A DNA stretch of 64,000 nucleotides from contig CP016211.1 of NCBI GenBank assembly GCA_001931535.1, positions 4,439,573 through 4,503,572 of the forward strand. The letters run 5' to 3'. Source of the DNA: Minicystis rosea. GTDB taxonomy: Bacteria; Myxococcota_A; Polyangia; Polyangiales; Polyangiaceae. Shown here piece after piece: positions 1 through 64,000 of the stretch. The notes under the pieces were generated by a model that worked only from the letters and a program-made list of their open reading frames with translations, was not told the DNA's origin and searched no databases. Within the stretch, counting starts at the first letter, position 1; each line of letters starts with the position of its first letter. The position numbers and the translations under genes are program-made.

Positions 1-669
1 CACTATTATTTCAAGCTGCCCATGCTCTATCAGCAGGGCGCCAACGACGGCTTCCACGAGGGCATCGGCGACACGCTGGCCCTCAGCGTGACGCCCACCT
101 ACCTGAAGAGCATCGGTCTCCTCGACAAGGTGCCCGACAACGAGAAGGGCGAGCTCAACGTCCTGCTCAAGAACGCGCTCGACAAGGTGGCGTTCCTCCC
201 GTTCGGCAAGATCATCGATCAATGGCGGTGGGACGTGTTCTCCGGCAAGACCCCGCCCGCCGAGTACAACAAGGCTTGGTGGGAGCTGCGCCGCAAATAC
301 CAAGGTGTGGCGCCGCCCGTCGCGCGCACCGAGGCCGACTTCGATCCCGGCGCGAAGTACCACGTTCCCGGCAACACGCCGTACGTGCGCTACTTCCTGG
401 CGCGCATCTACCAGTTCCAATTCCACCGCGCGCTCTGCAAGGCCGCCGGCTACACGGGCCCGCTCCACAAGTGCTCGATCCACGGGAGCAAGGCCGCCGG
501 CGACAAGCTCCGCGCCATGCTGGCCATGGGCGCGAGCAAGCCTTGGCCCGAAGCCCTCGCGGCCATCAGCGGCGAGCACGAGGCCGACGCCAGCGCCATG
601 CTCGCGTACTTCGCTCCGCTCTCGAAATGGCTGAAGGAGCAGAACAAGGGCGAGACCTGCGGCTGGTGA
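1..669 (+). CDS. Peptidyl-dipeptidase A / angiotensin-converting-enzyme-like M2 metallopeptidase, C-terminal fragment (5' end lies outside the window)
   Basis: The frame is open from base 1 with no stop before the listed ORF start at 22. The translation contains the M2-family third zinc-ligand motif FHEGIGD (ACE has FHEAIGD), followed by the typical ACE C-terminal region. It ends at TGA 667-669. Confidence 0.75.
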
Positions 670-680
670 GGCCTTGGGTC

Positions 681-709
681 AGGCTCTGTCCGACGACGTC
701 GGGCAGAGC
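681..709. terminator. GC-rich hairpin between convergent genes (candidate bidirectional intrinsic terminator)
   Basis: GGCTCTGTCCGACG / CGTCGGGCAGAGCC is a near-perfect inverted repeat, about a 14-bp stem with one G.U wobble. It lies immediately between the stop of the ACE-like gene (669) and the stop of thpR (710). There is no U-tract. Confidence 0.35.
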
Positions 710-1273
710 CTAGCTGAAGGGGAGCGTCGCCAGCGCGGTGTACTTCGCGCCTTTCGGCGACAGCTCGCTCTGATAAAGCACCATCGATTCGATGCGCGTG
801 GCGCCGAAGCTCTCCTCGCGGAGCGCCTCGGCGCACGCGGCGAGCCCCGCGTCGCCGCCGCGATCGCCGGCCCGCGCCAGCGTCAGATGCGGTGTCAGCT
901 CCGCGCGATCCGGCGCGTAACCAAAGGGCGCGAGCGCCGTCGTGAGATCGCGGGCGACGTCCTGCAAACGCCCTTCGCCTTCGGCGAGGCCTACCCAAAG
1001 CACCCTCGCCCGCCGTCCGCCAAAGGCCCCTGCGCCGGCGAACCGCGCCTCGATCACCGCATGTCGCGCCGCCGTCGCGCGCAGGGCAGCCTCGATTCCA
1101 GGGATGCTCTCCTCGGCTATTTCCCCGAGGAAAGCCAAGGTGACATGAAGCCCCTCGACGTTCACCCAACGAGCGCGCGGCGCGAGCGGCCGCACGCGCT
1201 CGACCGCGGAGCGAAGGAGATCACGCACGGCGGGCGCGGGATCGATGGCAACGAACAACCGCCGTGTGCCCAT
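710..1273 (-). CDS. thpR: RNA 2',3'-cyclic phosphodiesterase (2H phosphoesterase, ThpR/LigT family)
   Basis: It has the two H-x-T/S-x motifs (LHVTLAFLG and PHLTLAR) and is about 187 aa if it starts at the internal [12 protein letters not shown]. That ATG overlaps the upstream yjbQ stop as TGATG, with GGGAG just upstream. The listed ORF extends to 1348 with a TTG start, so the start is uncertain. Confidence 0.7.
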   Translation of the reverse strand: MGTRRLFVAIDPAPAVRDLLRSAVERVRPLAPRARWVNVEGLHVTLAFLGEIAEESIPGIEAALRATAARHAVIEARFAGAGAFGGRRARVLWVGLAEGEGRLQDVARDLTTALAPFGYAPDRAELTPHLTLARAGDRGGDAGLAACAEALREESFGATRIESMVLYQSELSPKGAKYTALATLPFS

Positions 1274-1686
1274 CACTCCCCCATGGCTTTGACGATCAGA
1301 CGCTTCCGGCGCAGACCGTCGAACTCCGCATAAAAGATCTGTTGCCAAGGCCCGAGGTCGAGCTTGCCAGCGGTGATGGGCACCGTGACCTCGTGATGGA
1401 CGAGGATCGATTTCAGGTGCGCATCGCCGTTGTCCTCGCCCGTGCGGTGATGACGGTAGTCCGGCCCGTCGGGCGCGAGCTTCTGGAGCCAGTCCCAGAT
1501 GTCGTCCCAGAGACCCGGCTCGTGATCGTTGACGATGACGCCGGCCGTGATGTGCATGGCGCTGACGAGCACCATTCCCTCTGAAATCCCGCTCTTTTCC
1601 ACCACCGCCGCCACCCGATCGGTGATGTTGATGAGCTCCCTCTTCTTGCGCGTCTCGAACCAGAAGTACTCCGTTGCGAACTTCAT
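1273..1686 (-). CDS. YjbQ/UPF0047 family protein (secondary thiamine-phosphate synthase-like)
   Basis: It is the C-terminal 137 aa of ORF 1273..2199, starting [25 protein letters not shown]. The region ...[25 protein letters not shown]...LGPWQQIF is typical of the YjbQ family. The upstream part of the long ORF is Pro/Ala-rich and non-coding-like. Confidence 0.75.
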
Positions 1687-1786
1687 GCCTCCTTCATCGC
1701 GCTGCGGCGCCGCGGCGTCCACCGAATGGGACGCGCCGGCCGATCCCGGCTGGATGTCACGTTCCCCAACGACTACCATCGCGTCC

Positions 1787-2611
1787 ATGCGCCTCAATCC
1801 GCTCGTTCCTTCGCTCCTTGGCACCACCCTCGTTTGCCTCACTTGCCTCGCCGCCTGCGACGGCGGCGAAACCAGCACCGGCACCGGCGCCGGAGGCACC
1901 GGTGGCAACGCGACGGGCGGCACGGGCGGCGGCAGCACCGGCCCGCGCTGCACCACGCCGACGCCCGTGGCGTGCGCGGACCAAATCATCCTGGCCATGA
2001 ATTTCCAGTCCGAGCCTGCGCCCGGCCTGATCACGAATACCGCCGACGGCGCCGGCTTCATCTCGAACGTCGATGCCACCGCCGGCGGCGCATTCGTCAG
2101 CAAACCCGACTCGTACACGTACGGGAAGTTCACCGCGCAGGGGCTCGAGAAGGTGAGCATCTCCGACGAGGCCTCGCTCGACTCGATGGATTGGGACATC
2201 GCCTTCCGTCGCTACATCGTGCGCGTGAACAGCGCCGATTCGGGCCCTTCGTGCGTGCAGGCCGGCCGCATGCCCGGCACGCCGAAGTACGAAGAGGTCA
2301 CGAGCGTCCCCGAGGGCCACTCGTATCATCCGGACGACACGTTCACGGACAGCTGCGAGCTCATCCCCGACGGATCCGGCCTCGATGACTCGCCGGCCAC
2401 CGCGCTCTCCGGCTACTGGACGTATCCGGGCTGCGTGCAGATGACCCACCGCGTGTTCATCATCGCGCTCGCCGACGGCCGGCACGTGAAATTCACCGTC
2501 GACGATTACTACTCTCCGGCCGTGCAGCAGCAATGTGACGAGACCGGCGCCATCCCGATGAGCAACACCGGATCTGCCAACTTCGTGGTTCGCTGGGCCT
2601 TCTTGCCATGA
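1787..2611 (+). CDS. Lipoprotein of unknown function (signal peptide plus lipobox LAAC, Gly/Thr-rich linker)
   Basis: The internal ATG at 1787 gives [24 protein letters not shown], a signal peptide plus lipobox. The rest is a non-repetitive 274-aa protein. Its stop overlaps the start of the next gene (ATGA at 2608-2611). Confidence 0.6.
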
Positions 2612-4197
2612 TCCGAAACACCCACGTGGCCCTGGTCGCGCTCGCCGCAGCCCTCGCCGGCTGCGGCGCCGGCGATGATTCGCAGCCTGCGGGCGCGCCG
2701 CCGCTCACATCGTTGGTGCGCCCCGACACGCCGGGAAACACCTTGCTCTTCCGCTTCGGCGCGAGCGACACGGTGGAGGCGTTCGGCTCGGTCGAGGGCC
2801 ATTTCCTGGTCCACTACACCCGCCAAGGGCCCAACGCGGTGCCCGCCGCCGACACCGATGCTTCGGGCGTGCCCGATTTCGTGGAGGACGTCGCCTCCGT
2901 CTACGAAGCGGTCTTGAGCAAATACCACGACGACCTGGGCTTCCGCGCGCCCGTCGGCGACGAGGGCCTCGCGGACAACGGTGGTGACGGCCGCTTCGAC
3001 GTCTACCTGGTCGACTTCGCCGGCAAGGGCGACGGCAATTATCAGAACGACACCTGCGACGCGCAAAACAAAGAGATCTGCGCCGGCTACATGGTGCAGG
3101 AGAACGATTTCACCGGCTACGGATACCCCTCCACGAAGGTGGCCAATCGCATCCTCGGGAGCCACGAGTTCTTCCACGCGGTGCAAGCGGCCTACGACAC
3201 GGGCCAAGGGAGCGTGCTCGCCGAGGGAACGGCGGTGTGGGCCACGGAGCAATTCGATCCTTCCTTGAAGGACTTCGAAGGTTTCCTGAAAGGCTATCTC
3301 GACAACCCCGATCGCCCCCTCGACACGCCGCTCCCCGGCCCCGTCGATCCGTTCAGCTACGGGAGCGCCATTTTCTTCGAGTTTCTCGAAGATCATTATG
3401 GCCCAGGGACGATTCGCGCCCTCTGGGAGCGCTGCGAGAACGGCGCCGAGGGCGCGGCCGATCCGCAGTGGCTCACGGCCTTGGGGCCGCTCCTCGAGCA
3501 ACAGAACAGCACCACGTTCGAGAGTGCGATGACCGATTTCGCGACGTGGAATCTGTTCACCGGCTCGCTCGCCGATCCCACCCGCGCTTATGCCAACGGC
3601 AAGAGCTACCCGTCTGTGGCCATGAACGACGTCACGGCGCCTCATTTCGAGGATTTGCTGCGCGTTTATTATGCCTCCTCGCAGTACTATCGTATCTCGC
3701 CCGATGGCCGAGGCGCGATGACGGCCGCGCTCGTCGCTCACCCGGGCTCTCCGGACGACACGAAGGATCTCGAGCTCCTGCTCGCGGCGCAACGCGGCAA
3801 TGCCTACGATCCGGTAAAGCACCTCGCCGATGTCTCTGCCGGCACGGAGGTCATCGACACGAATGGTGCCGATCGGCTGGTCGCCATCGTGGTGAACGGC
3901 GCCACGAGCGGCAATTCGCGGAGACCGGCCTTGTGCATCGGTTCGCCCGACGAAGTGGCTGCCTGCGCCGAGAAGGTCAAAGGCGGCGGCGGAACGGGCG
4001 GCGCCGGCGGATCCGGCGGATCCGGCGGCACGGGTGGCGGCGCGATCGAGGAGCCGCCGAGCGATGGATCCGGCTGCGGTTGCCGCGTTGCTGCAGCCGG
4101 CGATACGCCTTCTGTAGCGTTGCTCGCGGTATCGCTGGCGGCGCTTTACCGACGACGGCGCGCGCGCCACGCCGCGAGCGCGAGGCCCAGCGCATAA
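2608..4197 (+). CDS. Putative secreted zinc metallopeptidase (HEXXH) with C-terminal MYXO-CTERM sorting domain
   Basis: It has a signal/lipobox (LAGCGAG) and an HEFFH motif with downstream acidic residues. The C-terminal tail is GCGCRVAAAGDTPSVALLAVSLAALYRRRRA, i.e. a Cys motif, a hydrophobic helix and an Arg cluster. It is translationally coupled to the upstream lipoprotein gene. Confidence 0.65.
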   Translation: MIRNTHVALVALAAALAGCGAGDDSQPAGAPPLTSLVRPDTPGNTLLFRFGASDTVEAFGSVEGHFLVHYTRQGPNAVPAADTDASGVPDFVEDVASVYEAVLSKYHDDLGFRAPVGDEGLADNGGDGRFDVYLVDFAGKGDGNYQNDTCDAQNKEICAGYMVQENDFTGYGYPSTKVANRILGSHEFFHAVQAAYDTGQGSVLAEGTAVWATEQFDPSLKDFEGFLKGYLDNPDRPLDTPLPGPVDPFSYGSAIFFEFLEDHYGPGTIRALWERCENGAEGAADPQWLTALGPLLEQQNSTTFESAMTDFATWNLFTGSLADPTRAYANGKSYPSVAMNDVTAPHFEDLLRVYYASSQYYRISPDGRGAMTAALVAHPGSPDDTKDLELLLAAQRGNAYDPVKHLADVSAGTEVIDTNGADRLVAIVVNGATSGNSRRPALCIGSPDEVAACAEKVKGGGGTGGAGGSGGSGGTGGGAIEEPPSDGSGCGCRVAAAGDTPSVALLAVSLAALYRRRRARHAASARPSA

Positions 4198-5783
4198 AGG
4201 CCTGCCCCGATCGGCGGCGCGGGCGCTTGCGAGCACGAGCAACCGCCTTCGTCGCCGGTCGACTCCCCTCCTCCACCGGCACCGCCCTCACCGTTGGGCT
4301 GGTCGAGCACTGCATCGAGCGCCTTCACCGGATCGATGATGCCGTATCCGAAGATTTGATCATGGCCATTGGCATCCGGCTCCGCGAACGGCGCCGGGCG
4401 CGCGGTCTTGATGAGGATGTCGTAAAGCTCCTGCGACGCGCGATCCGGGGCCGCGCTCACGAGCAGGCCAGCAATGCCCGCGGCCACCGGGCATGCCGAC
4501 GACGTGCCGCCGAAGAGGCTCGTGTAGTCGCCGGGATCCTCGCCGGCCGCGCCGCTGATGTCGGTGGTGAGCGTGCCTGTCGGCGCCACGAGATCGACGC
4601 TGTTGCCGGAGTTGGTGAACGGCGTCTGCTCGTCGAAATTGTTGATGGCGCCGATGCCAAGGACGCCGCGCACCGCCTCGAGCTCGTCGTCGCCGACGAC
4701 GCGATCATCGTTGCCCATCGCGAAGAGGACGAGCGCGCCGCGGCCGCCGCGCCCGTGATCGAAGACGTTGTTGATGGCGGTCGCGAGCGGCTGCGGCACG
4801 GGCATGGGCTGCGTGAAGCCCCAGCTGTTGGAGACGACGGACGCGTCGACGTCGAGCGCGAACTGGAAGGCATCGACGTCGGCGGAGACAGGGACGGCGC
4901 TGTCCGCGAGCAAGCGCACGCAACGCAGGCGACACGCGGGGCAGCCGCCGGCCATGCCCTCGCCGTTGTCGGTCGCGGCCGCGACGAGCCCCGCGCAGGA
5001 GGTGCCGTGCGCCGCGCCCTTCTCGCTCGCGTTCGGGCTCGGATCCATGTCGCCGTCGACGACGTCGAGGCCCGGATCGAGCTTGGAAACGAGGTCGGGG
5101 TGATCGGGATCGCAGCCGGTGTCGACGACGACGATGGTGGTCTTCTCGTCACCGAGCGTACGCCCCCACGCCTCGGGCATCTTCAGGTTGGCGAAGTACC
5201 ACTGCCCGGGATAACGCGGATCGTTCGGTGTGTGCGCGTCGAAGGCCCTTCTCTCCAAGTAGAGATTGGGTGTCGCGCGACGCACGCCGGCGGCAGCGCC
5301 GTGTGCGTCATGGAGGCGATACGCGACGTCGATGCCGTCGCCGCCGCGCGTGTCCTCCACGAGCCAGAGGCCCGCAGAGGGCATGAGCGGGCGAATGGGC
5401 TTCACGCCGAGCGCCTCGAGCCGCGTCTCGGCGCCGGGCTCGAGCGTGACGATGGCCGTGCGATCGACGAACGCACGCACCTCGCGCGCATCGCCCTCGT
5501 AGCGCAGCCGCACGGGCGTGAGCGCGGCCGTGGTGGATGCAGACACGGCGGCTGCCAACGGCGCGAGGCGCTCGACCGCGACGCGCCGATCTCCATCGAA
5601 GAACCACGCTGCCCGCGTATCGCCAGCGGGCGGCGCATCCTCGGAAGCAGCGGCCGGGATGGCACCGAGCGCGAGCACGAGGCCGGAGAGCGCAGTGAAG
5701 CGAAGGGCACGGCAGGCCGAGAGAGCGAGCATGAGGCCGCCATTGTGCCGTGTTCGCGCCCGCACCGCAGCAGCGGCGATCAC
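4146..5783 (-). CDS. Subtilisin-like serine protease (peptidase S8) with MYXO-CTERM tail
   Basis: The catalytic-triad contexts are VVDTGCD (Asp), HGTSCAG (His) and GGTSSACP (Ser). The C-terminus is GCSCSQAPAPPIGAGLYALGLALAAWRARRRR. The start is either 5783 (GGAG upstream) or the internal MLALSAC... at about 5732. Confidence 0.8.
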   Translation of the reverse strand: MIAAAAVRARTRHNGGLMLALSACRALRFTALSGLVLALGAIPAAASEDAPPAGDTRAAWFFDGDRRVAVERLAPLAAAVSASTTAALTPVRLRYEGDAREVRAFVDRTAIVTLEPGAETRLEALGVKPIRPLMPSAGLWLVEDTRGGDGIDVAYRLHDAHGAAAGVRRATPNLYLERRAFDAHTPNDPRYPGQWYFANLKMPEAWGRTLGDEKTTIVVVDTGCDPDHPDLVSKLDPGLDVVDGDMDPSPNASEKGAAHGTSCAGLVAAATDNGEGMAGGCPACRLRCVRLLADSAVPVSADVDAFQFALDVDASVVSNSWGFTQPMPVPQPLATAINNVFDHGRGGRGALVLFAMGNDDRVVGDDELEAVRGVLGIGAINNFDEQTPFTNSGNSVDLVAPTGTLTTDISGAAGEDPGDYTSLFGGTSSACPVAAGIAGLLVSAAPDRASQELYDILIKTARPAPFAEPDANGHDQIFGYGIIDPVKALDAVLDQPNGEGGAGGGGESTGDEGGCSCSQAPAPPIGAGLYALGLALAAWRARRRR

Positions 5784-5871
5784 AGGCCGGCTCCATCGTG
5801 ACCAGCGCCGGCGAGCCCAGCGCGGGTTTGGGGCCGCTTGCGGCCCATCGTGATCAAGCGAAGCGTGAAGC

Positions 5872-6807
5872 CTACGGCGTGCGGCCGTGCGTGCTCTCGG
5901 TGCGGTCTTCCCAGGTGCGGAAGCTCGGCGAGCACGCCGGATCCAGCGCCAGCGCCGGCCCTGCGCACTGGGCCGGATCGCGCGGCGGACCGAGCACCAT
6001 GTAACGCAGGCGGGTCACGTAGGGCAGGTCGTGATGCCGCATGTCCCAAACCCCCCGCTCCAGCCGGCGAAACAACTCTTCTTGCTCGGCGGCCCGCTGC
6101 GCGCCGAGCATCGCCCGCACCTTCTCCTTGAGCGACTCGTCGTCCGTGACGACCAACACACGTTGCAAGAAGCGGATCTCCGCATCGCGCGCGCCCGCGC
6201 GGCTCAGGTAGCGCGCCCCGCCGATCGCCTGCCACGCGATGTGCGCGTTGTTGCCGCTGAGCTCGGCCGCGCGCTCCAGCATGCGCGCGCCGTCGGTGCG
6301 CCATTGCTCTTGCTCGGCCGGATCGGTGAGGTACGTGCCCGGCGCGATGAAGGCGGTGAACTCGCCGATGCCGAGCCACAGCTCGGCGTCGAGCGGCCGA
6401 TTCTGCACGCCGCGCTCCATGATGGCGCGCACCGCGCGGGCGTCCTCCACGGGCGTGTGCTTGGAGTTGAACGTGACGAGCGCGTCCGCCATCCGATACG
6501 GATCACGGAACGTGGGATCGAGCTCGTTGATCGTGCCGATGAGGGGGATGATGTTCTCGTACCGGCGCCGCGCGATGGTGTGCAGCCCCTGCGAGACCAT
6601 GAGGTGCGCCCAGAGCATGTCGGCCAACGCCGCGCGGTAGCCGAGCGACATGAGCGAGACCTCGCGCGGCGGCGGGAGCGGATAGATGTCCGAGGTCTCT
6701 TTGACGCGCCGGTGCTGATCGAAGAGCGGCGCGCGCACGAAGGCGAGCGCCAGCGCGGCCGCGATCATGAGGCCGACGGTGCGCAGGAGATCGGCCCGCC
6801 CTTTCAC
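5872..6807 (-). CDS. Hypothetical membrane-anchored protein
   Basis: A GTG at about 6807 lies directly after the stop of the upstream gene (6809-6811). The N-terminal hydrophobic helix is LMIAAALALAFV, and the rest has a balanced, protein-like composition. No recognisable domain was found. Confidence 0.45.
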   Translation of the reverse strand: MKGRADLLRTVGLMIAAALALAFVRAPLFDQHRRVKETSDIYPLPPPREVSLMSLGYRAALADMLWAHLMVSQGLHTIARRRYENIIPLIGTINELDPTFRDPYRMADALVTFNSKHTPVEDARAVRAIMERGVQNRPLDAELWLGIGEFTAFIAPGTYLTDPAEQEQWRTDGARMLERAAELSGNNAHIAWQAIGGARYLSRAGARDAEIRFLQRVLVVTDDESLKEKVRAMLGAQRAAEQEELFRRLERGVWDMRHHDLPYVTRLRYMVLGPPRDPAQCAGPALALDPACSPSFRTWEDRTESTHGRTP

Positions 6808-6808
6808 G

Positions 6809-7333
6809 TCACTCGACCTCGCGATCGATGAACATGCCGGGCAGGACACGCGCCGGCTGCCCGGGCGCGCGCTCCCCGCGGACCTCGAACGTGGAGAGGA
6901 CGCCGTCGCCGTCGAGATCACCGTGCGCGGTGGCGACGAAGCGCATCACCTGCGTGGTCGGATCGATCTCGCTGTCGAACTTGAACGAGAACGCGTGCGG
7001 GGTGCCGCACGAGAGCTGGGTGCGAGCGCACGGATCGAAGCCGAAATCCAGCGACAGCCAGGTGAGGTGCTTCCACGCGTCGGGCGGATCGATGACACGC
7101 AGCGCGCGCGGCACCTCGGCCGGCGTCAGCGGAGCCGAAGGCGGAAAGCTGATCTCCTGCGGATGGCGGGCGGCGTACGCGACCGCGCCGCGGACCATGC
7201 GATCCAGCCCCTCGATGGGCTCGGTCAGCTTGGAGGCGCTCAAATTCCGGTAAAATGCAGGCACCGCGACCGCGAGCACGCTGCCACCGACGGCGAAGAC
7301 CGCCGCGAACCGGAGGGCGCTGAAGGAACGCAC
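6809..7333 (-). CDS. Hypothetical secreted/membrane protein downstream of the pilin gene
   Basis: The 174-aa ORF has an N-terminal hydrophobic segment (AAVFAVGGSVLAVAVPAF) and a balanced composition. It starts with GTG and has no clear RBS. Confidence 0.4.
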   Translation of the reverse strand: MRSFSALRFAAVFAVGGSVLAVAVPAFYRNLSASKLTEPIEGLDRMVRGAVAYAARHPQEISFPPSAPLTPAEVPRALRVIDPPDAWKHLTWLSLDFGFDPCARTQLSCGTPHAFSFKFDSEIDPTTQVMRFVATAHGDLDGDGVLSTFEVRGERAPGQPARVLPGMFIDREVE

Positions 7334-7514
7334 GCGACGGTTCTACTGCAACGACGGCGACCGATCACGGCCGAACTGGGGTGCCCCCACGAACACGAAC
7401 GGCGCACGGTCCATGGGACCGTACGCCGTGTCGAATCGAACGATCAGCTCCAGATGGGATCGACGAAGCCGCCACGTGGCTCGCCGCGCCGGTCACATCG
7501 TCAGGAGCTCGTGA

Positions 7515-8111
7515 TCATTCGTACTCCTTGTCGACGTAGATCTCGGTCGCGATGACGACGGTGCCGTTGCGCACGTCGGCGCCGCGCGCGAACGTCGAGT
7601 ACACGCTGTTACCGTCGAGATCGCCCTGCGCGCTGATCTCGAAGCCGTTGGCCGTACCACCGCTCTGCCCCGACGACTTCGAGGTGGCGCCCTTCTCGTA
7701 GAGGTACGAGAAGTAGATGGGCTCGCTGAGCTGGAACTTGAGGCACTTCCAGCCGGTGGTGTTGTCGCCGGTGTTGAAGTCTTTGAGGTCCGCCGTGGAG
7801 GGCTGGTACTTCTTGCCCGGGGGCGGAGCGGCCGGAACGCTCGTCGCCGTGTTGCAGAGCGCGTGAACCGTCTGGTTCGACGTGGTGCCGTCGGCGAGGA
7901 GCTCGGCCGGCGTGGTCTCGCGCTCGTAGGCGGCGACGGCGGCGCGGGAAATGGCGCCGATCGTGTTCTTCGCTTCGCCGGTCTTCGCGGTCGCGAGGTA
8001 GCGGCGGACGCCGTAGATGGCGAGGGCCGCGAGGACGCCGATGATGGCGACGACGATCATGAGCTCGACGAGCGTGAAGCCTTCCTTACCGAGACGCTTG
8101 TATGCACGCAT
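7515..8111 (-). CDS. Type IV pilin (PilA-like major pilin) with class III prepilin signal
   Basis: The N-terminus MRAYKRLGKEG|FTLVELMIVVAIIGVLAALAI carries a G-F-T-L-V-E prepilin peptidase cleavage/methylation motif. A strong RBS (AAGGGAGAA) precedes the ATG. Confidence 0.8.
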   Translation of the reverse strand: MRAYKRLGKEGFTLVELMIVVAIIGVLAALAIYGVRRYLATAKTGEAKNTIGAISRAAVAAYERETTPAELLADGTTSNQTVHALCNTATSVPAAPPPGKKYQPSTADLKDFNTGDNTTGWKCLKFQLSEPIYFSYLYEKGATSKSSGQSGGTANGFEISAQGDLDGNSVYSTFARGADVRNGTVVIATEIYVDKEYE

Positions 8112-8338
8112 TGATGAGTTCTCCCTTGAGTGCCGCCCGGTGCATGCAGCACGGATGACGAGCGGGAGCCGGGCATGAAACCCCGCTCTGGTCTGCTATC
8201 TCCGGGCGCAGGCCCTGCCAGTCACTCGTTGCAACCGGCGGTGCGTTGCGACCGCGAGTGCCTATTGCACGGCACGCGCCAAGATTCAGAATCACACGAA
8301 GCTCCCGATTTTTACAAGTATCCAGTCGTCGCTCGCCC

Positions 8339-8376
8339 AAAAACGTCACCGCGGAACAGGGCCTCGTGACGTTTTT
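8339..8376. promoter_or_regulatory. Inverted repeat AAAAACGTCAC-N16-GTGACGTTTTT upstream of pilin gene 1; the half-site recurs upstream of pilin gene 2 (about 9286-9300)
   Basis: A perfect 11-bp palindromic arm pair lies about 230-265 bp upstream of the 7515..8111 pilin start. CCAAAAACGTCACC is repeated once upstream of the second pilin. This is a candidate binding site for the adjacent NtrC/PilR-like activator. Confidence 0.35.
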
Positions 8377-8654
8377 GGGCTTGGGGATCGACCGGACCGA
8401 GAGCGCGCGTGCGCCGGCGCAGCGTGCTGCACCACGCACGCTGCGCCGTGCTCCATGTGCTGCTCGATGAGCACATGCACGCATATCGATGAGTGCTGAG
8501 TGTGCGTGGTCGCGGCTGGTTCATCGCTCATCCAGCCGGGGATTTCGGGGGCCGCTCGAGGCCCCTCGTGATCACGAGATGAGATCTCGCGAAGTGAGAT
8601 GCGATGATGATATGGTGGAGGGTTGTCTCGAGATGAGCCGAGACAGGAGCGCTG

Positions 8655-9212
8655 TTATTCGATCTCGTTCTCGGAGAAGATCTCACCGCTCAGCGACGTG
8701 CTGCCGTACATGGCGTACTTGCCGTTGCCGTCGTGATCGTTCTCCGCCTCGACCACGTACCAGGGCGTGCCGGCGGTCAGGGTCGAGGGGACGCCGGGCG
8801 GGTTCGTGAAGCCGGCGAACTGCGGCATCGCGGTGGTGCCGATGACGCCGGCCACGCAGACGTAGCCGAAGCGCACCGGGCCGTCGGGGTTGACGGCGAG
8901 CATCTGCCACCGCGAATAGTCGTCGTGCCCCGGGTTCACCCAGGCGGCGCGGCGATCGTTGCCGACCTTCGGGTACCAATTGCCGAGGTTGGTCGAGACG
9001 TTGAGGTACTGCAGCATCTCGGCTTTGTAGGCCTCCTGCGCGCCACGGATCATCTGGATCGTGGCCTTGGCCTCGCTGCCCTGCGCCGAGTGCATGTATT
9101 TGCGATAGCCGACGATGGCGAGCGTCGCGAGGACCCCCACCAGCGCGACCGTGATGAGCAGCTCGACCAGGGTGAAGCCGGCTGCCCCGCGACGCTTTTT
9201 GTTTCTTGTCAC
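8655..9212 (-). CDS. Type IV pilin (second PilA-like paralogue)
   Basis: An internal GTG start gives VTRNKKRRGAAG|FTLVELLITVALVGVLATLAIVGY, a prepilin motif. The long listed ORF (to 9434) has an Ala/Arg-rich N-terminal extension that is unlikely to be real. The exact start is uncertain. Confidence 0.7.
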   Translation of the reverse strand: MTRNKKRRGAAGFTLVELLITVALVGVLATLAIVGYRKYMHSAQGSEAKATIQMIRGAQEAYKAEMLQYLNVSTNLGNWYPKVGNDRRAAWVNPGHDDYSRWQMLAVNPDGPVRFGYVCVAGVIGTTAMPQFAGFTNPPGVPSTLTAGTPWYVVEAENDHDGNGKYAMYGSTSLSGEIFSENEIE

Positions 9213-9430
9213 GGATGTGGATGCTCGCACACCTCGGGCCACGGGTGCGCGCCGCAAACACACGGATTGTGCGGAAGGCGCCCTGCCCAAAAACGTCACC
9301 GACGTCGCCGTCGCGCCGACATCGGTGGAGCCCACGTGACCGAGGGAGGCTCGCGTGACGATTCGCGGCGCTCCCCGCGCCTCACCGGCCACCGCGCATT
9401 TCACCGTTCGTGAAACCACACGCACCTCCT

Positions 9431-10876
<1,446 letters not shown>

Positions 10877-10993
10877 GCTATCACGACGGCGCCTGGAGAC
10901 GGCATCTCCCGCTGCTGCCCACGAGAGGATGGGGCAGGCTCGTCCGCGTCGCTGGGTGGGAGAATCAGCGCATCATTCGCGAATCGTGGCAGC

Positions 10994-11371
10994 TCAGTGA
11001 CAAGCCGGGTTGTCGGTCGGATCACCGGGCTTGCGCGCGGCCAGCACGAACGACGTGCGCATGGTCTCGCCGCTCTCGACGTCCTCCTTGACCCACGCGA
11101 GATCGCACTCGGTGCCTTCGATCGTCACGTGGTAGACGCCGGTCAGCGCGCGATCTTCGACCACCACGCCCTCGCCCGTCCTCTCGTTGAAGACCGTGAC
11201 GAGCGCGCCCGCGTTGCAGTTGCCGAAGACCTCCCACGTGCCCGGCGTGGTGCCGGCGTTGATGGTGGTCGGCTGCTCGGGCGGCGGCAGCGGCAGCGTC
11301 GGGCTGAGACACGACGAGAGCGACAGCGCCGCTGCCAACGCGAGGACCGGGAAGAGGGAACGCCGGCGCAT
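10994..11371 (-). CDS. Small lipoprotein (125 aa), function unknown
   Basis: The internal ATG gives MRRRSLFPVLALAAALSLSSC, a signal peptide plus lipobox. The upstream part of the listed 405-aa ORF is Arg/Pro-rich junk overlapping rimO antisense. Confidence 0.45.
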   Translation of the reverse strand: MRRRSLFPVLALAAALSLSSCLSPTLPLPPPEQPTTINAGTTPGTWEVFGNCNAGALVTVFNERTGEGVVVEDRALTGVYHVTIEGTECDLAWVKEDVESGETMRTSFVLAARKPGDPTDNPACH

Positions 11372-11481
11372 CGACAACCAAGATAGCACACGACGTGCCG
11401 GCGCCCCGCCGTCGAGAGAGCGCTGCATTTTGCCTGGATCGAGGAAGGCACGCGCCGGCGACGTGCCAACCTCGTTGGCGC

Positions 11482-12993
11482 TCAGCGCCCGTCGGTTTGC
11501 AGCACCCGGAGGCCGACCCGACGCTTCGGGGCCGGCTTCTCGATGACGGGAGCGTCCTCCGCGTCCGGATCGATCAGCTCGCCGACCAGATCGTAGTCGC
11601 TGGCCTGCGTGATCACGACGCGACGGATCTCGCCGGGACGCGCTTCGCCGCCGGACAGATAGACCTGTCCATCGATGTCGGGCGCCTGGCCCGCATGACG
11701 GCCCATCATCACGAACTCGTGCTCGTCGCTCTGGCCCGAGACGAGGACCTCCATCTCGCGGCCGACGAGCGCTTGGTTCTTCGCGTGGGCGATGCCGCGC
11801 TGGATCTGCATGAGCTTGCGGTAGCGCTTCTCGGCGACGCGCGTGGGCACCTTGCCTTCGAGCGCGAAGCTCGCGCAGCTCTCTTCGTCGGAGTAGCGGA
11901 AGACGCCGACGCGATCGAACTCGGCCCACTTCACGAACTCGCAGAGCTCGTCGAACTCTTCGTCGGTCTCGCCCGGGTGGCCGACGATGAACGCGGTCCG
12001 GAACGTGAGCGAAGGGACGCGCGTCTTCAGATCGGTGACGACGCGGCGGAGGCGCTCGCCGCCGTGGCCGCGGCGCATGCGGCGCAGCATGGCGTCGGCG
12101 GCGTGCTGGAGCGGCATGTCGACGTACGGGACGACGCGCGGGTGGTTCGCGAGGAGATCGAGGAGCGCGTCGCTCATGGCCTCGGGGTAGAGGTAGAAGA
12201 CGCGGACCCAATGCACGCCGGGCACTTCGGCCACCGCGCCGACGAGATCGGCGAGGACGGCCTTGTCGACCGAGCCCTTGGCGAAGTCGCGGCCGTACGC
12301 GATGGTGTCCTGCGAGATGAGGTTGATCTCGCGCACGCCCTCGGACGCGAGGCGCGTGACCTCCTCGACGACGTCGCGCACGGGACGCGAGCGCTGGAGG
12401 CCGCGCATCTCGGGGATGACGCAGAACGAGCAGGTGCGGTTGCAGCCCTCGGCGATCTTCACGTAGGCGCTGCCGCCCGGCGTCGAGAGCACGCGCGGGC
12501 TCGCGGCCTGCACCACCCAGTCGGCCGGGTTGCCCACGAGCATGCGCTCGGCGCGGCCCGAGAGGACGTCGCCGAGCTTCATCATGTCGCTCGATCCGAG
12601 GAAGTGATCGACCTCGGGCATCTCCTTCGCGAGCTCCGCCGGGTGGCGCTGCGAGAGGCAGCCCGCGACGACAAGCCGCTTGAGCGCGCCCTTGTCCTTG
12701 AGGTCGGCCATCTCGAGGATGGCGTCGATCGACTCCTTTTTGGCTTCGCCGATGAAGCCGCAGGTGTTGACGACGATGACCTCGGCGTCGCCGGCGTCGT
12801 CGACGTGCGCGTAGCCGGCGCCGCGCGCGACGCCGAGCATCACCTCGGAGTCGACCCGGTTCTTGGGGCAGCCGAGGCTGACGAAATGGATGGTCTTGCG
12901 CTCCGCCGCGGCGGGCGCGGCGTCACGCGAAGCCGCGGCGCGCTTCGGTTTGCGGTCGTCGCGGCCGGTCTGGCCTCGTTTCTCAGCGCCCAA
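11482..12993 (-). CDS. rimO: Ribosomal protein S12 methylthiotransferase RimO (radical-SAM MTTase with TRAM domain)
   Basis: It has the N-terminal MTTase cysteine motif VSLGCPKNRVDSE, a radical-SAM CNRTCSFC motif and a C-terminal TRAM domain. The N-terminal basic extension leaves the start somewhat uncertain. It overlaps the pyrC stop by 11 nt. Confidence 0.85.
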   Translation of the reverse strand: MGAEKRGQTGRDDRKPKRAAASRDAAPAAAERKTIHFVSLGCPKNRVDSEVMLGVARGAGYAHVDDAGDAEVIVVNTCGFIGEAKKESIDAILEMADLKDKGALKRLVVAGCLSQRHPAELAKEMPEVDHFLGSSDMMKLGDVLSGRAERMLVGNPADWVVQAASPRVLSTPGGSAYVKIAEGCNRTCSFCVIPEMRGLQRSRPVRDVVEEVTRLASEGVREINLISQDTIAYGRDFAKGSVDKAVLADLVGAVAEVPGVHWVRVFYLYPEAMSDALLDLLANHPRVVPYVDMPLQHAADAMLRRMRRGHGGERLRRVVTDLKTRVPSLTFRTAFIVGHPGETDEEFDELCEFVKWAEFDRVGVFRYSDEESCASFALEGKVPTRVAEKRYRKLMQIQRGIAHAKNQALVGREMEVLVSGQSDEHEFVMMGRHAGQAPDIDGQVYLSGGEARPGEIRRVVITQASDYDLVGELIDPDAEDAPVIEKPAPKRRVGLRVLQTDGR

Positions 12994-14305
12994 CGGCTTC
13001 CTCCAAATCGCGCACGATCTTGCCCCCGGCCAGCGTCATCCGCACTTCGCCCACGAGCTTCTTGCCGAGCCAGGGCGTGTTTCGGCTCTTCGAACGGAGC
13101 CGCGCCGGATCGACGGAGAACGAAGCCTCCGGATCGATCAAGCAGAGCTCGGCGACGGCGCCTTCGTGGATCGAAGGCGCGGTGAGGCTGACGATGCGTG
13201 CCGGCGCGCGCGTGAGCGCATCGACGAGGCGCGCGAGCGGAAGCGCGCCCGCGCGCACCAGACCGAGCAGCACGGGGACGACGAGCTCGAGGCCGATCAT
13301 CCCGGGCGAGGCCTCGGAGAACTCGCAGTCCTTCTCGAGCGACGAGTGGGGCGCGTGATCGGTGGCGATGGCGTCGATCGTCCCATCGGCGAGCGCGGCG
13401 CGCACGGCCTCGACGTCGGCCTGCTCGCGCAGCGGCGGGTTGACCTTGCACGCCGTGTCGTAGCCGATGACGGCCTCGTCGGTGAGCATCAGGTGATGCG
13501 GCGTGACCTCCGCGGTCACGGCGATGCCGCGCTCTTTCGCTTCGCGCAGGATGCGCACCGCGCCGAGCGAAGAGATGTGGGCCACGTGGTACCGCGCGCC
13601 CGTCGCCTCCGCGAGGAGGATGTCGCGGGCCACGATGATGTCCTCCGCGACGCGCGGCCACCCGCGCAGGCCGAGCCGCGTGGCCACGGCGCCCTCGTGC
13701 ATCTGCGCGCCTTCGGTGAGCGCGTGATCCTCGGCGTGTTGGATGATCGGGAGATCGAAGGTGCGCCCGTATTCGAGGGCGCGGCGCATGACCGCGCTCG
13801 ACGTGACGCAGCGCCCGTCGTCGGAGACGCCGACGGCGCCCGCGTCCTTGAGGTCGGCCATCTCGGTGAGCTCGGCGCCCTTCTGCCCGAGGGTGATGGC
13901 CCCGATCGGGTGCAGCGCCGGCCCGCCGACTTCGCGAGCCCGCGCGATCATCGCCGCAGTGATGGCGCGCGTGTCGTTCACCGGCTTGGTGTTGGGCATC
14001 ACGCACACGTGCGCGAACCCGCCGGCGGCCGCCGCGGCGAGACCGGAGGCGATGTCCTCCTTGTATTCGTGACCGGGCTCGCGCAGGTGCGCGTGCAAGT
14101 CGACGAAGGCAGGCACCAAGAGCCGCCCGCGGCCCTCGATGACGCGGGTGCGCTCGGAGCGGCGCATCTCCTCGGTGGCGGCGCCTTTGCCGATGCGGGT
14201 GATGAGGCCCTTCTCGATGACGACGTCGATCACAGCGTCGAGCGAGCGGGCCGGATCGAAGGCGCGCACGCCCGTGAAGACGAGCGCGTCGGGTCGGTTA
14301 TCCAT
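12983..14305 (-). CDS. pyrC: Dihydroorotase
   Basis: It has DLHAHLREPG and DHAPH metal-ligand motifs on an amidohydrolase fold. The start may instead be at 14326. Confidence 0.85.
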   Translation of the reverse strand: MDNRPDALVFTGVRAFDPARSLDAVIDVVIEKGLITRIGKGAATEEMRRSERTRVIEGRGRLLVPAFVDLHAHLREPGHEYKEDIASGLAAAAAGGFAHVCVMPNTKPVNDTRAITAAMIARAREVGGPALHPIGAITLGQKGAELTEMADLKDAGAVGVSDDGRCVTSSAVMRRALEYGRTFDLPIIQHAEDHALTEGAQMHEGAVATRLGLRGWPRVAEDIIVARDILLAEATGARYHVAHISSLGAVRILREAKERGIAVTAEVTPHHLMLTDEAVIGYDTACKVNPPLREQADVEAVRAALADGTIDAIATDHAPHSSLEKDCEFSEASPGMIGLELVVPVLLGLVRAGALPLARLVDALTRAPARIVSLTAPSIHEGAVAELCLIDPEASFSVDPARLRSKSRNTPWLGKKLVGEVRMTLAGGKIVRDLEEAVGR

Positions 14306-14377
14306 ACGCGGGCGCATGCCTAGCACGGCGTCGCGCGGCTATCGACCTGCTCGATCTTCCGGGTTTCGTTCCTGCGC

Positions 14378-16042
14378 ATGGATCCTCGTTCCGCTCCGGA
14401 AAACCGGCCTTGGCGACGGCACCCCGTGTTACGGTCCGGCATCTTGCCTCCCTCGCCGGTCGAGCCTTCGGAGGGCGCTGCACCTCCCTCCGGCGTGGAT
14501 CCGTTGGGTCACGCGGCCGAGCCGCCCCTCGGCGACGGCAAGCAAAGCGAGGCGCCGGCAGCGACGCCCACGGGCCTGCGTGCGCTCCAGGTCATCGCCG
14601 TCGCGGCGGCGATCGCGCATCTCGCGGCGCGCGTGTCCTTCGCGCATACGGGGCGTTTCTTCGCCTGCGAGGACGACGCGTATCGATCGTATCTCTCGTT
14701 CTTGATCGCGCAGGGCGGCGATCTCATCGGTCGCTTCTGGTTGCCCGGGCACCTCGTCGCGATGGCGTTCGTCCAGCGGCTCGGTGTGCCGGTGGCTTGG
14801 GCGGGCATCGCCGTGGGAACCCTCGCCGTCGTGGGCCTCGCCGTCGGCCTCGCCGACGTGGCCCGCTCGCTCGCGCCCGCGGATCTCCGCCCTGCCGCGC
14901 CGTGGGCTGCGCTGCTGCTCGTCGCGGCGTCACCGCTCACACTCGTGCTCGGTCACTCGTCGCTCGCCGAGACGCTCGAGTGCGCGCTCCTCATGCTCGG
15001 CGCCGCGGGGATCCTCCGGCGCATCCGCGGAGGCTCGCGCCGCATGCTGATCGGGGGCGCGCTCGCGCTGCTCGCGGCCACGTGGATTCGTTACGAGGCG
15101 TGGGCCGTGGTGCTGATGCTCCCCGGCGTGCTCTACCTCGTGCAGCGTCGCGCCGGCTGCGACATGCGCACAGCGGGCACGGACGCGCTCGTCAGCGCCC
15201 TCCCCGCCCTCGGCCCGCTCGCGTGGCTCGCCTGCCAAGCCATCGTCTACAAAGACCCGTTCGCCTTCATCGATCAGATCGACACCATGTCCACCGCGCT
15301 CACCGGCGAGCCGTCGAGCGTTCGTGTGGCGATCGATCGCGCGGGCGCGCTCCTTCGCTGGGCACCGGCGACGTTGGCGTGGTCGGCCGTGGCCGCCTGG
15401 GCGCTACGTGATCGCCGCGAAACACGCACCGGAGCGTTGCTCCTCGTCGGCGTGGCCACCTTCGGCATCGTCATCGAAGTGGCGAGCGGCCGCGAGCACG
15501 GCGTGTTCACGGCGCGGCTCGCTTACGGCATCGAGATCGCGCTCTGGCCGCTCGCCGCGCTCGGCATCGCGAGCGTCGTGATGCGCCGCCCCGCGATCGC
15601 GGCGGCCTTGGCGATCGCGACGGCGGCCGTGCTCGTGGTCGGCGTGAGGCGGCCGCCGGAGATCATGGATCGCGCGTCACCGACCGCAGGCTTGCTCCTG
15701 CGCCGCGGTGGTTTGGAAGCGACGCTCGGGCCCGGCGTGCTCATGGTGGAGCGCGTCCCCGAGCGACCGCCGTTCGGATGGGCGGCCCTCGGCGTGCTGT
15801 GGAGCCGGTGGGATCGCACCGTGTGGGCGACGCGCCGGGTGAACCGCTGGGAGCTCGTGGAGCCGCTCGACGTGCGTGGGCGCGCCACCGTGAAACCCGA
15901 CGCGCTGCCCACATGGATGGATCGTCACCGCGTGACGGCCGCTTGGATCCTCACGCCCAACTCGATGGCCCAGATCGCCGAGGCGTGGCCGAAAGCGAAG
16001 GTCGTGCGCATCGGCGCGGGATCGCTGGTGGTGAAGGAGTGA
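14378..16042 (+). CDS. Polytopic membrane protein, GT-C-type glycosyltransferase-like (ArnT/PMT family-like)
   Basis: There are more than 10 predicted TM helices and a large C-terminal soluble domain. The adjacent gene is a paralogue with GT-C signatures. Confidence 0.5.
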   Translation: MDPRSAPENRPWRRHPVLRSGILPPSPVEPSEGAAPPSGVDPLGHAAEPPLGDGKQSEAPAATPTGLRALQVIAVAAAIAHLAARVSFAHTGRFFACEDDAYRSYLSFLIAQGGDLIGRFWLPGHLVAMAFVQRLGVPVAWAGIAVGTLAVVGLAVGLADVARSLAPADLRPAAPWAALLLVAASPLTLVLGHSSLAETLECALLMLGAAGILRRIRGGSRRMLIGGALALLAATWIRYEAWAVVLMLPGVLYLVQRRAGCDMRTAGTDALVSALPALGPLAWLACQAIVYKDPFAFIDQIDTMSTALTGEPSSVRVAIDRAGALLRWAPATLAWSAVAAWALRDRRETRTGALLLVGVATFGIVIEVASGREHGVFTARLAYGIEIALWPLAALGIASVVMRRPAIAAALAIATAAVLVVGVRRPPEIMDRASPTAGLLLRRGGLEATLGPGVLMVERVPERPPFGWAALGVLWSRWDRTVWATRRVNRWELVEPLDVRGRATVKPDALPTWMDRHRVTAAWILTPNSMAQIAEAWPKAKVVRIGAGSLVVKE

Positions 16043-16048
16043 CCGATC

Positions 16049-17422
16049 GTGATCTCGCCTCCTCGATCGCGTCGCGCCCTCGTCCGCCACGTGATCGACC
16101 GCGCCATCACGCGCGTGCGCGCCACGCTGCAAGCCCAGAGCCCGCCTCCCTCGCTGCTCCTCGCCCTCTTCCTCGTCGCGCTCTGGCCTCGCCTCTCGTT
16201 CGTCGACGAGCATCCGCCCGGCCTCTATCTCGTCAGTGACATGGCCATCTACCGCGAGCGTGCGCTGCGCATGCTCGACGGCCCACGTGATGTCTGGGAC
16301 ACGTTCACGCCGCCTGGATATCCAGCGCTCGTCGCGCTGATCTTCGCCGCCTTCGGGCGCAACGACGCGCACGTCGGCCTGCTTCAGGCAGCGCTCGGCG
16401 CAGCCACCGTGGTGCTCGCGTTCCTCGTCGCGCATCGCGTGAGCGGGAGCATCGTCGCGGCGCTCGGCGCGTTCACGGTGCTCGCGCTCTATCCGCCGCT
16501 GCTCCTCTACACCGGCTTCTTCCTCACCGAGACCACGTTCGCGTTCTTGGTCGCGCTCTTCGTCGTTGCCTTCGTCGCCGCCGTGGATCGCGCGAGCCCC
16601 CTCGTCGCTGCAGCCTCCGGTGTCGTCTTCGCGGCCGCATCCGCGGTGCGTCCGAACCTGCTCCTCGCGATCCCCTTTCTCGCCGTCGTGATCCTGGTGC
16701 TCCGCCGCGAGCCGCGTGTCGTTCGTGCCGGCGTGATCGCGATGCTCGCCGCGCTGCCCGTCCTCGCGGCCGTCTCGCGCGACAACAGCCGGCTCGCCGG
16801 CCGCCCCGTCCTCCTCGCCACGAACGGCGGCGTGAACTTCTACCTCGCACATGCCGACGTGCGCGGGCTGCGCTTCCCGGCCGGCGACGCCGTGCGCGAG
16901 CTCAGCACCTATGCGAGCCGCGCGCGGCGAGCGCCCGTCGAGGAGGTCGACATCCACGCCTATGACGACGCCGCGTTCTATGCACGCGGGCTCGCGTCGA
17001 TCCGGCACGATCGCACGGCCCTCCGGCGCTCGCTCGGCGCGATCGCCGACGGGCTGGGCGCCGGTGCCGTCGGCGGCCGCGAGAACCCACCGTATTGGCC
17101 GGGATGGATGGGGCACGACGAACCGCTCGGCCGATGGCTCCGCGCCATGCTCGCGCTGGGCACGGTGCCGGCCGTCGCGCACGCCGCGTGGCTCGCGCGG
17201 CGGCGCAAGCTCGCGCGCCTCGACGAGCTGCCTCGCCTGCTCGTGCTCGCGCTGCTCGCCTCGGTGATCGCGACGCTCTCGCTCTTCTTGGGCAACCCGC
17301 GGGTGCGGGTGTCGTTCGATCCGCTGCTGATCGCGCTCGCCGCGGCCGCGTGGGGAGCCCTCGCGCGCGCCGCTTGGATCAAGCTGCGATCACGGCGCGG
17401 CGCATCCTCCCGCGCCCCGTGA
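16049..17422 (+). CDS. GT-C family glycosyltransferase (ArnT / dolichyl-phosphate-mannose protein mannosyltransferase-like)
   Basis: A GTG start lies 7 nt after the previous stop. The protein is multi-TM, and the N-terminal loop motif FTPPGYPALVALIFAAFG is typical of GT83/GT39 ArnT-like enzymes. Confidence 0.55.
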   Translation: MISPPRSRRALVRHVIDRAITRVRATLQAQSPPPSLLLALFLVALWPRLSFVDEHPPGLYLVSDMAIYRERALRMLDGPRDVWDTFTPPGYPALVALIFAAFGRNDAHVGLLQAALGAATVVLAFLVAHRVSGSIVAALGAFTVLALYPPLLLYTGFFLTETTFAFLVALFVVAFVAAVDRASPLVAAASGVVFAAASAVRPNLLLAIPFLAVVILVLRREPRVVRAGVIAMLAALPVLAAVSRDNSRLAGRPVLLATNGGVNFYLAHADVRGLRFPAGDAVRELSTYASRARRAPVEEVDIHAYDDAAFYARGLASIRHDRTALRRSLGAIADGLGAGAVGGRENPPYWPGWMGHDEPLGRWLRAMLALGTVPAVAHAAWLARRRKLARLDELPRLLVLALLASVIATLSLFLGNPRVRVSFDPLLIALAAAAWGALARAAWIKLRSRRGASSRAP

Positions 17423-17424
17423 TC

Positions 17425-18123
17425 TCACTTTCGGTCGCGCTTCACCAGCGAGGACGCGCTGACCGACACGACGTCGACCTGCTTCAGCCCGGCGAAGATC
17501 ACCCGCAGATAGCGCGTGAAATCCCGCTCGAAATCCACTGCCATCCCTTCGAGCTCGGGGCGCGCCAGCGCCTCTTTGGCGGCGGGCGGCGGGTGCACCG
17601 CGGGCCAGATGCCGGCGACCCACGTCGCCGTCGCGTTCGCGGCCCAGGCGCACGTCACGAGCGACAGCTCGGGCAAACGCGCGTGCAGGAGGCCGGCGAT
17701 GTCCAGCGTCAGCTCGGCGAGCGTGCGCTTCGCCGCCGCGATGGACTCGGCCGAGAGGTTTCGCTCGAGCACCGACGAGACGATGCTCATCAGCTCGCAC
17801 AGCTTCGGCTGCGCCGCGAAGGCGGCCACGATCGCGCCGACGACACCGTCGACGTCCCCCGGCTTCACCGCCTCGAGCAAGCGCGCGAGCGCGCCACCGA
17901 GCTCGCGCACCTCCTCGATCCACACCTGGAGCAGCACGTGCTCGCGGCTCTCGAAGTAACGATAGATGTTCGGCTTCGAGACACCGGATCGACGCGCCAG
18001 CTCGTTTAGACTGAGCTCGCTCGTGTCGACCTCACCGAGGAGCTTGCGCGCCGCCTTGAGGATCGCCTGCCGGCGCACCTCCCGCTCTTCGGGCTTGCGG
18101 GCTCGCTGGAACCTGGGGCGCAT
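17425..18123 (-). CDS. TetR/AcrR family transcriptional regulator
   Basis: The N-terminal HTH is ELSLNELARRSGVSKPNIYRYFESRE. Confidence 0.8.
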   Translation of the reverse strand: MRPRFQRARKPEEREVRRQAILKAARKLLGEVDTSELSLNELARRSGVSKPNIYRYFESREHVLLQVWIEEVRELGGALARLLEAVKPGDVDGVVGAIVAAFAAQPKLCELMSIVSSVLERNLSAESIAAAKRTLAELTLDIAGLLHARLPELSLVTCAWAANATATWVAGIWPAVHPPPAAKEALARPELEGMAVDFERDFTRYLRVIFAGLKQVDVVSVSASSLVKRDRK

Positions 18124-18188
18124 GTCGCGCTGACTCTAGCGCTCCTCGGGCGAGCGCGTCGACGTCCCGGCGAGCACGCGCGCCGCGC

Positions 18189-19112
18189 TCACGCGGTCCT
18201 CCGCGCGGGCTCGCTCAGATCGAAGCGCACGCCCGTGAGCCGCTCCGAAGCCTCCCACAGCGCACGCGCCGTGGCCTCGTCGCGCGCGCGGCGCGGCAGG
18301 CGCACCTCGACCGGCGGGCCGTTCATGTTGAAGAGCCGCCGCGGCCCGTAGAACTCGCCCGAAGCCACCGCGCCGTTCGCCGCGTAGAGCGAAGGCAGCG
18401 CGCCGTCCGCCGCTTGCTGGCCGATGAAGCGCATGGAGATCCGCGTCCCGAGCCCCGTGTATTGCTGCAAGTTGGTGTGCGTCGCGCCGGGGTGCGCCGC
18501 GACGCTCACGAGCCACGGCGCGCGGCGCCCGAGCTCCAGCATGAAGTGCAGGTTGGCGAGCTTCGACTGCGCGTACGTGAAGGCCGGCGAGTAGCGGCGC
18601 TCCGACTGGAGGTTCGCGAGATCGACGCAGCCGAAGTACGCCGTGCCGCTGGAGATGGTCACCACGCGCGGCGCGGCGCTGCGGCGAAGCGCCGGCACGA
18701 GGAGCCCGGTGAGCGCGAAGTGGCCGAGGTGGTTCGTGCCGATCTGCCGCTCGAAGCCGTCCACCGTCTGCTCCCGCGCAGGGATCGCCATCACGCCCGC
18801 GTTGTTGACGAGGATGTCGAGCGCGCTGCCCGCGGAGAGGAAGCGCTCGGCGAAGGCGCGCACCGAGGCGAGGCTCGCGAGATCGAGCTGCTCGAAACGG
18901 AACGCTGCGGCCGGCCCTTCGGCGCGAAGGCGCGAGACCGCTTCTTCTCCACGCGTGACGTCGCGGCACGCGACCACCACCTGCGCGCCGGCGCGGCCCA
19001 GCTCGAGCGCGGTGTGGAAGCCGATGCCGCTGTTGGCTCCCGTGACGATCACCTGCTTGCCCGTGAGATCGCCGATGTCCTTCGTGCCCCAGTCCTTCGC
19101 CACCTGACGCAT
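18189..19112 (-). CDS. Short-chain dehydrogenase/reductase (retinol-dehydrogenase/WWOX-like SDR)
   Basis: It has a TGANSGIG Rossmann motif, an NNAG motif and a YAQSK catalytic Tyr/Lys. It sits upstream of the TetR gene on the same strand. Confidence 0.8.
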   Translation of the reverse strand: MRQVAKDWGTKDIGDLTGKQVIVTGANSGIGFHTALELGRAGAQVVVACRDVTRGEEAVSRLRAEGPAAAFRFEQLDLASLASVRAFAERFLSAGSALDILVNNAGVMAIPAREQTVDGFERQIGTNHLGHFALTGLLVPALRRSAAPRVVTISSGTAYFGCVDLANLQSERRYSPAFTYAQSKLANLHFMLELGRRAPWLVSVAAHPGATHTNLQQYTGLGTRISMRFIGQQAADGALPSLYAANGAVASGEFYGPRRLFNMNGPPVEVRLPRRARDEATARALWEASERLTGVRFDLSEPARRTA

Positions 19113-19252
19113 GGGTCTCCTCCCGGCCGCATTAGCGGACCAACGGTCCCCTATTTAGCGACCATCGGTCCGTTGTCAACGGCGAACGGCCGACTTCGTC
19201 ACCGTCCGCGCCAGGGGCGCGCCGTCACGACGATGGATCCTCTACGGGGAGA

Positions 19253-21163
19253 TCAGCGATCGATGCGGCAGGTGATGGTCTGCCCGCGCTTCGGGAGCAG
19301 ATGGACGCGCCCCTTGGCGTCGGCGCCGTCGCAGAAACGATCTCCCTTCGACGGCCCGCCCGAGCGATCGACATCCAGCGTCGCCCGCAGCCACGAAGGC
19401 CCGCACAGCGGCGCGCGCGGCACGAGCTTGCCCACCGCGTGCTCGCCGCTCGCCGTAGGCTCGGGCGGCAACACCGTGTGATCGATCGCGCGTGGCAGCG
19501 GATCGATGCCGTACTCCACGAACACCGCCGCCGGCCGAGGCGAAGGCGTGACCACCTCGATGGTCACCGGGCAGCCCTCGAACCGACCGATGAAGAGGCC
19601 ACCGCGCCGGTAGTCGGTGACGTAGCCGCGGTCCGCGAGGAGATCGCCGTCCTCGGGCCGGCCATGGACGACGACGTCCGCGAACGGCGTGCCCACCGCC
19701 GCGAGGAACGTCATCAGCGCCGCGCGCACCGCCGGATCCGAAGCGACGCGCGGGTCGCGCAGATCGGCCGGATCGTACAGCTCCGGATAGCGCTCCTTGC
19801 CCGCCGCCGAGAACACGAACGAATGGAGCTGTGGGTTGGTGACGAACGTGTACGAAGGGACGCCGCCCTGCGCGACGGCGTAGAGGGCCCCGAGGTTGAA
19901 GAGCGGCGCGTAGTACGGGATCTCCGCGTGCGCCTCATCGCCGCGCACCGCCAGGCCCGCGAACGGATCCATCGGCACCACGAGGCGCGGCCCCTTGCGA
20001 TCGAGCGGCGCCGACAGGCCGGAGAGCGCGTCGTCCACCCGCGCGCGCAGCGCGACCGCCGTGCGCGCGGCCCACACGAGGGACATCGCCGCGAGGCCCG
20101 CGAGCCCCGCGATCACCGCGCGCCTCCGCGCCGCGTCGAGCCGCTCCAGCGGGATCAGCGCGGCGCCCAGCAAACAGGCGAAGGGCAGGAACCGCGGCGC
20201 GAAGAACTCCCACGCGGCGAGGTGCAGCGGCGCGAAGAACGCGCACGCGAGAAAGAGCAACGACGCGCCCGCGACGGCGAGCTCCACATGCGACGAAGCC
20301 GCGCGACGCACCCGCGCCGCGACGACCGCGAGGCCCGCGAGGCCGAGCAGCAACGGCGGCCACGCGCGAAAGAGCGGCCCAGGCAGCAGCATGCGCGGCA
20401 GCACCGTGAAGCGATCCGCGAGCGACAGCCATTCGCTCGCCCGCGACTCGGGGTTCGCCGCGCCGGCGGCGATGATCAGCGCGGGCAGGCCCATCAACGC
20501 GAGCAGGCCGAGCTCCTTCGCGCGCGCCGGCGCGGCACGCTCCGGCGCGACCTCGGGCGGCCGCGGCGCGAGCGCGACCATGAGCAGGAGCACGAGGCCC
20601 GTGAGCTCCGCCGCGAAGATGTGCGCCACCGCCTGCACCGACAGCAGCGCCGCCACGGCGAGGCGGCGCTTCGGCGTCCACGGCCACGCGCCCGCCGCCA
20701 CCGCGAGCGTCGTGAGGCCGACGGCGACCGAGAGCGTGAACGAGAAGAAGCCCATGTACATGGACCACGAGATCGCCGTGGCGAAGCCGACGAGCCCGAG
20801 CGCCGCGCGCTGCGGATGAAGCGCGCGCGAGAGCGCCACGTGGCCGAAGCCCCACGCGAGCGCCGTGAGCGTGAGCGTCAGCTTGAGCGCGGTGCGCCAG
20901 CCCGCGAACTTCTCGAAGGCCGCGAACAGCACGTTGAACCCGAGCGCCGTCCGCGGATGCCCGCGCTCGAGCCACGCCGCGTAGCCCGCGCCCGGATCGT
21001 CGAAGTGGTTCGACAGGTGCCCGAGGAACACGTGCTGCGGGCCGTCGTGCGTGGGCAGATAGTCCACGATCCACAGCGACGCGATCACGCCCAGCGACGC
21101 GAGCGCGAAGAGCCCCAGCACCGCGCGCTCCGCGCCCTTCGTCTCCGTTGTGTCGTTGCTCAT
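19253..21163 (-). CDS. Large polytopic membrane protein, function unknown
   Basis: The internal ATG (MSNDTTETKG...) overlaps the stop of the upstream gene (ATGA at 21160-21163). There are more than 12 hydrophobic helices followed by a soluble C-terminal domain. Confidence 0.5.
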   Translation of the reverse strand: MSNDTTETKGAERAVLGLFALASLGVIASLWIVDYLPTHDGPQHVFLGHLSNHFDDPGAGYAAWLERGHPRTALGFNVLFAAFEKFAGWRTALKLTLTLTALAWGFGHVALSRALHPQRAALGLVGFATAISWSMYMGFFSFTLSVAVGLTTLAVAAGAWPWTPKRRLAVAALLSVQAVAHIFAAELTGLVLLLMVALAPRPPEVAPERAAPARAKELGLLALMGLPALIIAAGAANPESRASEWLSLADRFTVLPRMLLPGPLFRAWPPLLLGLAGLAVVAARVRRAASSHVELAVAGASLLFLACAFFAPLHLAAWEFFAPRFLPFACLLGAALIPLERLDAARRRAVIAGLAGLAAMSLVWAARTAVALRARVDDALSGLSAPLDRKGPRLVVPMDPFAGLAVRGDEAHAEIPYYAPLFNLGALYAVAQGGVPSYTFVTNPQLHSFVFSAAGKERYPELYDPADLRDPRVASDPAVRAALMTFLAAVGTPFADVVVHGRPEDGDLLADRGYVTDYRRGGLFIGRFEGCPVTIEVVTPSPRPAAVFVEYGIDPLPRAIDHTVLPPEPTASGEHAVGKLVPRAPLCGPSWLRATLDVDRSGGPSKGDRFCDGADAKGRVHLLPKRGQTITCRIDR

Positions 21164-39981: not shown

Positions 39982-40244
39982 CGCGGCGCAACGAAAGGTC
40001 CGGGGCCCCCGCGCCGTCAAGGGGCGACGCGCGTCCCGTGCCCTCCGGCGGGGGCGATTCCTCCGCGCCACAAAGGGAGAGCCGTGCCCCGCGGAGACCC
40101 CGCGCACAAGCGAACAGGCGCCGCGCACGGCGCTCCGCACCTTCGGCCGCACGCCCATTTGCCTCGTGCCGGCGCGCCTCGGACGGTCGCCCCCGTGCGA
40201 TGCGCTTGACCCGCTCGCGCGCTCCGACCATAAGCCGCCCCGGC

Positions 40245-41528
40245 ATGGAACTACGCGCAGTGCGGGGGATGAACGATATCCTTCCCGACGAGGTGGTGCG
40301 GTGGCAGCGCCTCGAGGCGGCATTTCGTCGCCATGCCGAGCTCCAAGGCTATGCCGAGGTCCGCACGCCGCTCATCGAGCACACGGCCCTCTTCCAACGG
40401 CAGGTCGGGGAGACGACGGACATCGTCGAGAAGGAGATGTACTCCTTCGAGCGCCACGGCGACGCGCTGACCGTCCGGCCCGAGGGCACCGCCGGCGCCG
40501 CGCGCGCCTACGTCGAGCACCAGCTCCACGCCAAGGAGGCGGTCTCCCGCTGGTACTACCTCGGCGCGATGTTCCGCGGCGAGCGCCCGGCGAAGGGCCG
40601 CTACCGCCAGTTCCACCAGGCCGGCGCCGAGCTGTACGGCGACCCGGGCCCGCTCTCCGACGCCGAGGTGATCGACCTCTGCTGCGGCCTCTTCCGCGAT
40701 CTCGGCATCGGGGACTGCGTCGTGCACGTCAACTCGCTCGGCTCGAGCGGCACGCGCGATCGCTACCGCGACGCGCTCGTGTCCTTCTTCGATCCGAAGA
40801 AAGACAAGCTCAGCGAAGACTCGCAGCGCCGCCTCGAAAAGAACCCGCTCCGCATCCTCGACTCGAAGGACCCGCGCGATCGCGACGCCTCCGTGGGCGC
40901 GCCGTCGATCCTCGACGTCCTCGACGAGGCCGATCGCGCGCACTGGCAAGGGCTCCTCGGCCACCTCGACGCGCTCGGCGTCAACTACGTGATCGATCCC
41001 AGCCTCGTGCGCGGGCTCGACTACTACACGCGCACCCTCTTCGAGGTGAAGACGAGCGCCGGCGATCTCGGCTCGCAGAACACCATCTGCGGCGGCGGTC
41101 GCTACGACAACATGGTGAAGAGCCTCGGCGGCCCGGACGTGCCGGCGATCGGTTTCGCCATGGGCCTCGAGCGCGTGCTCGTGGCCATGCCCGAGACCAC
41201 GGCGAAGACGGGCCCCGGCGTGATGATCGTGCCGCTCACGCCCGAAGGCGCGAAGAAGGGCCTCGTGCTCGCGCGCGAGCTGCGCGGGCACGGCGTCGTC
41301 ACCGAGGTCGACGGCCGCGGCGGCAAGCTGAAGAACATGTTGGCGCGCGCAGAAAAGCGCGGCGCGGCCATGTGCGTGATCTTGGGCGAGGAAGCCGAGC
41401 GCGGCTCCGTCGCCGTCAAGGATCTCGCGGCGCGCACGCAGGAAGAGATCCCGCTCTCCGAGGCCGCGCGCATCATCGCGGATCGGCTCGGGCAGCGCGG
41501 GGCCGGAGAGGCACGAGGATCGCGTTGA
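40245..41528 (+). CDS. hisS: Histidine--tRNA ligase
   Basis: It is a class II aaRS with the HisRS motifs MNDILPDE, ...RYYLGAMFRGERP..., GGGRYD and a C-terminal anticodon-binding domain. Confidence 0.9.
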   Translation: MELRAVRGMNDILPDEVVRWQRLEAAFRRHAELQGYAEVRTPLIEHTALFQRQVGETTDIVEKEMYSFERHGDALTVRPEGTAGAARAYVEHQLHAKEAVSRWYYLGAMFRGERPAKGRYRQFHQAGAELYGDPGPLSDAEVIDLCCGLFRDLGIGDCVVHVNSLGSSGTRDRYRDALVSFFDPKKDKLSEDSQRRLEKNPLRILDSKDPRDRDASVGAPSILDVLDEADRAHWQGLLGHLDALGVNYVIDPSLVRGLDYYTRTLFEVKTSAGDLGSQNTICGGGRYDNMVKSLGGPDVPAIGFAMGLERVLVAMPETTAKTGPGVMIVPLTPEGAKKGLVLARELRGHGVVTEVDGRGGKLKNMLARAEKRGAAMCVILGEEAERGSVAVKDLAARTQEEIPLSEAARIIADRLGQRGAGEARGSR

Positions 41529-43288
41529 CATCGAGCCTCGTTCGAGAGCCGGCCGCCCGCGGTCCGGGGCGGTTCCGCCGAAGTGCCGGCCTTCTGGCTG
41601 TGCTCGCCTTGTCGCTCGCTCCGCGCGTGGCCGAAGCGCAGGTCGGCTTCGGCCAACCCGGCGGCGGCATGGGCGGCCCCGGTGGCTTCAGCGCCCCCAC
41701 GCCCGGTTCGAGCAGCAGCAAGAAGAAGCCCGCCAAGAAGCCCGAAGAGGAGACGCACGCCGCCTCCAACACCGAAGCGGTCCAGTCGCTCCAAACGCAG
41801 GAGCCGACCCTCCCGCAAAACCCGCTCGAGATCCCGAAGGGCCTCAAGGACAAGATCGGGACGGACTACGCGAAGGAGCCCGAGCTCGGCCGCGGGCCCA
41901 AGACGGAGCGGGATTTCTACGGGCTCTACTATCAAGAGAAGAGCGACAAGTGGAGCTTCCGCACGATCATCCCCCCGCTCTGGGCCGAGCGGCGGATGCC
42001 CAATGATCGCGCCAGCATCTTCGGCCTCTATTACAACCGGCGCAGCGAGAAGCACGACGCCGACGTCCTCTTCCCCTTCTTCTGGCGCCTCCGCGACGAC
42101 GCCACCACGACCACCGTCGTCTTCCCCTTTCTCCATCGTGAGCGCAAAGCCACGAAGGAGCTCCCGGCGCGCCACGACAACTGGCTCTTCCCTCTCTTCT
42201 TCGAGGGCAAGTCCGCCAACGGCAGCGGCTACTTCCACCTGCCCGCGCTCCTCACCTTCACGCAGCACAGCGCGCGCGGCGGCCTCGACATCGCCGGCCC
42301 CATGTTCTGCCGGTGGAAGGGCGGCCCGAACTGCGATCGCCGCACCGCCGACTCGATGGATATGGGCCTCGCGCCCTTCTATTTCTACGGCAAGGACGAG
42401 ACGAGCGAATACGAAGTCATCCCGCCGCTCATCCACTATTACAAGTACAACGAGATCGGCGACAAGACGACGACCCTCTGGGGCCCGGTGTACCTCACCC
42501 GCTCGCCCGACGAGGACGTGACCAACGTCTTCCCCTTCTTCTGGCGGAGCTCGGGAAAGAACGAGTCGCACACCACGCTCTTCCCCTTCTTCCACTATGG
42601 ATACAAGGGCACGGAGAACCTCCTCATCACGCCGTTCTTCGTCAAAGCCACCGGCGAAAAGGGCGAGAAGACGTTCGCCAGCGTGGTTTACGCCAAGTAC
42701 CGTGGCCGCACCGAGCTCGACATGGTCACGCCCTTCTACTGGGCTTATCGTGACCCCGACATCGGCCTCGACCGCAAGCTCATCTTCCCGTTCTATTACG
42801 AGAACACCTCGCCGCGCAGCAAGGACCGGGTCGTCTTCCCGTTCTATGCTCGCTTCCAGCGCGCGGGCCTCTCCGACACCACGTGGGTGACTCCCCTCTT
42901 CCGCCACGTGGGTGACGTGACCGGCTGGGAGACCGACATCTTCCCCTTCTTCTACGCCGGCCGGAAGAACGACACGAGCCACCTCGTGGTCGCGCCCCTG
43001 CTCTTCGACTTCAACTCTCCGCACTCGCGCTTCACCCTGGTTCCGCCGGTGTATCTGCGCATGGCAGACACGAAGTCGGTCACCCAGGTGGCGCTCAACA
43101 CCTATTATCACGAGAAGAAGGTCCCCGGCGGGACGGATTGGGAATTCCACTTCTTCCCCCTCTTCTCTTATGGCCAATCGCCCACCGGCCATTGGTGGAA
43201 CGTGCTTTACGGCCTCGCCGGCTACACGCGTGAAGGCACCAGCTCGAAGGTGCGCGCGCTCTACATCCCCTTCAAGCTGAGCGAATAA
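41525..43288 (+). CDS. Secreted repeat protein with 13 or more aromatic FPFF(W/Y)-type repeats, function unknown
   Basis: It has a signal peptide (RFRRSAGLLAVLALSLAPRVAEAQ). Repeated motifs of about 22-25 aa recur: FPFFWRL, FPFLHRE, FPLFFEG, APFYFYG, FPFFWRS, FPFFHYG, TPFFVKA, TPFYWAY, FPFYYEN, FPFYARF, FPFFYAG and FPLFSYG. A TTG start overlapping the hisS stop is tentative. Confidence 0.55.
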   Translation: MTSSLVREPAARGPGRFRRSAGLLAVLALSLAPRVAEAQVGFGQPGGGMGGPGGFSAPTPGSSSSKKKPAKKPEEETHAASNTEAVQSLQTQEPTLPQNPLEIPKGLKDKIGTDYAKEPELGRGPKTERDFYGLYYQEKSDKWSFRTIIPPLWAERRMPNDRASIFGLYYNRRSEKHDADVLFPFFWRLRDDATTTTVVFPFLHRERKATKELPARHDNWLFPLFFEGKSANGSGYFHLPALLTFTQHSARGGLDIAGPMFCRWKGGPNCDRRTADSMDMGLAPFYFYGKDETSEYEVIPPLIHYYKYNEIGDKTTTLWGPVYLTRSPDEDVTNVFPFFWRSSGKNESHTTLFPFFHYGYKGTENLLITPFFVKATGEKGEKTFASVVYAKYRGRTELDMVTPFYWAYRDPDIGLDRKLIFPFYYENTSPRSKDRVVFPFYARFQRAGLSDTTWVTPLFRHVGDVTGWETDIFPFFYAGRKNDTSHLVVAPLLFDFNSPHSRFTLVPPVYLRMADTKSVTQVALNTYYHEKKVPGGTDWEFHFFPLFSYGQSPTGHWWNVLYGLAGYTREGTSSKVRALYIPFKLSE

Positions 43289-43848
43289 CCCATCTCACCG
43301 CCGCGCGACGAGCGGCGGTGAGCGCACGATCCATCGCTGGCAAGCGCGTGACCGTGGATGCGGTCTTTGCACGCCGAGCGACGTTGGCGGGCGCGCGAGC
43401 CACGGGTGCTCATCGAGACATCGCGCCGTGCGGCGAAGGGTGGGTGCGCAACGAGCGTCCTCGTGCGCCCGCCCTCGAATGCGCTTGTTTCAAAGACGGC
43501 GCTTCGCTCGAAGGCTCAAACGATTGTCGCCTGTGTCGCGCCGAACCCCCGAGTCGGCGCGAGAGGTGTCCAATATACGGACGTGGCGCGACTCGTCGCA
43601 GCGCTCGATCAGCTCACCCAGCGTGACGACCTGCTGCTGTTCATCAAGCATCCTCCGGCGCTGATCGCATCGGCCGACCGCTCGATCGAGACGACGCTCT
43701 GCTCGAAGGCTTCCTCGTCGACGATCGACGATCCTCTCGGACACCGCGCGAGCGCTCGAGCGCATGCGCGCTTCGGCGGCCGAGCCCATGACGTCGCATC
43801 GGGCGCCCAGCGAATCACTGTGGCTGCCCAAAGCAGCCGGTCACGGCT

Positions 43849-45618
43849 TCACTGGCGCTCGCGCAGCGGGAGCAGCGGGCCGGCGGGGGCGCCTTCGTCG
43901 GGGCGGGGGCCGGCGCCGGGCTTCTTGCGGGGGCCGAGCGGGGCGGCCTTCTTCGTGGGCGCGTTCTTGAGGATGTACGGCCGCGCGTTGCGCGTGGTGC
44001 ACGCATCGAAGGGATCGCGGTGGAACTCCCAGTGCAGGTACACGTTGCCGTCCGGCGAAGCGATGATGTCCGGCGCCTTGCCGAACGGGCCCGCGCGATC
44101 GACCGACGCGAGCGCGGCCACGTCGAAGGCCGTCGCGCCGCTCGCGCGCGTGACGCCGAGGCTCACGATGCGGCCCGTGTCCTTGCTGACCACGATCTCG
44201 AGGTGCGTGACCAGGTTCTGATTGAGCTGGTGCGACCGCGAGAGCGCATCGAGCGACGCCAGGAACTCCTCGGCGAAGATCGGATGAATGCGGTTGTGAA
44301 TCGTGTTGAGGTACGTGGCGAACGGCGAGCGCGCCGCGTTGAGCGCGGTCGTGTTCCCGAGCTCGACGAGGGGCTCGTAGTTCTCGATCGCCGCCTTCCA
44401 CTTCTGGAACTTGTTCTTCTCGAAGCTGCCGCGATGCGCGCTGCGCCGGGCGGCGCCGTCCGCAGCGCGCTCGGCGCGGAGCTGCTCCGCACCGACCGCG
44501 GTCTCGACGCCCTTCATGTCGAGGTTGAGCTGCGGGCCACCGGGCAAGCCAGGGCCACCGAGACCGAGCGAGCCCACCTTCACGGGCGATTGGAAGGGCT
44601 CCGGCGCGCGCGCCTTGCCGGGCGTGCGGCTCTTGCCATCGCCGCCGGGGTTCGCAGGATCGAGCGTGTAGCCGCCGCCCTTCTCGGCCGCGAGCGTCTC
44701 GGCCGCGGCCGGGCCTGCGCCGCCCGGTGAAGGCGGCGGTGACGCGGGCGTCGCACCGCTGCCACCCTTGCCACCGGGCACCGACGGCGGCGGTGCCTTC
44801 GCGGGCTGCGGCGAGGGCGGCATGGGCGGGCGCGGCGTCTCGTGGTGCGCGTCGGTGGCGCGATCGTTCTTCTCGCCGGGCGCGTGCTTCTCGTTGCCCT
44901 TCTTGTCCTCGCTGTCGGCGACCTTGTCTTCCTTGTCGCCGGCGCCGGGCTTGTCGTCCTTCGGCCCCTTCGCGGCGCCGAAGCTCGGATCCTTCATGTC
45001 CTGATCGTGCGAGCGGTTGCGCGCCATCGTCTCTTTTTCGACGTGGTTCGCATCGTCGGCGACTCGGTTCGCCTCGGGATTGTCCGGCTGATCCTTCTGC
45101 GCGTGCTGGCGCACGGCGATGCGATGATCTTCCGGCGGCGGAGGAGGCGGGGGCGGCGGCGGCGCGGGCGCAGCCGGCACGGGCACGACGGGCTTGAGCG
45201 GCTCGGGAGGCTTGGGCGGCGGCGGCTTCTCCGCGACCTTCGGCGGCTCGGGCTTGGGCTGCGCCTTCTCCTTGGGCGCGGGAGGCGGAGGCTTGACCTT
45301 GTCCTTCACCGCGTCGGGCTCGGGCTCGCCTTCGGGCTTGGTGCCGTCGGTGGGCGCGTCTTCCTTCGGCGCCTCGACCTTGGCGGCGGGCGTGGGCTTG
45401 GCGTCGTCGGTGAGGACCTCGAACACCGTGTCGCCCGGCCGCATGCTCTGCCGCACGGAGCGCGACGCCGCCTTCAGCACGTCGCGATCGTGCACCACCT
45501 CGGCGACCTGCATCGTGCCGACGCCGCCCGCGTAGTGCGCGACGACGGCCGCGCATACCCAGAGCACGAGCGGGATGCTGGCCGCGCGTGCCGCACGCTC
45601 GTCGAAGAGCATCGGCAT
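43849..45618 (-). CDS. TonB-family-like protein: N-terminal TM anchor, long Pro/Lys/Glu-rich spacer, C-terminal TonB-C-like domain
   Basis: It has a TM helix (ASIPLVLWVCAAVVAHYAG), a spacer with P10 and (KPEPPK)-type repeats, and a C-terminal region (...RIVSLGVTRASGATAFDVAALASVDRAGPFGKAP...) resembling TonB/TolA C-terminal domains. The start is uncertain. Confidence 0.45.
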   Translation of the reverse strand: MPMLFDERAARAASIPLVLWVCAAVVAHYAGGVGTMQVAEVVHDRDVLKAASRSVRQSMRPGDTVFEVLTDDAKPTPAAKVEAPKEDAPTDGTKPEGEPEPDAVKDKVKPPPPAPKEKAQPKPEPPKVAEKPPPPKPPEPLKPVVPVPAAPAPPPPPPPPPPEDHRIAVRQHAQKDQPDNPEANRVADDANHVEKETMARNRSHDQDMKDPSFGAAKGPKDDKPGAGDKEDKVADSEDKKGNEKHAPGEKNDRATDAHHETPRPPMPPSPQPAKAPPPSVPGGKGGSGATPASPPPSPGGAGPAAAETLAAEKGGGYTLDPANPGGDGKSRTPGKARAPEPFQSPVKVGSLGLGGPGLPGGPQLNLDMKGVETAVGAEQLRAERAADGAARRSAHRGSFEKNKFQKWKAAIENYEPLVELGNTTALNAARSPFATYLNTIHNRIHPIFAEEFLASLDALSRSHQLNQNLVTHLEIVVSKDTGRIVSLGVTRASGATAFDVAALASVDRAGPFGKAPDIIASPDGNVYLHWEFHRDPFDACTTRNARPYILKNAPTKKAAPLGPRKKPGAGPRPDEGAPAGPLLPLRERQ

Positions 45619-46089
45619 GCGTCCGCGGCGCGCGCCGGGGCTCGTCGAGCGCGAGGAAAGGGATCGCCGCCCGGCATTGCCGGTGGGCGAACCTTCTTTC
45701 ACCCCGCGTTCTCGCGCCATGCCGATGCGTGCCTCCGTCCCGGCGGCGAGCGCTGAAGAAAGACCGCCCGCGAGGACCGAACCTAGCATTGCGAGCAGTG
45801 GCCAGCAATCGGCCGTCCGCCCCGATCGTCCCCAAAGGGAAGCCACGGCGGTGGGGCGGATCGCGCAGGGCTCACGCGGCCCGCGCGATCGTGATCCAGC
45901 CGAATTTTTCAGGGCATTTTGCGACTTCGTAGCGGCGCGTCACAGCCGCGCTGCGCGGCGCACCCGCGGTGACGCGCGTCGGGCACGCATCTAGCTCCGC
46001 AGCTCGCGAGGTCGGCGCGGCCTCCGGAGGCTCCGGCGCCGAACGCGGGGGACGCGGACCTTCGCGATCGCCCCCACCGCCACGCGCCG

Positions 46090-46255
46090 TGGAAATTGGT
46101 TGGAGCTCAAACCTTCTCGAACGCCCCCGCCGCCGCGCGCCGACCAAAATCGTTGGAGCTCAAACCATCTCGAACGACCTCGCCGCCGCGCACCGGCCAA
46201 AATCGTTGGAGCTCAAACCTTCTGAAATGACGACCGCCGGCGGCCGCACGAAATG
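46090..46255. repeat. About 53-bp intergenic tandem repeat x3 (AAATCGTTGGAGCTCAAACCTTCTCGAACGNCC..CGCCGCCGCGC units)
   Basis: Three near-identical direct repeats are visible. They also generate a periodic peptide (FELQ...GGGG.REGLSSN) in three spurious minus-strand ORFs. Confidence 0.6.
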
Positions 46256-46309
46256 GCGGCGACGCCGGCGGTATGGTGCGCAGCGCTCGCGGGCGAGCTC
46301 CGCGCTTGC

Positions 46310-47155
46310 TCAGACCTTCGCGATCGAGTCCCAGTTCTCGGCGATCTCCTGCGCGGTCCACACGCCGTTCTCGTCCTTGAACTTCCCGGCGCTCTGGACG
46401 ACTTTGTAGACGTACATCTGCGCGCCGGCCACCGCGAGCACGTGGCCCGTGCGATCGCCGCAGAGCTCGGACCCGAGGAAGAGGGCCGCGGGCGCGATGT
46501 GATCCGGCGTGAGCGTGTCGCCCGTCGTCTGGAACATGGGCAGGTCTTCCGTCATGCGCGTCTTGGCGATGGGGGCGATGGCGTTGACCGTGATGCGCTG
46601 CTTTTGCAGCTCGATGGCGGCGGTGCGGGTGAAGCCGTAGATGCCGGCCTTGGCGGCGGCGTAGTTGGCCTGGCCGAAGTTCCCCATCATGCCGCTGACG
46701 CTGGTGGTGTTGACGATGCGCCCGCCGCCGCCCTGCGCGATCATCTGCTTGGCCGCGGCCTGCGAGCAGAGGAACGTGCCCTTGAGGTGCACGGCCACGA
46801 CGACGTCCCACATGGCCTCGTCCATCTTGAGCAACGTCTTGTCGCGGAGGATGCCGGCGTTGTTGACGAGCACGTCGACGCGCCCGAACGCATCCACCGC
46901 GGTCTTGATGATGGCGGCCGCGCCCTCGGGCGTGGCCACGCTGTCGAAGCTCGCCACCGCGGAGCCGCCCGCGGCCTCGATCTCGGCGACGACCTTGCTG
47001 GCCGCCGCGTCACCCTGGCCGGAGCCGTCGCGCGCGCCGCCGAGATCGTTGACCACGACCTTCGCGCCCTCGCGAGCGAAGAGCAGCGCCTCGGCGCGGC
47101 CGATGCCGCCGCCGGCCCCGGTGATGATGGCGACCTTCCCGTCGAGCAGACCCAT
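46310..47155 (-). CDS. SDR-family oxidoreductase (3-hydroxyacyl-CoA / 17beta-HSD4 (MFE-2)-like dehydrogenase)
   Basis: The internal ATG gives MGLLDGKVAIITGAGGGIGR. It has NNAG, YAAAKAG (YxxxK) and MFE-2-like stretches (GILRDKTLLKMDEAMWD). The long N-terminal extension of the listed ORF is Arg/Pro-rich junk. Confidence 0.8.
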   Translation of the reverse strand: MGLLDGKVAIITGAGGGIGRAEALLFAREGAKVVVNDLGGARDGSGQGDAAASKVVAEIEAAGGSAVASFDSVATPEGAAAIIKTAVDAFGRVDVLVNNAGILRDKTLLKMDEAMWDVVVAVHLKGTFLCSQAAAKQMIAQGGGGRIVNTTSVSGMMGNFGQANYAAAKAGIYGFTRTAAIELQKQRITVNAIAPIAKTRMTEDLPMFQTTGDTLTPDHIAPAALFLGSELCGDRTGHVLAVAGAQMYVYKVVQSAGKFKDENGVWTAQEIAENWDSIAKV

Positions 47156-47346
47156 GTTCGCGTGCCTCCTGATCGCGGCACCGGGCCGCGAGGCGCGCAG
47201 GGTAGCGCAACTCGAGCGCCGGCGAGCGAGCGACGCGCACCGCGAAGCGCGCGCGGCGACGGCGCGATGGCCTCGTGACGGCGGACGTCGACGAAGCGCG
47301 GCGCACGACGAGCCCGTACGCTCGCGGGGCCTGATATGGATGACAC

Positions 47347-47730
47347 ATGGTGAACGTTCGCAAGGTGACGCCGGTGCTGGTCGTGGATCGGATCGAGCCG
47401 TGTCTTTCCTTTTGGGAAGGACAGCTCGGCTATGCGCGGGTCGCGGAGGTGCCGCACGAGGACGCGCTCGGCTTCGTGATCCTGGTTCGCGAGGGCACGG
47501 AGATGATGTTGCAAACGAAGGCGAGCCTCGCGGCCGACATGCCGGCGGTCGCAGCGCGCAACCCCGAGGTCGTGCTCTATGCCGAGGTCGCCTCGGTCGA
47601 CGACGCCATCGCCTCCACGAAGGGAGCCACGGTGATCCTGGAGCCGCGGACGACATTCTACGGCGCGAAGGAGATTGGCATTCTCGATCCTTCGGGACAG
47701 GTGCTGTTGCTGGCCGAGCGCCACGGCTGA
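47347..47730 (+). CDS. VOC-family (glyoxalase/bleomycin-resistance-like) protein
   Basis: The 127-aa protein has a paired beta-alpha-beta-beta-beta pattern, typical of the VOC fold (PVLVVDRIEP...FVILVREG...VVLYAEVASVDD). Confidence 0.65.
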   Translation: MVNVRKVTPVLVVDRIEPCLSFWEGQLGYARVAEVPHEDALGFVILVREGTEMMLQTKASLAADMPAVAARNPEVVLYAEVASVDDAIASTKGATVILEPRTTFYGAKEIGILDPSGQVLLLAERHG

Positions 47731-47783
47731 CGCTCGGCGCCAATCCCAGTAGACCTCCGTGCTCGGTGTACTGGGATTGGCTG

Positions 47784-48350
47784 TCAAGCGGGAGTGATCG
47801 CATCTCCGGTCATGAAGTAGGCCCCACCGGCGACGTGATGAATGGTGCGCCATTCGTCGCTCGGAAATCGCCAGCGGCCGTCGACCCAACAAGCATCCTC
47901 GGCCCAGGCGGCCACCACTTCGGCGACGAAGAGGTCATATCGCTCCTGCACGCCGGGCTCGGCGAGGACACGACACTCGAGCCACGCGACACAACCCTCG
48001 ACGAGCGGAGCGGCCACCCGGGATGCGGGCGCGGTGGCGATGCCATGGGCGGCGATCTTGTCGACGTCGCGACCGCTCTCGCTGCCCACGGCGGTGGTGA
48101 GCGCGGCGAGGCGGCGCGGAGGCACGTTGATCACGAATTGGCCCGAAGCGTCGACGAGCCGGCGCGTGAACGTGTCGGCGGCGAGGACGGCGACGAGCTT
48201 CGGAGGATCGAAGTCGAGGGGCATCACCCAAGCCGCGGCCATGACGTTGGCGCGACCATCGTGTGCTGCGGACACGATGGTGGTGGGGCCGTGGTTGAGG
48301 AGGCGATAGGATCGCACGAGATCGACGGGGACGCGCATCGCGCCCAGCAT
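47784..48350 (-). CDS. Flavin reductase-like (FMN-binding split-barrel) protein
   Basis: The internal ATG gives MLGAMRVPVDLVRSYRLLNHGPTTIVSAAHDGRANVMAAAWVMPLDFDPP, a flavin-reductase-like domain signature. Confidence 0.7.
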   Translation of the reverse strand: MLGAMRVPVDLVRSYRLLNHGPTTIVSAAHDGRANVMAAAWVMPLDFDPPKLVAVLAADTFTRRLVDASGQFVINVPPRRLAALTTAVGSESGRDVDKIAAHGIATAPASRVAAPLVEGCVAWLECRVLAEPGVQERYDLFVAEVVAAWAEDACWVDGRWRFPSDEWRTIHHVAGGAYFMTGDAITPA

Positions 48351-48601
48351 AGCGCGACGACCACGACGAACATCGGTGCTTCGCGTCAGCGGCGGAAGGG
48401 TAGGCCTTCGATATCCAGTGTGGTTGACGAATCCTGCCCCCGTGGCAAGCCACGGAGAGCATGGGGGTCGCACATCACTTCCTCGCTACGTCGGACACGC
48501 TCTTGGCGCGGACCGCGCGGCGTCTCCACCGGAATGCCACTTCGTTCACGCTGCCCGCGCCGCGCATCATCGCCCTCCCCACGCGGTGGACGTTCGTGGC
48601 G

Positions 48602-49216
48602 ATGCGTGAGATCTATCACTTGAGCAAGCGATTGCTCGTCAGCGAGCCGATCTTCAAATCGTATTGCAAGCAGGTCGGCGCGCGGGTGCGGACGGGGCCC
48701 TACGTCCATTACGTCATCGGCGAAGGAGACATCTACCTCGGGGACGACGTGGTGCTCGATGGGCTGAGCGTCTTCAGCTTCGCGGCGCGCTTCTCCGAGG
48801 CCCCCACGCTGCGCGTGGGCAACCGCACGGGGATTGGGCACCAATGCCAGCTCACCATCGGCAAAGCCATCACCATCGGCAACGATTGTCGAATTGGACC
48901 GCGGGTGTGGATGTTCGATTCGAGCGGGCATGCGACCGATCCCGATGCGCGCATCGGCGGCGTCCCGCCGGCCGCGGATCAAGTCCGGCCCATCACGATT
49001 GGCAACAACGTCTGGGTCGGCGGCGGGTCGATCATAGGCCCAGGTGTCTCCATCGGCGACGGCGCCGTCGTTTCCGCGGGCGCGGTGGTGCTCGCCAACG
49101 TTCCACCGCGCACCGTGGTGGCCGGCAATCCGGCGCGAATGGTCGGGCTCACGAGCTCGTTCCGATCGGGCGCGCCGACCGCCTCCGATCCGCCGCCGCC
49201 TCTGCGTGACACCTGA
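48602..49216 (+). CDS. Hexapeptide-repeat (LbH) acetyltransferase (maltose/galactoside O-acetyltransferase-like)
   Basis: It has [LIV]G-x4 hexapeptide repeats (IGNDCRIGPRVWM, ITIGNNVWVGGGSIIGPGVSIGDGAVV) and an NPAR motif. It is 204 aa from the internal ATG; the listed ORF starts at 48461. Confidence 0.75.
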   Translation: MREIYHLSKRLLVSEPIFKSYCKQVGARVRTGPYVHYVIGEGDIYLGDDVVLDGLSVFSFAARFSEAPTLRVGNRTGIGHQCQLTIGKAITIGNDCRIGPRVWMFDSSGHATDPDARIGGVPPAADQVRPITIGNNVWVGGGSIIGPGVSIGDGAVVSAGAVVLANVPPRTVVAGNPARMVGLTSSFRSGAPTASDPPPPLRDT

Positions 49217-49394
49217 TCGCGACTCCCACCCTCCCCTCATGGCTCGTGTGCATCGACGAGCCGCCGTCACGAGCATGGCCGTCGCCGACTCCGATGCTCG
49301 TCAAAGGCCTCTGCAACGCCACAAAAAAGCGCCCCGTCCACGGGCAATTCCCGTGAACGGGGCAGCAGGATGGGATTCGATCGATATCGAGTCT

Positions 49395-50615
49395 TCAGGT
49401 GGTGAGGCGCAGGCGGACGGCGGCGGCGACGGCATCGGGCCAGTCGGCGTCGTCGAGGCCGTGGCGGGCGAGGAAGCCGAGGGTCAAGCGCTCGAGGCCG
49501 AAGGCGGTGCAGCCGGAGAGCGCGGGGCCCTCCGCGCGCTTGATGTCGAAGGCGCGGCCGAAGAAGTCTTCGTGCGCGTTGATGGACGCGACGGCCAGCG
49601 TCTCGCCGGCGCCGAGCGGGACACGCAGCTCGAATTTGCGATCGTGGGCGAGCTGGGCGTAGCGCTTCTCGGCGAAGACGTCGGCGAAGAAAGGATCGGA
49701 GGCCGTCTCGCAGGCGCCGCCGAGATCGAGATCGACGGCCAGCGCTTCGAGGGCGCGGGCGGCACGCTCGGCCGCGGAGCGCACGTAGGCGGCGTCGCCG
49801 GCATAGACGATCTCGCGCATCTGGAAGCACCAGAGTCGGGAGAGATCACGCATGTTGTGGCGTGCTTCGTAGCGGTAACAAGTGCCGCGCGCGGTGACGA
49901 TGGATCCCGCGGTGGCGTCGGCGCCGGCGAGCTCGTGGAAGCGGTGGTAACAGACGGCGGGCGGGAGACACTCGGCGGGCGCGTCGGGCCGGCATTCCTC
50001 GGGGAGGACGAAGCGCGGCGCGCGTGCGTTGGCGTCGCGGAAGCGCTCGATGACGGCGCTCCGCTGCGGGAGGTGGGTGACGAAGCTGACGCTCTGGGGA
50101 AACGAGGCGAGGTAGCCGGCGCGATGAAGCGCGTCGGCCGCGATGAGCGCGGGGAACGCGCGCTCGGGCGCTTGCATCGCGTCGTGCGCGAGGCGGCGGA
50201 GGCGGGCGTCGAGCGTCTCGAGGAGCGCGACGAAGCGCGCGCCGAAAGCATAGGCGCCCGCGCCTTGGCGGCGCGTCCAACCGGCCTCGACGAGGCGGGT
50301 CGTGAGCGCCTCGCCGCCGCGGGCGATCGGCGAGAGCGGGGCCTCGCGCGTGAAGATGCGTTTGATGGGCAAGGGCCGATATCCCTGGCGGAGACGCCCG
50401 AGCAGCGCGCCGAACTCGCGCTCGACGGCGGAGGCCACGCCGTCGCCGGCGCGCGGGTCGAGCACGATCTCGAAGAATGCCGACGTGGGGCGGCGAACCG
50501 CGGTGATGTCGGGGCTCAGGAAATAGGCGAGCTTGCCGGCGACGTCGGCGAGCTCGGCGCCGAGATCGCCGGCGCCGACGCGGAGCGTCCGCGGAGTGGT
50601 GTCGTCGTGGCTCAC
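49395..50615 (-). CDS. Amino acid--[carrier protein] ligase (truncated seryl-tRNA-synthetase-like class II aaRS homologue lacking the tRNA-binding arm)
   Basis: It has a class II catalytic core with a SerRS-like motif 2 (TARGTCYRYEARH) and motif 3 region (GAGETLAVASI...ERLTLGFLARHG). It is about 406 aa with no N-terminal coiled-coil arm. A carrier-protein gene lies directly upstream with an ATGA overlap. Confidence 0.7.
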   Translation of the reverse strand: MSHDDTTPRTLRVGAGDLGAELADVAGKLAYFLSPDITAVRRPTSAFFEIVLDPRAGDGVASAVEREFGALLGRLRQGYRPLPIKRIFTREAPLSPIARGGEALTTRLVEAGWTRRQGAGAYAFGARFVALLETLDARLRRLAHDAMQAPERAFPALIAADALHRAGYLASFPQSVSFVTHLPQRSAVIERFRDANARAPRFVLPEECRPDAPAECLPPAVCYHRFHELAGADATAGSIVTARGTCYRYEARHNMRDLSRLWCFQMREIVYAGDAAYVRSAAERAARALEALAVDLDLGGACETASDPFFADVFAEKRYAQLAHDRKFELRVPLGAGETLAVASINAHEDFFGRAFDIKRAEGPALSGCTAFGLERLTLGFLARHGLDDADWPDAVAAAVRLRLTT

Positions 50616-50851
50616 TGGGCAGCTCCGATGAGGTCGGTGAGCTCGTGAATCGTCCCCGATTGGATGAAGCGGCGATCGTCGAGCGAGACGGCGAACTCCG
50701 ACTCCAAGGCCACGAGCAAGTTGAGGACGTGGACCGACTCGATCCCGAGATCGCGATAGAGGTGCGCCCCGGGGGCGTATGGCGGGTCGACGCGCGCGAA
50801 GCGGGCGACGACCTGGCTGACGGCGTTGCTGAGACCCTGCGATGGCATCAT
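50612..50851 (-). CDS. Small carrier protein (ACP/PCP-like, phosphopantetheine attachment site)
   Basis: The internal ATGATG start gives a 79-aa protein with a LYRDLGIESVHVLNLLVALE (DLGxxS) 4'-Ppant Ser motif. Its stop overlaps the ligase start, and its start overlaps the GNAT gene stop. Confidence 0.65.
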   Translation of the reverse strand: MMPSQGLSNAVSQVVARFARVDPPYAPGAHLYRDLGIESVHVLNLLVALESEFAVSLDDRRFIQSGTIHELTDLIGAAQ

Positions 50852-51447
50852 GGATGCGCCTCCTCCGTGTCGTAGTCGAAGCAAGGAGTCACGGTGTCGT
50901 CGGCGAAGAGCGCTTTGAGCGCCACGCCGCCTGGACGCACCGAAATCTTCCACAGCGGAATGAGCGACACTCCGATTCGCGAGAGCGTGCGCCGCCCGCC
51001 TTCCAACTGATGATCGACGAAGTAGCTGACCTCCCAGCCGGCGCCCAGGCGGCGGAGGATGCGCAGCTCTTCGGCGAAGACGGCGCGACGAATGCCGCGG
51101 CCACGGAGCTCCGGATCGGTCCAGGCGTCGTATCCATAGCCGATCCCTAAGGCCAGACGGAAAGGTCGATCCGGCAAATGGTGGAGCGTGAAGACGCCGC
51201 CGCGGCGGAGCCAAGTACAGGACACGATGCGATCACCGATCTCGCCGACGACGAAGATCTCCCCGGCGAGGAGCCGTTCGCGGAGGCGATCACGGCGGCC
51301 GGGGGGATCGATCTCGGCGGGCAGGCGCGCGAGATCGGCCTCGTCGCCGGTGCGCACGCGCACGCCTTCGGCGTCGGGGCTGGGGGCGAGATCCGGAATC
51401 CGCGTGGAGCACTTGCACACGTATGCCACGCGCGAAAACGCCATCAT
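50848..51447 (-). CDS. GNAT-fold acyltransferase (candidate aminoacyl-transferase) coupled to carrier protein and aa:CP ligase
   Basis: It has GNAT motif A (LRGRGIRRAVFAEELRILRRLGAGW). It is the first gene of a three-gene minus-strand cassette with consecutive 4-nt overlaps. Confidence 0.55.
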   Translation of the reverse strand: MMAFSRVAYVCKCSTRIPDLAPSPDAEGVRVRTGDEADLARLPAEIDPPGRRDRLRERLLAGEIFVVGEIGDRIVSCTWLRRGGVFTLHHLPDRPFRLALGIGYGYDAWTDPELRGRGIRRAVFAEELRILRRLGAGWEVSYFVDHQLEGGRRTLSRIGVSLIPLWKISVRPGGVALKALFADDTVTPCFDYDTEEAHP

Positions 51448-51750
51448 GGGTCATCCTCCTCCCGAGGATTCGCGTCGAGCGACGCCTGGATTGTTCATCC
51501 AATTGGAGAAAGCGCCAGCTCCGGGTGAGCCCGGCAAGTATCGAATCGTAAGGCGATGCCCGGAACACCGCCTCGCAACTCGATTGCTGCGCGGACACGC
51601 ATGGATACGAGGGCTCGCCGACTTGCGCATCCGCTGGTATGGTCGGCCCATCGCGGGCGACGGGGGTCGGCGCGAAGACGAGCGCGGCGCGGCGCAATCG
51701 GTCCCTGACGAAGGGGACCGGCTCTGCCCCATGCGGATCAGGAGGCCTCG

Positions 51751-52503
51751 ATGGATGGTTCCGAACCGGGACGAGCGCTGGATCGGCGGCGGACGCTGGT
51801 CGTGCAGATGATGCAGAGTCAGGCGTACCGAGAGCTCGCGGCCGCGCAGATGTTCGGTCACGGGCTCCGGCTCGTGCCCCGGCTGGAATGGCTCAAGTTC
51901 ATGACTTGGCACATCCGCGAGGAGATGGATCATTACGAGCTGGTGGCGCGGGCATACCGCGATCTCACCGGCGAGAGCGTGGAGCCGTTCGTCAACGCGC
52001 GGCTCGCGGACAAGCCCGTTCCTTTCGCCGAGAGCTGGTACGAGCTCGCCATGGCCCAGTTCCTCTACGACCGCGGCGGTTATTGGCAGCTCCGCGAATA
52101 CGAGGGTTGCTCCTTCGATCCTTATCGCACGATGGTCGGACGCATCGTCCGCGAGGAGCGCGGGCACCAGGCGTTCGGCGAGCGGATCGTGGTGGAACTC
52201 ACCCGCTCCGGCGAGCACGAGGCGGAGAAACAAGCGCTCTTCGAGCGCTGGCTCCGGCAAGGCCTGCTCTCCTTCGGCCGGCCCGGCAGCGAGGCTTCGC
52301 GCGAGGCCGTGGCGCTCGGGCTCAAGAAGCGTGATCCCGGGCTCGTGATGCAGGACTTCCTCGACGACATCAAGCCGGCGGTGAAGGCCTGCGGGCTCGC
52401 GTTCCCGCCGCTCGATCGGATCGGGATCAGCGAGCCTCCCGGCGGCCTCGATCTCGCGCTCGACGGCGTGGACGAGACGCGCGCCCAGGGCTACCGGGGC
52501 TGA
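51751..52503 (+). CDS. Ferritin-like di-iron carboxylate protein (PaaA/PaaC / phenylacetyl-CoA-epoxidase-subunit-like)
   Basis: There are two E-x-x-H di-iron ligand motifs (REEMDHYE and REERGHQA), with upstream Glu residues on predicted helices. It is divergent from the GNAT/CP/ligase cassette. Confidence 0.6.
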   Translation: MDGSEPGRALDRRRTLVVQMMQSQAYRELAAAQMFGHGLRLVPRLEWLKFMTWHIREEMDHYELVARAYRDLTGESVEPFVNARLADKPVPFAESWYELAMAQFLYDRGGYWQLREYEGCSFDPYRTMVGRIVREERGHQAFGERIVVELTRSGEHEAEKQALFERWLRQGLLSFGRPGSEASREAVALGLKKRDPGLVMQDFLDDIKPAVKACGLAFPPLDRIGISEPPGGLDLALDGVDETRAQGYRG

Positions 52504-52641
52504 CGATGTCACCGAGAAGGCTGCCGCGCGCCGCTTTCTCCGTCCATCGCACGCGCGAGGCCGCCTCGTCCGGGGCGTTCGCTCGAAGGGCGCGGGAGGG
52601 GCGCGAACGGCGCGCCGTCCGTGCTAAGAGACCGGCTATCC

Positions 52642-54660
52642 ATGGGCAGCCGGTTCTACGTCACCACCCCGATCTACTACATCAACGACGTCCCTCACCT
52701 GGGGAGCGCGTACACCACGATCGCCGCCGACGTGCTCGCGCGCTACCACCGGCTGCGCGGTGACGAGACCCGCTTCCTCACGGGGACGGACGAGCACGGC
52801 CTCAAGATCCAACGCGCGGCGGCCGAGCGCGGCGTGCCGCCGCAGGCCTTCGCCGACGACATCTCCAGCAAGTTCCGCGAGACGTGGCCGAAGCTCGACT
52901 GCGCCTTCGACGACTTCATCCGCACCACCGAGCCGCGCCACAAGGGCGCCGTCCAGGACCTGTGGCGGACCATCCGCGACACGAAGAACAAGCCCGAGCC
53001 CAACATCTACCTTGGGCACTACGAGGGGCTCTACTGCGTCTCGTGCGAGGCCTACTACACCGAGAAGGACCTCGAGCAGCCGGGCAACATCTGCCCGCAG
53101 CACAAGAAGCCGGTCGAGATGCTCAAGGAGGAGAGCTATTTCTTCCGCCTCTCCGCCTACGCCGACGAGCTCCTCGCTTACTACGAGAGCCACCCGGATT
53201 TCGTGCAGCCGCCCGGCCGCTTCAACGAGGTGAAGAGCTTCGTGCAGGCGGGTTTGCAGGATCTCTCGATCTCCCGCACCACGTTCCAGTGGGGGATCCC
53301 CGTGCCCGACGATCCGCGGCACGTGATGTTCGTGTGGTTCGACGCGCTCACCAATTATCGGAGCGCGCTGCTCAAGCCGGAGAACAGAGAGCACCTCTGG
53401 CCGAGCGCCGTGCACCTCGTGGGCAAGGACATCCTCCGCTTCCACGCGGTGTATTGGCCGGCGTTCCTCCTGGCTGCGGGGCTGCCGCTGCCGAAGCACG
53501 TCTTCGCGCACGGGTTCCTCACGTACAACGGGCTCAAGATGTCGAAGACGCTGCGCAACACGGTGAGCCCCGTGGCGCTCGCGCAGGCGCTCTCGCCGAA
53601 GTTCGGCACCGACGTGGTCCGTTATTGCCTGATGCGCGCCATCTCCTTCGGGCAGGATGGTGACTTCAGCATTCATGACGTGCTCCAGCGGTATTCGTCG
53701 GAGCTCGCCAACACGCTGGGGAACCTGCTCAATCGCGTGCTGCCCTTCGCGCGCGAGGGGCTCCCGCGCGGCGAAGCGGGCGAGCTGGAGAAGGGTTTGA
53801 TGGATGCCTATCCGGTCGCCGCAAAGGCCGTGTCGGAGGCCTTCGACGAGCTCGACCCGACGCGGGCGCTCAACGCGCTCTGGGGTCTGCTCGGGAAGGC
53901 CAACGAGTACATCGACAAGGCGGCGCCGTGGGCGGCGAAGAAGAAGGGCGACACGGTGCGGCTCGGCGCCATCGTGGCTACGCTCCTCGACGTGCTCGAG
54001 GCCGTGAGCGTCCTCGTCGCGCCGGTGCTGCCGACGGTGGCCAACGAGATGCGGCGTCAGCTCGGTCTCGTGCCCCTCGATTGGGAGGCGCTCGCGAAGG
54101 AGCCGAAGGCGTTCTGGCCGCTCGCGTTGCCCACGCGTCCCGACGGGATCGCAGTGGTCGCTGCCTCGGAGAGCGCGCCCATCTTCCCGAAGTTCGAGAA
54201 GGAGCGCGAGGCGGAGATCATCAAGGAGTTCACGCCTTCGGTGCCCGCGCCGGAGCCGGCCGCGGAGCCGCAGAAGCCGGCGGCCGAAGCGAAGAAGGCC
54301 GAGGCCGCGCCCGCGCCGCGCGAGGCGAAGGGGACGATCACCTTCGACGATTTCGGGAAGCTCGACATCCGCATCGGGCTCATCACGTCGGCCGAGCGCG
54401 TGAAGAAGAAGGACAAGCTCCTCGATCTGCGCGTCGACACCGGCGACGCGGCCCCGCGGCGCATCGTGGCCGGCATCGCCAGCGCGTACGCGCCGGAGGC
54501 GCTCGTCGGCAAGCGCGTGGCCGTGCTCTGCAATCTGGCGCCCCGCGATTTCGGCAAGGGGCTCGTGTCGGAGGGGATGATCCTCGCCGCGGAGGATGGG
54601 AACGGCCTCGCGGTGCTCACTCCGGACCGCGAAAAAGTGCCCGGCTCGCCGGTGCAATGA
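52642..54660 (+). CDS. metG: Methionine--tRNA ligase with C-terminal tRNA-binding (EMAP/Trbp111-like) domain
   Basis: It has a HIGH-type motif (PHLGSAYT), a KMSKS motif (KMSKT), Zn-knuckle cysteines (CVSCEAYY...CPQH) and a C-terminal ...DIRIGLITSAERVKKKDKLLDLRVDTGD tRNA-binding domain. Confidence 0.9.
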   Translation: MGSRFYVTTPIYYINDVPHLGSAYTTIAADVLARYHRLRGDETRFLTGTDEHGLKIQRAAAERGVPPQAFADDISSKFRETWPKLDCAFDDFIRTTEPRHKGAVQDLWRTIRDTKNKPEPNIYLGHYEGLYCVSCEAYYTEKDLEQPGNICPQHKKPVEMLKEESYFFRLSAYADELLAYYESHPDFVQPPGRFNEVKSFVQAGLQDLSISRTTFQWGIPVPDDPRHVMFVWFDALTNYRSALLKPENREHLWPSAVHLVGKDILRFHAVYWPAFLLAAGLPLPKHVFAHGFLTYNGLKMSKTLRNTVSPVALAQALSPKFGTDVVRYCLMRAISFGQDGDFSIHDVLQRYSSELANTLGNLLNRVLPFAREGLPRGEAGELEKGLMDAYPVAAKAVSEAFDELDPTRALNALWGLLGKANEYIDKAAPWAAKKKGDTVRLGAIVATLLDVLEAVSVLVAPVLPTVANEMRRQLGLVPLDWEALAKEPKAFWPLALPTRPDGIAVVAASESAPIFPKFEKEREAEIIKEFTPSVPAPEPAAEPQKPAAEAKKAEAAPAPREAKGTITFDDFGKLDIRIGLITSAERVKKKDKLLDLRVDTGDAAPRRIVAGIASAYAPEALVGKRVAVLCNLAPRDFGKGLVSEGMILAAEDGNGLAVLTPDREKVPGSPVQ

Positions 54661-54669
54661 GAGGCTAGC

Positions 54670-55839
54670 GTGGTGCGATCGATCTCGGCTCTGGCGCTCG
54701 CAGGCGCCGTCGCGATGGCGGCGTGCACGGTCACGACGATGCCGCCCGGCACGGGCGGCACCGGCGGCACCGGCACGACCGGCGGCGGCGGCGCCGGCAC
54801 GGGCGGCGAAGCGAGCACCGGCGGCGCCACGAGCACCAGCTCGGGTGGAGGCGGCCCGTTCGTGGGCGCGTGCAACGCGGGTGGCCCGCTCACGTGCAAC
54901 CCTTATGGGGTCGATCTCGAAGCACCGGCGCTGACGGGAGAGGCCTATTGGTCCTTCCTCAAAAACACGCTCGTCGTGCCTTATTACAAGCCTGCGCCCA
55001 TTTATCTGGGCGCGGACGCCGCGTGCCCGCGTTGCACCGAGGCCATCCAGCATGGTTTGCGGCTGGTGCTCCGGGTGCACGCCGGCGATGGGCCGGGAAA
55101 GCCGGCGAGCCTGCCTCAAGACATGTCGATGTATCGCGCCAGGCTCGGTGAGCTGCTCGACAGCTATGCGGCCGCCGTCGGCGCGGTGGTGATCGAGGAC
55201 GGCGCGGAGACCCCGGAGACGTGGGCCGGATCGATCGAGGATTACCAAGCGCTGCTCCACGAAGCGTGCGACGTGGCCCACGAGAAGGCCGTGAATTGCA
55301 CCGATGGAGGCATCACCTCGACGACGATGATGCTCCTCATCGCCGATTACGAGATCGGGAATGCCAACGCGGGGAGCGCCATCAAGATGCTCACCTTGGC
55401 GGGTGACAATCCCGAGCTCGTGGCCGCCTTCCCCACCTGGCCGCCGGCCACGGAGGAGGACGTGAAGGCGGCGCTCGCCGGGCAGAAAGCGCGGCTCGAC
55501 GCGGCCAAGACGCTGCTCGCCGGCGCGCGCGCGGTGGGCCTCGATTACCCGAGCTTCCGCTGGTACGAGCGCGATCAAGACACGCTCGATCATGCCATGG
55601 CGCTCACGCGCCTCCTTTCGGGCTGCAACGCCATCGCGACCACGGACCTCGGCCAGCGCACCCAAGACATGTTCGAGGCCATGCACAAAGCCGACGACGC
55701 CAAAGAGCTCGGGATGTCGCTCGTGATCTGGACGTCGCACGCGGGCGTCGACGCGCCGCTCGTCGATGACGAAGGGAACGTGACGCCCAACGGGAAGGCG
55801 CTGCAAACGCTGTCGACGACGACGTTCTGCGGGGATTGA
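54670..55839 (+). CDS. Lipoprotein with Gly/Thr-rich linker, function unknown
   Basis: It has a GTG start with a GAGAGG RBS, a signal plus lipobox (ALALAGAVAMAAC) and a GTGGTGGTGTTGGGG linker. The roughly 300-aa domain has no recognised motifs. Confidence 0.5.
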   Translation: MVRSISALALAGAVAMAACTVTTMPPGTGGTGGTGTTGGGGAGTGGEASTGGATSTSSGGGGPFVGACNAGGPLTCNPYGVDLEAPALTGEAYWSFLKNTLVVPYYKPAPIYLGADAACPRCTEAIQHGLRLVLRVHAGDGPGKPASLPQDMSMYRARLGELLDSYAAAVGAVVIEDGAETPETWAGSIEDYQALLHEACDVAHEKAVNCTDGGITSTTMMLLIADYEIGNANAGSAIKMLTLAGDNPELVAAFPTWPPATEEDVKAALAGQKARLDAAKTLLAGARAVGLDYPSFRWYERDQDTLDHAMALTRLLSGCNAIATTDLGQRTQDMFEAMHKADDAKELGMSLVIWTSHAGVDAPLVDDEGNVTPNGKALQTLSTTTFCGD

Positions 55840-56025
55840 GGACGAGCCGGAGCGACGCTCACGGCCAGCGCGAAGCGCCGCTCACCTGCCCTTCGGGCCG
55901 GGCAGGCACGGTGCGATGAAACGACAACGTTGGACCGAATGCACCCGGAGAGCTGTTTTCCGCAGCTCGCGAGCACGCTGAAAACGCGGCGACGTGGAGG
56001 TCTGCTGGGATAGGCTCGGTCCCGC

Positions 56026-58755
56026 ATGAGGACGCTCACCGCACGTACGCTCGTTCACGCCACGATCCCGCCCGTGCATGCCTCGCCGAGCGACCCACGC
56101 CTCCTCATCTGGCATCCGGGAGACAAAGCGCTTTGGCTCTTCGTCCCCAGCGCGCAGCAGCTTTGGCGCATCGCGGCCGACGGCACCGGCAACCTCCTCG
56201 CATCGGGAGACGCGCTCGGCATGCCCGCGAGCTTTCCGAGCGCGTATCTCCACGGACAAGCCTTCTATTACGACACCGCGCGGGAGACGGTGGTGTGGCT
56301 CTTCTCGACGTATGCGGAGGGCTTCGATCTCGGGCTCGCGCTCCATGCCTGGAATGGGAGCGCGTTCGTGCCCATCGCGCAGGAGAATGGCATTCAGGTG
56401 GTGTCGAGTGACAGCTTCGTCTTCGATCCGGAGCGCGGCGTCCTGGTCCATTTCGCGGGGCAGCGCGACATGTGGTCCGAGCGCGAAGCGGAGCGCAGGA
56501 AGCGTGGTGGGTTGACGGTGCGCGAGCTCGGCAAGGACGGCGTGTGGCGCGACGCCGGCACACCGCTCGCGAACGCGGGCACGTACGAGACCCATGCGGG
56601 CTGGGACGGGCGCCGCGAGCTCACGGTGCTCATCGACAACGAGACGCGCGAGACGCACGGATGGGACGGCAACACGTGGCATGCGCTCGGCAAGCTCCCC
56701 GCGGATCCGTGGAAGCCCAATACGATGGCGCAGGCGCCGCGCACGAAGAACCTCGTGTTTCTACATCACGAGCGAGGCAATCCCCGGAACACGGCGCTCC
56801 TCTGGGAGCTCACGGAGAATGGTTGGTCGAAGCGTGAGGCCGGAGCGCTGGAGTCGTACGGCGGCGCGGCCTACGATCCCGATCGCGACATGACCTTCGT
56901 GTTCGGGCCTTGGCTCGGCCCGGGGACCGTGCCGCACACGCTCGCGCGCTACGATGGAGAGAAGCTCGTGCTCGCCGGCAAGCCGGCGCTCGACTTCAGC
57001 GGCGGCAGCATGGTCGGCCCGGCGGTGTTCTGGGGCGCGCTCAAGCCCGTGCACGGGAGCTTCTCGCACGAGGCACGGAAACCGTATTCGGCAACGGTCG
57101 TCTTCGCGTGGCTCGACGGTGCGCTCACCGAACTGGCCTCTTCGCCGCCCGCGCTCGCGCTCGCGGCCAGCGCGAGCGGATGCGTGTCCGTCGGGTTCTC
57201 CGGCGAAGTCTCGCGCCTCGCGGGCGGGAAGTTCGGGAGCGTCGCCGATGCGCCGAACGGCTTCGTCGAGCGCACCAGCACGAACATGGGTATCGACGAG
57301 AGCGGTCGCCTCTTCCTCGTGGGCGGCGAGCCGGTTCATGGCACCAAGCTGCTCACCGATGCTTGGTCGTTCGATGGCCGAGCGTGGTCCGAGATCCCCG
57401 CCAAAGGCAACACGCCGGCCACGACCGGCGCGTGGATCGCCTTCGATGCCGCGCGCGGCGCCTGGATTTACGTGGGCGGTCACCTCAAGAGCTACGCTCC
57501 GAATCCGAAGACGTACGAGCACGACGGCAAGAAGTGGTCGAGCTTCGCTTCGGACTTCGGAGATGGGTTGAAGTCGCTCGTGAGCATCACGCTCCTCGCC
57601 TACGACGCACCGTCGGCCACCACGTTCCTCATCGGGTCGCCCGATTACATGAGCCATGTGCTTTACGTGTATCGCGGCGCCGGTGCATGGGAGGCAATCG
57701 CGAGCGTGGAATGCCCGTCTGACATCTCGGGGATCGCGTACGACTCGATCCGCCGCGTCCTCGTCTGGGGTGGCGCGGTGAGCCTCGCCGAAATGGACGT
57801 CGCCCCGCTGCTCGGGTCCGGCCCAAGGCCTTTGGCCGATATGCCTCCTCCTCCGGAGAAGACGGCCAAAGGCACCAAGGCGGCGCCCGCCGAAGAGGCC
57901 TTGGCCCCCGCCGTGTGGCTCCGTATCCGCGAGGGCGACAGCGACAAGTTTTGGTTCGCGGCGCTCGACGGCGCCTCGTGGACGGCGCGTTGGGGCCGCC
58001 GCGGCGGCAAGGCGAATGAGAAATCCCATGCGCTCGCGAGTGAGAAAGAAGCCCGCGCCGCCTATGAAAAGGCCGTAAACGAGAAGATCCGCAAAGGCTA
58101 CGAGCATGCGGCCGAGAAGGAGGACGCCGCGCGGATCCCGGGCAAGACGTCCTTCCACATGGTGCTCGGCAAGAAGGGTGAGGACACGTTCGGCGGCATT
58201 CCGGCCGGCGTGACGAAGAAGACGTGGCCCGTCTGCGCCGACTGCAAGCACCCCATGGCTCATGTCTTCCTGCTCCACGCGCATGCGGAGCGCCTGCCCC
58301 TCGAAAAGCATGCGGGCATCGCGCTCTTCGCGTGCAACGGCGCTTTCTCGGGTGGCTCGTGCATGTCGTTCGAGCCTGATGGAGGCTGCAATGCGGCGCT
58401 GCTCCTCACAGCCGATGATCTCGAGAAGAAGCCCCTGCGCGCGGCGCCCACGGGCCCCGGAGGTGAAGAGGCACCCGCGATCATGAGCGCGCAGAAGATC
58501 GCGTACACGGCCCAATTCGAGCCGGATCCGAGCGCGGACGAGAACGCGGAAGATCTCGAGGCCACGTCCAAGGTCGCTGGATATCCGGTGTGGATTCAGG
58601 GCGTTCAGACGCCGCTCTGCGCCGAGTGCCACGAGCCGATGCGCTTCGTCGCGCAGATTCAAGAGGACGACGAGGCGCTCAACTTCGGCGGCGGCGATGG
58701 ATATCTGTTCTGCTGCCCCGACGAGCACGGCGCCAAGTTCCTATGGCAGCAGTGA
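56026..58755 (+). CDS. Multidomain protein: N-terminal W/G-rich beta-propeller-like region, central WGR domain, C-terminal DUF1963 (YwqG-like) domain
   Basis: The WGR domain is VWLRIREGDSDKFWFAALDGASWTARWGRRGGKANEKSHALASEKEARAAYEKAVNEKIRKGY. The C-terminal Cys-rich region is YPVWIQGVQTPLCAECHEPMRFVAQI...GDGYLFCCPDEHG. Confidence 0.65.
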   Translation: MRTLTARTLVHATIPPVHASPSDPRLLIWHPGDKALWLFVPSAQQLWRIAADGTGNLLASGDALGMPASFPSAYLHGQAFYYDTARETVVWLFSTYAEGFDLGLALHAWNGSAFVPIAQENGIQVVSSDSFVFDPERGVLVHFAGQRDMWSEREAERRKRGGLTVRELGKDGVWRDAGTPLANAGTYETHAGWDGRRELTVLIDNETRETHGWDGNTWHALGKLPADPWKPNTMAQAPRTKNLVFLHHERGNPRNTALLWELTENGWSKREAGALESYGGAAYDPDRDMTFVFGPWLGPGTVPHTLARYDGEKLVLAGKPALDFSGGSMVGPAVFWGALKPVHGSFSHEARKPYSATVVFAWLDGALTELASSPPALALAASASGCVSVGFSGEVSRLAGGKFGSVADAPNGFVERTSTNMGIDESGRLFLVGGEPVHGTKLLTDAWSFDGRAWSEIPAKGNTPATTGAWIAFDAARGAWIYVGGHLKSYAPNPKTYEHDGKKWSSFASDFGDGLKSLVSITLLAYDAPSATTFLIGSPDYMSHVLYVYRGAGAWEAIASVECPSDISGIAYDSIRRVLVWGGAVSLAEMDVAPLLGSGPRPLADMPPPPEKTAKGTKAAPAEEALAPAVWLRIREGDSDKFWFAALDGASWTARWGRRGGKANEKSHALASEKEARAAYEKAVNEKIRKGYEHAAEKEDAARIPGKTSFHMVLGKKGEDTFGGIPAGVTKKTWPVCADCKHPMAHVFLLHAHAERLPLEKHAGIALFACNGAFSGGSCMSFEPDGGCNAALLLTADDLEKKPLRAAPTGPGGEEAPAIMSAQKIAYTAQFEPDPSADENAEDLEATSKVAGYPVWIQGVQTPLCAECHEPMRFVAQIQEDDEALNFGGGDGYLFCCPDEHGAKFLWQQ

Positions 58756-58965
58756 CGGGGCCGACAAGAAGACACACCCCCTTTCGTGCCCATGATGTCA
58801 GTCGTCTCACCGGGTTGAGCCACGCCTCCCTCGACGTCGTTAACAATCGCTAACAATCGGCCCACATCCGCAAAACATCCACGGGCCACGGTGGCTCTCG
58901 CGTCGTTGCGTAGGGCGGCGCGAGGTGGCCGGCGCGCGCCGGCGCGACGGGAGGCAGGTCACGAC

Positions 58966-64000: not shown

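What the first reader, a model, noticed from the sequence alone, without database searches (positions are those of the whole stretch)
49395..52503. Translationally coupled GNAT - carrier protein - aa:carrier-protein ligase cassette next to a di-iron oxygenase
On the minus strand, three genes overlap by 4 nt at each junction. They are a GNAT-fold protein (50848..51447), a 79-aa carrier protein with a DLGIES phosphopantetheine site (50612..50851), and a seryl-tRNA-synthetase-like enzyme lacking the tRNA-binding arm (49395..50615). The last corresponds to the poorly understood amino-acid:[carrier-protein] ligases. GNAT folds are what Fem, MprF and L/F-transferases use to move aminoacyl groups from aa-tRNA. 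A GNAT partnered with an aminoacyl-carrier-protein donor would be a tRNA-independent aminoacyl-transfer pathway whose acceptor is unknown. A ferritin-like di-iron enzyme (two EXXH motifs) is divergently transcribed and could modify the tethered amino acid.
Basis: partly seen in the sequence, partly recalled or inferred. Interest (0 to 1): 0.65.

Follow-up and report, generated by a model that had tools for sequence, protein, structure and literature searches.

The report
tRNA-free amino-acid carrier-protein transfer cassette
A myxobacterial operon couples a tRNA-synthetase-derived enzyme that probably loads an amino acid onto a small carrier protein with two acyltransferases, and the same gene set in other phyla sits in sugar-polymer gene clusters, which gives a testable role to an enzyme family whose purpose has been unknown since 2010.

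Summary
On the minus strand, a 199-aa GNAT-fold protein, a 79-aa carrier protein (CP) and a 406-aa SerRS-like ligase overlap by 4 nt at each junction (ATGA, GTGA). Each has a Shine-Dalgarno site, and a strong terminator follows the ligase. The ligase is a sister clade of the characterised amino-acid:[carrier-protein] ligases. It keeps the Cys/Glu/Cys zinc site but scores below the equivalog cut-off and has an extra ~95-aa N-terminal domain.

It is the hexapeptide-repeat (LβH) acyltransferase at 48461-49216(+), not the di-iron protein. Close relatives carry GNAT-CP-ligase-LβH as one operon. The di-iron PaaA-like gene accompanies the cassette only in the window and one Minicystis genome.

In other phyla, CP, ligase and LβH travel with a different, N-myristoyltransferase-like double GNAT, often inside glycan biosynthesis clusters.

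Most likely reading: a tRNA-independent route that puts a small amino acid, possibly N-acylated, onto a cell-envelope glycan or similar acceptor. Which transferase uses the loaded CP, which amino acid and which acceptor remain inferred. I rate it a new variant of a known kind, interest about 0.6.

The parts
49395..50615 (-). Amino-acid:[carrier-protein] ligase homologue, 406 aa, GTG start. It has a class II aaRS core related to methanogen-type SerRS (residues ~105-400) and a ~95-aa N-terminal domain predicted as beta-alpha-beta-beta-alpha-beta.
   Evidence: NF005479 E 1e-44 (152.7 bits, below the 357-bit cut-off). PDB Bll0957 E 2e-28. Zinc ligand positions C222/E250/C369 and motif 2/3 arginines R248/R376 are invariant in 40 homologues. 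AF2 pLDDT 89.4. Foldseek top hits are M. barkeri SerRS and Bll0957.
50612..50851 (-). 79-aa carrier protein with phosphopantetheine attachment Ser39 (DLGIES), net charge -4.
   Evidence: PF00550 E 4e-9. The Ser is conserved in 84/84 ligase-adjacent CPs. 4-nt overlaps on both sides.
50848..51447 (-). 199-aa single-domain GNAT-fold acyltransferase of a rare, divergent family (alignment A1), with motif A LRGRGIRR at residue 114.
48461..49216 (+). 251-aa hexapeptide-repeat (LβH) acyltransferase of the maltose/galactoside O-acetyltransferase clade, with a conserved ~90-aa N-terminal extension. It is convergent with the ligase and is the conserved fourth component.
   Evidence: PF00132 E 3e-12. PDB maltose O-acetyltransferase E 6e-22, with His157 (SSGH) aligned to TATH. 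Orthologues lie next to CP+ligase in Planctomycetota, Acidobacteriota, Armatimonadota, Gemmatimonadota and Myxococcota (E 1e-75 to 1e-108).
49330..49364 (-). Intrinsic terminator-like hairpin (15-bp stem, T-run) 31 nt after the ligase stop codon. It closes the GNAT-CP-ligase operon.
   Evidence: sequence.
51448..51750 (.). 303-bp divergent intergenic region upstream of the GNAT-CP-ligase operon and of the PaaA-like gene. No riboswitch was detected.
51751..52503 (+). 250-aa ferritin-like di-iron protein (PaaA/PaaC family) with ExxH at residues 58 and 136. It is a lineage-specific neighbour and its membership in the pathway is doubtful.
   Evidence: PF05138 E 1.6e-14. PDB 4mud E 1e-8. Beside the cassette only in the window and L001.

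Best explanation
The locus encodes a four-protein, tRNA-independent amino-acid activation and transfer module. The SerRS-derived ligase adenylates a small amino acid. By analogy with characterised relatives this is glycine, alanine or serine, but it was not determined here. The ligase then thioesterifies the amino acid onto the phosphopantetheine arm of the co-translated 79-aa carrier protein. Two acyltransferases with pantetheine-binding folds process the tethered residue: the GNAT encoded just upstream and the MAT/GAT-type LβH enzyme encoded convergently. The most economical scheme is that one of them moves the aminoacyl group from the carrier protein to a hydroxyl or amine of an acceptor. 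I favour the LβH enzyme for this step because it is the most widely conserved partner. The other would then acylate the alpha-amino group, either on the carrier or after transfer. I favour the GNAT for this, by analogy with MshD after MshC in mycothiol synthesis. The acceptor is most likely a cell-envelope glycan or its precursor, because the same module sits inside polysaccharide clusters in other lineages. Shown here: gene structure, family assignments, the conserved catalytic and zinc residues, the Ppant serine, and the co-occurrence pattern. Inferred: carrier loading, the amino acid, the roles of the two transferases, and the acceptor. The di-iron PaaA-like protein is probably not part of the core pathway.
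For: Ligase/CP pair. Translational coupling and terminator. Four-gene co-directional operon GNAT-CP-ligase-LβH with overlaps of 4 to 14 nt at every junction in the closest related clade (67-68% identical ligases; L087, L096-L098). Among 80 species-representative loci, a CP lies within 1.5 kb in 69. Of the 31 loci outside Chloroflexota and Actinomycetota, 25 have an LβH within 3 kb and 26 have a GNAT of either type. A different ~330-aa double GNAT lies directly downstream of the ligase in 23 loci and never occurs together with the window-type GNAT, which suggests analogous roles. That family (A4) matches Pfam Acetyltransf_1 and N-myristoyltransferase at E 7e-7. Glycan contexts: Wzx flippase, polysaccharide deacetylases and a FemAB-like GNAT; Wzt ABC transporter, glycosyltransferases, sulfo- and methyltransferases, UDP-GlcNAc 2-epimerase and PMT_2 in Paludisphaera; GT2/GT4; Wzx divergent from the GNAT in Myxococcales; NeuB-type nonulosonic-acid synthase in 31 loci, all but one from Chloroflexota. 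The GNAT-like family also occurs without the ligase inside a UDP-glucose dehydrogenase/epimerase/glycosyltransferase cluster. The closest structural neighbours of the GNAT are amino-sugar N-acetyltransferases and MshD. The LβH keeps the catalytic His of sugar O-acetyltransferases.
Against: No glycan-biosynthesis gene lies within about 10 kb of the cassette in the window or in Minicystis. The neighbours are HisRS, a TonB-like protein, an SDR, a glyoxalase, a flavin reductase, MetRS and a WGR protein. The close-relative clade uses a different LβH subtype from the window. Some loci have CP+ligase+GNAT without an LβH (Bryobacterales), and others have CP+ligase+LβH without a recognised GNAT. Either enzyme could therefore be the one that uses the loaded carrier. 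No biochemical activity, amino-acid specificity or product is known for this clade. The ligase scores well below the NCBIfam equivalog cut-off and has an unexplained N-terminal domain.
Confidence: 0.5

Rival explanations
1. The GNAT is the aminoacyl transferase, working like Fem/MprF but using aminoacyl-S-CP instead of aminoacyl-tRNA. The LβH is only an accessory O-acetyltransferase. The di-iron enzyme hydroxylates or oxidises the tethered amino acid.
Against: The GNAT is a single domain, whereas Fem/MprF-type enzymes have two. Its nearest structural neighbours are acetyl-CoA-dependent N-acetyltransferases. The di-iron gene is absent from all related loci except Minicystis. The GNAT family also occurs without any ligase or CP nearby.
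Confidence: 0.25
2. A small-molecule pathway. The amino acid is tailored while on the carrier (N-acylation by the GNAT, oxidation by the di-iron enzyme) and then released or transferred by the LβH enzyme. The product would be an N-acyl amino acid, a lipoamino acid or another secondary metabolite, not a glycan decoration.
For: In this window the cassette is an isolated island without glycan genes. Actinobacterial relatives place an acyl-CoA-dehydrogenase between the CP and ligase in a natural-product-like cluster with carbamoyltransferase, PhyH and methyltransferases. The partner GNAT in other phyla resembles N-myristoyltransferase, which acylates glycine amines with fatty acyl-CoA.
Against: There are no condensation, thioesterase or PKS/NRPS genes nearby. 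Glycan genes recur around the module in four or more phyla.
Confidence: 0.2
3. The ligase is a true SerRS paralogue that charges a tRNA, using the N-terminal domain as a tRNA-binding module. Its adjacency to the carrier protein would then be incidental.
For: A conserved ~95-aa N-terminal domain exists, and Foldseek aligns the full length to M. barkeri SerRS, though with rmsd 13 A.
Against: A CP gene with an invariant Ppant Ser is adjacent in 69 of 80 loci, usually overlapping the ligase start. The N-domain has median net charge 0 and no sequence similarity to any solved structure, SerRS included. The best sequence model is the aa:ACP ligase, not SerRS. No tRNA gene search of the cassette was run; Rfam found no RNA family at gathering score between 48000 and 53000.
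Confidence: 0.03

Closest known systems
Amino acid:[carrier protein] ligases Bll0957, Bll6282 (Bradyrhizobium) and Atu2573 (Agrobacterium); Mocibob et al. 2010 and 2013; PDB 3MEY, 4H2S
   Same: Class II aaRS core derived from methanogen-type SerRS, a Cys/Glu/Cys zinc site, and an adjacent small carrier protein with a Ppant serine. The biological role of the family was still described as unknown in a 2022 review (PMC9437257).
   Different: About 28% identity. 152.7 bits against the 357-bit equivalog cut-off. About 90 aa longer because of a conserved N-terminal domain predicted as beta-alpha-beta-beta-alpha-beta. Conserved partnership with LβH and GNAT acyltransferases, which is not described for the characterised enzymes in the literature I could search.
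DltABCD (D-alanylation of teichoic acids) and AlmEFG (glycine addition to Vibrio cholerae lipid A)
   Same: The same logic: an adenylate-forming ligase loads an amino acid on a dedicated carrier protein, and a transferase moves it onto an envelope polymer (described in PMC12930378).
   Different: The ligase there is an ANL-superfamily adenylation enzyme, here an aaRS-derived class II core. The transferases there are an MBOAT (DltB) or LpxL-type (AlmG) membrane enzyme, here soluble LβH and GNAT proteins. The acceptor here is unknown.
MshC/MshD of mycothiol biosynthesis
   Different: MshC transfers directly from the adenylate without a carrier protein. MshD is a tandem GNAT. No LβH enzyme is involved.
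Fem/MprF/L,F-transferases (aminoacyl-tRNA-dependent GNAT-fold transferases)
   Different: They use aminoacyl-tRNA and have duplicated GNAT domains. The window protein is a single domain with a canonical CoA/pantetheine-binding motif A and sits closer to N-acetyltransferases.
epsilon-Poly-L-lysine synthetase (Pls/PosA family) C-terminal domains
   Same: Hexapeptide/acetyltransferase-related domains that take an aminoacyl group from a carrier-protein thioester (established knowledge). The NCBIfam model TIGR02353 is weakly hit by the LβH proteins, E 5e-8 to 1e-10.
   Different: Pls is a membrane-embedded multidomain NRPS that makes a homopolymer. Here the LβH is a small free-standing protein closest to maltose O-acetyltransferase.

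Membership tests
Amino acid:[carrier protein] ligase (NCBIfam NF005479; Bll0957 type) | Class II aaRS catalytic core homologous to methanogen-type SerRS | tested here: met
   NF005479 E 1e-44. SerRS models NF002120 and TIGR00415 E 7e-30 and 7e-22. PDB Bll0957 E 2e-28. Foldseek prob 1.0 to 2cj9 and 4h2s.
Amino acid:[carrier protein] ligase (NCBIfam NF005479; Bll0957 type) | Zinc-binding Cys/Glu/Cys triad and motif 2/3 arginines | tested here: met
   C222, E250, C369, R248 and R376 are invariant in 40 homologues and align with the AACY / FRRE / GCVAFG segments of Bll0957. The identity of these residues as zinc ligands comes from my recollection of the Bll0957 structure papers.
Amino acid:[carrier protein] ligase (NCBIfam NF005479; Bll0957 type) | Curated equivalog score (357 bits) | tested here: not met
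   152.7 bits. This makes it a sister clade, not an equivalog.
Amino acid:[carrier protein] ligase (NCBIfam NF005479; Bll0957 type) | No tRNA-binding N-terminal domain | tested here: inconclusive
   There is no coiled-coil arm. A conserved ~95-aa compact N-domain is present instead. It has median net charge 0 and no PDB sequence match. I could not fold or search the domain on its own.
Amino acid:[carrier protein] ligase (NCBIfam NF005479; Bll0957 type) | Adjacent cognate carrier protein | tested here: met
   4-nt overlap in the window. A CP lies within 1.5 kb in 69/80 species-representative loci.
Amino acid:[carrier protein] ligase (NCBIfam NF005479; Bll0957 type) | ATP-dependent aminoacylation of the Ppant thiol and no tRNA charging | not testable with these tools
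   Needs enzyme assays.
Carrier protein (PF00550 PP-binding) | Pfam score above gathering threshold and a conserved Ppant serine | tested here: met
   37.1 bits against 20.8. Ser conserved in 84/84.
GNAT superfamily | GNAT fold with motif A (R/Q-x-x-G-x-G/A) pyrophosphate/pantetheine loop | tested here: met
GNAT superfamily | Match to a curated Pfam/NCBIfam GNAT model | tested here: not met
   No family at E<=0.1. This is a divergent, rare family.
Fem/MprF-type aminoacyl transferases | Tandem GNAT domains; aminoacyl-tRNA donor | tested here: not met
   Single 199-aa domain. FemX and MprF rank below N-acetyltransferases. Donor not testable.
LβH sugar O-acetyltransferases (MAT/GAT/WcaF clade) | Hexapeptide repeats and catalytic His | tested here: met
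   PF00132 46.1 bits against 27. His157 aligns with the His of the TATHP motif of maltose O-acetyltransferase. That this His is catalytic is from memory.
LβH sugar O-acetyltransferases (MAT/GAT/WcaF clade) | Equivalog score for any named enzyme | tested here: not met
   Best is 79.9 bits against 314 for maltose O-acetyltransferase. The conserved ~90-aa N-terminal extension is absent from those enzymes.
PaaA/PaaC ferritin-like di-iron oxygenases | Pfam PF05138 match and two ExxH motifs | tested here: met
   54.2 bits against 28.5. ExxH at residues 58 and 136.
PaaA/PaaC ferritin-like di-iron oxygenases | PaaA equivalog score and PaaB/C/D/E partners nearby | tested here: not met
   TIGR02156 42.8 bits against 280. 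No Paa partners among the neighbours. The only candidate is a flavin reductase in the window, which is absent in Minicystis.
Dlt / Alm aminoacyl-carrier systems | ANL-type adenylation enzyme plus MBOAT or LpxL-type transferase | tested here: not met
   The ligase has a class II aaRS fold, and the transferases are LβH and GNAT. The system works like Dlt/Alm but is not a member.

The most novel reading that the evidence does not exclude
SerRS-derived ligase plus carrier protein, feeding LβH and GNAT (or N-myristoyltransferase-like) transferases, would be a widespread third route for aminoacylating cell-surface glycans. It is present in at least 551 species-level genomes of ten or more phyla. It would stand alongside the A-domain-based Dlt/Alm systems and the aminoacyl-tRNA-based Fem/MprF systems. 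The Chloroflexota branch would supply the N-aminoacyl groups of nonulosonic acids. This would finally assign a biological function to the aa:CP ligase family.
Probability: 0.4. Interest if true: 0.75.

Novelty: new variant of a known kind. Interest (0 to 1): 0.6.

Why it matters
Amino-acid:[carrier-protein] ligases were discovered in 2010 as a link between ribosomal and non-ribosomal amino-acid activation. A 2022 review still describes their biological role as unknown (PMC9437257). This locus and its relatives define a larger, unannotated sister clade. Sources label its members 'seryl-tRNA synthetase' or 'hypothetical'. The clade has a fixed set of partner enzymes and recurrent glycan-cluster contexts. 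That turns the open question into concrete experiments: load the carrier, add each transferase, and look for aminoacylated sugars. If confirmed, it would explain how some bacteria attach amino acids to surface polysaccharides without tRNA or NRPS-type adenylation enzymes. It would also correct the annotation of at least several hundred genes.

Tried and rejected
1. Riboswitch or other RNA clue to the amino acid. An Rfam E-value scan of 48000-53000 gave only sub-threshold chance hits.
2. Metagenome scan with the window ligase. It returned only two short fragments.
3. afdb50 fold search. The library was unavailable.
4. Profile of the ligase N-domain against PDB sequences. Nothing better than E 0.6.
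5. hhalign of the window GNAT family (A1) against the NMT-like GNAT family (A4). Only motif A aligns, probability 1.6%, so I treat the two as analogous, not orthologous.
6. Greedy ORF calling and all-vs-all clustering of neighbours. This was noisy in high-GC loci because of antisense ORFs. I used it only to pick candidates that Pfam then confirmed.
7. Literature searches for a described function or for this gene set. Nothing relevant came up in the held library. Mocibob 2010 (PMC2930448) is not held, so statements about it rest on memory and on the 2022 review.
8. A flavin reductase as reductase partner of the di-iron protein. I rejected it as a conserved feature because it is absent in Minicystis.
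9. Amino-acid specificity. I did not attempt a prediction because I could not recall or retrieve validated specificity determinants.
Full report
**1. What is in the sequence**

The window is about 69% GC. Its closest relative with a long contig is a Minicystis sp. genome of the Polyangiales.

On the minus strand lie three genes:
- a 199-aa ORF at 50848-51447,
- a 79-aa ORF at 50612-50851,
- a 406-aa ORF at 49395-50615.

The junctions are CC[ATGA]TG and CA[GTGA]GC, so each pair overlaps by exactly 4 nt. Each start is preceded by a GGAG-type Shine-Dalgarno site. GC3 is 0.79-0.90 for all genes.

A 15-bp-stem hairpin with a T-run lies 31 nt after the ligase stop, at 49364-49330 on the minus strand. 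The three genes therefore form a compact, translationally coupled operon.

**2. The ligase**

- Its best curated model is NF005479, 'amino acid--[acyl-carrier-protein] ligase' (E 1e-44, 152.7 bits). This is ahead of the methanogen-type SerRS models but far below the 357-bit equivalog cut-off.
- Its best solved relatives are Bll0957 glycine:[carrier protein] ligase (E 2e-28) and then archaeal SerRS.
- An AlphaFold model (pLDDT 89.4) matches M. barkeri SerRS and Bll0957 at probability 1.0.
- In an alignment of 40 homologues, C222, E250 and C369 are invariant, as are R248 and R376. C222, E250 and C369 align with the zinc-ligand positions of Bll0957. R248 and R376 are the motif 2 and motif 3 arginines.
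- Residues 1 to about 95 form a conserved extra domain, predicted as beta-alpha-beta-beta-alpha-beta, with K28 and R80 nearly invariant. The 318-residue Bll0957 type lacks this domain.
- The extra domain has no sequence match in the PDB and a median net charge of 0. It is not the SerRS coiled-coil arm. Its function is unexplained.

**3. The carrier protein**

It matches PF00550 at 37.1 bits against a cut-off of 20.8. Ser39 of DLGIES is conserved in all 84 ligase-adjacent carrier proteins I collected.

**4. The GNAT**

- No Pfam, NCBIfam or PDB sequence model detects it.
- A model built on 41 homologues has pLDDT 90.8.
- The family keeps a motif-A-like loop, LRGxGLRR.
- It is a rare family. Only 29 representatives reach E<=1e-10 among 1.84 billion. 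More remote profile hits are ordinary Acetyltransf_1 proteins.

**5. The overlooked fourth gene**

A 251-aa hexapeptide-repeat protein is encoded at 48461-49216(+), convergent with the ligase.
- It is closest to maltose and galactoside O-acetyltransferases (E 6e-22). His157 aligns with the His of their TATHP motif.
- It carries a conserved ~90-aa N-terminal extension.
- Its orthologues lie next to CP+ligase in Paludisphaera (E 5e-108), Acidobacteriota (E 2e-106), Armatimonadota, Gemmatimonadota and Myxococcota.

**6. Neighbourhood conservation**

Minicystis has the same five-gene layout as the window.

The next clade has ligases 67-68% identical to the window's. It carries GNAT -> CP -> ligase -> LβH on one strand, with overlaps of 4 to 14 nt at every junction. 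It has no PaaA-like gene; succinate dehydrogenase lies upstream and NIF3 downstream. The LβH in that clade is a different subtype from the window's.

A scan of one genome per species found at least 551 loci that encode this ligase clade. For the 80 loci kept, the counts are as follows:

| Feature near the ligase | Loci |
|---|---|
| CP within 1.5 kb | 69 of 80 |
| LβH within 3 kb | 25 of 80 |
| Those 25, as a share of the loci outside Chloroflexota and Actinomycetota | 25 of 31 |
| Window-type GNAT | 3 of 80, Myxococcota only |
| Different ~330-aa double GNAT directly downstream of the ligase | 23 of 80 |
| PaaA-like protein | 0 of 80 |

The ~330-aa family matches Pfam Acetyltransf_1, and its profile hits N-myristoyltransferases at E 7e-7. 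The two GNAT families share only motif A and never co-occur. This suggests analogous roles.

The window-type GNAT lies within 8 kb of a ligase in 10 of 11 distinct loci. The exception sits in a UDP-glucose dehydrogenase/epimerase/glycosyltransferase cluster.

**7. What the module is for**

The window itself gives no clue to the acceptor. Its flanks are HisRS, a TonB-like protein, an SDR, a glyoxalase, a flavin reductase, MetRS and a WGR protein.

In other lineages the module is embedded in glycan biosynthesis clusters:
- Wzx flippase, two polysaccharide deacetylases and a FemAB-like GNAT.
- Wzt ABC transporter, glycosyltransferases, sulfotransferase, methyltransferases, UDP-GlcNAc 2-epimerase and PMT_2.
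- GT2 and GT4 glycosyltransferases.
- Wzx divergent from the GNAT in Myxococcales.
- In 31 loci, all but one from Chloroflexota, a NeuB-type nonulosonic-acid synthase, methyltransferases and DUF4910.

An actinobacterial relative instead has CP, acyl-CoA dehydrogenase and ligase in a natural-product-like cluster. The ligase+CP pair therefore appears to be a general loader with lineage-specific downstream enzymes.

**8. Mechanism**

I commit to the following scheme:
1. The ligase loads a small amino acid on the CP.
2. The LβH enzyme transfers the aminoacyl group to a hydroxyl or amine of a glycan or glycan precursor.
3. The GNAT acylates the alpha-amine, either on the carrier or after transfer.

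The logic parallels three known systems:
- DltA/DltC and AlmE/AlmF/AlmG (PMC12930378).
- MshC/MshD of mycothiol synthesis (established knowledge).
- LβH-related domains that accept aminoacyl-S-carrier donors in epsilon-poly-lysine synthetase (established knowledge; weak TIGR02353 hits).

Loci with only one of the two partners exist in both directions. I give the committed scheme about 0.5, the swapped scheme 0.25, a small-molecule pathway 0.2, and a true tRNA synthetase 0.03.

**9. The di-iron protein**

It is a genuine PaaA/PaaC-family ferritin-like protein with two ExxH motifs. It accompanies the cassette only in the window and in Minicystis. In both genomes it points towards MetRS. Shared ancestry of two related genomes explains this as well as function does. 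I do not count it as part of the module.

**10. Novelty**

The enzyme family is known, but its role is not (PMC9437257). This clade has three features that I did not find described in the held literature:
- the extra N-terminal domain,
- the conserved LβH and GNAT partners,
- the glycan-cluster contexts.

The key primary papers are not in that library, so my check was limited. I rate the finding a new variant of a known kind, with interest 0.6. It makes a question that has been open since 2010 directly testable.

Noticed in passing
L091:11173-12129; L025:10927-11931; L054:6263-7258 and 20 further loci (alignment A4): A ~320-340-aa bacterial double-GNAT family sits directly downstream of the ligase in Acidobacteriota, Zixibacteria, Armatimonadota, Gemmatimonadota, Krumholzibacteriota and 'Proteobacteria' MAGs. 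Its profile hits eukaryotic N-myristoyltransferase N-domains (E 7e-7), and no NCBIfam model covers it. An NMT-like enzyme coupled to a loader that may carry glycine is intriguing.
   Followed up: partly
L024-L085, the 44 loci grouped as Chloroflexota plus one uncultured bacterium (e.g. L046:4937-6841, L077:9418-9702, L062:12976-13605): In this group the CP+ligase pair has no LβH or GNAT detectable with my models. It is accompanied instead by a NeuB-family synthase fused to an AP_endonuc_2 (xylose-isomerase-like) domain, a methyltransferase and a DUF4910/HTH protein. This suggests nonulosonic-acid decoration.
   Followed up: partly
L090:8523-11242 (Kitasatospora): The actinobacterial relative has CP -> acyl-CoA dehydrogenase -> ligase, flanked by carbamoyltransferase, PHP, PhyH, SDR, GT2 and methyltransferases. 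This looks like on-carrier oxidation of the tethered amino acid in a secondary-metabolite cluster.
   Followed up: no
L013-L016, L019, L023, L086 ('Proteobacteria' MAGs): The ligase, NMT-like GNAT and LβH are present, but no carrier-protein ORF is detectable within 1.5 kb (0 of 7), even with an HMM run without filters. The carrier may be encoded elsewhere or be too divergent.
   Followed up: partly
L092:13675-15130; L093:11743-13198: Myxococcales loci carry two tandem paralogues of the core-type LβH acyltransferase downstream of CP+ligase. The window-type GNAT lies 2.6-4.5 kb away, divergent from a Wzx-like flippase. A conserved set of S66 peptidase, PlsC acyltransferase and epimerase lies next to it.
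   Followed up: no
window:49395-50615, residues 1-95 of the product: The conserved N-terminal domain of the ligase clade, predicted as beta-alpha-beta-beta-alpha-beta with K28 and R80 nearly invariant, has no detectable relative and no assigned role. It is present whatever the downstream partner enzymes are.
   Followed up: partly
window:39930-41528: A HisRS gene whose product (532 aa) has the HisRS domain starting only at residue 113, which implies an N-terminal extension of about 110 aa if the called start is right. MetRS lies at 52621-54660, so two housekeeping aaRS genes flank the aaRS-derived cassette within 12 kb.
   Followed up: no
window:47784-48473: A flavin-reductase-domain gene lies back-to-back with the LβH gene, with the longest ORFs overlapping by 13 nt. 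It is absent at this position in Minicystis, so it is probably not part of the cassette. It is the only candidate electron donor for the di-iron protein nearby.
   Followed up: partly
window:43849-45846: A 665-aa protein with a long Pro/Ala/Lys/Glu-rich low-complexity centre and a weak TonB C-terminal domain match.
   Followed up: no
window:56026-58755: A 909-aa protein with a central WGR domain and no other recognised domain.
   Followed up: no
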